Shown here: piece after piece, positions 1 through 64,000 of the stretch
Position numbering within the stretch: position 1 is the first letter of the stretch
Layout: each line of letters begins with the position of its first letter
Sequence record: PP456879.1
Reading direction: 5' to 3' (one strand)
DNA: 64,000 bases
Notes under the pieces: model-generated
What the model was told of the DNA's origin: nothing
Databases searched by the model: none
Seen by the model: only the letters and a program-made list of their open reading frames with translations
Position numbers and translations under genes: made by a program

Positions 1-231
<231 letters not shown>

Positions 232-241
232 TTAAAAACTA

Positions 242-1168
242 CTATTTTTTATAAGCAATAAATTTTCCAATATGCTTGAATCCCTTACAACTAATAGTAA
301 CTTTAATCGGATATTTAGCCTTCATTACATAAATTAACCTGGACATATTAAACGGCGCATAAAGTATAAAATCATTATCTACCATTTCTTTATGGAATGC
401 ATTAATCTTATCTTGGACTAGTTTAATATAATCCTCATCATTAATAATACTTTGTTTATCTGAAATAACAATCTTATCTACAGTATCGCCTTCAGCACAT
501 AGTCTTTCATATACCTCAGTACGGATAAATGTATTAACTGCGATATATGTATTTTCTGTTACTTGTGTAGCTTGTGCACTATAAATATCACTAATACAGT
601 AATTAGGTTTATATGGACCAAATGGATCAATAATATCTTTAATAGATACACTCTTTTTTGGTAGAACATGGGGTGTTTCTAAAAATGAAACACTGTCATG
701 TGCATCAATATCTAAATACTTATTGACTAGTGGGGCAACGCGGTTGAATGCCTCTTCATAGATAGCATACATGTAGCCACGGTAATCTGGTAAAGACGCA
801 TAATAATTACGCTGAACAACAGTCTCGCAACTACTAACATAATTATAAAAAATATCTGCGTGCCTTAAAACATTATTAAATTCATCTACGCCTAGAATTG
901 AACTAATCCAACTAACATCATTATCGTGGATAAATATAGCTAAACGAAGGTTTTGCCGTTTTGGATTAGTTTCATCTTGGAATGGATATGTTGTATATAG
1001 CTCAGTGATAGCTTGTTTAACTACATCAGGTGATTCATTGAAAAATTCTTTTGAGAATTGATCAATTGACATATTTTGTCTTTGCTGATATAGTTCATTA
1101 ATACGTGCTTCTACTTGCACAAGGAAGTTAATCTTTTTACTGATTTTAAGGCTATGTTCAGTATGCAT
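242..1168 (-). CDS. Hypothetical protein (~308 aa)
   Basis: Long ORF (track start 1216); likely start MHTEHS at 1168, just after the upstream stop at 1173. Confidence 0.8.
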   Translation of the reverse strand: MHTEHSLKISKKINFLVQVEARINELYQQRQNMSIDQFSKEFFNESPDVVKQAITELYTTYPFQDETNPKRQNLRLAIFIHDNDVSWISSILGVDEFNNVLRHADIFYNYVSSCETVVQRNYYASLPDYRGYMYAIYEEAFNRVAPLVNKYLDIDAHDSVSFLETPHVLPKKSVSIKDIIDPFGPYKPNYCISDIYSAQATQVTENTYIAVNTFIRTEVYERLCAEGDTVDKIVISDKQSIINDEDYIKLVQDKINAFHKEMVDNDFILYAPFNMSRLIYVMKAKYPIKVTISCKGFKHIGKFIAYKK

Positions 1169-1172
1169 TAAG

Positions 1173-1613
1173 TTATCTCTGTTTGATTGATTTAATAACA
1201 TCACAAACAATTTCAAACCATTCTTTTTCTTGAATGGTTAGGTTTGCTCCTGATAAAACTAATGGACCAAAACTTTTTGCTTTAAATAAAACGAATGGTC
1301 GACTATTAAGATTTAATAATAGGGTATCACGAAGGATATTGGTAAGTCCATCTACATATTGATACTTTAAACCATAGTCTAATTTATAATGGGAATTAAC
1401 CTCTGGTTGAAGAAAAGCCTTTTCTTTTTTACCAGTGATGAGATACATCCGAAGACCTTTGAATGAAAAGAAATTCTCATTATCAAGTGTGGTCTTCTTC
1501 TCTTTTCCATTAAACTGAAATAGATCAGGGAGCGGTGTATTACCGCTCTGATCTACAATGATGCTATCTACAGGATAATTATTTTGTACCCATGGGGTTT
1601 CTGGATTATTCAT
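1173..1613 (-). CDS. Hypothetical protein (~146 aa)
   Basis: Track ORF 1173..1664; likely start MNNPETPW at 1613 with GGTGGAG SD, coupled to the upstream stop. Confidence 0.75.
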   Translation of the reverse strand: MNNPETPWVQNNYPVDSIIVDQSGNTPLPDLFQFNGKEKKTTLDNENFFSFKGLRMYLITGKKEKAFLQPEVNSHYKLDYGLKYQYVDGLTNILRDTLLLNLNSRPFVLFKAKSFGPLVLSGANLTIQEKEWFEIVCDVIKSIKQR

Positions 1614-2367
1614 TTGAATTAGGCTCCACCCAATGAGGATCAGGTACAGGAACAATATGCACACTGTCCTCTAGTTTATCTCGAAGATTAGGATCATCAG
1701 TCCATTGTAGAGAAAGAGTGTATCTCTCCTCTTTAGGCCGTAGTAGTAGGAATCCACGTCTTAATGTATTCCAAGACATATTGGGCGATAGTAAACCACG
1801 CCTTTGTGTATTAGCCAATGAGGTAAGTTTCTTTTTATCCAATCCTACAAGGTTGACTGGATTATTTAAAAACTCTTCCCATAGCTTATCCCACTTCTCC
1901 TGGTTAATTCCTTCTTTCCAGAGAATATGCCTATACAGATGGGCCATTGTAGTTGTAGCTGGTTTTTGATTCTTAAAAATTTCACATTCTTCATAGGGGA
2001 AATCATTTGCAGAGCAAGTTACCTCATCTTCAGTTGGATCGATATTGATCGTATAAACTGAATCAGGTTTTGATGTACCCCAAATCAGACGTACCTCTAA
2101 TGTTGCTTTAACAGGTGATAAGAAATCAATAGCTTTCTTAAAGCCATCCCAACTCATTGTATCAGCTTTAAGTGCTTTATTAAGATTACCTTTATCTGGG
2201 TTATTCTTGTTATGTGGTTTTTGAAAGTATGCATTCAAACGTTTATCCCAAGCAAACTGTGTCATATTACGCCACAGTAGTACTTCCCGGAAAACATAAC
2301 ACAAAACCCCTTCTGCCTGCCTTAATCCTTTTTGAGGATCGCTTAATAAGTCTTTTACAGATTCCAT
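1606..2367 (-). CDS. Hypothetical protein with an internal tandem duplication
   Basis: 253-aa ORF; two ~100-aa units sharing WDK...P and MSW..(F/L)...L.P...L.W. Confidence 0.85.
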   Translation of the reverse strand: MESVKDLLSDPQKGLRQAEGVLCYVFREVLLWRNMTQFAWDKRLNAYFQKPHNKNNPDKGNLNKALKADTMSWDGFKKAIDFLSPVKATLEVRLIWGTSKPDSVYTINIDPTEDEVTCSANDFPYEECEIFKNQKPATTTMAHLYRHILWKEGINQEKWDKLWEEFLNNPVNLVGLDKKKLTSLANTQRRGLLSPNMSWNTLRRGFLLLRPKEERYTLSLQWTDDPNLRDKLEDSVHIVPVPDPHWVEPNSNE

Positions 2368-2437
2368 CTTTTTTACACCTACGGTGAATTGATAATAAAC
2401 ACACTTTATATTAATTTATACTTGTATAGTCTGCACC

Positions 2438-2962
2438 TCATAGTAACTTAATAATTGCTCTTGATAGTTCAATAATATCATAGTACATTCTATCCATCTG
2501 GCGCTGATATGCTTGATGGTTAATCTGTTCAAGATATTCAGTTTGTTGCCAAATTAAGTCACGCATAGTTTCAATAGATTTACATACATCAATAAAACTA
2601 TCATTACTGTTTATAAAATATTCATCAAGGTCAATTGATTTCCTGTCGATAAACTCAGTACGACACATTTCACTAATCTTTAGATCATCTTCATTTGCAA
2701 TATGATCATTTAACCTAGTTAGAGCATCTAATAAATAACCAATACTGTAATGTCTTAGATAGATAGGAACACCTATCATCTTCCTGATGGTCAGAGTTTT
2801 TAATTCATCCAGATTAATTAATTGCCAGAAATTATTAATAGCTTTTAATCGTTCTTCACCTGAAATAATATCTTTATCTATCCGTTCTAATTCAGTTAGA
2901 AGTTGTTCTTTACCAACTTCCTTTTGGAAGCCCCGGAAATATTGAATAAGTTTCTTAAACAT
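2438..2962 (-). CDS. Hypothetical alpha-helical protein
   Basis: 174-aa ORF, AGG SD-like sequence upstream. Confidence 0.8.
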   Translation of the reverse strand: MFKKLIQYFRGFQKEVGKEQLLTELERIDKDIISGEERLKAINNFWQLINLDELKTLTIRKMIGVPIYLRHYSIGYLLDALTRLNDHIANEDDLKISEMCRTEFIDRKSIDLDEYFINSNDSFIDVCKSIETMRDLIWQQTEYLEQINHQAYQRQMDRMYYDIIELSRAIIKLL

Positions 2963-3041
2963 GATATAGGACCTATTTTTCAGATACTTAGCATATGGTA
3001 AGTATGTTAGGTATTACTATTACTAATTAGAGGATAATAAA

Positions 3042-3557
3042 ATGTTCCATGGTGCAGATTTATCTGATGAGCCTTTAGAAAAGAAATCATCAACTACAGA
3101 AGAAAAGGTATATGCTGATCTAGAATATGAGCAGCAGATACGGTATACACAATCAGTTAAAGAGAAAGTACTAAAAGCTGTATTAGAAAATACAACTGGT
3201 AAAGTACCTACTGATAAAGAATCAGTTGATATGATTCTTAAATTAACAGATTCAATGGATAAGACAACAATTGCTAACCGTCGTATTCAAGTTGATTCTG
3301 AGGGTGCACGCTCTAACCGTGAACTTGCTGAAGGCTTTGCTGAATTCGTTAAGATGCAAATGAACCGTAATCCATTAATACGTGATCCGAATGATGTCCC
3401 TGCAACACCACGTGAGATTCCAGATATTCCTGATGAGGAATTTGAGAATTACACTATTGAAGAAGGTGAAACTGAAATCGGTATCATCATGGAGGAATCC
3501 AATGCATTTATGGAGCGGATGGATGCTGCACGAGAAAAAGAATTAGAAAACGATTGA
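3042..3557 (+). CDS. Hypothetical protein with an acidic C-terminus
   Basis: 171-aa ORF, AGAGGA SD, TATG motifs upstream, hairpin terminator downstream. Confidence 0.85.
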   Translation: MFHGADLSDEPLEKKSSTTEEKVYADLEYEQQIRYTQSVKEKVLKAVLENTTGKVPTDKESVDMILKLTDSMDKTTIANRRIQVDSEGARSNRELAEGFAEFVKMQMNRNPLIRDPNDVPATPREIPDIPDEEFENYTIEEGETEIGIIMEESNAFMERMDAAREKELEND

Positions 3558-3566
3558 TATTAACGA

Positions 3567-3599
3567 CATATAGCCCTCCCGTAATGGGAGGGCTATATG
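3567..3599. terminator. Bidirectional hairpin terminator between convergent genes
   Basis: CATATAGCCCTCCC-gtaat-GGGAGGGCTATATG, 14-bp perfect inverted repeat. Confidence 0.85.
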
Positions 3600-3602
3600 C
3601 AC

Positions 3603-4301
3603 TTAATACAAATCGATATCTAATACATCACCAACTGTATTTACGATTACTTCAACAGGTGGTAGCTCAATATTACCAATTGATTTCTTAATAACATTCA
3701 TTTGGTTAATAACTTGATTATGATCAGATGTTACTTTAAGAGCTAATAGTCCAATAGCAGTTAAACTTACGATTGCAGTTGAGTTATCTGAAATAGTTTC
3801 ATATGCAGCTTTACCTACTTTCTTAATAGTTTTAAATAGAGTAGGTTTATTTTGACGAATTAGTTTTCGTTCTTTTGCTTTAGCTAGCTCATCATCAAAT
3901 TCTTTATTAAAGCTACGGCGTTTACTCCAATCATAAACACCTGGTGAAACTTCTTCAAAATTGGAAGAGATTGCACCAAAATCACTAGCATGGCTAAACA
4001 TCCATTTAAAGATAAAGCGATTAGAAAGAACCCACGCCTGTAGATTAGTTTCTGCATCGTTGATTAGTTTAATAGCATCGCTTCCAGTAGCCACTTGGCC
4101 ATTAGCTTTAACAAATAAAATCAGTCTTACAGTAGTACCATTGATTACTGTGTTATTCACATTTGCAATCCTGGTATAAATTTCTTTAATAATTCGCTTT
4201 TGTTTATCTAAATCAGCACCATTTAAACGAATATTAAATTGACGGTCTAATACGGCCATTGCAGTTTCCTCTAGGGTTATTGTACCTAAAGTATACTGCA
4301 T
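3603..4301 (-). CDS. Hypothetical protein with a C-proximal hydrophobic segment (early operon)
   Basis: 232-aa ORF; TAIVSLTAIGLLALKV segment. Confidence 0.8.
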   Translation of the reverse strand: MQYTLGTITLEETAMAVLDRQFNIRLNGADLDKQKRIIKEIYTRIANVNNTVINGTTVRLILFVKANGQVATGSDAIKLINDAETNLQAWVLSNRFIFKWMFSHASDFGAISSNFEEVSPGVYDWSKRRSFNKEFDDELAKAKERKLIRQNKPTLFKTIKKVGKAAYETISDNSTAIVSLTAIGLLALKVTSDHNQVINQMNVIKKSIGNIELPPVEVIVNTVGDVLDIDLY

Positions 4302-4308
4302 GACCGTA

Positions 4309-4737
4309 TTATTTTAATTTTTTACATGCTTTATAAAACCGTGTACCAACGTACAAAATAAACCCGCCAATAACAGCAACTGATGTGATTGTTTCCAGCG
4401 GCATGCGCTTAGCGGGTTCTTCAATTGGTACTGTAACAGCTGGTAATTCAATTCTTTTCTCAATAACTTTTTTACCAGTTAACTTATAATAAACATCTGG
4501 TTCTAATGTTATCGATTCAAGAATCTGATTACTACATGGATAGCGTGTGACGCCTCCATGTCCATCTGCAACATAGAAGCTGAATGTATCGCCTACACGA
4601 TGTAAGTCAACCACACTACCCATATATGTCATATGAGCTGGATAGAGTTCTGCCTTGACCTTTCCATCGTTGAATAAGTCAATGACGGAACTCTTCTTTA
4701 GCTCACCCATTAAGTTTGCTAAAGTGAATGCCGCCAT
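4309..4737 (-). CDS. Hypothetical tail-anchored membrane protein (early operon)
   Basis: 142-aa ORF; VAVIGGFILYVGTRF followed by a basic tail. Confidence 0.8.
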   Translation of the reverse strand: MAAFTLANLMGELKKSSVIDLFNDGKVKAELYPAHMTYMGSVVDLHRVGDTFSFYVADGHGGVTRYPCSNQILESITLEPDVYYKLTGKKVIEKRIELPAVTVPIEEPAKRMPLETITSVAVIGGFILYVGTRFYKACKKLK

Positions 4738-4755
4738 TAGCGATAACCCTATTAT

Positions 4756-4962
4756 TTAATCGACTTGTTGAGCACTATCATCAATATCGATTTTATCTAG
4801 CTCATCAGTTAGAATATCTACTTCACTGTCTAGTACCGTATCATCATCAGCTACGGTGTCATCAATAACGGTTGATTTAGAAACGGCCTTATATAGATTA
4901 ATAGCGGCAACAGCGAGGGCACCAGTTGAGATAATTGCAGCTGCGATCTTTAGTACTTTCAT
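4756..4962 (-). CDS. Small membrane protein with an acidic tail (early operon)
   Basis: 68 aa; N-terminal hydrophobic helix, Asp-rich C-terminus; AGGA SD. Confidence 0.75.
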   Translation of the reverse strand: MKVLKIAAAIISTGALAVAAINLYKAVSKSTVIDDTVADDDTVLDSEVDILTDELDKIDIDDSAQQVD

Positions 4963-5016
4963 TTTCTATTTTTCCTAATCATTAAGTTTTAATAAGTATC
5001 CAATATAGATACATGT

Positions 5017-5052
5017 CTGTAATATAGATCTTAAACTTTTTTTAGTGTAATA
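5017..5052 (-). promoter_or_regulatory. phiKZ-type early promoter
   Basis: Minus strand TTTAAGATCTATATTACAG contains the early consensus TATATTAC (5019-5026); 27 bp identical to 56724-56750. Confidence 0.8.
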
Positions 5053-5072
5053 AAAAAATTAATGCGATATAA

Positions 5073-5094
5073 ACCCCCTCCCGAAGGAGAGGGT
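5073..5094 (-). terminator. Hairpin terminator (cUUCGg loop)
   Basis: Minus ACCCTCTCC-TTCG-GGAGGGGGT downstream of 5105..5500. Confidence 0.8.
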
Positions 5095-5104
5095 AATATG
5101 TATA

Positions 5105-5500
5105 TCAGTATTCCATCGAAGTTAATACTCGATAATGATCTAATAGTAAATCAATAACAGAGTAAAAAGAATCACAGTTGAATTGCGTATCTATATTTGC
5201 AGATACTCCAGTAATACGATTGATAATATGGAGACACTTAATATCTCCACCACGTTGTCTGATAAAAACAACTGCCCACACTGGCCACGTACTATCTGGT
5301 GTGGTGTCTTGAATAACTAATCTGTAATACCCATCATTTACTGTTTCAATGGATGCTTGGATTGGATCATCTGTATAAGCCGATTCTACTTGAACATATT
5401 GATCATTATAATAAAACATTTCCTTAATAAGTTTAGCACAGGCATGTAATGTCTCCATTACCTTAGCTGAACTATTTGGATTATATTGTTGATTAAACAT
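5105..5500 (-). CDS. Hypothetical early protein
   Basis: 131-aa ORF with AGAGG SD, its own early promoter and terminator. Confidence 0.8.
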   Translation of the reverse strand: MFNQQYNPNSSAKVMETLHACAKLIKEMFYYNDQYVQVESAYTDDPIQASIETVNDGYYRLVIQDTTPDSTWPVWAVVFIRQRGGDIKCLHIINRITGVSANIDTQFNCDSFYSVIDLLLDHYRVLTSMEY

Positions 5501-5532
5501 GTCATTAACCTCTTAAGATATTGTATGCATAG

Positions 5533-5566
5533 TAGTAATATATATCTTAATTATTTTTTAGTGTAG
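5533..5566 (-). promoter_or_regulatory. phiKZ-type early promoter
   Basis: Minus ATTAAGATATATATTACTAC with TATATTAC at 5535-5542 and an upstream A-tract as in the other copies. Confidence 0.7.
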
Positions 5567-5591
5567 TTGTGAAAACTTAGAGGAATATACG

Positions 5592-5768
5592 ATGCCTAGT
5601 AAAAGTAAAAAACAACATAACTTCATGGCTGCTGTAGCCAATGATAAGAAGTTTGCTAAGAAAGTTGGTGTACCACAATCAGTTGGTAAAGACTTTGTTG
5701 AGGCTGATAAAAATAAAAAGAGTTTTGAAAGTGTTTCACTTAATAGCACTTATAAAGATAGTTACTAA
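5592..5768 (+). CDS. Small basic protein, 58 aa (MPSKSKKQHNFMAAVANDKKFAKKVGVPQSVGKDFVEAD...)
   Basis: Hand-translated, below the track cutoff; AGAGGA SD and an immediate downstream terminator. Confidence 0.8.
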   Translation: MPSKSKKQHNFMAAVANDKKFAKKVGVPQSVGKDFVEADKNKKSFESVSLNSTYKDSY

Positions 5769-5774
5769 TATAAT

Positions 5775-5795
5775 GCCCTCCCATTGCGGGAGGGC
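5775..5795. terminator. Bidirectional hairpin terminator
   Basis: GCCCTCCC-attgc-GGGAGGGC between convergent genes. Confidence 0.85.
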
Positions 5796-5810
5796 TTATG
5801 TTGCTTATAA

Positions 5811-8303
5811 TTATTTTAATACTAGATTTTTATTAAATACTTCTGGAGTACTAATATTAGCTGGATCAAGTACAATAAATTCAGCTTGGTTAAATGCACC
5901 GTGTGTTGATTCAAAGTGGCTGATGAAGAACACTTGATTAACAATGCCATTTTCAATTAACCTGTTAATGAATGGAATAGCATTGGCTCGATGTTGTTCA
6001 TCAAAAGTCCTGCTAAATTCATCTAAGAAAAGGGGCATGTCATCTAGATGTAAAAATTTCAAGATAGCCATTCTAAAAGCAAAATCAACAATCTCTAATT
6101 GTGAGTCAGACCCGTATTCAATGTCCGGTGGCTGAACGTCACCACCTGCAATATGCATTGGGAACTTATAATCCATGCCATCTTTGTCAACATTAGAAGG
6201 TAATACTTCTAACCTATAAGTCCAAATCTCATTGATGTATGCATTTACTAGTTTAACTACTCCTTGTAAGAAACCTAATAAATAGCGACCAAGAATACCA
6301 CTTTTTGGTGATAATGCTTTTTCAAGAATAGCTAAATCAGTAGCCATTTGTTGTGCATGGTTAACTTCTGATTCTAAAACTTTAATACGTTCTTCATGAC
6401 GTTCCATTTCACTTAAACGACTATGCACACTAGATAGTTCTAAGTTAACAGCATCAATCTCTGCTTGGTATGCCTTATCTACAAAGTTATCAGCTGTATC
6501 CACTATCTTTTTAATAAACTGCTCCCATCGTTCAATAAAAGAATGATACTTATCTTCCCATTCACGAATAGCATTACCAGCTTTATTGAAATGAGATGCT
6601 TTTCTTTGTAAGTCAGCTGCTACATGTGTTTTATTATTAATTTCAGTTTCTAGTGCAGTTGTACGTGCCTTAATGAACTCTAATGCATCTTGATCCATCT
6701 CAGCAATAACACGTAGTCGTTGAGCTAATAAAGTAGCTTCCGCATGAGCTTGCTTAGAGACAATGAGTTGCTGCATTGCATCTCGCCAGTCTAATGCATC
6801 ATTTATATATTTTGCTGGTGTGCGATACATTACGACATGTTCAGCTACATAGTTCCATAATGTATCAAATTCGTTATACTCTTTCGTTAATTGAACGTAG
6901 CCATGTACATAACTTACATATTCATTGAAGTCAGTCATGTACTGTTCAAGAACCTTGATCTCATTTGAACAGCTATCCATCGCTTCATCTAACTTAGCTT
7001 TGCGCTCTTCTGCTATTGTGATATCTTGTTCACTAACACCAGGTTTAAATGAATGAGTGCATGATGGGCAAGTAATAGATGCGCATTCCTTAAATGAATT
7101 TAGGCGTTGATTAATTTGTAAATACATGCCTTCCATGGTTGAGTATTTACTTTTTAATTCTTTTAGCCTTTCTGCATTTTTAATAGCAGTTTCTTTACTT
7201 AAGTAACCATTCTCATTATTAGGAAATGTAGTGAGAAGTTTGATCCAACGATCTGAGAGATCAGTAAGTTTACCAGATGGATCACCGTTAACAGAAATGT
7301 CAACCAAAGGAAATCTACCGGTATACTTCTTATATTTACTAATAGCTTCTTCAGCAATGCGTGTATGATGTTCATGTCTGTCCTTAAGTTCTTGTATTTC
7401 TTCTGGAGACATACGTTCAGCTGTATTCGGATTAGAGCTTTTTAATTCTTCTAATTCTTCAACTAAACGTGCAATAACTGCTTGTATAGATTTATATTCT
7501 TCAATCTTCTTATTATTTAGTTCTAAGAAAGATTCATACCCATCTACTTTAACTTGAATAGGTAACATTGGAAATGACATTAACAATGAACGAGCTTCAT
7601 CTAAGATAGAATCTAATTCTTTACGTGCAGTGGTTTCATCTCTAAAATGAAGGACACCTTTCTTATCACGTGTTTTATAAAGTAAATCAATACGACTAAC
7701 TAACCGTTGTTTCACTTCTTTCAACTGTGTCATTTCTGAATCATTCAATACCCCATGGTGTTCTGTGACCAATCGCTTATTAATTGTTTTAACAGTACCT
7801 TGCTGGTTAGATAATTCTTTACGTACTTTGTTATAAACATTAAATGCATAATCAAGGTTAACTACAGACATTCTAGTTAACCATGCTTTACGTTCATTAG
7901 GTTTTAACTTTGTAAAACGCATCTTACCTGTCAACATTTCATGCAGTTCTCGGTTTAACCCGAAATGCGCCATTACAAGTTCTTCTTGTTCTTTAAAGGT
8001 ATGACCACTATTTAATTCTTCATCATTACATAAAAAGGAATGATGTCCAGTGCCACGGTTATATTTAGAAATTAATTTATAGTCTTTACCATTTGCATGA
8101 CAATGGAAATGTTTCTCGCCACCTTGCTTGAAGTTTGAACTGCTAGATACAACAGGTGTCAGTTCACTAATAATAGATGATTTGCCAGAACCATTACTAC
8201 CAAGTATAACCATCATCTGTTTGCTTGGAGTCCATTCAAAATAATGTGTATTATTGGCCATCAACCTAGTATAGCCAATTAGCTTAAGTAGCTTGATCTG
8301 CAT
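5811..8303 (-). CDS. sbcC: SbcC/Rad50-like SMC ATPase (phiKZ gp165-like)
   Basis: Walker A GSNGSGKSS, long coiled coil with central CPSC zinc hook, Walker B LFLDEF, H-loop ISH. Confidence 0.9.
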   Translation of the reverse strand: MQIKLLKLIGYTRLMANNTHYFEWTPSKQMMVILGSNGSGKSSIISELTPVVSSSSNFKQGGEKHFHCHANGKDYKLISKYNRGTGHHSFLCNDEELNSGHTFKEQEELVMAHFGLNRELHEMLTGKMRFTKLKPNERKAWLTRMSVVNLDYAFNVYNKVRKELSNQQGTVKTINKRLVTEHHGVLNDSEMTQLKEVKQRLVSRIDLLYKTRDKKGVLHFRDETTARKELDSILDEARSLLMSFPMLPIQVKVDGYESFLELNNKKIEEYKSIQAVIARLVEELEELKSSNPNTAERMSPEEIQELKDRHEHHTRIAEEAISKYKKYTGRFPLVDISVNGDPSGKLTDLSDRWIKLLTTFPNNENGYLSKETAIKNAERLKELKSKYSTMEGMYLQINQRLNSFKECASITCPSCTHSFKPGVSEQDITIAEERKAKLDEAMDSCSNEIKVLEQYMTDFNEYVSYVHGYVQLTKEYNEFDTLWNYVAEHVVMYRTPAKYINDALDWRDAMQQLIVSKQAHAEATLLAQRLRVIAEMDQDALEFIKARTTALETEINNKTHVAADLQRKASHFNKAGNAIREWEDKYHSFIERWEQFIKKIVDTADNFVDKAYQAEIDAVNLELSSVHSRLSEMERHEERIKVLESEVNHAQQMATDLAILEKALSPKSGILGRYLLGFLQGVVKLVNAYINEIWTYRLEVLPSNVDKDGMDYKFPMHIAGGDVQPPDIEYGSDSQLEIVDFAFRMAILKFLHLDDMPLFLDEFSRTFDEQHRANAIPFINRLIENGIVNQVFFISHFESTHGAFNQAEFIVLDPANISTPEVFNKNLVLK

Positions 8304-8352
8304 GATTAACCCTTAATAATGTCTTACTCTATAGAGTTAATAACCCTAGTAA

Positions 8353-9525
<1,173 letters not shown>

Positions 9526-9529
9526 AGAA

Positions 9530-9561
9530 CATAATGCCCTCCCACTATGGGAGGGCTTATG
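9530..9561. terminator. Bidirectional hairpin terminator
   Basis: CATAATGCCCTCCC-actat-GGGAGGGCTTATG. Confidence 0.85.
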
Positions 9562-9564
9562 CTG

Positions 9565-10752
9565 TTAAATACCTTCATTCTCATAATGAGTAATGCAGTG
9601 ACTAACAAATGTTAACCAGACTTTAAGAGTTACTGCTAACCAATGGGTGTAGTTACCAACAGGTTCTGCTAATTTTCGGGATATCTCAGCGAGCATATTA
9701 ATTGCCTCGCCATTTGCCCTTCCCAATAACTCACTACGTTCAGCTAGCTGTCGAATTGAATCATCTACAACTACCTTAACTGTTTTATATTCTACTTCGC
9801 CTTGTTTAGCACGTTCAGCGATCGTTAAAATATTAGCAATACCAGTTACAATATCACTTAGCGTAGTTACAGAAGGTACTTCTATATCTCGTTCAGTGCT
9901 ATCAATTGCATTGATTTGTAACTCTGTAAATTCCATTGTAAATGTATTGCGAACCATTTCTAGTGCAGATTGTTTATTAGTAACTGATGTAGCTATATGG
10001 TCAGCATCAGTATAAACAAATGCACGATTAGCTGGTAAAATATAACTTCTATGGGTACCAGTAGAAGTAGTCTCACCTTTCTTTAATGGCTCATCCCCTG
10101 GCGGCGCTTTAAAATCACGACGCACTATATCGGCAAAAGATTGTAATAACTCATCAATGATTTCTGTAGTGGTATCTTCGCCTTGATTATCTAAGATATT
10201 CAATGCTTGTCTACTAATATTTCGAGCAATATTAGAAGTCATTTTAGGATAAGTCATTAAAATATAATTAGTGACTTCTTTGATATCTAAAAGATTATCT
10301 GGTCGATCACCAATGAATTCACCGTTAATAGATAATCGCTGTAAACCAGAAACAGTCAATCGAGTATTAGTCGTACGATTACCTAGTTTTGCAAGTCGCC
10401 TAGATAATTTTTGCTGTGTTTTACGCACATGTGAAATACTGCCAGTAAACTTGACGTAGAATGCCGTGAGTGTTTCGATTACCATCCGCACAATATCTCG
10501 TGCAGCCTTAGCAGCTCGAACTAATGCATCTTTTAAAGCACGTAGTGTAATTATACCGCCTTCTTTTATGGAGAAGGCGGGATCGATACTTTCTAAAGCA
10601 AATGACATCGCTTTAGACAGGTCTTCAGATGCTACGTCACGTCCATCTAGCAGATCTTGATAACGAGCTAATCGATGGCGATATGCTTCAACAGAAACAA
10701 TAGCCTCTTTGAGTTCATTATTGGTAATTAATAGTTCTGCATATGTGGACAT
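9565..10752 (-). CDS. Internal head protein (phiKZ gp163-like paralog family)
   Basis: 395 aa; ALE protease-type site followed by the EGGxxxxxALKDA...IVR region; adjacent paralog. Confidence 0.7.
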   Translation of the reverse strand: MSTYAELLITNNELKEAIVSVEAYRHRLARYQDLLDGRDVASEDLSKAMSFALESIDPAFSIKEGGIITLRALKDALVRAAKAARDIVRMVIETLTAFYVKFTGSISHVRKTQQKLSRRLAKLGNRTTNTRLTVSGLQRLSINGEFIGDRPDNLLDIKEVTNYILMTYPKMTSNIARNISRQALNILDNQGEDTTTEIIDELLQSFADIVRRDFKAPPGDEPLKKGETTSTGTHRSYILPANRAFVYTDADHIATSVTNKQSALEMVRNTFTMEFTELQINAIDSTERDIEVPSVTTLSDIVTGIANILTIAERAKQGEVEYKTVKVVVDDSIRQLAERSELLGRANGEAINMLAEISRKLAEPVGNYTHWLAVTLKVWLTFVSHCITHYENEGI

Positions 10753-10761
10753 TATGTTTAC

Positions 10762-12330
10762 CTATTCAGTTTCCTTGATTTCACTATCAACTAGTTTCTC
10801 AAGTACGGTGATCCAGATCATCACACATTTAAACAGATCATTACTAGCTTCAGTGGTGCCAGTTAGATAAGCCTTACCAACATTGGTTGCTTCTTTATCA
10901 GTCATCTGTGCAATGATTTCAGCAGTTGACTCTTTAGAGATACCGCGAATATTATTTAGATGATTTAGGAGGTTATGAACTGCTTTTAGCTGAGCCATAA
11001 CAACATTCTTATCAACTAATAGTTCAACAGTAATTCCATAGTTGGGTTTACCCGGTGCATCAAGAATGGAGAAGTCTACCGCAGCTTTGTCTTTACCAAA
11101 GGTATAAACACGATTACCGGGCACAACCGGGCTAGCATATCGGACACCATTAGCATTAATTTTGGTAGCTGTTCCAAACATACCTTTAGCTAAAGCCAGT
11201 GCTTTATCATCAGTTGTTTTTCCAGCTAAGGCTGCTTTAAGAGCACGCAGTCCATTCTTTTCAATGCTGTCAAATAGATTACGGATTACAGTAACCCCCT
11301 GAACAGGGTCTACACCAACCCAACTCTCACCAGTGTCACCTAGTATCAGATCGCGTGGAATTGCGATAGTACGAACTTCATCGGGTAGTTCATTCTCTTT
11401 AACGCGTTTCATGATCTTATTAACGCGTTCTATTTGATTACTGACATTCTGGCGAATACGTTGATAAGTTTCTACAACAATGCGAATTAGCTTCTTAATG
11501 AAATCTAATGCAACAGTAGATACTTCTTTTGCTTTAGCTTGTAGATTATCTAATACTTCAATAGAAGCTTTAGGCCGAGTTAGCGGTGATATAAAGGATT
11601 CCATTGATGGCACAGTGTTATTAAAATATTTATAGTCAAATGACTCTAGCGCGATGCTAATAGCTTTAGCTAGATCATGATCGACATCATGCCCGCGATG
11701 ATGGCGGTTACTAACTAAACCAATATAGTTTTCTAATGCAGTTTGAACAGATTCTACTTTAGTCAGTTCATTTACAATTGTAAACATTTCAACTGATAAT
11801 GATTCTAGATGATCATCTAGTTCACCAGTGATGATATCTTCAGTAGTTTCCAGTAGTGCGGTGGCATCATAGCCATGGTCTAGCTGCTCAGTCTCATTGG
11901 CTTCCATAATAGAAATGTCTTCATTCGATGGGACATCTGCAATTTGGTGTGGTTTTTTGGTACTAACATTAAGATCTTTAGTATCACTTACTTTAGTGAT
12001 CATTTCATCAGCTGTTTCAGTGATTTCGTTTTCAACACGATCACCTTTAGCTACTTGGAATTCTTTTAGCCCTTGACTAACATGAATCTTCTTATCATTG
12101 ATCTTATCAGCAGTTCCATCAACATCTGGACCTTTGCATACGTCAATTGGGGTATTGGTAACGACATTGGTAACTTCATCACATGGATTTACTTTACCAT
12201 CTTCATCATCTTTTAATTGTTCTGGTAATTCTTTACCAACATCAAGATTGACATTCTTATCTTCAGCATCAGAAACGCGCTCAAGACTTGCAAAGAAATC
12301 CATTGCGGGAACTGTTTTTTTCTTAGCCAT
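10762..12330 (-). CDS. Internal head protein with an acidic propeptide (phiKZ gp162-like)
   Basis: 522 aa; acidic N-terminus, multiple S/A-x-E motifs (ASLE, ALE, PSME). Confidence 0.75.
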   Translation of the reverse strand: MAKKKTVPAMDFFASLERVSDAEDKNVNLDVGKELPEQLKDDEDGKVNPCDEVTNVVTNTPIDVCKGPDVDGTADKINDKKIHVSQGLKEFQVAKGDRVENEITETADEMITKVSDTKDLNVSTKKPHQIADVPSNEDISIMEANETEQLDHGYDATALLETTEDIITGELDDHLESLSVEMFTIVNELTKVESVQTALENYIGLVSNRHHRGHDVDHDLAKAISIALESFDYKYFNNTVPSMESFISPLTRPKASIEVLDNLQAKAKEVSTVALDFIKKLIRIVVETYQRIRQNVSNQIERVNKIMKRVKENELPDEVRTIAIPRDLILGDTGESWVGVDPVQGVTVIRNLFDSIEKNGLRALKAALAGKTTDDKALALAKGMFGTATKINANGVRYASPVVPGNRVYTFGKDKAAVDFSILDAPGKPNYGITVELLVDKNVVMAQLKAVHNLLNHLNNIRGISKESTAEIIAQMTDKEATNVGKAYLTGTTEASNDLFKCVMIWITVLEKLVDSEIKETE

Positions 12331-12365
12331 TTTAAAACTCCGGAGTATTAAAGTTCATAAGGTTG

Positions 12366-13025
<660 letters not shown>

Positions 13026-13066
13026 TCATTCAATTGAGCACTATAGTTACTTTAAGACGAAATAAT

Positions 13067-13094
13067 AGCGGATCCACTTTAAAGCAGATCCGCT
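13067..13094. terminator. Intergenic hairpin, possible terminator
   Basis: AGCGGATC-12nt-GATCCGCT. Confidence 0.55.
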
Positions 13095-13099
13095 TTAAA

Positions 13100-13573
13100 T
13101 TAAAATGCTTGACCAGGACAAACCCAAATATAATCACCAGTTGTTTGGCCATTAGGTCTGACTAATATAAATCGTTGTCCAACCGTACCGCGCACAGAAG
13201 CATCTTCAAATGGAAAACCTCTAGGTATAACTAATTTACCATCTTTGTCTTGTGCCCAAAAACTTAATGAGTCCCTAGTCTCTTTGCCATTAATAGGATC
13301 TTTTTCATAGAAACTCAATACGAAAGTAAATCCATTTGGCAATGATGTATTATATTTAATAACAGTGCCAATAAATGTAGGTGTTGTTGGTGATGATACA
13401 TATCCATCTTCTTCTTTAAAGATAATGTTAGTATCAAAATAATCTTTAACATCTAACAGATTATAAATAACATCATCTCCATAAAGAGGGTGTTTCATTT
13501 TTAATGGATATTTATTTATTGTTGTGTAAAATGCACCAGGAATGAAATTATCACATTTTGATGTATCTGCCAT
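13100..13573 (-). CDS. Hypothetical protein
   Basis: 157-aa ORF in an operon with AGGAG SD. Confidence 0.8.
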   Translation of the reverse strand: MADTSKCDNFIPGAFYTTINKYPLKMKHPLYGDDVIYNLLDVKDYFDTNIIFKEEDGYVSSPTTPTFIGTVIKYNTSLPNGFTFVLSFYEKDPINGKETRDSLSFWAQDKDGKLVIPRGFPFEDASVRGTVGQRFILVRPNGQTTGDYIWVCPGQAF

Positions 13574-13576
13574 GAT

Positions 13577-13981
13577 TTACTCCTGTACATCCGTCATTAC
13601 ACGTCCTTCGATAGACCAGTATAATTCATTTTCTAATGAATCATAAACCGTTCTATATTCACATGCCTCACCTTTGTTTAATTGACAGTCAACTTTGAAT
13701 ACACGGTTACCAACTAAACGATTACCATAAGCACGAATCACCAATAATCCATTTGTCTTATTAGCAATAGTAAATACATATTTACCTTTTTTAGTATCAT
13801 AGGCAGTAGCTGGTAAATTTACTATAAATGGACTATCTGAATTATCATTATCAGTATAATTAGGATCTTCAACGATAATGTGCGCATTAAGATAAGTTGA
13901 GTCAATATCAAACTTACGTCCAGTTGCTTTAGACGTGTCAATTACTTTCATAGGTGGGTAGATATAACAGAATTCGCTCAT
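13577..13981 (-). CDS. Hypothetical protein resembling the C-terminal domain of 13978..14928
   Basis: Likely start MSEFC at 13981 (ATGA overlap with the upstream stop). Confidence 0.75.
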   Translation of the reverse strand: MSEFCYIYPPMKVIDTSKATGRKFDIDSTYLNAHIIVEDPNYTDNDNSDSPFIVNLPATAYDTKKGKYVFTIANKTNGLLVIRAYGNRLVGNRVFKVDCQLNKGEACEYRTVYDSLENELYWSIEGRVMTDVQE

Positions 13982-14928
13982 GATTGCATCCACCATGACA
14001 GACCAAGTGTATACATCGCTTTAGTTGTTTCATTATAACAGATAAATCGAGTATAGCCATTATTAGGTAAGAAACCAGTACTTGTATACATTGGCCTAAT
14101 GATACTCTGTTGATAAGCAGTAGCTATATCAACATCTTCATTAGTTAAATTCAGTATTCGATATTCAGCACCAGCCTTAAGTTTCTCGCTATTGCCAGAA
14201 GGTAGTATAACACCTTTAGGTGACTCTGCTATTTGAGCACCATCTGGTTTAGGCATTAGTACCAATAGCCTACCTATAGCTTGATCATAAGGCGGACAAA
14301 TCCAATTACCAAATTTACCTGTTTCATTATCAACTGTAATTGTAAATGGTACAAGCAATTGCGGGAATATCTGATAGCCATCTGTTGGTTCTGGATCAGG
14401 ATCTGGATCTGGGTCAGGCGGATCAGGGTCAACATCACCACCTGAATGTAACCATAGATTTAACCATCCTCTCCACCATAGTGATGAATCAATAGCTTTA
14501 AATAAAAAGTTTGGTTGTTTCTTACCACCGGTATACGTTATATTAGATATTTCTAACCATATGTCACTAGCAGTAAAATTTAATTTAGCTTTATTAGCAA
14601 CATACGCAACTAAAGCTTCGCTATTTTTTAATCCTTGAACAACCGTTACTTCCGATGCTGTCCAATATGGATTTTTAATATAATCATTAACATTAAAACG
14701 ATTATAAAGAAAGTCGTAATAAACAGCACTATTAGTTGCATCTTTTTGAATACGAACAAATGCCCTATTAGGCTCATCGATAGTTGCACTATCCATTACC
14801 ATTACGATAATGGACTTATCTTCAGATAAACCTAAATCCGGATATGCTGTTGTAACTGCTTTGAAGAAACCTATTCGTGGATCTTGTCCACGCGGGTTAT
14901 CCGCCAGATTAAGAGTGAATCTACGCAT
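13978..14928 (-). CDS. Probable virion protein, two domains joined by a Pro-Asp linker
   Basis: 316 aa; N-domain with FLYNRF motif, DPDPPDPDPDPEP linker. Confidence 0.75.
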   Translation of the reverse strand: MRRFTLNLADNPRGQDPRIGFFKAVTTAYPDLGLSEDKSIIVMVMDSATIDEPNRAFVRIQKDATNSAVYYDFLYNRFNVNDYIKNPYWTASEVTVVQGLKNSEALVAYVANKAKLNFTASDIWLEISNITYTGGKKQPNFLFKAIDSSLWWRGWLNLWLHSGGDVDPDPPDPDPDPDPEPTDGYQIFPQLLVPFTITVDNETGKFGNWICPPYDQAIGRLLVLMPKPDGAQIAESPKGVILPSGNSEKLKAGAEYRILNLTNEDVDIATAYQQSIIRPMYTSTGFLPNNGYTRFICYNETTKAMYTLGLSWWMQS

Positions 14929-14952
14929 TGCGCCACCTTTAGATTAATATAA

Positions 14953-14972
14953 GAGAGGGCCTTTGCCCTCTC
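14953..14972 (-). terminator. Hairpin terminator
   Basis: GAGAGGGC-cttt-GCCCTCTC after the stop of 14984..16321. Confidence 0.75.
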
Positions 14973-14983
14973 TCATTTATGCA

Positions 14984-16324
<1,341 letters not shown>

Positions 16325-16499
16325 TTAATCCTCATAATTAGAGCGCGATGGGTTTCCATCTATAAAATCAGTCTGTTCTAGTTGTGTTAAAATAAAAAGT
16401 CTGGTATTATGAGCTTTACGTAATACCCTTGTAACAGTCTATTGATAGAAATGCCAATACTGGCTTTTATGGGTAGGCATAGTACTAACAGAGGTCATC

Positions 16500-16790
16500 A
16501 TGCTCGGTTTGACTATTAAAGCCTTGCTCTTCGTTTGGCCATTCCTTAAGAGGGCTATCTTTGGTGATAGAACAATTAAGGAAGTGTTGCTGGAAAACAA
16601 ACATGTCACGGCAATGTTAATCCTAGTTGTAATATTACTAGGTACCTTATTCATAGTGACTAGTGAGTTGAAGTCAGTTAAAGCAAGCAACTGGGCCGTT
16701 AAAGCCGAAATGGATCGACTCAAGAAAATGACGCCTGAGAAGGCTGAAATGCTTGAGCGCCGCCGTCGTTTAAATGACTTGCTAAAGTAA
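16500..16790 (+). CDS. Inner-membrane protein with a C-terminal coiled coil (i-spanin-like)
   Basis: TM segment VTAMLILVVILLGTLFIV followed by a heptad-rich charged helix; GAGG SD. Confidence 0.7.
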   Translation: MLGLTIKALLFVWPFLKRAIFGDRTIKEVLLENKHVTAMLILVVILLGTLFIVTSELKSVKASNWAVKAEMDRLKKMTPEKAEMLERRRRLNDLLK

Positions 16791-16810
16791 GTACCAAATT
16801 GGTGGATCAC

Positions 16811-17212
16811 ATGTCAAGAAAGTTCTTTCTAATACTCCTACCACTTATCAGTGGCTGTGTTTATACGCCACATGAGTACCACACGCACAACACGACTGTG
16901 GTCCAATATGAGCACTCCTCTTCTACAGATGATCATACATCTGTTGTTACAACTAAAGAAGAGGTAATACAAAAAGTTCTGCCTACACCTAAAAAATATA
17001 GTAAGGATACTAGTAAGAAGTGTATGGTTTTCGAACTACCAAGAAAGAAACCGGTACCGCCAACACCGATTATTACAGAGTTTATAGAAACTCCGGAACA
17101 AATCGATATCTTGTTGACTGACTATATAAAAGAATTAAAGTCACATATTGTATCTGAGCGCGCTAAAATTGAGCAAGCATATGAAGAATGGCGTGCAAAG
17201 TGTGATGAGTAA
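16811..17212 (+). CDS. Lipoprotein (o-spanin-like)
   Basis: Signal peptide MSRKFFLILLPLISG-C lipobox; Pro-rich then helical C-terminus; start 16811 with GGTGGA SD. Confidence 0.75.
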   Translation: MSRKFFLILLPLISGCVYTPHEYHTHNTTVVQYEHSSSTDDHTSVVTTKEEVIQKVLPTPKKYSKDTSKKCMVFELPRKKPVPPTPIITEFIETPEQIDILLTDYIKELKSHIVSERAKIEQAYEEWRAKCDE

Positions 17213-17267
17213 TTTACTTGCTAGAATTATTATCTAGTTTAGTAATCGATCACATGAGGAAACAATA

Positions 17268-18716
17268 ATGTCAGACGGTATGGTTTTATACACTGACGGA
17301 TCATTCCGACAGGGTAAAGCTGGTTGGGGTATTCATGGTTATACCTATGAAAATGTTGCAATGAAATCTAAAGCAGCCACCAAACAGCAACCAACAGCTA
17401 AGGGATACTTAGATGTAGGTGCAGATGAGACATGCACTGTTTTAAATTATATTGATGCATTTGGTAGTGTAACTAATAACCCTACTAATAATACAGGTGA
17501 GCTAACCGCTGCAATTGAGGCTTTCAAAATAGCTCATGAAGCAGATGCTCCTAGACTAACGATGCTCATGGATAGTGAATACGTTAGAAAAGGTATGACC
17601 GCATATTTACCCAAATGGATTAAGTCTAATTGGATTAAATCAGACGGCACGCCGGTAGCAAACCAGGACCTATGGAAACAGATGGTCGAACTAAAAGCTA
17701 AATGGGAAGAAACTAATAAACCATTAAGCATCCAATGGGTCCGTGGACATAACGGAGACATTGGTAATGAAAAAGCTGATGCTAACGCTAAGCTTGGTTC
17801 GGGACAGAATAATGATAAGCCAGTGATGGTTTCGGTTAAAGGCGAGGAAATTAACAAACTTAAAAAACAAGTTGTTAATCCACTTATCCTCGAAAGTAGG
17901 TTACTCTTCGCCATTAACTCTGGAGAAGAACCAGATGGGTTCTATTACACCTATAACTTAGGTCGTATGCATAACTATGGTCATAAACCAAAAGACACTG
18001 CTAAAGATAAATTAGCTAAAGCTGATTTAATTTTAGGGCGTCGTATCTCTGAAGCAACCTTCAGTGTATATAAGGCAAATGAACCAGATGAGTATCTCCA
18101 GTTACTAATTAATATGCATACAGAAGCACTGGGTACTGAAAATCCAGAACTGGGTATCATCAATTTGGCAAACGCATATCGTGCAACCATTCGACAGAAA
18201 ATTGAATCCATGGGGCTACCTGCTCTAGTCGTATGGAAAGATATCAATGTTTTGTCGACGCCAACAGATGAACTCATTAGTCGGACTCTTAATCCACCAC
18301 GTATGGCAAATGATGCTGTAGCTACATTTAATGTTATGCGCAGTCGTCTTGAAGATTACTTGGCTGGTAAACTTGGAGAGTCGGTTGGTATTATTGATAT
18401 TACCGAGCACTTCTTCGAGGAAGTCGCAAAGGGTAAGAAAGTTGGCTATCAACTACTTAAGACGATTACATCTAATACAGGCTTTGTAGAAGTTCCGATC
18501 ACATTTAAAGATCGTAAGATAAAATTAAAGCTTGTATTAAATATCGATATTCCAAGTAGAAACCAATTAGCTCGTATTGGAGCTAATAAAGTTAAAATGG
18601 AAATTCTTGTAGTAGCTGAAGGCCCATATTCTTATTCATATTCAATTGTGTTCGTGACGGATGATGGTTCAGCTATCTATCAATCACCCTATACACAATT
18701 TATTCTCCCAAAATAG
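17268..18716 (+). CDS. rnhA: RNase HI with a long C-terminal extension (phiKZ gp155-like)
   Basis: YTDGS, NNTGELTA, DSEY, WVRGH, GNEKAD catalytic motifs. Confidence 0.92.
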   Translation: MSDGMVLYTDGSFRQGKAGWGIHGYTYENVAMKSKAATKQQPTAKGYLDVGADETCTVLNYIDAFGSVTNNPTNNTGELTAAIEAFKIAHEADAPRLTMLMDSEYVRKGMTAYLPKWIKSNWIKSDGTPVANQDLWKQMVELKAKWEETNKPLSIQWVRGHNGDIGNEKADANAKLGSGQNNDKPVMVSVKGEEINKLKKQVVNPLILESRLLFAINSGEEPDGFYYTYNLGRMHNYGHKPKDTAKDKLAKADLILGRRISEATFSVYKANEPDEYLQLLINMHTEALGTENPELGIINLANAYRATIRQKIESMGLPALVVWKDINVLSTPTDELISRTLNPPRMANDAVATFNVMRSRLEDYLAGKLGESVGIIDITEHFFEEVAKGKKVGYQLLKTITSNTGFVEVPITFKDRKIKLKLVLNIDIPSRNQLARIGANKVKMEILVVAEGPYSYSYSIVFVTDDGSAIYQSPYTQFILPK

Positions 18717-18726
18717 TGGGTATTCC

Positions 18727-19146
18727 ATGAACCTTATTAGCAGATTCAAAAAGTCGGTTAAGAATGGTTTCAGGGCAATTTGGATTAAGCTCTGGGACTA
18801 TGCTGATCCCGAACTAAAGCGGATGTGCGTCATGGCGTCACTGTACTCCGTTATAGTACAGTGTAAGACAAATGAGTGTGAAAAGATCTCTCATTTGAAT
18901 TCTAACATGAAACTAGTACGCGATGAAGCTGCCTTACGACTCCCAATTCATTATGGGCCGTACGTATGGAAAGGCGTGATAGCAATCGATAAGATTGATA
19001 AAGCAGATCTAACCACTGATCAATTTTTCATGAGGCTTATTCGTAAGACTCCGTGTTGGATGAAATATGCTGATGATGCAACTTTTTTAAAGGATTTGAA
19101 AACTCTCTTTAAATTAAGTTTACATGAGAAGTGTATTCCAAATTGA
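18727..19146 (+). CDS. Hypothetical protein (~139 aa)
   Basis: Track ORF 18661..19146; likely start MNLISRF just after the RNase H stop. Confidence 0.75.
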   Translation: MNLISRFKKSVKNGFRAIWIKLWDYADPELKRMCVMASLYSVIVQCKTNECEKISHLNSNMKLVRDEAALRLPIHYGPYVWKGVIAIDKIDKADLTTDQFFMRLIRKTPCWMKYADDATFLKDLKTLFKLSLHEKCIPN

Positions 19147-19155
19147 TTGGTACGA

Positions 19156-19189
19156 CATAATGCCCTCTCCTTTTGGGAGAGGGCTTATG
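19156..19189. terminator. Bidirectional hairpin terminator
   Basis: CATAATGCCCTCTCC-ttttg-GGAGAGGGCTTATG. Confidence 0.85.
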
Positions 19190-19192
19190 CTG

Positions 19193-20107
19193 TTATCCAA
19201 TGATTTCACGAAGAATATCTTCAGTGGCTTTCATTGTGTTCGCAGTCTCAACAATCTTAGTAAAGAGTGTTGAATAACGTTCAACATGGTCTGCTGCCCA
19301 TGTAACCCCTTCAATTAATGTCTGTAATAGCTCTGGAGAGGTGTCAGAGTTACTATCCTTAACATCCTCCATAAAGCTATCAATTAATTGACTAAGCGCT
19401 TCTGAAGCACGTTTTACATCATTTGGACGAACCCGTGATAAAATGCTACGAATATCGTTCATTTTCTTTGTTGCGTCAACAAATGAATTTAATGATGGGT
19501 AAAGCTTACCAAACTCAGCTGTACTTGACCGGTTGTCACTGTCATAGAAAGAAGCATCTTTAGCAAGATCATTGATCGATGCCATTGCAAATGAATTAGC
19601 AAAGCCACGCTTATCCATTCGATCAGCACGCTGTTGTAGATAATATCCAAGTTGTGCTTTAACCGGGTCTAATACCGCTGGAATAATAGTGGCCATTTCC
19701 TTAGCTTCTGTTAATAGATAATCAACATAGTCTGGAATCTCACCATTAAAACCAACTGGTTGTGGCACGATTGTATTTGCTACTTCTAAATAATCAATGT
19801 GTGAAACTAAATGGCGCATCTGCGCTGGATGGAACTCAGGAATAATTTGATTACTCCAGTTAGTCATCGACGTAAATGCATTACGAGCAGCGATAGCAAA
19901 ATTAGCACCGCGTTTATTGATAATGTTAATAGCGTTTGTTGCGAAATTAGCTTCTTGAGAAATAGTCTCAGTAATATCTACAAGCTGTTGTTTTGGATCA
20001 ACTTGTACTAAACTAATATCATCATTAACAATATTGTCAGATTCAATTAGATCCTGACAATCATTTTCTAGTGAAATACTTTTAGCGTATTTATGGATGT
20101 TAAACAT
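19193..20107 (-). CDS. Virion head protein (phiKZ gp153-like)
   Basis: 304 aa; N-terminal SISLE protease-type motif; synteny. Confidence 0.6.
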   Translation of the reverse strand: MFNIHKYAKSISLENDCQDLIESDNIVNDDISLVQVDPKQQLVDITETISQEANFATNAINIINKRGANFAIAARNAFTSMTNWSNQIIPEFHPAQMRHLVSHIDYLEVANTIVPQPVGFNGEIPDYVDYLLTEAKEMATIIPAVLDPVKAQLGYYLQQRADRMDKRGFANSFAMASINDLAKDASFYDSDNRSSTAEFGKLYPSLNSFVDATKKMNDIRSILSRVRPNDVKRASEALSQLIDSFMEDVKDSNSDTSPELLQTLIEGVTWAADHVERYSTLFTKIVETANTMKATEDILREIIG

Positions 20108-20204
20108 GTCTTAATTTCCTTGCGCAAGGATTGTTGAATATGTAGACATAAAATTACTCTCCAAATCAATTAATTGACTGTTTAACTTAAAAAATGGAGT
20201 CAAC

Positions 20205-21644
20205 ATGTTTGGTAAACATTTCGAACGTCCAGCTTTCCGACCGGCTCTTAACATCGGATGCCTTATGGACATTTCAACTGGTAAGTATGAACAAGGTAAG
20301 CATGGTGAAATGATTCTAAATGGTGGTATGGGATCACTAACTGGCATTGCTTCACGACCTAACAATTTTAAAACTGCATTAGGTATCTACCTCATGGCAA
20401 TGATGCGCCGTGCTTTCCCCGGTGCACATGCAATGACTTACGATACAGAAGGTACATTAAACCCAGGTGCTCGATTTACATCTTTAGCACAAGCTTATCC
20501 TGAGCTAGCTGCTATCGATTGGGAAAATGATGAGCAATACATGTTTACTGACTTATCTCGTTATACTGGGGATGAGTGGTTCAAAATCTTCCGAGATGCA
20601 TTATCTGAAAAAGAGAAAGCTGAAAAAGATTATCTACGCACTACCCCATTTCTTGATGTGAATGGTAACAATAAGAAAGCACTGTACCCAACTGGTGGAT
20701 TCATTGATAGTTTCTCAAAGTTCATTGTCTCAGCTGTGTCTGAAATGTATGCTAAAAATGCTATCGGTGATTCTAAAGTAAACACTGATGCGATGACTAA
20801 TGGTAAAGCCAAGAATCAGTTATTTAACCAACTGCCGCAGATCTGTGCTAAAACCAGTACATACATGATTCTCACTGCACACGTTGGAGATATTATTCAA
20901 ATTGAGATGTACCCTACTGATAAACGTAATCTATCGCATATGAAGAAGGATACGGTTCTTAAAGGGGTATCAGGTGGTTTCTACTCTCTGCCGAATAATG
21001 TGTTTTCTATTGAATCTAATAAACCGTTAGTCAATAAAGAAAAAATGCCTTTATATCCAATTGACAATTCAACTGCTATTGAAGGCGATACAGATCTACG
21101 TATTCTAGAAGTTATTAACTTACGTGGTAAAGGTGGAATTACTGGTCTACCATTCCATCTCATTGTTTCACAGACTGAAGGTATTCTTCCATCACTATCG
21201 GAATTCCATTATTGCCGTGAAAATGATTGGGGGATTGGTGGTAATAACATTAACTACTTCGTTGAGCTATGTCCTGATATCAAACTAAGCCGAACCACTG
21301 TTCGTAAGAAATTGATGGATAACCCTGCTCTACAACGAGCTGTTGAAATCCAATCTGAAATGCTACAATTAATTCAATTCCAACGTTGGAATCTTGGAGA
21401 TTATGTAGTAACTCCAGCCGAACTATATGCTGATCTTAAAGTAATGGGTTATGATTGGAATATTATTCTTAATAATACCCGTGGCTATTGGATGTTCGAA
21501 GAAGACGAACAATTTAGTGATAAAAAATTCCTATCCACGTATGACCTACTACGCATGCGTAAAAGTGAATATAAACCATACTGGATGACTGACGAAGAAA
21601 AAGCTAAAATTGTACCTCTTGAACTAGCTAAAGCAAAAGCTTAA
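20205..21644 (+). CDS. uvsX: UvsX/RecA-like recombinase (phiKZ gp152-like)
   Basis: Variant Walker A SRPNNFKT, YDTEG, Walker B FIDSFS, ILTAH; RecA-fold motif order. Confidence 0.85.
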   Translation: MFGKHFERPAFRPALNIGCLMDISTGKYEQGKHGEMILNGGMGSLTGIASRPNNFKTALGIYLMAMMRRAFPGAHAMTYDTEGTLNPGARFTSLAQAYPELAAIDWENDEQYMFTDLSRYTGDEWFKIFRDALSEKEKAEKDYLRTTPFLDVNGNNKKALYPTGGFIDSFSKFIVSAVSEMYAKNAIGDSKVNTDAMTNGKAKNQLFNQLPQICAKTSTYMILTAHVGDIIQIEMYPTDKRNLSHMKKDTVLKGVSGGFYSLPNNVFSIESNKPLVNKEKMPLYPIDNSTAIEGDTDLRILEVINLRGKGGITGLPFHLIVSQTEGILPSLSEFHYCRENDWGIGGNNINYFVELCPDIKLSRTTVRKKLMDNPALQRAVEIQSEMLQLIQFQRWNLGDYVVTPAELYADLKVMGYDWNIILNNTRGYWMFEEDEQFSDKKFLSTYDLLRMRKSEYKPYWMTDEEKAKIVPLELAKAKA

Positions 21645-21675
21645 TGTTAGTATAGATGTTATCGCCAGTTTTAAA

Positions 21676-21706
21676 ATAACTAGGGGTCAATAAGATCCCT
21701 AGTTAT
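21676..21706 (+). terminator. Hairpin terminator
   Basis: ATAACTAGGG...CCCTAGTTAT after uvsX. Confidence 0.7.
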
Positions 21707-21720
21707 GTCAGGTTTGGTAT

Positions 21721-22071
21721 ATGAATGTTTACACTTATCAGATAGCTAAATATAAGTTAGTTATAGAGAAAGGAATAAAACCGCTAGACATAACTGTTAA
21801 ATCAGGTGCATATCAACTCGCACCTACGTGGTTAATGGTTATGGGACATAAGAAAGGAATTATATCAAGTGATGAATACACTGAAGCATATCTCAGTATG
21901 TTAGAGCAATCATTGATTGATAATCCAGAATTCTTTAAATGGTTCTTCCAATTAGAGGAAGTAGCATTAGGTTGTTATTGTCGCGCTGGTAATTTCTGTC
22001 ACCGGCATTTATTAGTAGAATGGCTTGAAACAAAAACAGAGGTCATTTACTGTGGTGAGATATCAAAGTAA
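21721..22071 (+). CDS. DUF488-family protein
   Basis: APTW...Y...Y, then LGCYC...FCHRHLL signature. Confidence 0.75.
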   Translation: MNVYTYQIAKYKLVIEKGIKPLDITVKSGAYQLAPTWLMVMGHKKGIISSDEYTEAYLSMLEQSLIDNPEFFKWFFQLEEVALGCYCRAGNFCHRHLLVEWLETKTEVIYCGEISK

Positions 22072-22094
22072 AATAAAGACCCTAAGGAACTATA

Positions 22095-22415
22095 ATGAAA
22101 ACTACAGAAGATTATCGTTTAACACTTTGTCAACGTCTACGAATGTTTGATGTTGAACTATCAGAAGATCTATTACGTCGATTACCAGTGTGTACAGACG
22201 TACCCACTTTATCAGCTTGCTTTCAGCAACTATTAGCTCAATACCCTAGTCAGACATTGACAGCTAGAACCACCATTGATGATTCAGTCACCTTTGAAGT
22301 ATGGTATGCTAATTTTCTAGCCAACATATTACCAATTCTTAAGAGGCACAGGTTACCTCCATGTACTGACCAGAATTCAATACCTGTCTATCAAGGGGTA
22401 TCTCGCTCAAGCTAA
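22095..22415 (+). CDS. Hypothetical protein
   Basis: 106-aa ORF, AAGGA SD. Confidence 0.75.
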   Translation: MKTTEDYRLTLCQRLRMFDVELSEDLLRRLPVCTDVPTLSACFQQLLAQYPSQTLTARTTIDDSVTFEVWYANFLANILPILKRHRLPPCTDQNSIPVYQGVSRSS

Positions 22416-22447
22416 TGGTATGTTAAACAACCTTAAAGGAAATTACC

Positions 22448-23122
22448 ATGACTAAACGAGAATTGGTAGAAAAAGAATGCCTATGGATTATTGACATGTT
22501 TCTACCTGGTAGTAGTAATGTTGATATCTATAAAGAAATGTTTGCACGAATGAATGATGAGGAATTTGAGGAGTGGATTAATAAGTTAGATTCTGGTGAA
22601 GAGATGTTGGCATTATATGCTCCTAACTTATGCACTAAGCCTAAATTAACTATTAAGCAAAATTATAAAGTTGCTAAAGCGATTGGTCATAATTTATTCC
22701 AACACATCATTTTAACTGATCCAGGTACTGGCCAGGTATATCGAACTGCTAATAAACATTTAGTTGGTTTAATACCAATCCGTCGTCAAGTACAAATGCT
22801 TGAGAAAAAGAAAAGTATTCCAGGTTCTAGTCACGTGATTGACCAGAGGTCAGGGCAGGTAACTGGTGATTCTAAAGGATCCCGTATGTCTGCACCAGAG
22901 ATTCAAGTTAACGCTTCAAAAGGTCTCCGTTATTCCATGATCGAATTCATGAAACTGCGTGGTGGCGACCAGAAGGCGTATAATGCAATGAACCGCTCTA
23001 TTATCGAAACTGGTAGTGCTTCTGTTGATTCCATCATGTCCACTTATGATACTACTGTGCAATCTAATAAAACATTTGCATGTTATCTAAAAGGCATGAT
23101 GCTACAAAATAACTTGGTGTAA
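22448..23122 (+). CDS. gp149: Virion RNA polymerase beta subunit, C-terminal fragment
   Basis: RSGQVTGDSKGSRMSAPE and KLRGGD match the beta C-terminal (switch 3/clamp) motifs; size and position fit phiKZ gp149. Confidence 0.85.
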   Translation: MTKRELVEKECLWIIDMFLPGSSNVDIYKEMFARMNDEEFEEWINKLDSGEEMLALYAPNLCTKPKLTIKQNYKVAKAIGHNLFQHIILTDPGTGQVYRTANKHLVGLIPIRRQVQMLEKKKSIPGSSHVIDQRSGQVTGDSKGSRMSAPEIQVNASKGLRYSMIEFMKLRGGDQKAYNAMNRSIIETGSASVDSIMSTYDTTVQSNKTFACYLKGMMLQNNLV

Positions 23123-23124
23123 TT

Positions 23125-23631
23125 ATGAATAATCGCCAGATTTATGAAGATATGTGCGAAGCTTTAATTGTATCTAATACTGAGTTAGTAAATGGATACA
23201 GTGCTGAAATCATTGCGGATATTTTGGATTTACTAAATAACTGGAGTACCAATACTCATTGGTATCACATTGCTGATAAAACAGTTATTAGGGATATCTG
23301 GAATTTATTCCGTAATAAAGGTAATCGTCTTCAACCTATCTTAAGTTTAGTTAGTCGATTTAAGATGGCTGTTAATGATTGGGATGGTGTGGTGAAATTA
23401 CTAGCTGATTCTATTTATCCTTATCAGCCTAATTCAACTATTGTTGACCAAGAAATGTTAGCGCGATTAATTCCACGAAAAGAATTAACTGACATTTTAT
23501 ACCAAAATGATTGGTTAGTTTGGATTATTTGCCAATGTTTAAATATCCGTTATATTACTAATATGGTTGAATCTATCCCAGTTCAAGCTAAGCCATCTAA
23601 AAAGAAGGCGGTAAATAATAATGTTTCGTAA
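23125..23631 (+). CDS. Hypothetical protein
   Basis: 168-aa ORF coupled to gp149. Confidence 0.8.
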   Translation: MNNRQIYEDMCEALIVSNTELVNGYSAEIIADILDLLNNWSTNTHWYHIADKTVIRDIWNLFRNKGNRLQPILSLVSRFKMAVNDWDGVVKLLADSIYPYQPNSTIVDQEMLARLIPRKELTDILYQNDWLVWIICQCLNIRYITNMVESIPVQAKPSKKKAVNNNVS

Positions 23632-24337
23632 AATCTTAATTGATCTTGACTCACTATTAGATACACGGTTAGGAACCATTAGGTTACTAAATAAAGATGC
23701 AGCTAATAAGCTTGTTACCAATGGTCAAATTTACTGGCATAGGGAAATGGATGATTGGACTAAACTAACAGATGGTTTAGTAACTAATGAACAATTTGTC
23801 GAAGCTTATTCTAAACGTGGTGGTGAAAATACTGCTGACACTATCAATAGTTCTATATTCACTGGTATCATTCCATTTATTATTCAATTAATAGCCCAAT
23901 CAGATTTGAATAGATTAGATGGTATAGTTAATGCTAATTTTGAAACATGTCTTGAAGTCAATATCTGGCCATATGAATTGACACCAGATGCTCAAGATGA
24001 ATTACTATACTGCTTACATAAGTACATTGGTGATCATATTCAGATCACCCTGATTAATACTCCATTAACAGACCTTACTTGTTCTAGATTAAACTCTATC
24101 TATTCAATGGCGATTATGTATAATTTTGGAGAATGGTGTAAAACCCATGTTCTTGAATTAGGACAAGTGTTGATGCCTGACTTTACTATTATTGGTCCAA
24201 AGCTATTTGAGAAAGATGTAAGTGAATTAGCTGTTGAAGATAAACAGTTTATTATCATGGATTTCCAGTTAAAGCATAAACTTAATATCGACTTTGATTT
24301 CATCGATGCTGAATACTTTTCCATGTTTAAGCCATGA
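23621..24337 (+). CDS. HAD-like protein (N-terminal DxD motif)
   Basis: ILIDLDSLLDTRLG resembles HAD motif I. Confidence 0.55.
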   Translation: MFRKILIDLDSLLDTRLGTIRLLNKDAANKLVTNGQIYWHREMDDWTKLTDGLVTNEQFVEAYSKRGGENTADTINSSIFTGIIPFIIQLIAQSDLNRLDGIVNANFETCLEVNIWPYELTPDAQDELLYCLHKYIGDHIQITLINTPLTDLTCSRLNSIYSMAIMYNFGEWCKTHVLELGQVLMPDFTIIGPKLFEKDVSELAVEDKQFIIMDFQLKHKLNIDFDFIDAEYFSMFKP

Positions 24338-24343
24338 TACCCA

Positions 24344-24370
24344 ATAGAAAGCCCTATTAGGGCTTTCTAT
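24344..24370 (+). terminator. Hairpin terminator
   Basis: ATAGAAAGCCCT-att-AGGGCTTTCTAT followed by a T-tract. Confidence 0.8.
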
Positions 24371-24438
24371 GCTTTTTTTAGATATAACTGGTATGACGGC
24401 ATGGTTAACAATGAATCAACCTTAAAAGACAAAATAAA

Positions 24439-24458
24439 GCCCTCCCCGAAGGGAGGGC
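24439..24458 (-). terminator. Hairpin terminator (cUUCGg)
   Basis: GCCCTCCC-cgaa-GGGAGGGC after the fibre gene stop. Confidence 0.85.
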
Positions 24459-24469
24459 AATATGTCGTT

Positions 24470-27400
24470 TTAAATAACAGCACCTTTGGAAACTATCCAG
24501 TTAGTACCATCCCATAAGAGGGTAAGAACTGTTTTAGTATCACCTAGGTCATCTACTATTACTGGAGTACCATTGTTCCATTGTAACACTGCACTAGAAA
24601 GTGTTGGCATAGCTACCTTACCAAGCAATACAAGAACAGCTGTGATCATACGATCAACAGGTCCATTCTCTAGTGTAATGGTTTGGTTAGCAGCAGTTTG
24701 AACCCTATAGCACTGTTGGTTAGCTGGTGTTAGAGTTAAAGCTGTACCAGTGAATGTACTTGATTTTAGGCTATATGCATCGAATGATTTATCTAGCTTC
24801 TTCCAAGTAATATTAGTACCAGTACGGCTACGTAGCCAATCACCATCAGCGGTTACATCATTATTCGGCCCTTGGAATAGAGTCCATGATTTAGCCGCAG
24901 CATTACGTAGGAATAGTTGTCCACTAGTAGCATCAGCTTGATCAACTATAATAGTTACAGGTGTCCATTTAGAACCACTAGCTGTTTTCTCACGTACATA
25001 GTTAGTGCCATTAGCACCTTCACTAGGTACTTCACCAATAACTGCGGCTGGTACAGCTACCCATTCACCATTTTGCATACCCATTAGAGTATCATCGGTT
25101 TGCAGAGGTGCTACATCAACCCAGTTACCAGCTACACGACCTTGAGGCTTAGTAGCTTGTGCAGTATCGCGTACTACATCTGAAGGAATTTCTGGGAATG
25201 TAATGGTAGCCCATTCAGTTTCACCCCCTGCAATACCTTTACGAACGTATTGTGCATTAACAACTGGACTAGGTACAGCATCAATGGCAGGTGTTGGTAA
25301 TTCAATAGCAGTCCATTCAACAGCCCCGTCAGCGGTTGCTTTACGGCGACCATAGAAGACACCTACTTCAGCATCTACCACCTCATCAACAGGTAGTTCA
25401 GTCCAACCGAGTTTGTACCGAACCATTTTCTTATCGACATCTTCTGGATCGACTTCACTAACTGGAACTGACATTAATTTGTAGAATACAACCCAGTTAG
25501 CATCTTTATACCAAACGGTACCAGTTTTGTCGATACACCAGTCACCACGATTACCATCGATAGAAGTGGGTGCAGTTTGACCTTCAGGTAGAATTACCCA
25601 AGAGGATCCACGTTCACCTTTCTGACCGGTTTTACCAGGGATACCTGGAACACCTTGTTTGCCCTCAGGACCTTCAGGACCCTGCGGACCCATGGCTAAG
25701 ACACCTAGGCTTTCCCAAGTAAATGTACCTTCAGTATCGATACTTACAAATACTTCTACTTGTCCTTCAGTATTGGTGCGAATGGCAATACCTTTACCTA
25801 CGTTATCAGCAGATGCTACTGGTTTACCAGCATCATCACCAACATAGATAATTAATAGACCACCACCTTGTTTACCTTCAGGACCTTGTGGGCCTTCGAC
25901 ACCCTGGATACCCTGCTCACCATTTAGATTAATTGGGCCGATATAGCCATCAATTTCCTGACCTTGGTAAGTATAGAGCATTGTACCTTCGTTAGTTTCA
26001 ACCCAGTATGAATCACCAGTTACTAAGTCAGGATCAGTGTCTTTCTTTGGTAGTTGTGAAGCATCGGTTAAAACACCTTTAATGTTTAAACCTTCACCCG
26101 GTTTACCTTGCGGACCTGCCATAATACCAATGCTAGTCCAGCGACTACCGTCCATGTTAACAAATACTTCGCCCGTGGACTTAACAGTATATGCTTTCCA
26201 TTGGTTATCGGCAAGTGCTTCTGGTGGGGTATCTTCAGGAGTGTCAATCGCTGCGATGATCTGGATAGGTTCACCAGCGGGACCTTGTGGGCCTTCTGGT
26301 CCCTCGGGTCCTTCTGGTCCCTGATCACCGTCTTTACCAGGTGCGCCATCTTCACCTTTAGGACCTCGATGTGTACCACTATTTACCCAATTACCATCTA
26401 TCTTAACAAATAAGGTAGATGTGTCTTGTGTGAAGTACGCTGCCTGATCAGGAGCATCTGCCGGCAGGGCTGCCTCATTGGCAACAGCACCAGTAATAAC
26501 TACGTTCTTACCATGTAGACTGATTAACCATTCACCCTCAGTACCAGTGAAGCCATTGTCCAATGCTACTTGGAAAGCCGATTTACCTTGTGCCCCTGGT
26601 TCACCAGGTAGACCTTGTTCGCCATCTTCACCTTGCGGACCTTCAGGGCCCTGCGGGCCACGGAATGAACCCATGGCTGTCCATGAGATATCAACAGTCG
26701 GATCTTGGCCAGTCAGTACATAAACCGTATTGGTGGAACGTACTGAAACACCTTGGTATTGTTCTACACCAGTGGTGGTTAATAGATCATCAGCAGTTTC
26801 AACTGCTTTAACTACTTCTAAGTTACGACCTTGTGGACCAGGTTCACCTTGTTTACCATCGGGACCCGGATCACCTGTATTACCTGGTTTACCTTGTGGG
26901 CCCTCAGGGCCTTGGAAAGTACCTAGGTCTGACCATGCCCCTTTTACAAAGATGAATAGATGTTCTGGTTTACCAGCTTCCATAGTAACTAAGTATGCTT
27001 CTGATTCTTTAGCTACAGATGGATCAGGTAAATCAGCTGGTGATGGTAGTGAATCCTTAATGGTAAACGGCATTGCTGGTTCACCCTGAGGACCTTCAGG
27101 ACCAATTTCACCATCTTTACCTTGCGGACCCTCAGGGCCCTCAGGTCCACGTTCACCCTGTGGTGTAACTGGGAACCAATCATAGTCATCAATAGTTGGA
27201 TTCTCTGGCGGATTATTACCTGAGATAAGCATCCACGCCCAGAGTTGATTATTCCATGAGTAAGCATCTCCAGGTTTATTACTTTCAGTCTTAGGTAATT
27301 CTAAGTTATTAGGCCAACGACCACGGATAACCAGACCAGTACCATCTGGACCACGAAGTGAACCTGTTTCAACCCAACGACCTTTTACAGGGGGATCTTC

Positions 27401-27751
27401 ATTACCTAGCGGTGATTCCCATACCCATAGCCGATCTTCAACGAACCAAGCATCACCGACATTATGCGTATCTAATGGTTTAATATCTTGTTCGAATGTT
27501 GCTAGATCAACATTAGCGATAATGTTAATAGCCGGACCAACTGGGCCAGGGGGACCTTGATCGCCATCTTTACCCGGCTGACCATCTTCACCCTTTAATC
27601 CAGGTATAGTAACAGGATCAACGAAAGTGGTATTAAGACCCACCCCGGTAGAAACCGGGATGTGTCCATTAACTACAGAAGTGGGTTCATCAATTGATGA
27701 TACCCGTTTGGGGAGTTCCCCGTTTACATAATCTTCAAATGCAGAAGCCAT
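24470..27751 (-). CDS. Collagen-like fibre protein (phiKZ gp146-like)
   Basis: 1093 aa; about eight Gly-X-Y runs alternating with ~50-60-aa globular modules; C-terminal YVR..W repeats. Confidence 0.85.
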   Translation of the reverse strand: MASAFEDYVNGELPKRVSSIDEPTSVVNGHIPVSTGVGLNTTFVDPVTIPGLKGEDGQPGKDGDQGPPGPVGPAINIIANVDLATFEQDIKPLDTHNVGDAWFVEDRLWVWESPLGNEDPPVKGRWVETGSLRGPDGTGLVIRGRWPNNLELPKTESNKPGDAYSWNNQLWAWMLISGNNPPENPTIDDYDWFPVTPQGERGPEGPEGPQGKDGEIGPEGPQGEPAMPFTIKDSLPSPADLPDPSVAKESEAYLVTMEAGKPEHLFIFVKGAWSDLGTFQGPEGPQGKPGNTGDPGPDGKQGEPGPQGRNLEVVKAVETADDLLTTTGVEQYQGVSVRSTNTVYVLTGQDPTVDISWTAMGSFRGPQGPEGPQGEDGEQGLPGEPGAQGKSAFQVALDNGFTGTEGEWLISLHGKNVVITGAVANEAALPADAPDQAAYFTQDTSTLFVKIDGNWVNSGTHRGPKGEDGAPGKDGDQGPEGPEGPEGPQGPAGEPIQIIAAIDTPEDTPPEALADNQWKAYTVKSTGEVFVNMDGSRWTSIGIMAGPQGKPGEGLNIKGVLTDASQLPKKDTDPDLVTGDSYWVETNEGTMLYTYQGQEIDGYIGPINLNGEQGIQGVEGPQGPEGKQGGGLLIIYVGDDAGKPVASADNVGKGIAIRTNTEGQVEVFVSIDTEGTFTWESLGVLAMGPQGPEGPEGKQGVPGIPGKTGQKGERGSSWVILPEGQTAPTSIDGNRGDWCIDKTGTVWYKDANWVVFYKLMSVPVSEVDPEDVDKKMVRYKLGWTELPVDEVVDAEVGVFYGRRKATADGAVEWTAIELPTPAIDAVPSPVVNAQYVRKGIAGGETEWATITFPEIPSDVVRDTAQATKPQGRVAGNWVDVAPLQTDDTLMGMQNGEWVAVPAAVIGEVPSEGANGTNYVREKTASGSKWTPVTIIVDQADATSGQLFLRNAAAKSWTLFQGPNNDVTADGDWLRSRTGTNITWKKLDKSFDAYSLKSSTFTGTALTLTPANQQCYRVQTAANQTITLENGPVDRMITAVLVLLGKVAMPTLSSAVLQWNNGTPVIVDDLGDTKTVLTLLWDGTNWIVSKGAVI

Positions 27752-30120
27752 TATACTACTTCCTCAAGTTCGATTTTCATCAGTCCAGTGGTGTTGGATA
27801 CAGCATTTGCTGAGTCACAGTTATACCACTTATTGCCATCCTTGATGGTGTAGGTGTCAACTTGATTTGCATCGTCCGCCTTATAAGTGAAGTTTAAGCT
27901 ACCAGTAGAACCTTTAGATAGGTTACTGCAACGTAGTTTACCAGTATTGGTTACTTCAGTACCAATATCAGTTTCACGGTTCGGCCAAGCAGCCACACTT
28001 AGAGTGCGGAATACAAATCCACCTAGTACGTAAGTACCACCATTTACACTATTAGCTTCAACACCAGCTAAACCTTTTAGAACCACACTGTTAAAATCGT
28101 AGGTTCCTTTAGGATCATCGTCATGTACTAGTAATGCACGTGTCCATACCTTACCAGTGGCATCAGATTTCCAATCCTCAGTAGCCCACTTACCGCCAGG
28201 CGCATTCATGGCCGGAGCTGCACTTAGTTTCTGAGTAGAGGTTAAAGTAATGACATGACTTTGTACTTGGGTTCCAAAGTTACCACCTGAACGAAGGCGA
28301 GCAGCAGGGTAGGTAACCGTCGCAGTAGGTACCGCATTTGCAATAGCTACAACAGCAGTAGCCGTAGCTACACTACCATTAGCTGCACGTTTAGCAGTAA
28401 TTAATAGGTTATTAGTGCTGTCGTTATAAGTACCAGACTTATAAGTAACTACCTTAGCAATTTCTGCTTCATTTGCACTGGTTATAGTGAGCTGATCATT
28501 TGGTGAGGAATAAACCACACTATCAGCATTAGATACTGTATTGGCTACAGTAGCAGTTTCACCTACTTTAATAGCACTTTGACCAGACGGATAAGTTACT
28601 TGACCAATATTAACAACTGGGCGAAGATCGTTTAACTGCATGGTGTTAATTTTATCTTCGGAACCAGTATCACTGGAAGTAAACCATTCTGACCATGACC
28701 CAGTTGATTTCTGAACACGTACACGGAAACCATATGCCTTAGTAGTATTACCACGATCAGCTACGTAAAGACCAGTAACCTCTAGTTCTTTAGTAGGTGC
28801 AACAGTGCCACTACTTTCTTTCAGTGCACCAAAGTCAGCAATTTCGTATGCTACTATATTTTCATCAGTAACAACTTTAATTGCAACAAGGTCATCTTCT
28901 TTAAGTTCTGTTTGACCTAACGGATAACCGCCAGTAAATACAGCACTGGTAATATTAGCGGGAGTATCGGCTAATACCTTAGTAGTGAATTTAGCCCCAT
29001 CGGCGTGTTCTACAACAATATCAGCATAACCTTCAGTAGTAGGTGCACCAAGATCAATATCGGCGGTAGCAATCCACATGGGTGGATTAACGCCAGGAGT
29101 TACAACTGCATCTACGTTATTGATTTTAACACTAGGTACATAACTAGAATGTCCAGTTATTGCATCAACGATAACCCGAACATTACTAGTGGTCGATAGG
29201 CATGACTGTACGCTGTGTCCATCAGGGGTACGCACAATACTACCTACGTTCTGACTGGGATCAGTTGCTTGTACATCTTTGACGAATACACCGCCACTAA
29301 TACCTTCATTTTTAGGAAGGTTCTTAAGATCAACGGTCGTTTCATCAACGCCTTCAACAATACGGATATTACCGTCATTCTTGAATGCAATGTAATCAGT
29401 TAAACTACCAATCTGGAATTCACCATTGTCATAAATACGAATTTCAGACTCAGGTAATTCGGGTAATGCACCTTGCGTAGTGGGCGCAGAAGCGTTCTTT
29501 AGATAAGAATAACCTTCTGCTTCCATACGACCTTGTTCCATCATACGCTGAGGTATTTTATCACCAGCAGTTAAGTCGTCTTGATTTAGACGCTTATCAA
29601 ACAGGAAAGCAAAGTTATGGAAAGCAGCGTTGGATGATAATCCACCATTCTTGCCAGTTACACGCAGTACATCTTTAACTGTGTAACCTTGTTGATTTAA
29701 GAGCGACTGGAGTAGTTCAGCAGTCATGGTTGCATGCAGTGATGTTAACCATTCCTGTTCAGTACCTTGGAAACCGTTTTCCACAGCTACTTCATATGCA
29801 CTCTTACCAGCATCACCTTTAAGGGATGCTATAAACTCTTCTTCAGTACCAACGAAACCTAGATCGACTGCGATTTGATAAGAAGATTTACCTTTAAGCG
29901 AATCAAGCCATTCGGTTTCAGTTCCCTGGAAACCATTTTTAACGGCAATCTCGTACGCACTAAGACCGGGTGCTCCAGTCTGTAGTTTTGACAGCAGAAA
30001 CTTATAGTTATCGACTTGACCAGCTGCATCGGTATGAATTAATTCAATATACTCGCTATCGTTAAGAGTAGCTAGATCCGGCAGTTGACTGATCTTGCCT
30101 TTGTCTGTAGCATTTGCCAT
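27751..30120 (-). CDS. Fibre/structural protein (phiKZ gp145-like)
   Basis: 789 aa; N-terminal KISQLP motif, three SAYEIAVxNGFxGTExEWLxSL repeats, beta-rich C-terminus. Confidence 0.8.
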   Translation of the reverse strand: MANATDKGKISQLPDLATLNDSEYIELIHTDAAGQVDNYKFLLSKLQTGAPGLSAYEIAVKNGFQGTETEWLDSLKGKSSYQIAVDLGFVGTEEEFIASLKGDAGKSAYEVAVENGFQGTEQEWLTSLHATMTAELLQSLLNQQGYTVKDVLRVTGKNGGLSSNAAFHNFAFLFDKRLNQDDLTAGDKIPQRMMEQGRMEAEGYSYLKNASAPTTQGALPELPESEIRIYDNGEFQIGSLTDYIAFKNDGNIRIVEGVDETTVDLKNLPKNEGISGGVFVKDVQATDPSQNVGSIVRTPDGHSVQSCLSTTSNVRVIVDAITGHSSYVPSVKINNVDAVVTPGVNPPMWIATADIDLGAPTTEGYADIVVEHADGAKFTTKVLADTPANITSAVFTGGYPLGQTELKEDDLVAIKVVTDENIVAYEIADFGALKESSGTVAPTKELEVTGLYVADRGNTTKAYGFRVRVQKSTGSWSEWFTSSDTGSEDKINTMQLNDLRPVVNIGQVTYPSGQSAIKVGETATVANTVSNADSVVYSSPNDQLTITSANEAEIAKVVTYKSGTYNDSTNNLLITAKRAANGSVATATAVVAIANAVPTATVTYPAARLRSGGNFGTQVQSHVITLTSTQKLSAAPAMNAPGGKWATEDWKSDATGKVWTRALLVHDDDPKGTYDFNSVVLKGLAGVEANSVNGGTYVLGGFVFRTLSVAAWPNRETDIGTEVTNTGKLRCSNLSKGSTGSLNFTYKADDANQVDTYTIKDGNKWYNCDSANAVSNTTGLMKIELEEVV

Positions 30121-30222
30121 TTTTATTTCCTTGCTGTATAAGAAACACTAACATGTTAGTCTTTCGAAGAAGACTCATACAGTAATGTACTATTGCTAAT
30201 GAGTAATATTTTAACAACATAA

Positions 30223-30242
30223 GAGAGTCCCGAAGGACTCTC
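30223..30242 (-). terminator. Hairpin terminator (cUUCGg) after the endolysin gene
   Basis: GAGAGTCC-cgaa-GGACTCTC. Confidence 0.8.
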
Positions 30243-30325
30243 AAAAAGTTACATTGACACAAGATGTGGTTTATCATGAGGGGAAGTTTCACATGATACC
30301 ATAGACTCCATTCTATTGCTACATC

Positions 30326-31147
<822 letters not shown>

Positions 31148-31169
31148 TTAGGTTCATTGAGGGTATTAC

Positions 31170-31703
31170 TTAACTTTCTAGATAACGGATTTGACCATTT
31201 TCTAGATAACGTGCTGCACCATTCTCTAATAGTCGGATAGTATCTGACGTATCATCAATACGTTGGATTAGTATATTACATTCACCATAGTAAGCATAGC
31301 TACTCGACATAGCTACTATCGTGTATGGAACAACATCCGTAGTTGCATTGATTGGTGTTGTATCAAATGAAACATCATCTGGACCAAGCTTCCAACCTCG
31401 TGAACGGTTAATTTCTTCAGCAATTGCTTTAGGTGTTAAAGTACCAACTATCTTAAGGATAGATCCTTCACCAATAGCACGTGGATCAGCAAAATCTAAC
31501 CGACGGTAAGTTAACATGTACTTAATGTCAGTAGTGATGTCGATCATTTCAATAAATGTACGTCCAGGCTCAATCGTGGTTGGACTAAAAAACATATCTT
31601 CAAATGTAACTGTTTCTGGTTTGAAGTTTATTTTTAAATCATCCCGCGCAAGTTTTACTAGCGCATTCCTCGATGCCATGTCATACGGAAAGATATCCTG
31701 CAT
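31170..31703 (-). CDS. Virion structural protein with C-terminal RxLENG repeats (phiKZ gp143-like)
   Basis: 177 aa; LTYRRLDF motif; ends RLLENGAARYLENGQIRYLES. Confidence 0.75.
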   Translation of the reverse strand: MQDIFPYDMASRNALVKLARDDLKINFKPETVTFEDMFFSPTTIEPGRTFIEMIDITTDIKYMLTYRRLDFADPRAIGEGSILKIVGTLTPKAIAEEINRSRGWKLGPDDVSFDTTPINATTDVVPYTIVAMSSSYAYYGECNILIQRIDDTSDTIRLLENGAARYLENGQIRYLES

Positions 31704-31750
31704 GTCAAACCTCTATAGTGGTAAAATGTTTAATCCACATAGCATTATAA

Positions 31751-31775
31751 AGCCTTCCTCTTCAAGAGGAAGGCT
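31751..31775 (-). terminator. Hairpin terminator
   Basis: AGCCTTCCTCT-tca-AGAGGAAGGCT. Confidence 0.8.
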
Positions 31776-31785
31776 ATTATAGTTT

Positions 31786-32181
31786 TTATTGCATAAGCAT
31801 CTTTATTAATTCAAAGGTACCTTGCACAATAGTCTTTAACACATTGGCACTTTCTTCTGACATAGGTGCACCAGATAAAACTACCATAGTAGATACTGAT
31901 GCCCCAATAAGAGTAACGCCACCAGCTAATACCAATACCGCATTACGGTAAGAATCTTTAGCCTTCACTTCAGCAATTTCCCGGCTGAGAATTTTATATT
32001 GAAGATCTGAATCGGTAATAGCATAAATTAGACTAAGTACTTCCTCACCAGTTATACTTAGATTTATACGTTGTTCCTTTTCCAATACACTATTCAAATA
32101 GGTACGTATCTTCTTTCCATAGTCTTTAGAAGAAGATAAAGGATTACCATCGATCTCAATCAGAACGTCCTCTAGGGTCAT
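31786..32181 (-). CDS. Membrane protein in the lysis cluster (holin/antiholin candidate)
   Basis: Likely start MTLEDV at 32181 (GGAG SD); C-terminal hydrophobic VLVLAGGVTLIGASVSTMVVLSG. Confidence 0.6.
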   Translation of the reverse strand: MTLEDVLIEIDGNPLSSSKDYGKKIRTYLNSVLEKEQRINLSITGEEVLSLIYAITDSDLQYKILSREIAEVKAKDSYRNAVLVLAGGVTLIGASVSTMVVLSGAPMSEESANVLKTIVQGTFELIKMLMQ

Positions 32182-32518
32182 GACTATTCTCCAAATTACG
32201 TTGACGTTCGTTCCATTCACGCAATTTGTCTACTTGGATATTACATAGTCCAAGTGCATCAGTTTGTAAAAGCCAATGTTCGGTCATAAGTAAGAAACGT
32301 GCTTCATTCTCATCAGTAACCCCAACAGCTTTATATCTATCTAATGCATTGATGATCTCATTAGCTGTAGGTGGGGCTTCCACATCGCAAGGGAGAAGTA
32401 AACTACTTGGGATTGCAACTGGTATTTTCACGGGAGGCGGCACAGTAGTGCTCGTACATCCGTTTAGCAATAGCATTAATAGACTTATTAATGTTATCTT
32501 TTTTTGTGTCAGTTTCAT
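32156..32518 (-). CDS. o-spanin lipoprotein (Rz1-like), overlapping the i-spanin 3' end
   Basis: Start MKLTQKK at 32518; lipobox LLNG-C; Pro-rich PPPVKIP..LLLPC; C-terminal CNIQVDKLREW helix. Confidence 0.85.
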   Translation of the reverse strand: MKLTQKKITLISLLMLLLNGCTSTTVPPPVKIPVAIPSSLLLPCDVEAPPTANEIINALDRYKAVGVTDENEARFLLMTEHWLLQTDALGLCNIQVDKLREWNERQRNLENSHDPRGRSD

Positions 32519-32909
32519 GTTTAATCTCAGTAGTGGTGCTTTCCCCATTAGTTGTTTTAGCTTTAACCTCAGGCCATACAGGTGGAGTATATCCACGACC
32601 TGATAAACTAATGTACTCATCAATCACCTCAGTGCGTGATTGCGCCTGCTCTTTTTGTATCTCTTTCTTTTTAGTAATTAGTTCAGCTTGAATTTTATCG
32701 GAGATACGATCTGATTCAATCCTAACCTTTTCTGCCGCTTCATAAGATTTAATTTTTCCAATTAAATCTGTAGAGCGAACAAGTTCCGTCTCATAACTAT
32801 TTTTGTAATATATGATACCAATTAAGGCACCTATCAGAATAACTAATAGTAACCATATATGCAATGGCACGCTACCAATTATTTTTCGTATACCTGCTAA
32901 TAGGAACAT
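32403..32909 (-). CDS. i-spanin (Rz-like)
   Basis: N-terminal TM helix, coiled coil, two C-terminal Cys; overlaps a lipoprotein gene in another frame. Confidence 0.85.
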   Translation of the reverse strand: MFLLAGIRKIIGSVPLHIWLLLVILIGALIGIIYYKNSYETELVRSTDLIGKIKSYEAAEKVRIESDRISDKIQAELITKKKEIQKEQAQSRTEVIDEYISLSGRGYTPPVWPEVKAKTTNGESTTTEIKHETDTKKDNINKSINAIAKRMYEHYCAASRENTSCNPK

Positions 32910-32924
32910 TGTTACCTCGAATTG

Positions 32925-33488
32925 TTAAACAATCCTAGTAAGGTAGTAGTAAGCTATCGCACAAGCATCCATAGAGTGGTCATCTAGACTATCTATATCG
33001 ATGTTCCATGTGATGTCAGTACGAGAACGCATTGCTTCTTTAACATCATCTTTAGTAGTACCCTTTACTTTTTTCATACCCGCATTGATTTTAACTGTAG
33101 TAGGATCAATCATGTATAAAGGTATAAATCTATCATACTCGTATAATGCTCTATGTACATAGGTCACACATTCTACAAGTACAGCGAAGCTTTGGGCAAA
33201 CTTACCAAGATAGTTAGACTCTACAATAACTGCATGTGGTTTTTCAGTATGTAGTATATTTAGTACCACATCACTCATTTGCTGCATTCTAGTAAATCTA
33301 CTACCATGAACCTCGGAGATGGCAGCATATGCCGGATTTGTATCTTTAAGGTGGCAGGTAAATGCATTACGTACCACCTTATTACTTCCATCCAACTTAT
33401 CTTCCAGAATAGCTATGCCGAGGTTTTGTGAACCAGGGTCTAATGCTAGTACCCGAAATGGCTCATCACTCGCTGGAAGCTTAAGCAT
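32925..33488 (-). CDS. ruvC: RuvC-like Holliday junction resolvase
   Basis: VLALDPGSQNLGIA, VIVES, K..VK, D..DACAIA motif order. Confidence 0.85.
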   Translation of the reverse strand: MLKLPASDEPFRVLALDPGSQNLGIAILEDKLDGSNKVVRNAFTCHLKDTNPAYAAISEVHGSRFTRMQQMSDVVLNILHTEKPHAVIVESNYLGKFAQSFAVLVECVTYVHRALYEYDRFIPLYMIDPTTVKINAGMKKVKGTTKDDVKEAMRSRTDITWNIDIDSLDDHSMDACAIAYYYLTRIV

Positions 33489-33490
33489 AT

Positions 33491-34417
<927 letters not shown>

Positions 34418-34453
34418 TTAGTACACTGTACTATTGAGTAAATTTGTAAGAGT

Positions 34454-34473
34454 TCCCCTCCACATGGAGGGGA
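34454..34473 (-). terminator. Hairpin terminator
   Basis: TCCCCTCC-acat-GGAGGGGA. Confidence 0.8.
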
Positions 34474-34482
34474 TTTATGCTG

Positions 34483-34971
34483 TTAAGCAAATTTTTCAGG
34501 AGCACCACGTACCATTACACAGATCCATGATTGTCCATTATGGGAACGTTTTACTTCATGTAATTGGGATAGATGGAATACTAATCCTTCACCTTTTCCA
34601 ATTAATAGTTCCTCACCATCTAAAATGAACTTAGCATCAGGTCCAATATTCCAAGCAAGAATAGTACCGGACTCGGGTTTATCTACCCAATAATTCATCT
34701 CATCTAGAAATCCATCTATTTTGGGGAAATCTAAAAACCATACTTGCAGTGCTTTGTTAAATAGTTCTTCGCCTAAAATTGGCTTAATTTCTTTACGCTG
34801 TTTAGCAGTCCAATTAAACCATTTTGAAGTATTATAAACACTACATGCTTTAAGGCCATTAGTGCCAACTCGCATACGGTGGCCATATGAGTCTCTAAAT
34901 GAAACTTCGCCTTTAAGCTTTGTTAATGTTTTTAGTTCTGCCTTAGATAGAGTCTTAAGTTTAATTGCCAT
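34483..34971 (-). CDS. Degenerate 2OG-Fe(II) oxygenase/cupin-fold protein
   Basis: C-terminal GxGLVF...LHEV resembles its neighbour, but HxD and the 2OG-binding Arg are absent. Confidence 0.55.
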   Translation of the reverse strand: MAIKLKTLSKAELKTLTKLKGEVSFRDSYGHRMRVGTNGLKACSVYNTSKWFNWTAKQRKEIKPILGEELFNKALQVWFLDFPKIDGFLDEMNYWVDKPESGTILAWNIGPDAKFILDGEELLIGKGEGLVFHLSQLHEVKRSHNGQSWICVMVRGAPEKFA

Positions 34972-34979
34972 GTTGTACC

Positions 34980-35462
34980 CTACTCGTAGAGATATATAAG
35001 GACGTATCTTTTATTTTTAACTGGAGGGACTTCATGTGGCTCTGAACGGATTGGAAAAATAGTAGCCCTACCTGGTACATCCTGATAAAACTCACCATTG
35101 ATCGTTATACCATCGCCATTGTCATTTAATGCAATAACCATGTTGTAACGATAAACAGCTTGGTCGATGTGTTCAGGCATACCTGTACCAATTTCATATC
35201 GGTTGATTAGAACTTCGCCTAACCAAGCACCTTCTACCTTAGGTGCAATATGAAATAGTAATTCCCGTAATTCCACTGGCATTTGGTTATGACCTAAAAA
35301 CCAATAATCACATTCAGTGATACCTTTGGTTGGGATACTATTAATTTTTTTCCGATTAAACCACCAGGAATCACCCAGTGTATCCAGATAAGATACAAGG
35401 TCAGCTGCAAATTCAGCTGAAAACACGTCCCTGGTCGATCTTTCGTGGGCCGATAAGCTCAT
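34980..35462 (-). CDS. 2OG-Fe(II) dioxygenase (AlkB/prolyl hydroxylase-like fold)
   Basis: INRY..G..MPEHID (HxD), PHEV..VK..RYVL (distal His, Arg); likely start MSLSAH at 35462 with AGGTGG SD. Confidence 0.85.
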   Translation of the reverse strand: MSLSAHERSTRDVFSAEFAADLVSYLDTLGDSWWFNRKKINSIPTKGITECDYWFLGHNQMPVELRELLFHIAPKVEGAWLGEVLINRYEIGTGMPEHIDQAVYRYNMVIALNDNGDGITINGEFYQDVPGRATIFPIRSEPHEVPPVKNKRYVLIYLYE

Positions 35463-36015
35463 GCAGGCCACCTGCATATCGATGTGCTTTCTCAGCGTCG
35501 AGATCTTCCCTGGATTTATAGATAACGTCTGGGCTCTCAATTAGGGCCTCCTTATGCGCGCGATTAGTTCGTTTAACAAGATCAATATAATCAAGCATTT
35601 CTTCTAGTTCATCTAACTCTTGACCATATTTTTCAGCTAGCTGTTTAATTGCACGTGCAAGGATATTAATTTGCTCAGCCACTGGATAGCGTTCAGTAAT
35701 TTTGTAGGCCACTTTACTATTTAAGTGATCTTCAGTAATCACTTGTGGCGCTTCTTCTTTAGGAACAATCTTCCAATCAGAAAGGGTAGGTTGTTTACCA
35801 GGTGTATTACTTACGACTACATCATAAGTACCCATTTCTGCTTCAACAAAAATGGTGTGCTCACGTGACTTAGCATCAAATGCATCTAAAGGTAGATAGC
35901 CCACGCTTTGTAGGAATACCTCAGAAGTACGGTTAAACATTAATAGTACTTTTACTTTATCTTCAGTAGGTGCAGTAGCTAAAGATAGTTCTTGGAGTGA
36001 TAACGGATTATTCAT
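35413..36015 (-). CDS. Probable tail fibre assembly chaperone
   Basis: Start MNNPLS at 36015 (TAATG overlap); RYPVAEQINIL resembles the YPxxxEQL motif of fibre chaperones; follows the fibre genes. Confidence 0.5.
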   Translation of the reverse strand: MNNPLSLQELSLATAPTEDKVKVLLMFNRTSEVFLQSVGYLPLDAFDAKSREHTIFVEAEMGTYDVVVSNTPGKQPTLSDWKIVPKEEAPQVITEDHLNSKVAYKITERYPVAEQINILARAIKQLAEKYGQELDELEEMLDYIDLVKRTNRAHKEALIESPDVIYKSREDLDAEKAHRYAGGLHELIGPRKIDQGRVFS

Positions 36016-37406
36016 TATACAAGTGCTCCAGCTCGAATCATCCAACGCCATGTACCATTATTTCTAACTGCTACATATTGCTGGTAATAATAGGCTTCAA
36101 AGGGGGTATTAGTTCTAACACCTACAACAGCGTAAGTGCCTTCAGGATATTTGGTATTATCTGTAAACATCGTATTTAACGTGTTTAATGCTTCTGCTTC
36201 ACTATTTACCTGACCTAAGGTAATGGCTTTAATCTTATCTTTGTTCCACTCTTTAAAAGCTTCAACCCAGTCTTGCCAAGTACCATCGCTCGCTAGATAA
36301 TATCTCTCAGGGTCATTTAATATTGATGCATTACCTTTACCTAATGCATTCCATTTAAATACGCCACTAGTTACTTCTTCAGCTGGAATATCTTTTCGAA
36401 CATCATTCCAGAAATTCTGATATACCTTACCTGTTCCAGTAACTGGATAACCCTGACTATTAGTAGTAGCACCAATAGTGGTCGCATTAGCAGCTTGTTC
36501 ATTAATACCTAATAATGGAGTTATTTTAGAATCCATCACTGGTTTGGTATATGATCCAACTTGGTCAGCTGTGACAGCATGTGGGTTATTAAAGTTTTTA
36601 ATATGTGCTGCAAGTTTAGCCAACGTATCAATATTAAGAATACGATAAATACCACCAATTGGCATGTATTTATTATTTACGTTTCTATTAACTGATTCAG
36701 CTTCAGTAGCAAAACCCCAGTTGGATATCTTATCAAGCGGTGGAATTAACTTGAATCGATCATCAGCATGCGGATTATTATAATCAGTTAAGTGTGCTGT
36801 AACTCGATCTCTATAATCGTCCACAGCGGTTTTTGCATCAGTGAGATAAACTTTATAATAATCATCGGCAGCATTATCCATGGCACTTCTACCGACCCGA
36901 TAAGCGTGTGCTATTCGGTTTAATTCAGTTACCATTGTATCTGTGCCATAAATCTGCCAATATTCATGGCCGTGAGGTGCAGGCGGATATGCATCGGGTT
37001 TACCAATAATATCATCCCAAGTGAAACTTAATTCATCTAATTCAAGTTTATCAAAAACAGCTTTAAGTTCTAATGCTGAAATACTAAAGAAACCACCAAC
37101 TGCTCTATATGTAACTTGGACATTAGGACTAACATTAGGATCAGTTACTACAACAATACCCATTACTTCTAAGCCAGTCATTTCAGATAACTGTGAATAA
37201 AGATAGGTTGTTTTATATTGATCTTTGTTTAAAGATAAACCAGTCTTCTTATCACGTAGATTAAAGTCCTTAGTATAAAAACCACCATGTGTACACATAA
37301 GTACGCGATGTGTTTTATTATTGACTTGAATAAGTGTGTGATCCTCATCTACAATGTAATTAGATGCCAATTTAGCTTTTAGATCTAATGGTAAAAAAGT
37401 AATCAT
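36015..37406 (-). CDS. Tail fibre/baseplate protein, gp131 family (gp135-like)
   Basis: Shared N-domain, HxxxxxNPH repeats. Confidence 0.8.
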   Translation of the reverse strand: MITFLPLDLKAKLASNYIVDEDHTLIQVNNKTHRVLMCTHGGFYTKDFNLRDKKTGLSLNKDQYKTTYLYSQLSEMTGLEVMGIVVVTDPNVSPNVQVTYRAVGGFFSISALELKAVFDKLELDELSFTWDDIIGKPDAYPPAPHGHEYWQIYGTDTMVTELNRIAHAYRVGRSAMDNAADDYYKVYLTDAKTAVDDYRDRVTAHLTDYNNPHADDRFKLIPPLDKISNWGFATEAESVNRNVNNKYMPIGGIYRILNIDTLAKLAAHIKNFNNPHAVTADQVGSYTKPVMDSKITPLLGINEQAANATTIGATTNSQGYPVTGTGKVYQNFWNDVRKDIPAEEVTSGVFKWNALGKGNASILNDPERYYLASDGTWQDWVEAFKEWNKDKIKAITLGQVNSEAEALNTLNTMFTDNTKYPEGTYAVVGVRTNTPFEAYYYQQYVAVRNNGTWRWMIRAGALV

Positions 37407-38779
37407 TATGCCGGTTCCCCTATATTAGTCCACGTTGATCCAACTTTACGTAGGAATAGAGTATTCCTATAGGAAGTAGCTGTTGTACCATTGCCATGTC
37501 CAATAACGAATTCTTGATCGTAATGGCAAATAGCTAACGAACCAGGCCACCATTGTTCAGGATCTGAGAAGTATGTGTTATGGAAAGCAATTGCTTCTTG
37601 AATAGACTTAAAGTTGGTGTTATTCCAGTGGACCATCGTTCCTGTTTTTTGGAAGCGATTAAATATAAAACCGAAATGAGTCCATTGACCATTAGGCATC
37701 AATGTCCAATCACGGCCTGGCCAGGTAGCTGAATTACCAATCCTACCAGGTGCTAGTCGACCAGTCGTCAATACACTTAAAGGCATTTTAGCACGTACTG
37801 TTTCACCCATGCTATAAACATCTTGACCAAATAAAAGTTTAGACGTATTGGCTGTTTTACCTTTATCTAATTTTTGATTTAGTAAAATATTAGCTTGAGT
37901 AACAGTATACGTATTTAATTGTTCAGCCGTTACCCTGTGTGGGTTAGTGGTGACATCATTAACGTGTGCCAGATATTGAACTGTATAATTGGTATCAACT
38001 GATAACTTCATTGACCATGGCGTAGCATAGACATTCATGATAGCGCCATTTGGCTGTTTGGCTTGTGTTTCAGTTGCAATGCCAGCATTATAAACATTAC
38101 CTAATGCCACTTGCCCTTTACGTGTCTGGTGTGGGTTAGTGGTGGTATCATTGATGTGTGTAGTAAGTCGTGCTTCAATTGTATTAAGATCAGCTTCTAT
38201 TAGACTTAACTGATATTTAAACTCATCTAAAATGGAGTCATATGAGTCTGATGAGCTTTTCTTTAATAAGTCAGTTATTTCTTTTAACTTAACAACTCTA
38301 GGCGTAAAACCATAAAGTTCCCAATAGGCATGCATATGTCCATTAGGTTTAAATTGGTCAGGAATATCTAAAATATTAGACCAATGTGGTTTACGGGTAT
38401 TATTTAAAAGAGCGTTAGCATGCTCAGATATGGAAGGGGCAAGGTTACAGTATATACCACCGCACATCTGAGCATCAATGTAAATATCCTCGTGGACATC
38501 TTGTTTTGTAATAACAATTACTGAACACGCTTCAAGTCCAGTCTTCTCGATTACTTCTGGATTAATACCAGTACACTGATAATCCATTTCTGGATTTAAC
38601 TCATTCTGCCTACCATCTCTGATAACCATTCCTTTAGTGTAAAAGTAACCCTTATCCATCACGATGATGCGATAGGGGAATCCTTTCTGTTTTGCTAGTG
38701 AATGGTATTCACCCTTTGTTCGGTTACTATAACTCTCTCCAGTTTCATCAAATGGAAGAGGTAAAAGTAATGGATTCAT
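37406..38779 (-). CDS. Tail fibre/baseplate protein, gp131 family (gp134-like)
   Basis: LPFDxxG N-terminus, NPH repeats. Confidence 0.8.
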   Translation of the reverse strand: MNPLLLPLPFDETGESYSNRTKGEYHSLAKQKGFPYRIIVMDKGYFYTKGMVIRDGRQNELNPEMDYQCTGINPEVIEKTGLEACSVIVITKQDVHEDIYIDAQMCGGIYCNLAPSISEHANALLNNTRKPHWSNILDIPDQFKPNGHMHAYWELYGFTPRVVKLKEITDLLKKSSSDSYDSILDEFKYQLSLIEADLNTIEARLTTHINDTTTNPHQTRKGQVALGNVYNAGIATETQAKQPNGAIMNVYATPWSMKLSVDTNYTVQYLAHVNDVTTNPHRVTAEQLNTYTVTQANILLNQKLDKGKTANTSKLLFGQDVYSMGETVRAKMPLSVLTTGRLAPGRIGNSATWPGRDWTLMPNGQWTHFGFIFNRFQKTGTMVHWNNTNFKSIQEAIAFHNTYFSDPEQWWPGSLAICHYDQEFVIGHGNGTTATSYRNTLFLRKVGSTWTNIGEPA

Positions 38780-38790
38780 CTAAACTATCC

Positions 38791-40179
38791 TTATGGAATT
38801 ACCCAGCCACCTTGTGAACGGAAACACACGTAGTTAGGAGTATAATCAACGAAAATCAATCCGTTACCAGCTGCCTGGATTTTCTGTTCTTTAATAGTGA
38901 AGAATACAGTAGATCCAATAGGCCATGCATCTGGATTAGTGAAGTTAGTTCTACAGAAATCTAATGCTGCTTGCACGGATGGTTGTAATCCTAGTGCATA
39001 AAACTTTAACTTAACCGGATATGAATACTCTGTGGCTAATTGATCAAAGTGTGTAAAAATACCATTCCCACGGAGTGGTGCTTTCCATTGTCCCATTGCC
39101 CCGGAACCAATCCGATTTATATTGATGACATTACTCTGGCCATCGCCAGCTGTAAAGTTCACGTCTGTGTCAAAGTTCTTACGCATCCACCAAATAAGAT
39201 CGCTATAACCCATTAAAGTAGCAGTTGGTTGCCCTTTAGGTTTATAATAAACCATATTAGTATTAGCTACTGTATCAGTCTTTAAATATTTACCAGTAAT
39301 TCGTGAATCAAAATCACTTTTCAAATACGACTGTACATGCGTATTTTTGACTTTATGTGGATTATCACGGCGAGCTATGTGGGCATTAAGTGGTTTTATA
39401 GCTATTTCATCTAATACGCCATATGCTAACTGCGGTGTTAGATAATGTGCATTAGATTGACCTAGTTGAGCAATGGCTGGAGTAGCCAATGGAAAGTTAT
39501 TAACTAAACCTAGTTCAACATTAGTTGGGGTAATCTTGTGTGGATTAGCTTTATCTTGAATATGTTTTTCTAGGCGATCATTAAATTTCTTTAAGAACTC
39601 ATCATAAATCTCTTTAACTTTACTACGGTATTCATCTTCACCGCTTGTATCACCAGTCATGAGTGCCTGTGTTATCCACTCCATCTCGTTATTATAAGGC
39701 TGATACGTATCAAGATGCCATCGTTCGCCAACTAACTCACCGTCTTTCCAATATGGTTCGTTACCAGTGTAGTCGAGATCTTTTGGCTTTGGCTTACCAT
39801 TTGTTTTCCACCAGTTAATATAATCGTCGATAACTGTGAAACTAAACGCTAGATCACCGCCTACCATGTGAGCTGAAGTATACACTATTGGTGTACTAGG
39901 TGTTTTTAAGAAAACAATTGCTGAACATATTTCTTGACCGACATACGCACTAGCATCTTTGTGATAATAAGTAACAATATAATCAATATCTTTAACTAAA
40001 CGATTATATTTACCATCATAAACTTCTAACCCTTTTGTATAGAATCCACCATGATATAACTTGATGATTCTATAGTCGAATCCCTGATACTGAACTAGAG
40101 TATGAGGCTCGCTACCAATGAAACAATCTGGATTTGTACCTAATGGATCAAATGGTAATTGTAAAATAGGATTATACAT
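38791..40179 (-). CDS. Tail fibre/baseplate protein, gp131 family (gp133-like)
   Basis: LPFDPLGTNP N-terminus, NPHKITPTNVELGLVNN repeats. Confidence 0.8.
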   Translation of the reverse strand: MYNPILQLPFDPLGTNPDCFIGSEPHTLVQYQGFDYRIIKLYHGGFYTKGLEVYDGKYNRLVKDIDYIVTYYHKDASAYVGQEICSAIVFLKTPSTPIVYTSAHMVGGDLAFSFTVIDDYINWWKTNGKPKPKDLDYTGNEPYWKDGELVGERWHLDTYQPYNNEMEWITQALMTGDTSGEDEYRSKVKEIYDEFLKKFNDRLEKHIQDKANPHKITPTNVELGLVNNFPLATPAIAQLGQSNAHYLTPQLAYGVLDEIAIKPLNAHIARRDNPHKVKNTHVQSYLKSDFDSRITGKYLKTDTVANTNMVYYKPKGQPTATLMGYSDLIWWMRKNFDTDVNFTAGDGQSNVININRIGSGAMGQWKAPLRGNGIFTHFDQLATEYSYPVKLKFYALGLQPSVQAALDFCRTNFTNPDAWPIGSTVFFTIKEQKIQAAGNGLIFVDYTPNYVCFRSQGGWVIP

Positions 40180-40208
40180 AAGAAATACCTTTTAACTGAA
40201 ACAGCAAA

Positions 40209-40237
40209 AAGAGACACAGCTTTTGGCTGTGTCTCTT
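40209..40237 (-). terminator. Hairpin terminator
   Basis: AAGAGACACAGC-ttttg-GCTGTGTCTCTT. Confidence 0.8.
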
Positions 40238-40253
40238 ATGCCGGGTCAGATGT

Positions 40254-40586
40254 TTATAGACGGTCTGCTGCGTCATTAAATAATTTCGCAAGTGGACCGT
40301 ATATGTGCACTCGATTATAATCATCTGTCCGTTTAGGAGTCATGTACGTAGTGTTATTGAAACCTTCTTGTGCACGCTTCTTAGTAGCTGGACGATAGTT
40401 AGCCACATTACCAAGACCAATATCCGATGGTTGCAGATTATGTGGGTTACCTCTAGCTGCAATATGCCCATTGATCCTATTAATAACGGCTATGAATTTA
40501 TTAAGGACTGCCTTAGTAAATAAGCCTTGATTACTAATAGAAGCATTTATTTGAGCATCCATCTCTTGACGTGTAACTTCTGCCAT
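40254..40586 (-). CDS. Small gp131-family protein (gp132-like)
   Basis: HIAARGNPHNLQPSDIGLGNVANY repeat unit. Confidence 0.8.
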   Translation of the reverse strand: MAEVTRQEMDAQINASISNQGLFTKAVLNKFIAVINRINGHIAARGNPHNLQPSDIGLGNVANYRPATKKRAQEGFNNTTYMTPKRTDDYNRVHIYGPLAKLFNDAADRL

Positions 40587-40598
40587 TTTTAAATCCTC

Positions 40599-42914
40599 TT
40601 ATGGACCAGTGGGTGGAGTTGGTTCAATATGTTTCACACGTGTACCCCTGCCATTCCATAATAAGGAGTTATCAGGTGAATCTCCCCAGAACATGACTTG
40701 ATTCAAAGTATTTACTGTCACAGTGAAATTATGCCCTGCTGCCAATTGAATATATGGTCCAGCATGGTCATCTACGTCACATTGTCCATTATCGTTATTT
40801 CCGAAGAAAGCGATTTGGCCATCACCATACATCACTGTGTAATGTGTGTACAATCCTGATACACCACCAATTGGGTTACTATTTACATTAGCAGTTACAT
40901 CGTTACCACGTCCATCAAACCATAATGGCGAGATAACCATAAAGGATGTATCATTACCATTGCGGATGATTTCCATGACATGTACTTTACTAGATTCAGA
41001 TGTATAATCTTCAGGAGCAACTAATGGATCTATTGAATGCATGATGATGTGGGTGCAACCAATTGACATTGAATCAATAACATGATTCAATGGTTTAATT
41101 GTGTTGTTAACAAAATCATTAAAAGCACTAATGAAGCTTGGGATACCATAAGCTGTATATACATAGTCAGCACTGCTAGCTGGACCTATGTTTACAACAA
41201 CTGTCATTTCACCAGGATAGGTGTCTTCAGTATTGGTAAATATAGCCCATGGTTTATTAGCAGCAGGTACTAATAGTTCAGATGTACCACCTTTAACACA
41301 ACGATAAAGATCTTGGTGCTCAAAGATTGCTGATTCACCTGTTGAACTAAAGATGAACTTACCTGTTAACATATACAGAGATGTTTTATTCGCCCAGATA
41401 CTTGAAGGAATATTTCCATCTATAGGTGCAGTCCATTCTACTGGAATTGGTATCATCTCATCGACTTTAGTTTCATCGATACATGCTGACTTGGCTACAC
41501 CATTCTCTACCCAATACTGACCATATCGGTGAGATACCCAGGATTCCTGAGCATATCCTAAACGCTCTGGTATAACAGCATAAGGGTTAGCTGGCGATTT
41601 AGGATGAACTACACAGTCATCTCTGACAATTGTACAATCCCACCAACTATTAAATCCAGCATAAGCATGGAAACCTGCCGTGACACCTTGAATTAATTCC
41701 ATTCGGTCATATTCACTAGTATCATCCACAATAACTGGTAATGTATCTATCTTTAATTGTACATCATCCCAGTTAGCGTTATAGCCGGCTGCCATCCTTT
41801 CAATATCACCGAATGATGGGAATTCATCTTTCCATTGCTCAGGTGTTAATCCACCAAAGGTAGAAGCATCACCACCACCTAGTCCTGCCAGTAGTTGATC
41901 AACTTGTGTTTTAGTATATGCATTAACCTGGTCGGCAGTTACAACGTGTGGGTTATTTTCATTACTAATATGTTGATTAAGTTTCTCTTCTAGTTCATTA
42001 ATTCTAGAAGCATCACCAATCTGACTATAGAGAATAGATGCAGTATAAGGTGTTAATAATACCGAATCATTAGTTACGTCTACCGCAGTAGTTGGTGTTG
42101 CAGCTGGGTAGTTAGGAACATTACCTAAATTAATATCAGCTGCTGTTAGACCGTGTACGTTACCCCTAGCCGCTATGTGGGCATTAAGCGGATTTACGGC
42201 AAACTTATTAACTAATGCTAATGTACCACGTGGGTTCGTAAATAGATCATTACGATTAGCATCTAAATGCTGTTGATCACTTGCCATTGCATAGTTTGGA
42301 ACTAGTGACAAGCCAACTTGTGCTTTAGTTACCCTGTGTGGGTTATTATAATCATGAATATGTTGGTCAGTTGTACCGGCAGCCGCAGCACGGATAGCTT
42401 CTATAATCCCTTCGATACCTTCAAGAATCTCTTTACTACCTACTAATGAATCAATAGGTTGATTGTGTTCTAAAGGTGGGAAAGAAGCAGGTAATGGACC
42501 AATTGCACCCCATGACCGAATCAAGGGGTTATACTGTTTGCGTGCAAGCTCAGCCAGGATCTGCTGATTACTAAATCCCCATTGCCCACCTATTGTACGA
42601 TAATCCATACCAATCATAGCGTTTATCGAACGCTTCATGATACGTATAGATCCAGCGATAGGTCTACCTATCGATTCCATAGCTTCAATAAACCAATGCC
42701 CAATAAGGTAATCAACACCTTCTACATAAGTCTGATTGGTCAGTGGGTTAAATAGTCGTAATGAATCTACAAAGAAAGGTGCAGCAAATGGTATAATGAA
42801 ATAATAATCATCACCATCTGGTACCTGGAGAGTTTGGCGCTCACCTTTAATAAAGTTCTGGGGATTTGTTCCATTGGGGTCGAATGGATATAACCCAGTT
42901 TCACCGTGGGCCAT
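40599..42914 (-). CDS. gp131: Baseplate/fibre protein with a C-terminal beta-propeller
   Basis: 771 aa; YPFDPNGTNP N-domain, three NPH/NVH repeats, RCC1-like C-terminal blades (FFGNNDNGQC, LAAGHNFTV). Confidence 0.85.
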   Translation of the reverse strand: MAHGETGLYPFDPNGTNPQNFIKGERQTLQVPDGDDYYFIIPFAAPFFVDSLRLFNPLTNQTYVEGVDYLIGHWFIEAMESIGRPIAGSIRIMKRSINAMIGMDYRTIGGQWGFSNQQILAELARKQYNPLIRSWGAIGPLPASFPPLEHNQPIDSLVGSKEILEGIEGIIEAIRAAAAGTTDQHIHDYNNPHRVTKAQVGLSLVPNYAMASDQQHLDANRNDLFTNPRGTLALVNKFAVNPLNAHIAARGNVHGLTAADINLGNVPNYPAATPTTAVDVTNDSVLLTPYTASILYSQIGDASRINELEEKLNQHISNENNPHVVTADQVNAYTKTQVDQLLAGLGGGDASTFGGLTPEQWKDEFPSFGDIERMAAGYNANWDDVQLKIDTLPVIVDDTSEYDRMELIQGVTAGFHAYAGFNSWWDCTIVRDDCVVHPKSPANPYAVIPERLGYAQESWVSHRYGQYWVENGVAKSACIDETKVDEMIPIPVEWTAPIDGNIPSSIWANKTSLYMLTGKFIFSSTGESAIFEHQDLYRCVKGGTSELLVPAANKPWAIFTNTEDTYPGEMTVVVNIGPASSADYVYTAYGIPSFISAFNDFVNNTIKPLNHVIDSMSIGCTHIIMHSIDPLVAPEDYTSESSKVHVMEIIRNGNDTSFMVISPLWFDGRGNDVTANVNSNPIGGVSGLYTHYTVMYGDGQIAFFGNNDNGQCDVDDHAGPYIQLAAGHNFTVTVNTLNQVMFWGDSPDNSLLWNGRGTRVKHIEPTPPTGP

Positions 42915-43008
42915 GGTTGCCCTCCTTTAATAAAACGCTATTGCGCAATTTGTTAGCGTAATGATGTGAAATTCACATAGGATTGTCCAATCATTCCATG
43001 GAGACTAA

Positions 43009-44295
<1,287 letters not shown>

Positions 44296-44298
44296 CGT

Positions 44299-44330
44299 CA
44301 TAAGCCCTCCCGTAATGGGAGGGCATTATG
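44299..44330. terminator. Bidirectional hairpin terminator
   Basis: CATAAGCCCTCCC-gtaat-GGGAGGGCATTATG. Confidence 0.85.
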
Positions 44331-44341
44331 TTGTTTAGAAA

Positions 44342-47035
<2,694 letters not shown>

Positions 47036-47055
47036 CTAAATTTTAAAGTGAGTAA

Positions 47056-49236
<2,181 letters not shown>

Positions 49237-49243
49237 GGAGCGA

Positions 49244-50119
<876 letters not shown>

Positions 50120-50127
50120 GGTGTGTA

Positions 50128-50571
50128 ATGGCTGATACAAGAGCTGAATTAGTAGCTGCTTGGAATGTGGCTAATAAACCTAAAGATAATAATGGTAAGC
50201 CTAGGGATTTAACTGTTGATGATGTTGAATTTATAGGGACTGATACATTCTTAGCAACTGGTACAAATGCCAAAACAACAATGAGAGCGAAGACCAGTTC
50301 ACTTTATTTTAAAGGTGAGACAGTTATTTACTTTAATAGACGCTCTTTACCAGAGTACTGTCTTGGTATAAAAGTACCGGGTAAACCAACTGACTATACT
50401 GATAATTTAGAAGTAGCTGAAAAATTAAGAGATGTTTACGGTATTCCATTTATTATAGATGAGATACAACCGCAACCTATTACTGGGAATACGGTTACGA
50501 TACATCCATACTTTAATAACTTGTCGTGGATACCAACAATACCAGTAACTCTTGAATTTGAAAGCAGTTAA
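50128..50571 (+). CDS. Virion structural protein (gp126-like)
   Basis: 147 aa; IYFNRRSL variant of the same motif. Confidence 0.7.
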   Translation: MADTRAELVAAWNVANKPKDNNGKPRDLTVDDVEFIGTDTFLATGTNAKTTMRAKTSSLYFKGETVIYFNRRSLPEYCLGIKVPGKPTDYTDNLEVAEKLRDVYGIPFIIDEIQPQPITGNTVTIHPYFNNLSWIPTIPVTLEFESS

Positions 50572-50587
50572 ATAAAAAAAAATAAAG

Positions 50588-50621
50588 ACATAGCCCCTCT
50601 CCATGCGGAGAGGGGTTTATG
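50588..50621. terminator. Bidirectional hairpin terminator
   Basis: CCCCTCTCC-atgc-GGAGAGGGG with CATA/TATG flanks. Confidence 0.85.
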
Positions 50622-50635
50622 CCATTACTTAATTA

Positions 50636-51268
50636 TTACCATTCAACCTTAAATTCACCGCATTTAAATGACAGTTTATTAGATCGATGATCTCGCCCAA
50701 ACCAACATCCTTCCTTGGTAACTGCATCTGCGATTTGTGGTTTAACCATATTGTTTTTGTATGATTCACGAAGTGCAGTATATAGGGCTTTATGACATGT
50801 TTCGAAGAATACCTTATTAATAGGATTCTTATCATTAACTCGTGCTAGTGAATGTTTATCAAGAAGAGTGTGCATTCCAATTGAATACTTCTGGATAGTT
50901 TCTAGATCTTTCTTAAGCGCCCAGATACCATAAGTTACTTTTAGAGAAGTATTAGCTTTGGTTGATGGAATAAATGCTGATGGGTCATCAATCATTGGTG
51001 CTAATTGCTCAGTGGAATATGGATTATAAGAAAGATATTGTTGGCCATCCCAAATATACATATCCATTGTATCTTGAACGACATATAGAACTAGAACTTT
51101 ACCATTTGCCGGTAGATCACATTTTGTATTTACTTCTACAGTGTCATTAAAATCTGGTTTATAGTTACTATAACTATTCATCAATACCACATCATCGAAT
51201 AGTCCTGCCATATTCACCGTATTTTTGTTTAGTAATTCTTTAAAGAATTTATTCATTTTAGCTAGCAT
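50636..51268 (-). CDS. Hypothetical protein
   Basis: 210-aa ORF, AGGAG SD. Confidence 0.8.
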   Translation of the reverse strand: MLAKMNKFFKELLNKNTVNMAGLFDDVVLMNSYSNYKPDFNDTVEVNTKCDLPANGKVLVLYVVQDTMDMYIWDGQQYLSYNPYSTEQLAPMIDDPSAFIPSTKANTSLKVTYGIWALKKDLETIQKYSIGMHTLLDKHSLARVNDKNPINKVFFETCHKALYTALRESYKNNMVKPQIADAVTKEGCWFGRDHRSNKLSFKCGEFKVEW

Positions 51269-51320
51269 TGTATTACTCCTTTTTTACAATATTTGATTAA
51301 ACTATACATTACTCATAAAT

Positions 51321-51342
51321 AAGCCCCTCCGAAGAGGGGCTT
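51321..51342 (-). terminator. Hairpin terminator (cUUCGg)
   Basis: AAGCCCCTC-cgaa-GAGGGGCTT. Confidence 0.85.
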
Positions 51343-51348
51343 TCATGC

Positions 51349-53514
51349 TTATTTGATAAGCTTAAGTAGAACAGCATTATCAACAAGAGCGCCACGAATA
51401 ACTTGTAGATAAGATCCATCAGCAGTGATAATGTACATTTTGTGGGTACGTGCATCATCTGAATCTTTAGAGCTATTTAGACGCTTTGCCATTCCCATGA
51501 TTACTTGAGTAATCTTAGGTTCAGTAAGTTTACTGATAAGCACTGCTTTCTCGGTATAAATATTTAGGCAGGATAGTTCCTCAAGGCGCCAGCCAGTTTG
51601 GAAACGCACTGATAGATCTAGAATAGAATTACCTTCTTCTGGATCAATATTAACACACATACTCCGTCCAACAATAAACGGAATACTAGCGGTAAATTTA
51701 TCAGCTACTGACTTACCCTTCTTACCGATCAGATATGCGATAAGGTCACCGATATCTTCACAGAAGTCATCAATGGTTACCTTCTGACTCATTGAATCAG
51801 CCAGGAACTCATTAACTGCACTGGTGAGCCTTTCAACTAGGAACCGATAGTAGCGTTGAGCCAGCTTACCATCTAGCATTAGTTGCTTAAGGCGCTTTGC
51901 AATTAGATGCGGATCGGGTTCTTTTCGAATATCCTCGATCTCATACATGACTTCAGTTGAAGCATCAAATGGATGGGATGATGCTGCGCGATACTCATGT
52001 GCTGGAACTACATCATCTTCGCTTAGCTCAAGTGCTTCACGAACTGCATTGAGTGCACCAGCTTCTGCTTCAAGATTATTTGCACAAGCAATATAACCTT
52101 CTAGGATAACTGGATCATGTTCACGATTATCAGTTAACCCAGCATCATTTGGTGAAAACTCTTCGGCTACTTCTTTAACCGGTTTGGCATCACCCATAAT
52201 GGTAGATAGCTTATAACTGGTTGCAGTACGCGCACCACCACCACGATGTGCTTGACGACGGAGATCATCTTGAAGCTCATGCTTTAGATAATCCATTTCC
52301 ATGTGATTCTCCCACTTACGATATACTTCATGTACAGTGTTATCAGGCCATTTAGCAAGGAAGCGACAATATACTGCCGGATCCATTAGGATGCTGTATG
52401 GATTAGCTGAACTAGCAGTACGTACCCAATCAGGTTTATCTGCAACTAGATGAGCAGGTCGGATTTCAATGCCACCTGGATTATAGATAACATCCATCGG
52501 ACGATCTTTATTAATTACAAATCCATTGGGTACATAATAGTTCGGATCGAATACGAGTTCTTTCACATCTTGAGGGATGGGTAGATCCGTATTATCATTA
52601 GTTACAGTATTTGCATTTTGTTGTAGTTCAGGTAGAATCATTACATCACCTCCACCAGGGATTGTATCATAACTACTATTTGGAGATACTTCAACAGTGG
52701 CACCCCAAGAGTCTTTAGGTTGCATGACTGGTTTGTTTTCCAGGAAAGGAGAAGAACCAGGTACGTCATATGCAGCATTTGCAATTGATGGACCAGTGTC
52801 ATGATTAGTTGTTGGTGTATATGCCCCTGGAATGTTCAGCTGCGGATTAGCCATGGTAGCCGGTTGACCATAGGTCTGTTGGATACCTGCGTTAATTGGA
52901 GGTAGTTGTGAACTCATGCCAGGACGACCCATTGCTGCACCCATCCCAGGGAAACTTCCAGGCTGTACACCAGGTTGTTGATATCCACCCTGCATCATGG
53001 TGTTACCACCCATACGCATCTTTTGGATATCTGATTCAATCTGCCCGATTACACCAAGTGCCTGTTGGATATTCGGCATTAGATGTTGAACTAGACTTTG
53101 TAGCTGCGGGAAGGTTTGAGCACATTTACCAACAAAACCAGACCATACTAGAGATGCAGCTTGCTGCATTGCCTGCTGTGGGTTATTCACCATTTGACGA
53201 TGAATAAATAGAAACTCTAGAAAGTCAATAACTTTCTGAGCCCACTGCTGATAATAGTTATTCTGAAAACCATTACTAGATAGCAGATTATACGCAAATG
53301 CATGAAGCTGGGTGGTAGTAGCAGCATTTTGAGCATTCAGCCGGAACAGCCCAATTACACCATTGAAATATGGTTGTAGTTGAGGATGTTGTTGATGTGG
53401 TGATAACTGTAGCGGTAGGCTAAACAGATAATTCCCATTAGGTAGGTTAGGATCGAAAGTACTGGTATCTACACTCTCAAAATCGACAGGTAGATTGTAC
53501 TGTGCATAGTTCAT
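51349..53514 (-). CDS. Large hypothetical protein with a Gln/Gly/Pro/Met-rich low-complexity region (gp124-like)
   Basis: 721-aa ORF co-transcribed with the nvRNAP subunit gene. Confidence 0.85.
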   Translation of the reverse strand: MNYAQYNLPVDFESVDTSTFDPNLPNGNYLFSLPLQLSPHQQHPQLQPYFNGVIGLFRLNAQNAATTTQLHAFAYNLLSSNGFQNNYYQQWAQKVIDFLEFLFIHRQMVNNPQQAMQQAASLVWSGFVGKCAQTFPQLQSLVQHLMPNIQQALGVIGQIESDIQKMRMGGNTMMQGGYQQPGVQPGSFPGMGAAMGRPGMSSQLPPINAGIQQTYGQPATMANPQLNIPGAYTPTTNHDTGPSIANAAYDVPGSSPFLENKPVMQPKDSWGATVEVSPNSSYDTIPGGGDVMILPELQQNANTVTNDNTDLPIPQDVKELVFDPNYYVPNGFVINKDRPMDVIYNPGGIEIRPAHLVADKPDWVRTASSANPYSILMDPAVYCRFLAKWPDNTVHEVYRKWENHMEMDYLKHELQDDLRRQAHRGGGARTATSYKLSTIMGDAKPVKEVAEEFSPNDAGLTDNREHDPVILEGYIACANNLEAEAGALNAVREALELSEDDVVPAHEYRAASSHPFDASTEVMYEIEDIRKEPDPHLIAKRLKQLMLDGKLAQRYYRFLVERLTSAVNEFLADSMSQKVTIDDFCEDIGDLIAYLIGKKGKSVADKFTASIPFIVGRSMCVNIDPEEGNSILDLSVRFQTGWRLEELSCLNIYTEKAVLISKLTEPKITQVIMGMAKRLNSSKDSDDARTHKMYIITADGSYLQVIRGALVDNAVLLKLIK

Positions 53515-53549
53515 GTGAATAATACCTATTAAGTAGTTAAAGATTTAAT

Positions 53550-55181
53550 TTATTTTGCACGGAACATTAATTGAGCGTTGTCAATTATTTCACGCACTTC
53601 TTCACGACGTTCAACTAGTCCAGTTGGACCCACTTTGGTATACATATTAAGCCTACCTCGACCATCCGGGTTGTTCTTAGGTTGGTTTTTATATTGACCT
53701 ACCTCAGCAATAGATGCGTGAATAATCCTAGATGAGTCATTGATTAGAGACTTATTATGAGCCTTAGCTGTTTTAGCGCGATCCTGTGTAACTAGGATAG
53801 ATGTCCCTTTAATCAACATACTGGAGTTTGGATTACTCATTGTATCGAGTTCACCATGGTCCACTGTTAATCGTTTAATAGCTGTCTGTAGTTTAAAAGA
53901 ACGTTTTAAACCTTCGTTTAGCTCTTGTACAGTCCATTCACGATCACGCCTAGACTGGAACATATAACCAAACATACTTACAGCATAGTTAAACTCTGAC
54001 ATCAAGTAATGCAGTACTGTTAACCTTTTACCATACATACTAGTTTCATCAATATCAGTAGCATAAAGATGATGAGCCAAACTAGTCATGATCTCGTAAA
54101 GAAGTTCCCAAATAGTACTTACATTGACACCAACTGTTTTAAGTTCTTCAATAGTCATTTCGTCTAGTGAATTACAGAAACTGTGTAGGTGTGAATCAAT
54201 GTTTTCCTCTACTTTACCTTGGTGCTCAAAATCACCAAACACCATGTGACCTAGGATAACACGCCATAAGTTGGTACTATCTACATATTCAGGTCGAGTA
54301 AACCGCATTGGAAATGCATCGACCACATACCAGAAACCAGCGATAAGTCGTGTGGCAAAAATAGATTCTTGATGACGAGGTATAACAAGAACCATTTCAC
54401 CGGTGGGATGTTTGCCTTTTAATGTTGCACTGGAATAAATATTCCACTTTTCACGTGGATATTCTTCTTCAGGAAAATCAGACAGCAGTCCACACTTAAC
54501 ATCTACATTAGCCCATTGTTTGAAAGTTTGAGTTACTCCAAACTGACAGAAGAAATAATGAGCTAAACATGACTCAATATGTGGTCGATTATCCAGATCT
54601 CGTTTAGTACGCTTAGCCATTTCATTGTGAATCTGTGACCAGATCACATACATGATTTTACGCTGACCATTGCACATGTAATGGTGGTCAGTTTGTTTAA
54701 AGGTTAGCTTAGTACGACGAAACGGGATGAAGATGCTATCATTAAGTACAGAGAACCCAACATCAGTTAATACTGGTGAACCGATATATTTCGCACCATT
54801 GATAGTTACCATATTGCCTCTCTTAAAAGCTGGTAACAACATTGGACGAGGATAAAGCATTTCCCCTTTATAACTAAACATTAGGTCAATCATGTACATG
54901 TCAGTTGGAGCAATATTGGCAATACGCTTAGCATTATATTCCCGAGTAATCTCTTCAAAATGCTTAAGCGGTGTACATGCACGATTGCCTTCATATTTGA
55001 AGCCATCGGGAAATAGAACTGAACTGATATCAAATAAAGAATCAATATAACGCCTGGTCATATTAACACCAGTATTTGGATCACGAGTCATGGTGTGTTC
55101 GACTGTGATACCATTTGCTAGTGTTGGATTCATGCAAGGCGTATTTTCACGAATCTTTTCAATTAGAAATGGATCCGGCAT
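53550..55181 (-). CDS. gp123: Non-virion RNA polymerase beta subunit, N-terminal part
   Basis: 543 aa; start MPDPFLIEKIRENTPCMNP and C-terminal IHASIAEVGQY...PDGRGRLN (beta D region); position relative to MCP. Confidence 0.85.
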   Translation of the reverse strand: MPDPFLIEKIRENTPCMNPTLANGITVEHTMTRDPNTGVNMTRRYIDSLFDISSVLFPDGFKYEGNRACTPLKHFEEITREYNAKRIANIAPTDMYMIDLMFSYKGEMLYPRPMLLPAFKRGNMVTINGAKYIGSPVLTDVGFSVLNDSIFIPFRRTKLTFKQTDHHYMCNGQRKIMYVIWSQIHNEMAKRTKRDLDNRPHIESCLAHYFFCQFGVTQTFKQWANVDVKCGLLSDFPEEEYPREKWNIYSSATLKGKHPTGEMVLVIPRHQESIFATRLIAGFWYVVDAFPMRFTRPEYVDSTNLWRVILGHMVFGDFEHQGKVEENIDSHLHSFCNSLDEMTIEELKTVGVNVSTIWELLYEIMTSLAHHLYATDIDETSMYGKRLTVLHYLMSEFNYAVSMFGYMFQSRRDREWTVQELNEGLKRSFKLQTAIKRLTVDHGELDTMSNPNSSMLIKGTSILVTQDRAKTAKAHNKSLINDSSRIIHASIAEVGQYKNQPKNNPDGRGRLNMYTKVGPTGLVERREEVREIIDNAQLMFRAK

Positions 55182-55190
55182 TATAAACTC

Positions 55191-56273
55191 CTAAACTTTT
55201 GGCAAAATTAAATCCATCAGTGAACCTACAATTTTAATGGATGATACTAGATCAGAGGCAATGGAGTTTAGATCACCCCATTTTAGACCATGAATCAATA
55301 CAACATCTTTTGGTTTGAATTCTTTATCAAACGTACCAGCTGCTTTTTCCTGGGCTTCCCTTTCCTTAATATCAGCCGCTGTTAAGAGTGCAGTCTTAAG
55401 ACGTTCAATAACTTTCTTATCTTTAATTCCAACCATTGCAGCAGCTTCTTCATGTGTTCTAAAGAAACCATTTTCATGGAACTGTTCAGGAGGTATTACA
55501 TATCTCTTTTCGCCATTATGACTAATACATCCATGCTTACCACGGATATTAACAATAAGACCAGGATCTAATGATGGATTGTAGATTGACTCAATGGCCA
55601 TAATTCTGCCAGCCATTACATAAAACAATTTATCTGGTTTATTGATGTCAGTATTATACGTTAAAGAATATGTTTCATTCCATACTTGATTAGAAAGTGC
55701 TTCTTCTTCTGGACTAAGTCCGCTGTAACCAGGAGGACTAATATTTCTATTTGGATAAAATTCAAAATACTGACTATACTCAGTTTTAAATACTTGGATA
55801 CCTAAACTCTGAATCCAACCACCATGATACTGATCTACTAGTTTTGATAAGTCAATTGAATACCAAATAGTAATCTCAGATAGCTGGTTATTAAACTGAT
55901 CGAATGTCTGTCGACTAAATGACTGAATATATTCTAACATTTCCTCAGGTGTAAAACCTGGAATAGATTTAGCCATAACTTCATAGTTAAAACTATCATC
56001 ACCACTCCATCGGTAAATGACCTTAACTACTAGTCTATTAGACATTACATACTTACGGGATGTCCCAATATTGATAGCGTGACCAGATGAATCGACTACA
56101 GTAATACGATGAAATGATTCATTCCGATACTCAACAAAACGTGAGACAGGGAGATTCCAATTAGCGTATGGATCACCCTTAGTGTATGCAGTTCCCGATT
56201 TCTTATCATACGGGTGATCGATAGTAGGCTTAACTGATACTTGAGTAAGCCCCGCAATTTTTAGTGTTACCAT
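55191..56273 (-). CDS. Hypothetical protein (gp122-like)
   Basis: 360-aa ORF; start uncertain (44-nt overlap with the upstream gene). Confidence 0.8.
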   Translation of the reverse strand: MVTLKIAGLTQVSVKPTIDHPYDKKSGTAYTKGDPYANWNLPVSRFVEYRNESFHRITVVDSSGHAINIGTSRKYVMSNRLVVKVIYRWSGDDSFNYEVMAKSIPGFTPEEMLEYIQSFSRQTFDQFNNQLSEITIWYSIDLSKLVDQYHGGWIQSLGIQVFKTEYSQYFEFYPNRNISPPGYSGLSPEEEALSNQVWNETYSLTYNTDINKPDKLFYVMAGRIMAIESIYNPSLDPGLIVNIRGKHGCISHNGEKRYVIPPEQFHENGFFRTHEEAAAMVGIKDKKVIERLKTALLTAADIKEREAQEKAAGTFDKEFKPKDVVLIHGLKWGDLNSIASDLVSSIKIVGSLMDLILPKV

Positions 56274-56682
56274 TGAAATCTACCTTAATCACAACGGCCT
56301 CCAAATCTACAATGTTGGGGAGCCTCTTTTTAGTTTGATGTACGGACCTTCCCTTAAAGGATTCACTCTTTTCCTTATTACTTGATTTCTGCCATTTATG
56401 CGGGTCACTCGAACAATATAACTTTTCGGTGGCCCGCTTAAACTGTTTTTCTTGAAGGATCTCCTCAATGTTTTTCTTGGCATAATCAGTAATAAAGTCC
56501 TCTAGCCCTTTGGGCATAAAGGCATCCTGAACAGGATGGAATTCTTCAAAGAAAGTATTAATGTATTTATCATCATCTACGGTAGACATCTTATTATCTA
56601 CCATGGTATTTTTTTCTATAAGAGATACCCTTAGGGCATCTTGCCATCTTTCGATGACTTCTGGAAATAATTGAACGTTCAT
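56230..56682 (-). CDS. Hypothetical early protein
   Basis: 150-aa ORF behind an early promoter. Confidence 0.75.
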   Translation of the reverse strand: MNVQLFPEVIERWQDALRVSLIEKNTMVDNKMSTVDDDKYINTFFEEFHPVQDAFMPKGLEDFITDYAKKNIEEILQEKQFKRATEKLYCSSDPHKWQKSSNKEKSESFKGRSVHQTKKRLPNIVDLEAVVIKVDFNGNTKNCGAYSSIS

Positions 56683-56723
56683 TTGGATTAACCTATTTTT
56701 AAATTAGAAGATCATGATCATTA

Positions 56724-56759
56724 CTGTAATATAGATCTTAAACTTTTTTTAATGTAATA
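56724..56759 (-). promoter_or_regulatory. phiKZ-type early promoter
   Basis: TATATTAC at 56726-56733; 35/36 nt identical to 5017-5052. Confidence 0.8.
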
Positions 56760-56768
56760 CAACATAAA

Positions 56769-56788
56769 GCCCTCCCCGAAGGGAGGGC
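56769..56788 (-). terminator. MCP operon terminator (cUUCGg)
   Basis: GCCCTCCC-cgaa-GGGAGGGC, ~90 nt past the MCP TGA but 9 nt past the in-frame TAA. Confidence 0.9.
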
Positions 56789-56797
56789 CTATGTCTG

Positions 56798-56878
56798 TTA
56801 CTCTTCTAACTTCCGGGCATTACCGTCTTCCAAATAACGGATAGTCCCATTTTCTAGATAACGGTAACCCTTTCCAGC
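56798..56878 (-). other. In-frame 26-codon extension after the MCP UGA (candidate readthrough domain)
   Basis: GCT GGA AAG GGT TAC CGT TAT CTA GAA AAT ... GAA GAG TAA = AGKGYRYLENGTIRYLEDGNARKLEE*. Confidence 0.65.
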
Positions 56879-59122
56879 TCACGGCTTAAGATCAGCAAGC
56901 TTACCGTTGAACTGAGTTTCGCCCATGACTTTCTGGAAGCCAGTGATCTTGAACTCTAGCGCGAACGGAATGTTGTTGACGTGTAGGTTGAACGGAATGG
57001 CCGCGATTTCGCGAGTAACCTGGTGACCACCACGAGTGATCGGTAGGTCAGCGATAACAGTAGATACGTAGAAGAACTGGCCCCAGGAGAGGATGTCGTT
57101 TTCTTGTTGTACTGCGCGGGTCGGAATTACAACTAGCTTACCATCAAATAGCTGGTTGTTGGTGGAAACGATATCGTACTTGAGATAAGCACCTAGAGTA
57201 CGGTCGTCACCTTTAGTCATTAGATAGTTAGCAATCTCTTTGTCGGAGCAGAAGAGATACATCGGAGTTTCATCCTGGTTACCGGAGATAACACGGAAGG
57301 CAGCTTCAATGTTGGAATCACGGTGAGCCGGGAATAGCTCAGCTTTAACACAGTTTAGGATCGCAGCGCAAACGTCGTCCCAACGATCTTTAGACTTGAT
57401 GGTGTCGATGACTTTCTCAAGATCTAGTTCTTTGTAACGATAGGTCGGACGCATTACAGCGGATAGTGCACCTTCGATGATACCAAACTTCGGACGGTTG
57501 TAACCATTGTGTACAACTTCACGTAGTTGAGCAAGGTAGTTAAGCATGCGCTTAACAGCGTTGTTGCTGTTACGGATGTTGGTGTTAACAGTTAGAGCTT
57601 TAACAACCTCACCCGGACCTTCATCGGTCATGGTGTCCATCGGTAGAGTTACAGGAGCGTGCATCGGGATCGGATGACGGAACTGTAGTGCACGGGTCTG
57701 TAGTAGGTGACCACGCTGACGACGGTTAGTGTTGGTGAAGCGAGTATCTAGTTCGAAACCGATAACAGCTAGGTCAGTTAGCTGATCTAGAATAGCTTTA
57801 ACAGCCGGGTCAGCATTATCCATTACCTGGCCATCTTCGTTTAGAACTTTATCGACGTAAGTGTCGGTAGCACCAAACTTAGTATCGCCTTTGGATAGGC
57901 TGATAGTACCACCAAAACCAACGCTTAGACGTAGGCTTAGTTTAGCAGTCTTAAGGTCGTTAATAACGCCATCAGCTGAACCGTCGATGAAAGTGGTATC
58001 GCCACTAACAACAAGGTCATCGCTATCGAAACGGATAACTGCGTTCCGGGTATCACCAACTAGATCGGGCTGGAACACAGCGCGAGGTAGACGGTCAACC
58101 TTGAACTTAACAACTTTACCGCCGAGTAGAACGAATAGGTTCTTTAGACGACCAGCCGGATCAATGGTGTCAGAAACTTCAAGCATGCCACGCTGAATGA
58201 GTAGGTTAGCATTGGAGTTACCCATTAGATCAAGACGTACGTTCGCTTTTAGCGGAGCAGTAGTGATAGTTAGGTTCTGCTCGTTCTTGATGGTGTACGG
58301 AGGAACAAGAGCCGGGTCTACGAAGAAGTCAGCATTGGAACCAGCCGGATCTAGGGCAGGAATTAGTGCAATGCTTTCGTCGTCGAGGATGGAAGGATCA
58401 CGATAGGCTTCTACCATGTTCACTTCTTCGTTATCCATCTTAACGCCGGATACTTCGTGGTAAACGTCTTTCATTACAGCGATGTAAGGAAGAACCTGAA
58501 CAACACCACCTTCAATCGGGTTGATAACGGTGGTCGGATAGATACGCTCAGCGAATTCATCCTGACGGCTAGCAGCTAGGTTATAACCAATAGTTACAAC
58601 ACGGAAATCACGCTGTGACTTCTCGTTATAGTTCTCTAGGCCAACACCATTTTCGAATACTTGAATGCCACCAGCAGGGCCATTGAACTGATGCTGTACA
58701 ACCTTAACATGATCTTCATTAGAAGCTTTAGCTTTGGTAATACCACGTAGTGCACGGATATATTTAGTTTCATCAGCACAGGCGATAGCAGCCATGGTAG
58801 CAGCAGTGATTTGGTTCTCACGGACACGTTCTTCACGAGCACGTACTTGAGGATCACTGGAACTTACTCGTTCGAAACCATAGTCGTTAACGAGCATTTG
58901 CATTTTGTTATAAATTGCAGCGGCATCTTGAATGTCGGTAGCTTGCACGGTACCGAAGTTTTCATGTGAAATGCTGCTAATAAGGGAACGACCTTGACTA
59001 ACAACGCTGTCATTTAGACCAATTTCACTTTCTAGGCGGCCAATGAAATCTTCCATTGAGAAGACTTCGTAATTCTTTTCGCCTTTGTGTTTAAACAGTT
59101 CTCTTAGGGCATGTACGCTCAT
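56879..59122 (-). CDS. gp120: Major capsid protein
   Basis: 747 aa; GLE/NYNEKSQRDF propeptide cleavage region; strongly biased codon usage; size and synteny of phiKZ gp120. Confidence 0.92.
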   Translation of the reverse strand: MSVHALRELFKHKGEKNYEVFSMEDFIGRLESEIGLNDSVVSQGRSLISSISHENFGTVQATDIQDAAAIYNKMQMLVNDYGFERVSSSDPQVRAREERVRENQITAATMAAIACADETKYIRALRGITKAKASNEDHVKVVQHQFNGPAGGIQVFENGVGLENYNEKSQRDFRVVTIGYNLAASRQDEFAERIYPTTVINPIEGGVVQVLPYIAVMKDVYHEVSGVKMDNEEVNMVEAYRDPSILDDESIALIPALDPAGSNADFFVDPALVPPYTIKNEQNLTITTAPLKANVRLDLMGNSNANLLIQRGMLEVSDTIDPAGRLKNLFVLLGGKVVKFKVDRLPRAVFQPDLVGDTRNAVIRFDSDDLVVSGDTTFIDGSADGVINDLKTAKLSLRLSVGFGGTISLSKGDTKFGATDTYVDKVLNEDGQVMDNADPAVKAILDQLTDLAVIGFELDTRFTNTNRRQRGHLLQTRALQFRHPIPMHAPVTLPMDTMTDEGPGEVVKALTVNTNIRNSNNAVKRMLNYLAQLREVVHNGYNRPKFGIIEGALSAVMRPTYRYKELDLEKVIDTIKSKDRWDDVCAAILNCVKAELFPAHRDSNIEAAFRVISGNQDETPMYLFCSDKEIANYLMTKGDDRTLGAYLKYDIVSTNNQLFDGKLVVIPTRAVQQENDILSWGQFFYVSTVIADLPITRGGHQVTREIAAIPFNLHVNNIPFALEFKITGFQKVMGETQFNGKLADLKP

Positions 59123-59194
59123 TTTTTATTCCTACGTAGGATGAGTTTTTGGTTTAAAAATTTGGGTCTACTAAGCATCTTTTCCGGAATCAAC

Positions 59195-59728
59195 CTAGCA
59201 GCTCTCCAAATAATAGGTAAAAATTTGTGTTGACGCCACGGATTCACGTGGGCGGGTGTTCAACATTTCATTTATCATACTATCAAAGAAAGTATGGTTA
59301 AGTTGAATTGAGACACGTCTAGGATCGCTACTTGCAATGTGCGCACTCTGCTGCACCGCAACCCACAGATTCTCATCTACAGGATATAGGTAATAATCGT
59401 ACACTAAATTACGGTTACCTGCATCCCTAAGTTCATTAGTCGCTAGGCGGCTCTCTAAACGATTGTGTAAATCCTTCATCTTAAATTGTTCAGGACCGTC
59501 TATTTCACCTAACTCAGCAACTTTGATTATCGGGCTTACTGCTAACTTAATATCTAGTTTTTCTGGTAATAGAAAGGGGAAAGCAGTTAAAGCCTGATGT
59601 ATCTCCGCAAGATCATTTACGGAGGTTTCGGAAACTATATAGTTGGTGTCTAACAATTTGTTAAATTGTACACCTGCTGTTTTATATGATTCAAAAACAG
59701 CTTTTGGCATAACCAGAACTTGGGTCAT
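59195..59728 (-). CDS. Minor capsid/virion protein (gp119-like)
   Basis: 177-aa ORF heading the MCP operon. Confidence 0.75.
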   Translation of the reverse strand: MTQVLVMPKAVFESYKTAGVQFNKLLDTNYIVSETSVNDLAEIHQALTAFPFLLPEKLDIKLAVSPIIKVAELGEIDGPEQFKMKDLHNRLESRLATNELRDAGNRNLVYDYYLYPVDENLWVAVQQSAHIASSDPRRVSIQLNHTFFDSMINEMLNTRPRESVASTQIFTYYLESC

Positions 59729-59770
59729 TGTGAAAGTACCTATATTGTAACTTTAGGCTTTTGGGAACTG

Positions 59771-59800
59771 TCTACATAGCAATATAGCAAATACATTCAC
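59771..59800 (-). promoter_or_regulatory. Late promoter (TATG, +1 G at 59775) of the gp119-MCP operon
   Basis: Minus GCTATATTGCTATGTAGACAG, matching the phiKZ P119L late promoter as I recall it. Confidence 0.75.
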
Positions 59801-59867
59801 TAAAATTACTAGCTATCTAAATGATACACTGTACATCTCTTAATTTCACAATTGGAAATCTATAAAA

Positions 59868-61415
59868 ATGTCAAGTCCAAAACAATTACTCGTTTCATGT
59901 ATCACTCTATTATGTTTAGAAAATCGAGAAGATTCTCCAGTGGAACCATCCAATGAATTGGTTACTGAGATTCTTGATACTCTAAATGATAAGGGTGGTA
60001 CATTAGATGTAGATCATGGTCGACAAACATTTTTAGATCTTCGTAATCTACTAGTGGATCTAAATAAGAAACAGAAAGCATATTTCCCAGCTACCCAACA
60101 GGTATTACAATCACTACAAGTATGTTGTCGTGAAGAAAGTTATCTATACGATGCTGTTAAAAATGCAGTAGAAGAAGAATTTCCAAATGGCATGGCATTA
60201 GCCATGCGTGTAACTTCATATCGTCGTGATCTAAATAGCTACTTAGCTGATGAGAAGGTAAAAGCTATTGTAAAAGAATGTTCATCAAAAATTCTTTTCA
60301 ATAGAGGCTCTGCTGATATTCCGGCAATCATTAATGAAATGGCAACCAGAGCTGACCCATATATTCGCGCGCGTGCTGAAGAGAAACACCCAGCTGAAAT
60401 GGGTGCACTTGATTTTGGTAATTTAGATTCTATTGAAGGCTTCTTTGAGGAAGCTAAAACTATTCTTTCCCCAAATGGTGCTTTCCGTACTGGATGGAAA
60501 GGTTTTAACAGGATGCTTGGTGATCTGGGTGCATTAAAACGTGGTGAATTTATTATCGGTGGTGGCCTACAACATCAATATAAATCTGGCGTTTCTATGA
60601 GTCTATTTTGCCATGTGTGTCTATTTAATAAACCATACATGCGTGATATCAATAAGAAACCATTAGTAATGTTTATTACTCTTGAGAATGAGATTCCGGA
60701 TAACCTTATTTTCATTTATGAGTATATTTACGAAAATGAAACAGGTATCAAGGTAGATCGTAGTTCTATTAGTAAAGCTGAAGCAGCTGAATATGTATCA
60801 GCTCGTCTCCGTGAAAATGGTTTTGAACCAGTAATGTATCGTTTTGACCCAACTGAATTTACGATTGCTGGTTTAGTTAACTACCTAGATACATATCAAG
60901 CACGTGGTTATGAACTACAATATCTCTGTGTAGATTATCTAAACATGTTGCCTAAAACTGGATTAGTGACCAGTGTAGCAGGTGATGACGTTCGTCTCCT
61001 ATTTAGGCGAATGCGTAACTATACTGCACCACGTGGTATTACATTCTTTAGTCCGCATCAGTTAAGTTCTCAGGCATTAGAACTAATCAGAGATAATATC
61101 CCACCAGAAGACTTTGTTAAACAAGTTGCTAACAAAGGTTACTATGACGGTTGTCGCCGACTTGGACAAGAACCTGATCTGGAATTCTTCTTCCACATTG
61201 TTAAAGTAAGTGGTAAGTATTATCTAACCGTACAACGTGGTAAACACCGTAACGTTGTAAGTGATAGTAAGCATCACTATTTTGTTATGCCGTTTGATCC
61301 AGACCGTATCGGTGGCATTAGATGGGATATCGATAAAGAAGAAAACAATTACATGGATTTCGTACCAAGTCTTAGTAATATGCAAGCAACTGGTGGAGAT
61401 GACTGGGGATATTAA
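59868..61415 (+). CDS. dnaB: DnaB-like (SF4) replicative helicase (gp118-like)
   Basis: TGWKGFNRMLG..G...GEF, variant Walker A GLQHQYKS, ITLEN, Walker B LCVDYL, SPHQLS, QRGKHR. Confidence 0.88.
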   Translation: MSSPKQLLVSCITLLCLENREDSPVEPSNELVTEILDTLNDKGGTLDVDHGRQTFLDLRNLLVDLNKKQKAYFPATQQVLQSLQVCCREESYLYDAVKNAVEEEFPNGMALAMRVTSYRRDLNSYLADEKVKAIVKECSSKILFNRGSADIPAIINEMATRADPYIRARAEEKHPAEMGALDFGNLDSIEGFFEEAKTILSPNGAFRTGWKGFNRMLGDLGALKRGEFIIGGGLQHQYKSGVSMSLFCHVCLFNKPYMRDINKKPLVMFITLENEIPDNLIFIYEYIYENETGIKVDRSSISKAEAAEYVSARLRENGFEPVMYRFDPTEFTIAGLVNYLDTYQARGYELQYLCVDYLNMLPKTGLVTSVAGDDVRLLFRRMRNYTAPRGITFFSPHQLSSQALELIRDNIPPEDFVKQVANKGYYDGCRRLGQEPDLEFFFHIVKVSGKYYLTVQRGKHRNVVSDSKHHYFVMPFDPDRIGGIRWDIDKEENNYMDFVPSLSNMQATGGDDWGY

Positions 61416-61424
61416 CAACATAAA

Positions 61425-61444
61425 GCTCTCCCTTCGGGGAGAGC
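61425..61444 (+). terminator. Hairpin terminator (cUUCGg)
   Basis: GCTCTCCC-TTCG-GGGAGAGC after dnaB. Confidence 0.85.
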
Positions 61445-61469
61445 ACTATAATTTTAATAGGTAATCTAA

Positions 61470-61838
61470 ATGAGTGCAATTGATAATTTAGTAAATACTT
61501 TAAGAAAGAATATTAGTGAATGTAGAAAGTTTAATCGACCCCTATTTGCACGTGTATATGCCGCATCACAAAATTACGATAAAATCCGTTATGCTGTGGC
61601 AGAAGAAGCCCATTATTTTAAATATGGTAAATATGCAGAAGGTAATAACCTCAATATCGATGAACTTATCAGTGATCTATATCTGTACTACACTATCTAT
61701 GTCGATGTGATCCGTAAACCTTTACCTGATCCTAATGGGGATTTCATCAGTATTGTAAATCAAGATCATTACACGCATATATACTGGGATTTAGATCGGT
61801 GTGAATCTATTCCAGATGATGTAAAGGAGTTAATGTAA
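61470..61838 (+). CDS. Hypothetical protein
   Basis: 122-aa ORF, AGGT SD. Confidence 0.75.
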   Translation: MSAIDNLVNTLRKNISECRKFNRPLFARVYAASQNYDKIRYAVAEEAHYFKYGKYAEGNNLNIDELISDLYLYYTIYVDVIRKPLPDPNGDFISIVNQDHYTHIYWDLDRCESIPDDVKELM

Positions 61839-61839
61839 T

Positions 61840-62076
61840 ATGTACTATGGTAATGTTTATATTATCTTTATTGGTGGTTTATTAATATTTATCCTAGGAT
61901 TGGTATTTGGAGGAATACTGGGAGAAGAGAACAATAACGTATATAAACTCAAATCCCAACAATTTGAATACTGCGTTAAAAATAAACAATCAAAAAATAA
62001 TGACAGTGAAAATATCCAAGTTATTAAAGTATGCGCAGAGTCTATTGTACTCCTATATCCGACTAATGAAAAATAA
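61840..62076 (+). CDS. Small single-pass membrane protein
   Basis: 78 aa; N-terminal TM helix, two Cys in the C-domain; AAGGAG SD. Confidence 0.7.
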   Translation: MYYGNVYIIFIGGLLIFILGLVFGGILGEENNNVYKLKSQQFEYCVKNKQSKNNDSENIQVIKVCAESIVLLYPTNEK

Positions 62077-62083
62077 AGCATTT

Positions 62084-62103
62084 AAGCCCTCATAGGAGGG
62101 CTT
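62084..62103 (+). terminator. Hairpin terminator
   Basis: AAGCCCTC-atag-GAGGGCTT followed by TT. Confidence 0.8.
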
Positions 62104-62107
62104 TTAT

Positions 62108-62715
62108 GTCGTATGGCTAATATGCTAGTGAATAACGAATAAAATCGATTATAGAGCAAATTAGAAGGTATTAAAGGCATAAAGAAAGTCTATCTCTAGA
62201 CTTATTATTTTTAATTAAAAAAAAATATAATCTATACTGTGTCTCCTTTTAGGGAGACAGTATGTATTAGCTAACGCTATTAGAATAATGCTAATATTGT
62301 TTATTATTAGAATAAGGATATACCTTCGGTATAGTTTATTATGAAATAAAAGCCCCTACGGGGCGATCCGATTCCTCAGTTCCACATTAGGTAAGATTCA
62401 TGAGTAATATTTGATTACCAGTATTACTCAATGATACTGGTAATAATATACTAGATTATTAACAATATGTATTGATCATTCTGATTAAGTCAAATTAGTT
62501 AATAAACAAATCAATTATCAACGAGTGATAACGGGTATTGATTACTAGCTAAAGAGATTAATTAGGATATCTACATGAGGAGTCGCTACCCCATGTATTC
62601 TGGAGTTTCTCTTTAGCGGGAGACTTAACTCCACTTGGGAGCCGCTTTAGCGGGCGGCTCTCACTTAAACAAAAAAAGAATTCAGATAAGTCCCTCTCCT
62701 TTAGGAGAGGGGTTG
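62108..62715 (+). ncRNA. Candidate structured non-coding RNA (alternatively an origin region)
   Basis: ~600 nt with no ORF and many hairpins; G-U wobbles and a cUUCGg loop favour the plus strand; TATG motifs at the 5' end, terminator at the 3' end. Confidence 0.4.
62692..62711. terminator. Hairpin terminator, likely bidirectional
   Basis: CCCTCTCC-ttta-GGAGAGGG with U-rich sequence on both strands. Confidence 0.8.
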
Positions 62716-62719
62716 TTTA

Positions 62720-63025
62720 TCATAGGCTTCTCCTTTCGGTTACATAGAACTTCTTCTGATCCATGTCAGTGTATGTTACTATGAAATTGTCGAAGGGGTT
62801 GATGGATACGGCTAAACCTGCGTTGTTGACGTATCCTATTGTAGGGCCAGCCCAATAACCAATGAAGTTACCTCTACGATCTCGACATTGGATAACATTA
62901 TCGGCTTGCGTTTTCGCAACCGACATGCTATGGGTTGATCCATCGGGTCTCTTGAAAAAGAAACCTACTTCCTGCATTCTGTGCAGGTCAGGGCTAACAT
63001 TGTTAGCGGTAACTGGAATTAACAT
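62720..63025 (-). CDS. Hypothetical protein
   Basis: 101-aa ORF, AGAGGA SD. Confidence 0.75.
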   Translation of the reverse strand: MLIPVTANNVSPDLHRMQEVGFFFKRPDGSTHSMSVAKTQADNVIQCRDRRGNFIGYWAGPTIGYVNNAGLAVSINPFDNFIVTYTDMDQKKFYVTERRSL

Positions 63026-63155
63026 GATTGTTCCTCTTGTTAATCCAAGCCCACTTGGGCGAAAATGTTGAGTATTTTTTACTCAACGGCATATAGCCCT
63101 ACTGTTACAGCAGTAGGGCTAATTCTTTTATTCTTAAAAGTTTAACTGAATAAAT

Positions 63156-63177
63156 GCCCTCTCCCGAAGGAGAGGGC
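63156..63177 (-). terminator. Hairpin terminator (cUUCGg)
   Basis: GCCCTCTCC-cgaa-GGAGAGGGC. Confidence 0.85.
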
Positions 63178-63190
63178 TTATGTCGTTAAT

Positions 63191-63466
63191 TTATTTAACC
63201 AGCGATGTTTCCCTAACACGAGAGATGCATAAATAATTACTGTAATCGCTGGGGTCGTACTCATCATACCCTAGACAACTTGTATGAATATATTCAGTAC
63301 TGATATTAATCATATCAAGAGTAATACCATCACCCCATTTCTTAGTTGCCATCTCGATAATATCGGCGATAGTATTGGCTACATAACAATCACCCAAGAT
63401 ATAAAAGGTATCTTCGGTATCATCCGGACGAAAATGACGAATACCATTCTGTGTATATTCACCCAT
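63191..63466 (-). CDS. Hypothetical protein
   Basis: 91-aa ORF, AGAGGA SD. Confidence 0.8.
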   Translation of the reverse strand: MGEYTQNGIRHFRPDDTEDTFYILGDCYVANTIADIIEMATKKWGDGITLDMINISTEYIHTSCLGYDEYDPSDYSNYLCISRVRETSLVK

Positions 63467-63467
63467 G

Positions 63468-63611
63468 TTAATTATCCTCTTTTCCTTCTTGAGTATGATG
63501 AGTGGGCTCTACCCAGTAAAAATCAATAAACAGATCAACTGGTTTACAGCCAACCATCTCGCTGTCATCGGCCCATTTACTTTCATCTACGATAATTTCT
63601 TCATTAGTCAT
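63468..63611 (-). CDS. Small acidic protein, 47 aa (MTNEEIIVDESKWADDSEMVGCKPVDLFIDFYWVEPTHHTQEGKEDN)
   Basis: Hand-translated; AAGGAG SD; fills the operon gap exactly. Confidence 0.7.
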   Translation of the reverse strand: MTNEEIIVDESKWADDSEMVGCKPVDLFIDFYWVEPTHHTQEGKEDN

Positions 63612-63650
63612 TTGTATTTCTCCTTATTTACTATAGTAAATATTGTTTAG

Positions 63651-63863
63651 TTACATAGTCCAATTAGTGGCTTCATCAACCATATCAGCTGCTTCTTTAT
63701 CAGAAGCATTCCAGAGTTTATCAGCCCATTCTTTATCCATTTCATTTTGGATATTTTCAAGACGCATGTAATTATGCCATGCCTGACCCAGTCGAAGATT
63801 CTTATTATTTTTGTAATAAATTCCAAACTCACCACGAACTGATGCAGGAATTGAAATAGTCAC
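63651..63863 (-). CDS. Hypothetical protein
   Basis: 70 aa, GTG start with AAGGAG SD overlapping the upstream stop. Confidence 0.75.
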   Translation of the reverse strand: MTISIPASVRGEFGIYYKNNKNLRLGQAWHNYMRLENIQNEMDKEWADKLWNASDKEAADMVDEATNWTM

Positions 63864-64000
63864 TTTATAATCTCCTTAGTTACTATCTGACGTGCTTCTT
63901 TATAAGAAATATTCGGATTATCATTGATGTATTTAAGAACTTTCTGATGTATAATGTTCTCTCGCTCAGTTAGTTCTTTTACTACTCTTTTAAAATAACC
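63860..64000 (-). CDS. 3' end of a gene truncated by the window edge (...KVLKYINDNPNISYKEARQIVTKEIIK*)
   Basis: 46 open codons ending in a TGA that overlaps the next GTG start. Confidence 0.6.
   Translation of the reverse strand, partial: GYFKRVVKELTERENIIHQKVLKYINDNPNISYKEARQIVTKEIIK

Follow-up and report, generated by a model that had tools for sequence, protein, structure and literature searches.

A small gene cassette directly downstream of the fibre genes

The window analysed here is a 64,000-nucleotide stretch of sequence record PP456879.1, and the region belongs to a phiKZ-type phage, with 100% identity to Pseudomonas phage vB_Pae10145-KEN51 and 99.1% identity to phiKZ. On the minus strand, the three paralogous fibre proteins gp133, gp134 and gp135 (36015..40179) are encoded directly upstream of three small genes. 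These are gp136 (35413..36015), the third member of the cassette described below, a very acidic protein of ~170–200 aa; gp137 (34980..35462), a minimal 160-aa Fe(II)/2-oxoglutarate (2OG) oxygenase, as predicted, of the PHD/P4H/PiuC type; and gp138 (34483..34971), a paralogue of gp137 that is predicted to be a catalytically dead pseudo-oxygenase.

The reading frames are closely packed: the gp135 stop and the gp136 start overlap in TAATG, gp137 starts 50 nt within gp136, and 8 nt separate the gp137 stop from the gp138 start. The initial annotation held that the oxygenase genes are translationally linked to the gp131–135 fibre genes. The overlaps and the short gap bear out the linkage itself, but the unit is more likely to comprise gp133–138 than gp131–138 because a terminator-like hairpin lies between gp132 and gp133 (40209..40237, minus strand; 12-bp stem with 6 GC pairs and a TTTGCTGTTT tail, detected by consensus scan only). 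This hairpin is a possible upstream boundary of the gp133–138 unit. At the other end, 10 nt past the gp138 stop, is a GC-rich hairpin with an 8 bp stem and a 4-nt loop (34454..34473), which has a T-run on its plus-strand side only.

gp137 has an intact Fe(II)/2-oxoglutarate site

The complete HxD...H...R set that had been read from the gp137 sequence (PEHID, PHEV and KRYVL) is present in full, and its conservation is strict. Residues N87, Y89, G92, H98, D100, H143 and R152 are 100% conserved in an alignment of 42 distinct relatives, and the facial triad H98/D100/H143 is also invariant in an alignment of 24 relatives. The invariant R152, which is the 2OG-binding residue, falls on the final strand (152–159) of the predicted model. 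Fe- and 2OG-binding residues are unchanged in relatives down to about 33% identity. Against Pfam, gp137 matched the family 2OG-FeII_Oxy_3 (PF13640) with an E-value of 1.6e-5 and 26.2 bits, narrowly below the cut-off of 27, and some of its relatives carry a precomputed PF13640 match. The Pfam search returned oxygenase families only and no nuclease domain or motif.

The AlphaFold2 model of gp137 (pLDDT 91.9) has a double-stranded beta-helix fold. Compared with the PDB, it gave 247 matches at E ≤ 0.001, and all among the matches listed were oxygenases. The best structural matches (Foldseek, VIA-align) were 3dkq (Z 15.5), the P. putida P4H (Z 15.2) and PHD2 (Z 14.6). The leading neighbours are PiuC-like proteins, P4H, PHD2 and LH3. 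PolD and PasI, which act on small molecules, and AlkB homologues including ALKBH6 and ALKBH5 follow within 1–2 Z units, and the fold therefore leaves the substrate class unfixed. We conclude from the alignments and the predicted model that gp137 has a complete Fe(II)/2OG active site carried on the fold of protein prolyl and lysyl hydroxylases.

gp138 is an ancient inactive paralogue and gp136 an acidic partner

The view of gp138 as a degenerate copy of the same enzyme holds up: it has GFLDEMNYWVD in place of HxD, keeps LHEV, and reads SWICV where gp137 has its Arg motif. No match between gp137 and gp138 was found by BLASTP, and their relation is seen by profiles and structures only. Profile alignment with hhalign, which spans 135 columns and places the two distal His residues opposite each other, gave a probability of 91.4% (E 9e-7). 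In its AlphaFold2 model (pLDDT 96.9), gp138 shares both fold and structural neighbours with gp137, and PHD2 is the best VIA match (Z 14.4). A word-indexed search of proteins yielded no gp138 relatives, and HMMER found 73 representatives. Across this family G87, L89, D90, W95, H138 and W149 are invariant, whatever the alignment register, HxD reappears in at most 1 of 41 relatives, and the position of the 2OG-binding Arg is occupied by L, N or W, leaving the distal His as the one active-site residue kept. Since the whole family lacks HxD and the 2OG-binding Arg, gp138 is to be regarded as an old pseudo-enzyme. Its family alignment establishes an ancient paralogue, predicted to be inactive, in which the former active-site region is still strongly constrained.

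The gp136 family has its own invariant residues (F27, N28, G73, E95, N151, K155, G182 and E186) and a C-terminal EGG-x-H-E motif, and its members are acidic throughout, with pI values between 4.2 and 5.4. Homologues were detected by BLASTP in Milchi (1e-25) and QdP_Psa3 (2e-11). Searches of gp136 against Pfam, the PDB and gp137 revealed no relation, and the term chaperone, which the initial annotation applied to it, draws on its gene position only. Neither gp136 nor gp138 matched Tfa, gp38, gp57A or S74 chaperones in Pfam, PHROG functions or the PDB, and gp136–138 all lack signal peptides and membrane segments, their maximum hydropathy being 1.14.

The three genes form a strict cassette in fibre and baseplate loci

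In 49 of 49 loci, gp136, gp137 and gp138 lie side by side in one constant order. The number of phage records is exactly 72 for gp137 and likewise 72 for gp138; all are from Pseudomonas phages, and the two genes are neighbours in every record among the matches listed for both. The cassette is found in fibre loci of at least four kinds: those of the phiKZ-like phages, of Milchi and Astolliot (175 kb, with T4-like baseplate genes), of QdP_Psa3 (115 kb, with a PF12571 fibre N-terminus) and of metagenomic groups. In the loci of these lineages it always sits within fibre or baseplate gene clusters. The initial annotation had associated the oxygenase pair and a third small gene with fibre genes in a single genome; the association recurs at all 49 loci, in several unrelated Pseudomonas phage lineages. 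A search of 185,579 bacterial genomes found no relatives of gp137, using one pattern of low sensitivity that may miss prophages.

Literature searches returned no mention of phiKZ gp137 or PHIKZ137 and nothing linking tail fibres, jumbo phages and hydroxylases. The strict three-gene cassette, its spread over lineages and its link to the tip domain set out below are new here.

The cassette follows the fibre tip

Each of gp133, gp134 and gp135 combines an N-terminal, gp131-like attachment domain with a shaft in which the NPH motif occurs twice, and the paralogues match one another in BLASTP at 1e-25 to 1e-31. According to the cryo-EM atlas of phiKZ (PMC13250141), the base of the fibre contains one copy each of gp133–135 together with three copies of gp131. 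At all loci, the gene preceding the cassette is a fibre gene that ends in a tip domain of ~85 aa with P-x-G-T/S, G-N-G and G-W motifs. An iterative profile seeded with metagenomic non-phiKZ fibres only, and run with a positional control over 2,708 ORFs, matched gp133, gp134 and gp135, and 84 of its 84 matches among these ORFs lay at protein C-termini. The three domains are encoded on the minus strand at 38794..39054 in gp133 (residues ~376–462, E 5.5e-21; P420-x-G-S, G-N439-G and G-W459), at 37421..37681 in gp134 (residues ~367–453, E 2e-18; motifs P-G-S and G-N-G) and at 36039..36275 in gp135 (residues ~378–456, E 4.6e-13). Column conservation is 88% for P, 96% for G, 93% for N and 100% for W; G-N-G is missing in gp135, and the Pro is missing in gp220 of phage 201phi2-1. 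Direct hhalign comparison of the phiKZ and non-phiKZ tip groups is weak (15% over 28 columns), so the link between them rests on the iterative search. The tip domain has no relatives in Pfam or the PDB, and in the ESM Atlas the tip domain and gp136 gave weak leads below 0.9 ('phage tail protein', XkdW). In one contig, the cassette is immediately preceded by three stand-alone tip-domain genes.

Residues ~6–285 of gp135 are common to 254 phage records from many hosts, most of which do not have the cassette, and beyond residue ~295 all matches are in cassette-bearing Pseudomonas phages. By this comparison of sequences, the cassette tracks the fibre tip and not the fibre body. Related fibres end differently. 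The homologous fibre of Goslar has a C-terminal Peptidase_S74 intramolecular chaperone at the same position, and downstream of that of DT01 come a JmjC_2/Cupin_2 oxygenase-type protein and radical-SAM enzymes. Judged by gene content, these relatives solve the same fibre position in different ways.

The cassette products are not recorded among virion proteins. Virion mass spectrometry noted in the 201phi2-1 record marks gp216–220, gp224 and gp226–228 and not the cassette genes gp221–223, and the phiKZ record has no structural note for gp136–138. A search for gp136 and gp137 in the text of the 2026 phiKZ cryo-EM atlas (PMC13250141) found neither, and the Grad-seq study supplements searched do not mention gp136, gp137 or gp138. 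The region is present in RNA libraries of four studies, as assembled contigs that indicate presence only.

A putative tip maturation module and its alternatives

Because the cassette follows fibre genes so strictly in several unrelated lineages, a role in fibre modification is the best reading of the data. We favour gp136–138 as a non-virion module for fibre-tip maturation that involves oxidative modification, which we consider the most likely explanation while holding it tentatively, at somewhat less than an even chance. In such a scheme, gp137 would act in late infection on freshly synthesised tip domains, oxidising, and most probably hydroxylating, one residue. Judged by conservation, the best candidate targets would be the Pro in the P-x-G-T/S turn and the Asn in the turn formed by G-N-G. 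gp138 might serve as a non-catalytic substrate-holding or dimer partner, like the dead second beta-helix domain in OGFOD1/Tpa1, with the acidic gp136 in a helper or adaptor role. Once modified, the tips would fold or trimerise to give the distal, receptor-facing end of the fibre, with the three helpers staying behind in the cell. It is possible, though doubtful, that the trio constitutes a dedicated phage oxygenase, pseudo-oxygenase and helper for hydroxylation of receptor-binding fibre tips, of which the JmjC-type and radical-SAM genes of DT01 would be a second, convergent version. The NPH motifs in the shafts of gp133–135 were considered as a target and rejected, as the Milchi, QdP_Psa3 and metagenomic fibres lack them.

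The trio could instead be a trans-acting set of chaperones for tip folding and assembly that performs no covalent chemistry, its oxygenase folds serving as binding scaffolds and any catalysis being incidental or acting as an O2, Fe or 2OG sensor that gates assembly. A position directly 3′ of fibre genes is the classic site of fibre chaperones, the homologous Goslar fibre has its intramolecular S74 chaperone instead of the cassette, the trio goes unrecorded in virions (by the 201phi2-1 record and, for gp136 and gp137, the text of the atlas), and gp138 proves that the fold can be put to non-catalytic use. The invariance of the Fe and 2OG residues of gp137 down to about 33% identity is nonetheless hard to explain without catalysis, and we found no similarity to known families of fibre chaperones; we regard this account as unlikely. 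We think it rather improbable that the oxygenase has as its substrate a host molecule fitting the receptor specificity of the fibre, such as a surface-polysaccharide or pilus precursor, and so counters superinfection or the sticking of progeny to debris, co-varying with the tip. That proposal would suit a cassette that goes with the receptor-facing tip domain rather than the fibre body and that among isolates occurs in Pseudomonas phages only, and PiuC, a protein of Pseudomonas with a link to an uptake system of the outer membrane, is among the nearest solved structures. It is harder to reconcile with the lack of signal peptides and membrane segments in gp136–138, with a dead paralogue and an acidic helper, which suit a protein client better, and with the lack of gp137 relatives in the bacterial genomes searched, a result obtained with a single usable pattern. 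gp137 and/or gp138 might also be low-copy adhesins of the fibre tip, like gp38 of T2-type phages. The cryo-EM atlas (PMC13250141) leaves the distal phiKZ fibre unresolved, and in one contig the cassette follows a gene resembling a 'long tail fibre distal subunit', which is the place of gp38 in T-even phages. However, the mass-spectrometry notes for 201phi2-1 virions cover the neighbours of gp221–223 and not these proteins, and an intact Fe/2OG site is unexpected in an adhesin, which makes this explanation distinctly improbable.

PHROG 2297, to which the gp137 family belongs, is labelled DNA endonuclease, and an enzyme acting on nucleic acids, either such a nuclease or an AlkB-like oxygenase in repair or base modification, has to be weighed. 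Among PDB entries, ALKBH8 is the best sequence-profile match of gp137, with E 0.01 and a span of 34 residues only, and AlkB homologues are among the structural neighbours noted above. Against this, there is no nuclease motif or fold, and the context consists purely of fibre genes. The distal His of gp137 is followed by a single Arg at +9, the same spacing as in PHD2, which fits the PHD/P4H group and not AlkB, where the arrangement after this His is R-x5-R. At 160 aa, the model also shows none of the extra lid elements of AlkB-type nucleotide recognition. We give this possibility very little weight, and the endonuclease label has probably spread from mislabelled cyanophage proteins. Hardly more credible is a prolyl (or lysyl) hydroxylase dedicated to the collagen-like protein gp146, as the initial annotation envisaged. 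The collagen-like protein that it described is real: gp146 (25601–27601, minus strand) has 64 Gly-X-Y triplets in 7 blocks, with Pro at Y in 12 and at X in 26, and PBCV-1 vCPH, mimivirus L230 and LH3 are among the structural neighbours of gp137. Yet gp146 lies eight genes from the cassette, past a hairpin and lysis genes, and in the loci examined a collagen-like gene never adjoins the cassette. Milchi carries the cassette and has no collagen-like ORF, defined as at least six proper Gly-X-Y triplets in a row. The residue at Y is P, Q or E in phiKZ, whereas it is K in PhiPA3 and Noxifer and D or N in 201phi2-1, with almost no Pro in these three; because these residues differ while the oxygenases are 50–57% identical, the collagen repeats hold no conserved target residue. 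Of the earlier idea that the phage hydroxylates its virion fibres, modification of a fibre thus survives as the best reading, and collagen-like gp146 as the substrate does not. Judged by gene neighbourhood alone, the tip domain of gp133–135 would be the better candidate substrate or client.

Implications

If oxidative tip maturation by gp136–138 is correct, it would be the first known case of an enzyme system that matures the adsorption organelle of a bacteriophage by oxidation. The reaction requires O2, Fe(II) and 2OG, which would tie the infectivity of progeny to the state of the dying host with respect to oxygen, iron and carbon/nitrogen. phiKZ is a model jumbo phage and a candidate for therapy. 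A cassette that moves with the tip domain marks an exchangeable and probably receptor-facing fibre module, and it suggests that three further proteins, and perhaps O2, Fe and 2OG as well, may be needed to make functional tips. This is relevant to host-range engineering, to recombinant expression of fibres and to phage production at low oxygen, as in biofilms and infected lungs. Phage 2OG oxygenases are a very common gene class for which we know of no demonstrated role, and they would thereby gain a possible function that is concrete and testable. The widespread 'DNA endonuclease' label on the gp137 family needs correction.

Comparison with known systems

The closest viral neighbours outside the gp137 family are cyanophage 2OG-Fe(II) oxygenases (PHROG 61 and relatives), with TM values of 0.6–0.76. 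They are discussed as metabolic or DNA-repair genes, and neither a fixed pairing with a dead paralogue nor a link to fibre genes is reported for them in these papers (PMC3037559, PMC12774648). A beta-helix protein named 'DNA endonuclease V' was found among the cyanophage matches. Mimivirus L230 and PBCV-1 vCPH, which are structural neighbours of gp137, are likewise virus-encoded 2OG oxygenases and are thought to modify the viruses' own surface fibres; they act on Gly-X-Y repeats, whereas in cassette phages a collagen-like protein is not a conserved partner.

In position the cassette resembles the known fibre helpers. T4 gp38 and gp57A, Tfa of lambda and P2, and S74 domains are encoded at or after the 3′ end of a fibre gene and are usually absent from the virion, and they act on the C-terminal tip of the fibre, as we propose for gp136–138. 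There is no relation in sequence or fold between the cassette and these helpers, and to our knowledge no fibre helper is a redox enzyme.

The pairing of an active with an inactive 2OG-oxygenase fold has a counterpart in OGFOD1, Tpa1 and Ofd1, in which an active N-terminal and an inactive C-terminal beta-helix domain are fused in one chain. The catalytic domain of OGFOD1 matches gp137 with Z 13.4, and no inactive domain of the OGFOD1 type was found among the matches listed for gp138. Unlike these fused proteins, gp137 and gp138 are encoded by two separate, adjacent genes.

PHD2, Pseudomonas putida PPHD, which acts on EF-Tu, PBCV-1 vCPH and PiuC-like proteins have the same beta-helix fold as gp137, the same H-x-D...H triad and an Arg at +9. 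Superposition with the PHD/P4H/PiuC group gives Z values of 14–15.5 and an rmsd of about 3 Å over about 150 residues. At 160 aa, gp137 is shorter than the PHD/P4H enzymes (180–230 aa), with which it shares 14–20% identity, and, unlike them, it comes from a phage fibre locus in which it is accompanied by a dead paralogue, always present, and by a helper.

An intact oxygenase and a pseudo-oxygenase behind the fibre genes

The region 33400-37500 is 100% identical in Pseudomonas phage vB_Pae10145-KEN51 and 99.1% identical in phiKZ, whose record gives gp136 (PHIKZ136) at 35413..36015, gp137 (PHIKZ137) at 34980..35462 and gp138 (PHIKZ138) at 34483..34971, all on the minus strand. Upstream lie the fibre genes gp131-135, and downstream gp139, a RuvC-like gene, the spanins and the endolysin gp144. 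The gp135 stop overlaps the gp136 start (TAATG), gp137 starts 50 nt within gp136, 8 nt separate the gp137 stop from the gp138 start, and a GC-rich hairpin (34454-34473) follows gp138. The overlap and tight spacing agree with the linkage to gp131-135 proposed in the initial annotation, but because a terminator-like hairpin with a T-run, called by consensus scan only, lies between gp132 and gp133 (40237-40209), the transcription unit is more likely gp133-138 than gp131-138. Contigs from RNA libraries of four studies contain the region; they record presence only, without timing or transcript ends. The phiKZ record has no structural note for gp139 (33491-34387, minus strand; DUF7208, PHROG 3315), and its homologue gp224 of phage 201phi2-1 is listed among the virion proteins identified by mass spectrometry.

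We confirmed gp137 as the intact 2OG-Fe(II) oxygenase that had been recognized from its motifs. Pfam 2OG-FeII_Oxy_3 matches it with E 1.6e-5 and 26.2 bits, narrowly under the 27-bit cut-off, and we found 64 relatives. N87, Y89, G92, H98, D100, H143 and R152, which include the metal-binding triad and the arginine, are invariant in an alignment of 24 sequences and again in 42 distinct cassette copies. The AlphaFold2 model (pLDDT 91.9) is a compact double-stranded beta-helix whose nearest folds by Foldseek and VIA-align are PiuC-like oxygenases (3dkq, Z 15.5), followed by the Pseudomonas putida EF-Tu prolyl hydroxylase (Z 15.2) and PHD2 (Z 14.6); the lysyl hydroxylase LH3, the PBCV-1 collagen prolyl hydroxylase and OGFOD1 are also near, and AlkB homologues are interleaved 1-2 Z units below. 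The PHROG 2297 label 'DNA endonuclease', copied into RefSeq, was rejected for gp137, since its family matches and the fold matches listed are all oxygenases. The name, carried by this family in at least 20 phage records in RefSeq and Pharokka-style annotations, is apparently a misannotation, and its source is suggested by one of the structural neighbours, a cyanophage beta-helix protein annotated as 'DNA endonuclease V'.

Simple searches with gp138 returned nothing: no Pfam match, no BLASTP similarity to gp137 and zero relatives in a word-indexed search. A full HMMER search recovered 73 representative relatives, and profile-profile comparison joined this family to that of gp137 (91.4% probability, E 9e-7, 135 columns) and aligned their distal His. 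The gp138 model (pLDDT 96.9) has the fold and structural neighbours of gp137, matching PHD2 (Z 14.4), 6n1f, P4H and AlkB homologues, so that the earlier description of gp138 as a degenerate neighbour holds. The degeneracy is family-wide: in every register tried, HxD is present in at most one of 41 distinct sequences, and L, N or W replaces the Arg. G87, L89, D90, W95, H138 and W149 are invariant in the same 41 sequences. We therefore conclude that gp138 is not a recently decayed copy and is a member of an ancient pseudo-enzyme family that remains constrained where the active site used to be.

The third protein, gp136, still has homologues that BLASTP recognizes (1e-25 and 2e-11) in the genomes furthest removed. 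Its family is acidic throughout (pI 4.2-5.4), with F27, N28, G73, E95, N151, K155, G182 and E186 invariant, and we detected no relation to Pfam families, PDB chains or gp137.

A fixed cassette that tracks the fibre tip

Both gp137 and gp138 occur in exactly 72 records of the phage collection, all of them Pseudomonas phages, and are adjacent in every record common to the two listings. We used HMMs on 46 IMG/VR loci fetched by the gp137 profile and three annotated genomes; gp136-, gp137- and gp138-like genes were adjacent and in the same order in 49/49. The three genes are thus a fixed cassette, which is a new finding here. Unrelated phages house it in their fibre loci. Milchi/Astolliot (about 175 kb) carry it after baseplate wedge genes and a 181-aa 'tail collar fiber protein' and ahead of head-tail adaptor genes; in QdP_Psa3 (115 kb) it comes after a fibre of 478 aa whose N-terminus is PF12571, and in 201phi2-1 (gp221-223) it follows gp216-220. 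PHROGs identify fibre and baseplate genes as the flanks of the metagenomic groups.

Across cassettes L003-L051 of the compared loci, gp136-like proteins always fall in the acidic range of their family, gp137-like proteins are mildly acidic (median pI 5.8) and gp138-like proteins mostly basic (median pI 8.6). The pairing of acidic gp137 with basic gp138 in 28/43 distinct cassettes weakly favours a putative complex of the two.

The final ~85 residues of the protein upstream of the cassette are alike across all these loci. Because direct profile-profile comparison of the two groups of this tip domain was weak, we ran an iterative search of 2,708 ORFs seeded with metagenomic, non-phiKZ sequences only. 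It converged on 84 matches, including gp133 (E 5.5e-21), gp134 (2e-18) and gp135 (4.6e-13), and 84/84 end within 15 residues of the protein C-terminus. The domain conserves a Gly, the motifs P-x-G-T/S (P 88%, G 96%) and G-N-G (N 93%), and a G-W at its end (W 100%). In the metagenomic locus IMGVR_UViG_3300028383_000218 (5636-6443), three tandem genes of 85, 90 and 91 aa encode the tip domain alone, between a 'long tail fibre distal subunit'-like gene and the gp136-like gene, which suggests that the tip can exist as a subunit of its own, probably a heterotrimeric one. Residues 1 to ~285 of gp135 recur in 254 phage records, whose hosts include Erwinia, Salmonella, Serratia, Vibrio, Ralstonia and Klebsiella, whereas matches to its C-terminal third are confined to Pseudomonas phages that carry the cassette. 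The cassette tracks the tip domain, not the fibre body.

gp133, gp134 and gp135 (36015-40179, minus strand) each hold two N-P-H motifs ~62 residues apart (residues ~212 and ~274), in the portion that jumbo phages of many hosts conserve; the Milchi, QdP_Psa3 and metagenomic-group fibres lack the motif.

Other phages place different genes at this position. The gp135 homologue of Escherichia phage Goslar (NC_048170.1; 4974-7022 of the compared locus) has, by its record note, a C-terminal Peptidase_S74 intramolecular chaperone domain, and the endolysin comes directly next, without the cassette. That of Pseudomonas phage pPa_SNUABM_DT01 (MW735835.1; 4974-10822) differs at its C-terminus, and the genes after it encode, in order, a JmjC_2/Cupin_2 protein of 168 aa (motif HTD...H), a radical-SAM/SPASM-like enzyme, a Cys-rich protein of 178 aa ending CHTSCHTSCHS, two unknown proteins and another radical-SAM protein. 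The group has the look of an alternative enzyme set, possibly one that modifies peptides. Such different helpers argue that the position encodes whatever the particular C-terminus needs, and the non-homologous oxygenase-type gene of DT01 is an independent hint of oxidative chemistry.

Candidate substrates and function

The initial annotation proposed virion fibres, including the collagen-like gp146, as hydroxylation targets. gp146 has 64 Gly-X-Y triplets, with Pro at Y in 12 and at X in 26. We reject it as the target: we found no collagen-like ORF in cassette-bearing Milchi, Y is mostly Lys in the PhiPA3 and Noxifer homologues and Asp/Asn in that of 201phi2-1, and gp146 lies eight genes from the cassette. 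The initial interpretation holds in part: fibre modification itself is retained as the best reading, given a cassette fixed beside tip genes and an intact gp137 site. The gp146 family also shows a striking compositional switch, from Pro-rich triplets in phiKZ to dominant G-D-K triplets in PhiPA3 and Noxifer (Lys at Y in 29/68 and 22/45 triplets, respectively).

The 201phi2-1 record marks gp216-220, 224, 226-228 and 230 as virion proteins by mass spectrometry and has no such mark for gp221-223, its cassette; the phiKZ record has no structural note for gp136-138, and we found no hydrophobic segment in the three proteins. A 2026 cryo-EM atlas of phiKZ lists 40 virion proteins, models the fibre base as three gp131 with one each of gp133, gp134 and gp135, and does not mention gp136 or gp137 in its text; it does not resolve the distal fibre (PMC13250141). 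Our literature search found no paper naming phiKZ gp137 or tying tail fibres to 2OG oxygenases; the papers found on cyanophage 2OG oxygenases treat them only as metabolic or repair genes (PMC3037559, PMC12774648).

Our best explanation, held tentatively and at somewhat less than even odds, is that the cassette works in the cytoplasm as a module that matures the fibre tip domain. It rests on how strictly the three genes stay together, on their linkage to the tip domain, on the intact gp137 active site, on the dead but constrained gp138 and on the absence of virion evidence. gp137 would hydroxylate a tip-domain residue, the best-conserved candidates being the Pro of P-x-G-T/S and the Asn of G-N-G. 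Against hydroxylation, neither residue is universal in tip domains, and the gp137-type fold also occurs in small-molecule and nucleic-acid enzymes. As a maturation module, gp136-138 would combine a 2OG oxygenase, a pseudo-oxygenase partner and a helper, gp136, in a mobile accessory cassette that serves a phage fibre-tip domain. In OGFOD1/Tpa1 the second domain is inactive, and gp138, as the putative non-catalytic partner of gp137, may be comparable to it.

Follow-up and report, generated by a model that had tools for sequence, protein, structure and literature searches.

The window analysed here, that is, the whole stretch of 64,000 nucleotides from sequence record PP456879.1, is phiKZ DNA on the reverse strand. 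PhiKZ is the model nucleus-forming jumbo phage, whose capsid structure is known at high resolution and whose virion proteome has been catalogued several times. The locus of interest is the end of its major capsid protein gene, gp120, the product of which is 100% identical to PHIKZ120 and the same as the chain 'gp120' of 747 aa in PDB 8Y6V. Behind this gene we distinguish the following features.

56879..59122, reverse strand: major capsid protein gene gp120 (phiKZ), from the ORF list, 747 codons and TGA
56879..56881, reverse strand: the UGA stop codon, putatively leaky, with CCG (Pro) before it and G after it
56798..56878, reverse strand: candidate in-frame read-through extension, from the translation, 26 sense codons and TAA; frame, motif and synonymous variation are conserved (23 distinct sequences)
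56840..56863, reverse strand: repeat 1, R-Y-L-E-N-G-x-x
56816..56839, reverse strand: repeat 2, R-Y-L-E-D-G-x-x
56801..56815, reverse strand: repeat 3, R-K-L-E-E, C-terminal
56815..56870, reverse strand: candidate RNA hairpin with its base 8 nt past the UGA and nested stems GGG:CCC, CCGU:ACGG and AUGG:CCGU
56767..56790, reverse strand: intrinsic terminator hairpin of the capsid transcript, behind the second stop, with compensatory changes in relatives

The initial annotation proposed that the UGA is read through in a programmed manner and that a minority of capsid subunits thereby receive a C-terminal extension. The details on which it relied are found in the DNA. Both the letters and the ORF list give AAG CCG TGA as the end of gp120; frame 0 then stays open for 26 sense codons (56801..56878) up to a TAA at 56798..56800, and the encoded peptide has three R-x-L-E units spaced by eight residues (56840-56863, 56816-56839 and 56801-56815). 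As was also claimed, the extension lacks a start codon of its own: in-frame ATG and GTG are absent, and the single in-frame TTG is not kept in relatives. The terminator, placed shortly behind the extension rather than behind the capsid stop, indeed begins 7-9 nt past the TAA, with a hairpin of 10 pairs (7 G-C) and then a T-tract (56790..56767). The statement that the extension shares the codon preference of the capsid gene stands only in part. It does use CGT, CTA and GGT, but also GGA, GGG, TTG and TTA, which are absent from the 747 codons of gp120, and CGG, which occurs there once; such codons avoided by the capsid gene are compatible with rare translation, and also with weaker selection. 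An open stretch of 26 codons behind a stop is by itself unremarkable, and it is the conservation of the stretch across genera, not its length, that raises the signal above chance. The motif of the extension has only two sites in the 280-kb phiKZ genome. The peptide has no match among solved structures and none in Pfam, each of the 27 copies in the asymmetric unit of the cryo-EM capsid model 8Y6V stops at residue 747, and no published report of an extended capsid product was found in the literature, annotations or structures.

We then present the comparison of 32 distinct capsid-gene 3' ends, taken from isolates and metagenomes. On the whole, 25 of the 32 ends have TGA together with an extension of 24-30 codons bearing three repeats of the R-x-(L/Y)-E-(D/N)-G type, while the other seven have TAA and no extension. 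Discordant combinations of stop and extension do not occur (0/32), and the association between the two has a Fisher p of 3e-7, a value not corrected for phylogeny, with the TAA lineages located in at least four separate places in the tree. TGA with an open frame and the motif is kept in six other genera; it is found in 21 IMG/VR loci and in Noxifer, Viktualia, D6, RVTF4 and three more metagenome contigs. In these extension-bearing relatives the base after TGA is A or G in all except Noxifer, which has C, and T in none; the residue before the UGA is small (Pro, Ala or Gly). The second stop, behind the extension, is TAA in 16, TGA in four and TAG in three sequences, the stop codon of gp143 varies among the orthologues of the same phages, and among the 47 long ORFs of the window TAA is the preferred stop (31, against nine TGA and seven TAG). 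A sense codon in place of the capsid stop, which would have made the product merely a longer capsid protein, is present in no relative, and the tail is fused to the capsid protein in 0 of 120 capsid-protein clusters and 0 of 47 phiKZ-like isolates. The capsid gene of Goslar also ends in TGA followed by 28 open codons, which encode an unrelated peptide; this end gives no conclusion, since besides the peptide being unrelated only near-identical relatives exist. Small ORFs annotated over the region in the Viktualia and HPP-Temi records lie in the +1 frame, lack conservation and were dismissed. In TnSeq tables, no insertion site is listed within the interval.

The alignment of the segment behind the capsid stop shows that frame and amino-acid motif are conserved across the relatives, with synonymous changes at invariant columns. 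Each invariant Arg, Glu or Gly column is written with 2-5 synonymous codons; the Arg columns alternate between CGN and AGR, and all four Gly codons occur in the Gly columns. Frame 0 is open throughout the 23 sequences, while stops interrupt the +1 frame in 21/23 and the +2 frame in 19/23, and the length differences among relatives are all frame-preserving. The pN/pS ratio is 0.63 in frame 0, compared with 0.83 and 1.05 in the other two frames. As judged from this ratio and from a mean pairwise identity of 0.50, the constraint on the extension is moderate; the last 12 columns of the capsid protein have a similar identity, 0.57, which gives no support to the idea that the extension is the better conserved of the two. 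Moreover, the conserved frame is frame 0, and not a -1 or +1 frame entered at a slippery site as in frameshifting.

The second site of the motif lies in gp143, a protein described both as a virion protein and as a lysis regulator, for which the window has two features.

31170..31703, reverse strand: gp143, with a DUF7941-type N-terminal domain, as predicted, and the same repeat tail
31173..31235, reverse strand: C-terminal tail of gp143, residues 157-177, with three R-x-L-E-x-G units

The match pointed out by the initial annotation is borne out, as the C-terminus of gp143 carries the same three-unit repeat as the extension, and the stretches 56834-56863 and 31182-31211 agree at 26 of 30 nt. 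This identity comes from the same amino acids written with similar codons and does not by itself show gene conversion. At the protein level, the extension aligns with the gp143 tail with a BLOSUM score of 48, compared with 18 +/- 4 for shuffled tails. The tail is present in all gp143 homologues and is the most conserved part of the protein: it holds five of the 15 invariant columns, and the residues R157, E160, R165, E168 and R173 do not vary among 45 homologues. Gene conversion or co-evolution between the two sites was considered and rejected, for in the 14 genomes with both, the similarity within a genome is not above that between genomes (permutation p = 0.99). Without such co-variation, a direct one-to-one interaction of tail with tail is not supported. 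In addition, a gp143 homologue with the tail (L059) derives from the same sample as capsid genes without the extension, so that the main role of the gp143 tail is probably independent of the capsid extension.

The AlphaFold model of gp143 (pLDDT 89.9) has one significant match in the PDB, chain 0 of 9xqd, a chain of 150 aa (E = 6e-7, TM 0.60/0.69). This chain belongs to the outer peripheral baseplate of phiKZ, and according to the Goslar preprint the 9xqd map contains the N-terminal domain of gp127. The phiKZ protein itself scores 18.3 bits with Pfam DUF7941 (PF25613), under the curated cut-off of 27, and 15 gp143 homologues have a precomputed PF25613 match. On the structural match and the PF25613 matches of the homologues, the predicted fold of the N-terminal domain of gp143 is assigned to the DUF7941 type. 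For this family the same preprint proposes head-to-tail docking, in which the peptide behind the N-terminal domain of one protomer is predicted to dock on that domain in its neighbour. The R-x-L-E-x-G repeat is absent from gp126 and gp127.

The segment also has the potential to fold as RNA. The candidate hairpin of phiKZ has a folding energy of -29.6 kcal/mol (z = -3.5); the corresponding segments of relatives are more stable than shuffled sequences, with a mean z of about -1.9, and 25 of 26 sequences exceed nulls that preserve the amino acids. Several wobble bases are fixed although the amino acids differ, and the cells of the hairpin are paired in 84%, against 27-53% in slid controls. Covariation is scant, however, part of the stability follows from the peptide motif, and the codons of the repeat account for most of the hairpin. 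The hairpin was defined by hand from the codon alignment, because RNAalifold on a MAFFT alignment recovered just five pairs and the terminator, a weak consensus outside the latter. A search of the segment against Rfam families, SECIS models included, gave scores at noise level only. Taken together, these comparisons support a conserved pairing potential, and the hairpin may possibly promote read-through. As for the terminator, it lies about 117 nt behind the capsid stop in the TGA lineages and about 55 nt in the TAA lineages, that is, about 60 nt nearer where the extension is absent.

Four other explanations have to be weighed against read-through. The segment might be untranslated and conserved as RNA or DNA, for example as a structured 3' UTR that stabilises the abundant capsid mRNA or aids termination, with the open frame and the motif as by-products. 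Such a role would suit a fold that beats its nulls both in phiKZ (z = -3.5) and in relatives (mean z about -1.9), also when amino acids are preserved (25/26), and wobble positions that are fixed across differing amino acids. Nevertheless we regard it as improbable, since Arg columns that swap CGN for AGR and Gly columns that use all four codons point to selection on the amino acid rather than the base, frame 0 is never interrupted while the other frames are rich in stops, the indels are all multiples of three, and in gp143 the same motif forms the tail of a genuine protein. An RNA element also has no need of an upstream TGA, the switch to TAA upon its loss would be unexplained, and the RNAalifold consensus is weak outside the terminator. 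Were the segment instead made as a separate small peptide, by re-initiation or from a non-canonical start past the UGA, the purine-rich, Shine-Dalgarno-like stretches past the UGA in many relatives would find a use. We consider this very improbable: the extension has no conserved in-frame start codon (ATG, GTG or TTG), conservation of Gly and Arg columns sets in 4-8 codons past the stop and so runs from the stop itself, and separate initiation does not require a TGA upstream.

Efficient decoding of the UGA, whether as selenocysteine by a SECIS-like hairpin, by a phage suppressor tRNA or through an alternative code, would give a tail to most capsid subunits. The hairpin shortly past the UGA recalls such a system, and the host genus has selenocysteine machinery. 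But no Rfam family, SECIS included, scores above noise, none of the seven phiKZ tRNAs has the anticodon TCA, TGA serves as an ordinary stop in nine of the window's 47 long ORFs, and the codons of the extension are not optimised like those of the capsid gene; with a cryo-EM model that stops at residue 747 in 27/27 copies as well, we give this explanation a very small probability. No more credit is due to the view that the segment is the decaying remnant of a longer ancestral capsid protein, cut by a nonsense mutation and drifting since then, for which it can be said that more divergent relatives bear other fused C-terminal tails on their capsid proteins, making a longer ancestral protein plausible. 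Actually, the motif is kept in lineages on either side of the tree's root, whose capsid C-terminal regions share only about 60-90% identity, whereas a dead segment would gather stops and frameshifts, as the +1 and +2 frames did. Lost extensions are moreover deleted and the stop turns into TAA. Decay is thus already contradicted by the synonymous variation, the intact frame and the TGA/TAA pattern.

Read-through, by comparison, fits the distribution of stops across relatives (TGA in 25/25 ends with an extension, TAA in 7/7 without), the conserved frame and motif and the lack of any fused form, and the initial proposal of a programmed event that yields a minority of extended subunits holds up on this comparative evidence. 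The conservation pattern and the coding signature strongly support programmed UGA read-through at the end of gp120, and very probably a small fraction of the capsid subunits bears a tail, absent from the annotation, that copies the C-terminus of gp143. We consider it quite probable that the full explanation, consisting of a leaky UGA, a minority of extended subunits and a tail that probably serves as a docking peptide, is right.

In the mechanism that we propose, most ribosomes would stop at the capsid UGA and release the protein of 747 aa, while a minority would decode the UGA with a near-cognate tRNA of the host, for which we infer tRNA-Trp as the most likely. These ribosomes would append 26 residues and halt at the TAA that lies immediately before the terminator. 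Read-through is probably helped by the weak stop context (UGA followed by a purine) and the small C-terminal residue, and possibly by the hairpin 8 nt on. The added peptide would be built from R-x-(L/Y)-E-(D/N)-G units, three in number and repeating every eight residues, the motif of the invariant tail of gp143. In the capsid, the C-arm of gp120 (residues 728-747) forms a six-helix bundle at the centre of the hexamer, and in pentamers it touches the outer-surface protein gp244; from these positions, the tail is probably exposed on the outside of the capsid, with no more than a few tens of copies. Its most likely role there is that of a docking peptide, an idea made less abstract by the match of the tag to the conserved tail of a DUF7941-type protein, gp143. 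The tail might bind the partner of the gp143 tail or, following the head-to-tail docking proposed for the family, the DUF7941 N-terminal domain of gp143, gp126 or gp127. A further step, which is possible though rather doubtful, would have finished capsids present, on the outside of a few hexamers each, a molecular copy of the gp143 tail that captures a DUF7941 N-terminal domain or the partner of gp143, and thereby seeds DUF7941 filaments on the head or couples the timing of lysis to capsid production, with read-through tuned by the hairpin 8 nt past the UGA.

The nearest known system is the A1 protein of Qbeta (Allolevivirus), in which a leaky UGA ends the coat gene and is read through at low frequency, giving a minor extended coat protein in the capsid. 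The phiKZ case is alike in that a weak UGA ends the coat ORF with a candidate extension in the zero frame behind it. Qbeta is an RNA phage, however, while phiKZ is a jumbo phage with a dsDNA genome of 280 kb and a capsid protein of the HK97 fold; and the A1 extension is a folded domain of about 200 residues, compared with 24-30 residues of an 8-residue repeat in the phiKZ group. Major capsid proteins extended by frameshifting are described for T7 (10B), T3, Lactobacillus phage A2 and the Listeria phages A118, A500 and PSA (PMC5009743). They share with phiKZ a recoding at the 3' end of the capsid gene that leads to two products, of which the minor one is extended at the C-terminus and, for the T7 10B type, present in the capsid; for phiKZ these products are predicted. 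The mechanisms differ, as the T7 10B type shifts to the -1 or +1 frame at slippery sites, whereas in phiKZ the extension continues in the zero frame behind a stop, as in read-through. Many extensions of the former are Ig-like domains, unlike the short repeat peptide of phiKZ. With the DUF7941 (PF25613) proteins of the Chimalliviridae (gp22 and gp23 of Goslar; gp126, gp127 and gp143 of phiKZ), the likeness is that the motif of the extension is that of the gp143 peptide behind the N-terminal domain; the extension itself has no Pfam match, and its likeness to the gp143 tail rests on motif and alignment score. Finally, in eukaryotic viruses read-through is stimulated by a stem or pseudoknot about 8 nt past the UGA or UAG, and the phiKZ candidate hairpin, with its conserved pairing potential, likewise starts 8 nt past the UGA; unlike those stimulators, its covariation is weak and part of its pairing follows from the peptide repeat. 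We know of no RNA stimulator of stop read-through established for bacterial ribosomes, SECIS elements aside.

If the extension is translated, each capsid would have a few subunits bearing an exposed tag, and such a tagged minority would be invisible to icosahedral averaging and to proteomics limited by its database. To our knowledge, frameshifting is the only recoding documented in capsid genes of dsDNA phages, to which the phiKZ case would add stop-codon read-through. Should the tuning of read-through by the hairpin be true, it would be the first structure-stimulated stop-codon read-through on bacterial ribosomes besides selenocysteine insertion. A link between capsid and gp143 could in turn explain why a cytoplasmic 'lysis regulator' recurs in virions. 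The pattern of TGA with the extension and TAA without it offers a simple criterion by which other phages can be screened for similar cases.

The window is the reverse strand of Pseudomonas phage phiKZ, 100% identical to AF399011 and NC_004629, a phiKZ position being 177390 minus the window position. As described in the initial annotation, the major capsid protein gene gp120 ends AAG CCG TGA, its frame stays open for 26 codons up to a TAA, and a G+C-rich hairpin with a T-tract comes next. The three R-x-L-E units with period 8 are found in this extension as claimed, and the shared repeat end of gp143, with 26 of 30 nt matching, is verified at both loci. The features are as follows.

56879..59122, reverse strand: major capsid protein gene gp120, ending AAG CCG TGA
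56801..56878, reverse strand: extension, 26 sense codons in the gp120 frame (by translation)
56798..56800, reverse strand: second stop TAA, closing the extension
56790..56767, reverse strand: G+C-rich hairpin and T-tract after the TAA
31170..31703, reverse strand: gp143, C-terminal end with the same three-unit repeat as the extension

When the complete phiKZ genome was scanned piecewise in all six frames, the double repeat occurred at only two places, the extension and gp143. The extension was also said to use the codons preferred by the capsid gene; this is correct for CGT, CTA and GGT, but GGA, GGG, TTG, TTA (0 in the 747-codon capsid gene) and CGG (1 there) are used as well.

We then present the conservation of this arrangement. 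The 47 phiKZ-like isolates hardly differ from one another and are hence poorly informative; a sense codon replacing the stop, which the initial annotation had considered, occurs in 0 of 47. The informative relatives are members of genera other than that of phiKZ. On the whole, TGA followed by the extension is kept in PS119XW, PA1C, HPP-Temi, PhiPA3, Phabio, 201phi2-1, Viktualia, Psa21, D6, RVTF4 and Noxifer, in 18 IMG/VR loci, and in 3 of the 8 metagenome contigs examined. In all of them the capsid gene stops at TGA and the zero frame is then open for 24-30 codons, with the peptide motif G...R-x-x-E-(D/N)-G-x-x-(x)-R-x-x-E-(D/E)-(G/S)-x-x-x-R-x-L-E kept. The second stop is variable (TAA 16, TGA 4, TAG 3), and the terminator comes next. 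The alignment across relatives, proposed earlier as a check, shows frame and motif kept with synonymous codon changes at invariant residues: the first invariant Arg column has CGT, CGA, CGC and AGG, the second has five codons including AGA and AGG, and every one of the four Gly codons occurs in the Gly columns. All 23 distinct sequences have an open frame 0, while stops are present in +1 in 21 and in +2 in 19 of them; length differences are whole codons throughout, and pN/pS has its minimum in frame 0 (0.63 vs 0.83 and 1.05 in the other frames). The mean pairwise identity is 0.50 for the extension and 0.57 for the last 12 columns of the capsid protein. The constraint on the extension is moderate overall and strict at the repeat Arg, Glu and Gly positions. 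The records of Viktualia (L032:1106-1204) and HPP-Temi (L036:854-997) have 'hypothetical protein' ORFs over the extension in the +1 frame, which are without conservation and probably gene-caller artefacts.

The choice of stop codon goes with the extension. Of the 32 distinct capsid-gene 3' ends compared, TGA stands before the motif extension in 25 and TAA without the motif in the other 7, with no discordant case (Fisher p = 3e-7, not adjusted for phylogeny). In a quick neighbour-joining tree built from the final 290 capsid-protein residues, with midpoint root, the TAA lineages are located at no fewer than four separate places and the TGA lineages on either side of the root, so the simplest history is an ancestral TGA with extension, lost repeatedly with a change to TAA every time. 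The terminator is about 60 nt nearer to the capsid stop in the TAA lineages, showing that the segment was deleted and not decayed in place. The distant chimalliviruses Ea35-70, RTH11 and RSL2 have TAA and no extension. TAA is the commonest stop in the window (31 of 47 long ORFs; TGA 9), the stop of gp143 orthologues in the same phages varies freely, and a fused repeat tail is present in 0 of 120 called capsid-protein clusters. The concordance of stop and extension, the pattern of loss, the free gp143 stop and the missing fusion together argue that TGA is kept only where readable sequence lies behind it.

Judged from these sequence comparisons, which treat the capsid protein and the extension separately, it is quite probable that the extension is translated via UGA read-through, and a programmed event of this kind would give a minor extended capsid protein. 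The segment might otherwise be a structured 3' region that is not translated, a peptide with its own initiation, the product of an efficiently recoded UGA, or a decaying remnant. Each of the four conflicts with the codon-level evidence or with the TGA/TAA pattern.

For read-through, the UGA has to be passed. UGA is a leaky stop in bacteria. The tRNA genes of phiKZ, from ARAGORN and in agreement with the RefSeq annotation, are the following.

L084:16922-23641, a phiKZ locus (phiKZ 266.7-273.4 kb): seven tRNA genes, Thr-tgt, Asn-gtt (two), Asp-gtc, Met-cat, Pro-tgg and Leu-taa

The anticodon TCA is absent among these seven and other genes end normally in TGA, so that decoding by a suppressor tRNA or under an altered code is excluded; the segment also matches no Rfam family, SECIS models included. 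What remains is that the UGA would be decoded by a near-cognate host tRNA through ordinary leakiness, as the established behaviour of UGA in bacteria suggests. The base 3' of the UGA is A or G except in one lineage (Noxifer, C) and never T. The last capsid residue before TGA is Pro, Ala or Gly, with Val in one lineage; a C-terminal Pro is unspecific, since TAA lineages often end in Pro too.

The phiKZ segment folds with -29.6 kcal/mol (z = -3.5). The fold is more stable than dinucleotide shuffles in 19 of 20 relatives, and more stable than versions with random synonymous codons in 25 of 26 sequences (mean z = -1.1). Several wobble positions are fixed despite amino-acid variation: the third codon after the stop ends in G in 23 of 23 sequences with four amino acids, and the codon preceding each conserved Arg ends in C in 21, 19 and 22 of 23 with five to seven amino acids. 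These fixed bases form nested stems GGG:CCC, CCGU:ACGG and A(C/U)GG:CCG(G/U), the outermost having its base 8 nt 3' of the UGA. Paired cells amount to 84%, vs 27-53% with one arm slid, with true covariation scarce. The hairpin is a possible candidate for stimulating read-through.

In Goslar, an Escherichia phage, the capsid gene ends TGA-A, followed by 28 open in-frame codons up to the terminator (L035:1486-1575); this acidic peptide has no relation to the phiKZ repeat and no other match in phage records, and the relatives that exist are all near-identical. Eight capsid-protein relatives (P0072, P0073, P0079, P0098 and P0117-P0120), more divergent at 57-70% identity, end in a fused tail of low complexity, 15-35 residues long and with much Gly, Asp, Thr and Pro; a C-terminal appendage seems recurrent in the family. 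Within the group P0040-P0045 and P0122, JGI gives several capsid-protein homologues the name 'virulence-associated protein VapD', probably a misannotation. Two short motifs common to several genera stand in front of the gp121 homologue, in the window and at the same positions in loci L003-L036.

56726-56735 and 56757-56767, reverse strand: short motifs near the gp121 homologue

CTTTATG(Y)CGTC directly follows the terminator hairpin and (A/G)ATCTATATTAC lies 25-40 nt beyond; the pair resembles a terminator-promoter junction common to these phages.

Minority capsid subunits with a recoded C-terminal extension are an already known kind of system. Qbeta A1 is made by UGA read-through, as is proposed for the phiKZ product. 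The capsid extensions of T7 (10B), T3, A2, A118, A500 and PSA originate by frameshifting (PMC5009743), unlike the read-through proposed here. Our literature search found no report of read-through for phiKZ or jumbo phages. In the solved capsid, residues 728-747 of gp120 form a six-helix bundle that surrounds the central pore of every hexamer, and the same arm in pentamers touches gp244, an outer-surface protein (PMC11297242; 8Y6V). From this arrangement of the arm we infer the orientation, in which an extension of residue 747 would probably emerge in the middle of hexamers, on their outer face. Rare extended copies would vanish by averaging in an icosahedral reconstruction. Neither structural paper mentions an extension or read-through product. 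The tail may act as a docking peptide akin to the gp143 tail, a tentative and rather doubtful suggestion.

All gp143 homologues (45 clusters plus isolate and IMG/VR loci) have the same three-unit repeat at the C-terminus; of the family's 15 invariant columns, 5 fall there. Extension and gp143 tails score 48 against each other, whereas shuffled tails give 18 ± 4. Similarity within a genome does not exceed that of cross-genome pairs; the two tails therefore keep one motif independently, with no sign of gene conversion or pairwise co-evolution. The gp143 AlphaFold model (pLDDT 89.9) has a compact domain in residues 1-150, and a tail (pLDDT 74-84) with isolated beta-bridges every eight residues. 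Its sole significant PDB match is a chain of 150 residues in 9xqd, the outer peripheral baseplate of phiKZ; according to the Goslar preprint, this map contains a model of the N-terminal domain of gp127, a DUF7941 protein (10.64898/2026.04.21.720040). That preprint assigns three phiKZ proteins, gp126, gp127 and gp143, to DUF7941 and proposes that protomers assemble head to tail, each docking the peptide behind its N-terminal domain onto its neighbour (10.64898/2026.04.21.720040). Pfam support for DUF7941 is weak for phiKZ gp143 (18.3 bits vs a cut-off of 27), and clear for gp126, gp127 and many gp143 homologues. Three differing views of gp143 exist: a virion structural protein, as gp142 and gp143 (31170-32100) are recorded in phiKZ and 201phi2-1 from mass spectrometry; a lysis regulator, acting on holin gp142, in a 2026 paper (PMC12894885); and a DUF7941 fibre-family protein in the 2026 preprint. 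By TnSeq, gp143 is non-essential. The IMG/VR locus L059 (3300009194_000027) has a gp143 homologue whose repeat tail has the third unit displaced, and comes from the same metagenome sample as L027 and L028, which are TAA capsid genes without extension; if these belong to one phage, the gp143 tail would persist without the capsid extension. In addition, in the P0040-P0045 and P0122 group, a record assigned to Klebsiella pneumoniae holds a 99-aa fragment with 92% identity to gp143, probably by assembly contamination.

Follow-up and report, generated by a model that had tools for sequence, protein, structure and literature searches.

Genes and features at the locus

The window analysed here is a stretch of 64,000 nucleotides from sequence record PP456879.1. 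Between positions 61800 and 63200 it matches Pseudomonas phage vB_Pae10145-KEN51 at 100% identity and phiKZ 114191-115590 at 99.6%, with the plus strand of the window corresponding to the minus strand of phiKZ. Three tandem hairpins sit within a spacer of ~640 bp that lies downstream of a DnaB-like helicase operon and of PHIKZ117.4/117.3, on which side the last coding end is at 62076 (plus strand), and that is flanked downstream by a convergent minus-strand gene. The spacer (62090-62720, promoter included) is 99.8% identical in the window and in phiKZ, and the 103 nt that hold the hairpins (62566-62668) match phiKZ 114723-114825 at 100% identity. The features of the region are the following:

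62420-62468, plus strand: promoter P060, of the phiKZ middle class; the 50-nt TSS-upstream sequence given in Table S3 of Putzeys et al. matches the window
62469-62666, plus strand: non-coding RNA TU089, or '5'UTR_p40', ~197 nt, phiKZ 114922 to 114725 (minus strand), Table S7 of Putzeys et al.
62474-62571, plus strand: AU-rich 5' domain of the RNA, predicted by folding to be a long imperfect hairpin
62572-62597, plus strand: HP1 (A-type hairpin), UACAUGAGG / CCCCAUGUA, 9 stem positions with one A.C mismatch, loop AGUCGCUA
62601-62633, plus strand: HP2 (B-type hairpin), apex CUUUAGCGGG, loop UUAGCG
62636-62663, plus strand: HP3 (B-type, 3'-terminal hairpin), 11 bp, loop UUAGCG, apex CUUUAGCGGG
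62689-62714, no strand assigned: terminator hairpin of phiKZ type, CCCUCUCC/GGAGAGGG, found by terminator scan and within the intrinsic-terminator definition
62720-63025, minus strand: convergent 101-aa gene, PHROG 25431, a Phikzvirus ORFan

No tRNA or tmRNA genes were found by ARAGORN in the window or at the paralogous loci described below. A cmscan of positions 61000-64000 against all families of Rfam 15, at E values up to 10, gave no relevant match, and the paralogous loci gave none at permissive thresholds; the Rfam search proposed in a first-pass annotation of this DNA thus matched no family, phage pRNA included.

A published phiKZ transcript ends in the three hairpins

Together the three hairpins make up the last ~95 nt, a structured 3' domain, of a ~197-nt middle-phase non-coding RNA of phiKZ, and the molecule itself is already known as 5'UTR_p40 or TU089. 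It was discovered by Grad-seq as the '5'UTR of p40' and confirmed on Northern blots as a band of ~180 nt; the RNA is abundant and was found in the RNAP-associated and 30S fractions; no convincing small ORF was found in it and premature termination was suggested (Gerovac et al., 2021; PMC8545117). By ONT-cappable-seq it was mapped as TU089, a 197-nt unit without any gene, which starts at the TSS of the middle promoter P060, 114922(-), a start seen by Wicke 2021 too, and stops at terminator T053 (TTS 114725(-)), which ARNold does not call intrinsic, while a readthrough unit, TU088, extends to T051 (Putzeys et al., 2024; PMC10914365; bioRxiv 10.1101/2023.10.13.562163). Table S7 of that study lists Northern probe JVO-18831 and Grad-seq as validation, together with an RNAfold energy of -65.1 kcal/mol (PMC10914365). 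Both studies read the RNA as a premature-termination product upstream of p40 (PMC8545117; PMC10914365).

The RNA in the window has the same strand, TSS, 3' end, length and folding energy as the published 5'UTR_p40. The Table S7 sequence, which begins with gtattgatc and finishes with gctctcactt, is that of window positions 62469-62666, the flanks of P060 and T053 also match, and refolding of 62469-62666 gave -65.1 kcal/mol, equal to the Table S7 value. Expression was mapped in phiKZ, and the window is linked to it by its sequence identity to that phage. The first-pass annotation had proposed the 3' domain of an uncharacterised phage structured RNA and had named transcript detection as a check. 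The first part is borne out by the ~197-nt transcript mapped on this strand from P060 to T053, and published Northern and Grad-seq data show a discrete species in phiKZ (PMC8545117; PMC10914365). The RNA can no longer be called uncharacterised as a molecule, having been published as an ncRNA candidate, 5'UTR_p40, by means of these two methods, although the term still holds for its function and its loop motifs; our literature search found no functional study of it. The two papers describe 'two stem-loops' (PMC8545117; PMC10914365), whereas we find a three-hairpin 3' domain, and neither mentions that the loops are identical and complementary, that there is a paralog at T003, that p39 and p40 are doubtful or that a gene lies on the minus strand.

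The 3' end of the RNA lies at window 62665-62666, 2-3 nt past the HP3 stem (T053, position 60 of -60..+40), and HP3 is therefore the element where the 3' end forms or is stabilised. The sequence after HP3, CUUAAACAAAAAAAG, has no U tract; the hairpin falls outside the intrinsic-terminator definition and the terminator scan does not list it. The hairpin at 62689-62714 fits the phiKZ terminator motif quoted in Putzeys et al., lies between the RNA and the convergent 101-aa gene and is probably bidirectional. It is not a mapped 3' end of the RNA: Putzeys et al. list no TTS there, and TU088 reads through. A real terminator hairpin thus follows the three hairpins, as had been noted from the letters, but the mapped 3' end comes earlier, at HP3. 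This terminator is conserved in phage PS119XW, which is without this RNA.

Identical and complementary loops in the three hairpins

HP2 consists of a 7-bp outer stem (UGGAGUU/AACUCCA), a 3-nt bulge (CUU) and a 5-bp inner stem (UCUCU/GGAGA), and the 11 bp of HP3 include the pairs G62638.U62661 and U62646.G62653. In both hairpins the UUAGCG loop is closed by a C-G and then a U.G pair, so that the common apex is the 10-mer CUUUAGCGGG, which is absent elsewhere in the 64-kb window even when one mismatch is allowed. The loop of HP1 holds CGCUA, the complement of UAGCG; it can form five Watson-Crick pairs with the B apex, or six counting a U.G wobble. The duplex of the HP1 loop with UAGCG has a computed energy of -6.3 kcal/mol, which is matched by 1.1% of random 8-mers of like composition.

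RNAfold recovered HP1, HP2 and HP3 with one extra U.G pair in each B apex, which leaves a UAGC tetraloop and gives HP3 11-12 bp. In the fold of the full RNA, pair probabilities are 0.9-1.0 in HP2, in HP3 and in the lower six pairs of HP1. Sequence reading and folding therefore agree with the first-pass annotation on the position of each hairpin, and the identical UUAGCG loops, their C-G/U.G closure and the complementary loop of HP1 were all found in the sequence as described there.

Folding of 62560-62730 gives a z-score of -4.0, and folding of the 198-nt RNA as a whole gives -5.4. Several G.U pairs of the stems form on the plus strand only and become A.C mismatches on the other strand, as the same annotation had argued in assigning the RNA to the plus strand; however, the minus strand folds nearly as well (z -4.45), and hence the assignment is based in part on the G.U pairs but mainly on where the transcript has been mapped in the literature. 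Two elements of the 5' domain, an ACGAG loop at 62518-62522 and a UAGCUAA island at 62546-62552, are also found in the paralog. UAGC occurs three times in the 198-nt RNA and three times in the 165-nt paralog, where ~0.6 copies would be expected by composition (a post-hoc estimate); of the three copies, one lies in the 5' domain, where the fold predicts it to be paired. The ideas that the RNA mimics a type I-F CRISPR repeat or carries a boxA-like tail were rejected, the similarity being too short.

Conservation in Phikzvirus and in the sister genus

The 103-nt hairpin region is present in 47 of 47 Phikzvirus records as three haplotypes: 25 records match the window exactly, 15 carry changes at 62599 and 62607, and 7 carry changes at 62599-62601 and 62607. 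Across the 47 genomes no variation occurs in HP1, in HP3 or in the apex and inner stem of HP2. Natural changes in HP2 are found at 62601 and 62607 only, and HP2 is folded in every haplotype; the change U62607G re-pairs with C62624 and makes the hairpin slightly more stable (-14.8 vs -13.0 kcal/mol). In the 5' domain, U62499C, a natural variant, replaces the U.G pair formed with G62548 by a C-G pair. Variable positions amount to ~7% of the whole spacer and to 4 of 92 in the hairpin region. The invariance of the hairpins fits constraint; because the hairpins do not vary, Phikzvirus is too uniform for covariation statistics on this RNA. Outside the genus, Pawinskivirus PS119XW is without the whole promoter-plus-RNA block, which is replaced by a clean gap of ~250 nt between conserved flanks.

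The loop motifs recur on different stems in a second phiKZ RNA

In the supplement of Putzeys et al., the string TTTAGCGG recurs in one other phiKZ terminator only, T003 at 12011(-). The T003 locus, at 12.0 kb, repeats the loop motifs of HP1 and HP3 in the same order and in hairpins of the same sizes with different stems. Its A hairpin (arms GACAGUGUA and UGCACUGUU, loop GUCGCGAA) is HP1-sized, with 9 bp and 8 nt, and presents a GUCGC loop on another stem; its B hairpin (arms CCCCAUUGG and CCAAUGGGG, apex UUUAGCGG) is followed ~4 nt beyond by the RNA 3' end. The structures of the two paralogs were compared pair by pair, by hand in a script: of the 9 stem pairs, 8 have other nucleotides on both sides in the T003 B hairpin than in HP3, while the 8-nt apex UUUAGCGG is identical. 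The GUCGC motif is placed one position apart in the two A loops. Upstream, both RNAs share the ACGAG loop (on different stems), GGGUA and UAGCUAA, and their global alignment scores 2.7 SD above shuffles.

The paralog differs from the RNA in the window in having a single B hairpin rather than two, with a U-rich tail past it, and in forming the end of longer transcripts (TU005 and TU007), whereas the RNA in the window has its own nearby promoter. Like the latter it faces a convergent gene, and it is dispensable in some lineages. The complementarity of its loops is weaker (-4.6 kcal/mol, 3-4 pairs) and is lowered further by natural variants, to -2.2 kcal/mol in NK1 and -2.7 kcal/mol in OMKO1; conservation of the loop complementarity in the paralog is not clear.

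A descriptor scan of 275 kb (98%) of phiKZ found UUAGCG apexes on stems of at least 10 bp at two loci only, both with an A hairpin preceding. The A/B module, that is, an 8-nt loop containing GUCGC and then one or more 3'-terminal hairpins with apex UUUAGCGG, is present in the window, at T003 of phiKZ and in PS119XW, whose helicase locus carries an RNA of the 12-kb type. In PS119XW the cassette includes, besides this RNA, a conserved double hairpin and an 88-aa ORF that shares 83% identity with its phiKZ counterpart. A convergent gene faces the module at each of the three loci; a terminase gene lies beside one paralog and the DnaB-like helicase gene beside the other.

In pattern scans of larger collections, phage PA7 was the only real match among the matches listed. 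A twin-apex scan of IMG/VR gave PA7 and, besides it, tandem-repeat coding sequences, and a scan of IMG/VR for AGTCGC...TTTAGCGG gave 0 hairpins among the 119 matches listed, which were chance matches. In scans with three islands over IMG/VR and JGI metagenomes the real matches were the two PA7 loci only, the others (4 in IMG/VR and 36 metagenome stretches) being without hairpins. The module in its exact form therefore appears to be limited to Phikzvirus and Pawinskivirus; diverged versions would escape scans of this kind.

The natural variants of the paralog include one compensatory pair (U-A to C-G) and several Watson-Crick/wobble swaps. In NK1 the paralog apex is UUUAGCAG, in which a G to A change makes the U.G pair into U-A, and the stem has three mismatches besides; the apex change keeps the hairpin while weakening loop pairing. 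In the PA02 lineage hairpin A is deleted, and the homologous B stem is compensated but ends in a different apex, UUAUUAAA. We count this co-loss of hairpin A and of the B apex motif as a single event. In the T2P lineage the paralog RNA is truncated inside the A loop. The module is thus an indel between sister genera and has been lost in some lineages.

Both loop types are under selection across the stem-diverged paralogs and were lost together once. The selection that the first-pass annotation had read from two equal loops is in this way upheld, by their invariance in 47 genomes and by the same motifs on different stems in the paralog. The recurrence of the loops in a second phage RNA suggests that they serve as a specific recognition signal.

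The neighbouring gene

The phiKZ RefSeq record places two tiny ORFs, PHIKZ117.2 (p40) and PHIKZ117.1 (p39), downstream of the RNA on its strand. Across 17 relatives, PHIKZ117.1 has internal stop codons in 3 of the 5 distinct sequences. The minus-strand 101-aa ORF has a good Shine-Dalgarno sequence, is intact in all relatives (n=17) with a pN/pS of 0.25, and is called by most recent annotations. We therefore regard the p40 and p39 ORFs as doubtful: p39 is not a conserved ORF, and the real neighbour of the RNA is the 101-aa ORF on the minus strand. Since p39 is broken and the 101-aa ORF intact, the RNA is better described as a stand-alone gene; it is probably not the leader of p40 but a stand-alone small RNA gene convergent to the 101-aa ORF. 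The TU088 readthrough transcript is antisense to this gene.

The 101-aa ORF has no Pfam match, and its PHROG match is of unknown function. Searches of 5.8 and 1.8 billion proteins gave no homologues outside the genus, and a single-sequence AlphaFold model (pLDDT 41) was unusable. By BLASTP the 101-aa ORF shows no similarity to the 88-aa ORF of the paralogous cassette, and no family was detectable for either neighbouring ORF.

Discussion

The best explanation of these data as a whole is, in our opinion, a structured 3' domain with cooperating loops, in which loop-loop pairing is the leading mechanism; we hold it tentatively, giving it somewhat less than an even chance. In this model the A and B loop types would act together as a sequence-specific module. 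The A loop would pair with one B apex (CGCUA:UAGCG), with the hairpins lying side by side, and the paired hairpins would make a compact, nuclease-resistant 3' domain, and the other B apex would remain available to a partner, perhaps another copy of the RNA, the 12-kb RNA or a protein. Since readthrough past HP3 occurs in some transcripts, the domain may also limit the antisense RNA that reaches the convergent 101-aa gene. A side-by-side kissing fold is plausible on steric grounds, at the level of a model, the hairpins being adjacent and of similar length. The NK1 pattern, on the other hand, is better explained by a paired apex topped by a UAGC tetraloop than by an open kissing loop, and the weaker pairing in the paralog and the one-nucleotide shift of the motif between the two A loops likewise speak against loop-loop pairing.

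Loop-loop (kissing) contacts between parallel helices are known from P2-P3 of the lysine riboswitch, from ColE1 RNA I/RNA II and from the HIV-1 DIS. The hairpins in the window would resemble these systems in being adjacent, of similar length and capable of 5-6 potential loop-loop pairs; they differ from them in that the complementarity is only partly kept in the paralog and that no ligand or antisense role is known. The first-pass annotation had been reminded of the phi29 pRNA, whose copies join hand in hand through their loops into a multimer on the packaging motor. Each of the two is a structured RNA encoded by a phage and has complementary loops, and there the resemblance ends: the pRNA family (RF00044) gave no covariance-model match at E = 10, the architecture and the phage lineage differ and, unlike phi29 pRNA, the RNA in the window has no link to packaging here, the possibility of multimerisation coming from the computed complementarity.

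A different explanation, which we consider possible though rather less probable, is that the loops are protein-binding sites, so that the RNA would present several UAGC(G/U) copies, as a platform or decoy, to an RNA-binding protein of the phage or the host, for instance an RNAP- or ribosome-associated factor. Identical loops on unrelated stems are a classic mark of loop-specific protein recognition, and such apexes are what HP2 and HP3 present. There are three UAGC copies per RNA in both paralogs, and the NK1 variant retains its hairpin while it loses loop-pairing strength. The RNA co-sediments with RNAP-associated and 30S fractions and not as free RNA (PMC8545117). However, one of the three UAGC copies is predicted to be paired, no candidate protein is found among the neighbours, where the 101-aa and 88-aa ORFs are without detectable family, and protein binding leaves the complementarity between A loop and B apex unexplained. 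Protein-sequestering small RNAs with repeated loop motifs are known in CsrB, RsmY and RsmZ. The likeness lies in a short motif repeated in the hairpin apexes of an abundant small RNA; the motif in the window is UAGC(G), whereas that of the Csr/Rsm RNAs is GGA, and Rfam gave no Rsm or Csr match.

It is unlikely, in our judgement, that the domain is a cis-acting attenuator or insulator only, in which HP3, aided by HP1 and HP2, would stop most P060 transcription before the convergent gene, with the short RNA as a by-product and the loops without function. Premature termination is the reading that both published studies favour (PMC8545117; PMC10914365). It agrees with the partial readthrough of TU088 to T051, antisense to the 101-aa gene, with the convergent gene that faces the module in all three loci, and with an alternative pairing of 62548-62557 with 62608-62617 that lies just 3.2 kcal/mol above the MFE. 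Yet a plain terminator needs no apex that is invariant across stem-diverged paralogs, and in PA02, where hairpin A is missing, the B hairpin is still present under a different apex, which indicates that apex and termination are separable. Moreover, the supposed downstream genes p40 and p39 are doubtful, p39 being broken in relatives, and the RNA is abundant and sediments in complexes (PMC8545117).

As to coupling with translation, the middle transcription of phiKZ runs inside the phage nucleus, away from ribosomes, which makes ribosome-coupled attenuation unlikely. A leader peptide (an SD-like GAGGAG, an AUG and a 7-codon ORF stopping at the UAG of the HP2 loop) was set aside as a separate candidate, since it is not conserved in the paralog and since nucleus-enclosed transcription makes coupled attenuation implausible.

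The other proposal of the first-pass annotation, a set of ssDNA protein-binding hairpins, finds no support here. We give hardly any credence to the reading that the hairpins act in single-stranded DNA, as at a replication origin or packaging signal, with transcription incidental: the hairpins can form on both strands and a terminase gene and the DnaB-like helicase gene adjoin the paralogs, but the stem G.U pairs become A.C mismatches on the opposite strand, the natural changes from U-A to U.G and from U.G to U-A show RNA-type neutrality, discrete RNA 3' ends fall right past the B hairpins at both loci, and the module is an indel between sister genera that was lost in some lineages, unlike an essential origin or pac site.

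Beyond the loop-paired domain that we prefer, a stronger and improbable version, to which we assign only a small chance, is that phiKZ-like jumbo phages have a recognition module of their own, made of the A loop (GUCGC) and the B apex (UUUAGCGG); as a 3' domain held by loop-loop pairing, it would mark a small class of phage RNAs for a specific fate. Possible fates include binding by the phage RNAP or by a factor associated with the phage nucleus, or hetero-multimerisation of the paralogs.

To our knowledge, four points have not been reported previously: the arrangement of three hairpins whose loops are identical and complementary, the occurrence of the paralogous A/B module at T003 and in Pawinskivirus, the joint loss in PA02-like phages and the reassignment of the neighbouring gene. 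They correct the local annotation, since the RNA is probably stand-alone and convergent to a conserved 101-aa ORF, and the invariant loops with their recurrence on different stems offer a handle on mechanism in the form of a small set of nucleotides to mutate. We know of very few non-coding RNAs of lytic phages with a known function, and of none in nucleus-forming jumbo phages. In these phages transcription is physically separated from translation, and signals at the RNA level may for that reason be especially important. If the reading of the loops as a dedicated recognition module is true, they would define a new family of structured RNAs that takes part in regulation in nucleus-forming phages.

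A possible alternative pairing and a short reading frame in the ~197-nt RNA

A segment in the 5′ domain of the ~197-nt phiKZ RNA (window 62548-62557, GCUAAAGAGA) is perfectly complementary over 10 nt to the 5′ half of the second of its three 3′ hairpins, HP2 (window 62608-62617, UCUCUUUAGC). When this pairing was forced, the predicted structure lay only 3.2 kcal/mol above the MFE and, because the cost is so low, an alternative conformer of the RNA appears possible. The first hairpin, HP1, holds a Shine-Dalgarno-like GAGGAG followed 10 nt further on by an AUG at 62593 (window 62577-62616, plus strand), which opens a 7-codon ORF, MYSGVSL, whose stop is a UAG within the HP2 loop. The paralogous RNA does not conserve this ORF, which might nevertheless contribute to the reported co-sedimentation of the RNA with 30S.

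3′ end of the RNA and similar sites

The mapped 3′ end of the RNA falls inside the tail that follows the third hairpin, HP3 (window 62658-62675, plus strand; GCUCUCACUUAAACAA), and this tail may resemble the bacterial rrn boxA sequence. Within the PHIKZ119 coding region (window 59438-59460, plus strand), AGTCGCTAGGCGGCTCTCTAAAC joins the 8-mer of the HP1 loop to the 10-mer that forms part of the 3′ arm in HP3, and its tail is similar as well. Another published 3′ end, T055 (117934, minus strand), lies directly after GGCGGCTCTC, in much the way that T053, that of the ~197-nt RNA, lies after HP3. The resemblance of AGTCGCTAGGCGGCTCTCTAAAC and T055 to HP1, HP3 and T053 may be due to chance, a common processing signal or a read-mapping effect.

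Flanking regions

Upstream of the RNA, in an otherwise diverged spacer, 59 nt (window 62299-62357) are about 90% identical to Pawinskivirus phages. Two hairpins lie in this block, one with a UUCG loop and the other, GCCCC/GGGGC, resembling a terminator on the minus strand; none of the published TSSs or TTSs maps to the block. Two RefSeq ORFs overlap the conserved 101-aa minus-strand ORF:

62862-63071, plus strand: PHIKZ117.1, with internal stops in several relatives
62763-62858, plus strand: PHIKZ117.2

Neither has a ribosome-binding site, and both are probably not genes.

A double-hairpin block and a small cassette

Near the 101-aa ORF lies a conserved element:

63060-63125, plus strand: double-hairpin block, GUUGAGUA..UACUCAAC, then GCAUAUAG, then CCCUACUG..CAGUAGGG, then CUAAUUCUUUU

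Paralogs were found at the phiKZ terminator T004 (12168, minus strand) and in PS119XW (L003 3980-4045), and at each of the three sites a small minus-strand ORF adjoins the block. Against Rfam, the window block gave only a weak, sub-threshold match to 'sar' (E 0.14). A small cassette comprising a terminator, an 88-aa ORF, the double-hairpin block and an A/B-loop RNA (a GUCGC-loop hairpin, then an apex-motif hairpin) occurs at two places:

phiKZ 12.0-12.6 kb (L039): adjoining the terminase gene (Phikzvirus)
PS119XW L003 3600-4200: adjoining the helicase gene (Pawinskivirus)

That the cassette sits at a different position in each genus suggests that it has moved or been exchanged.
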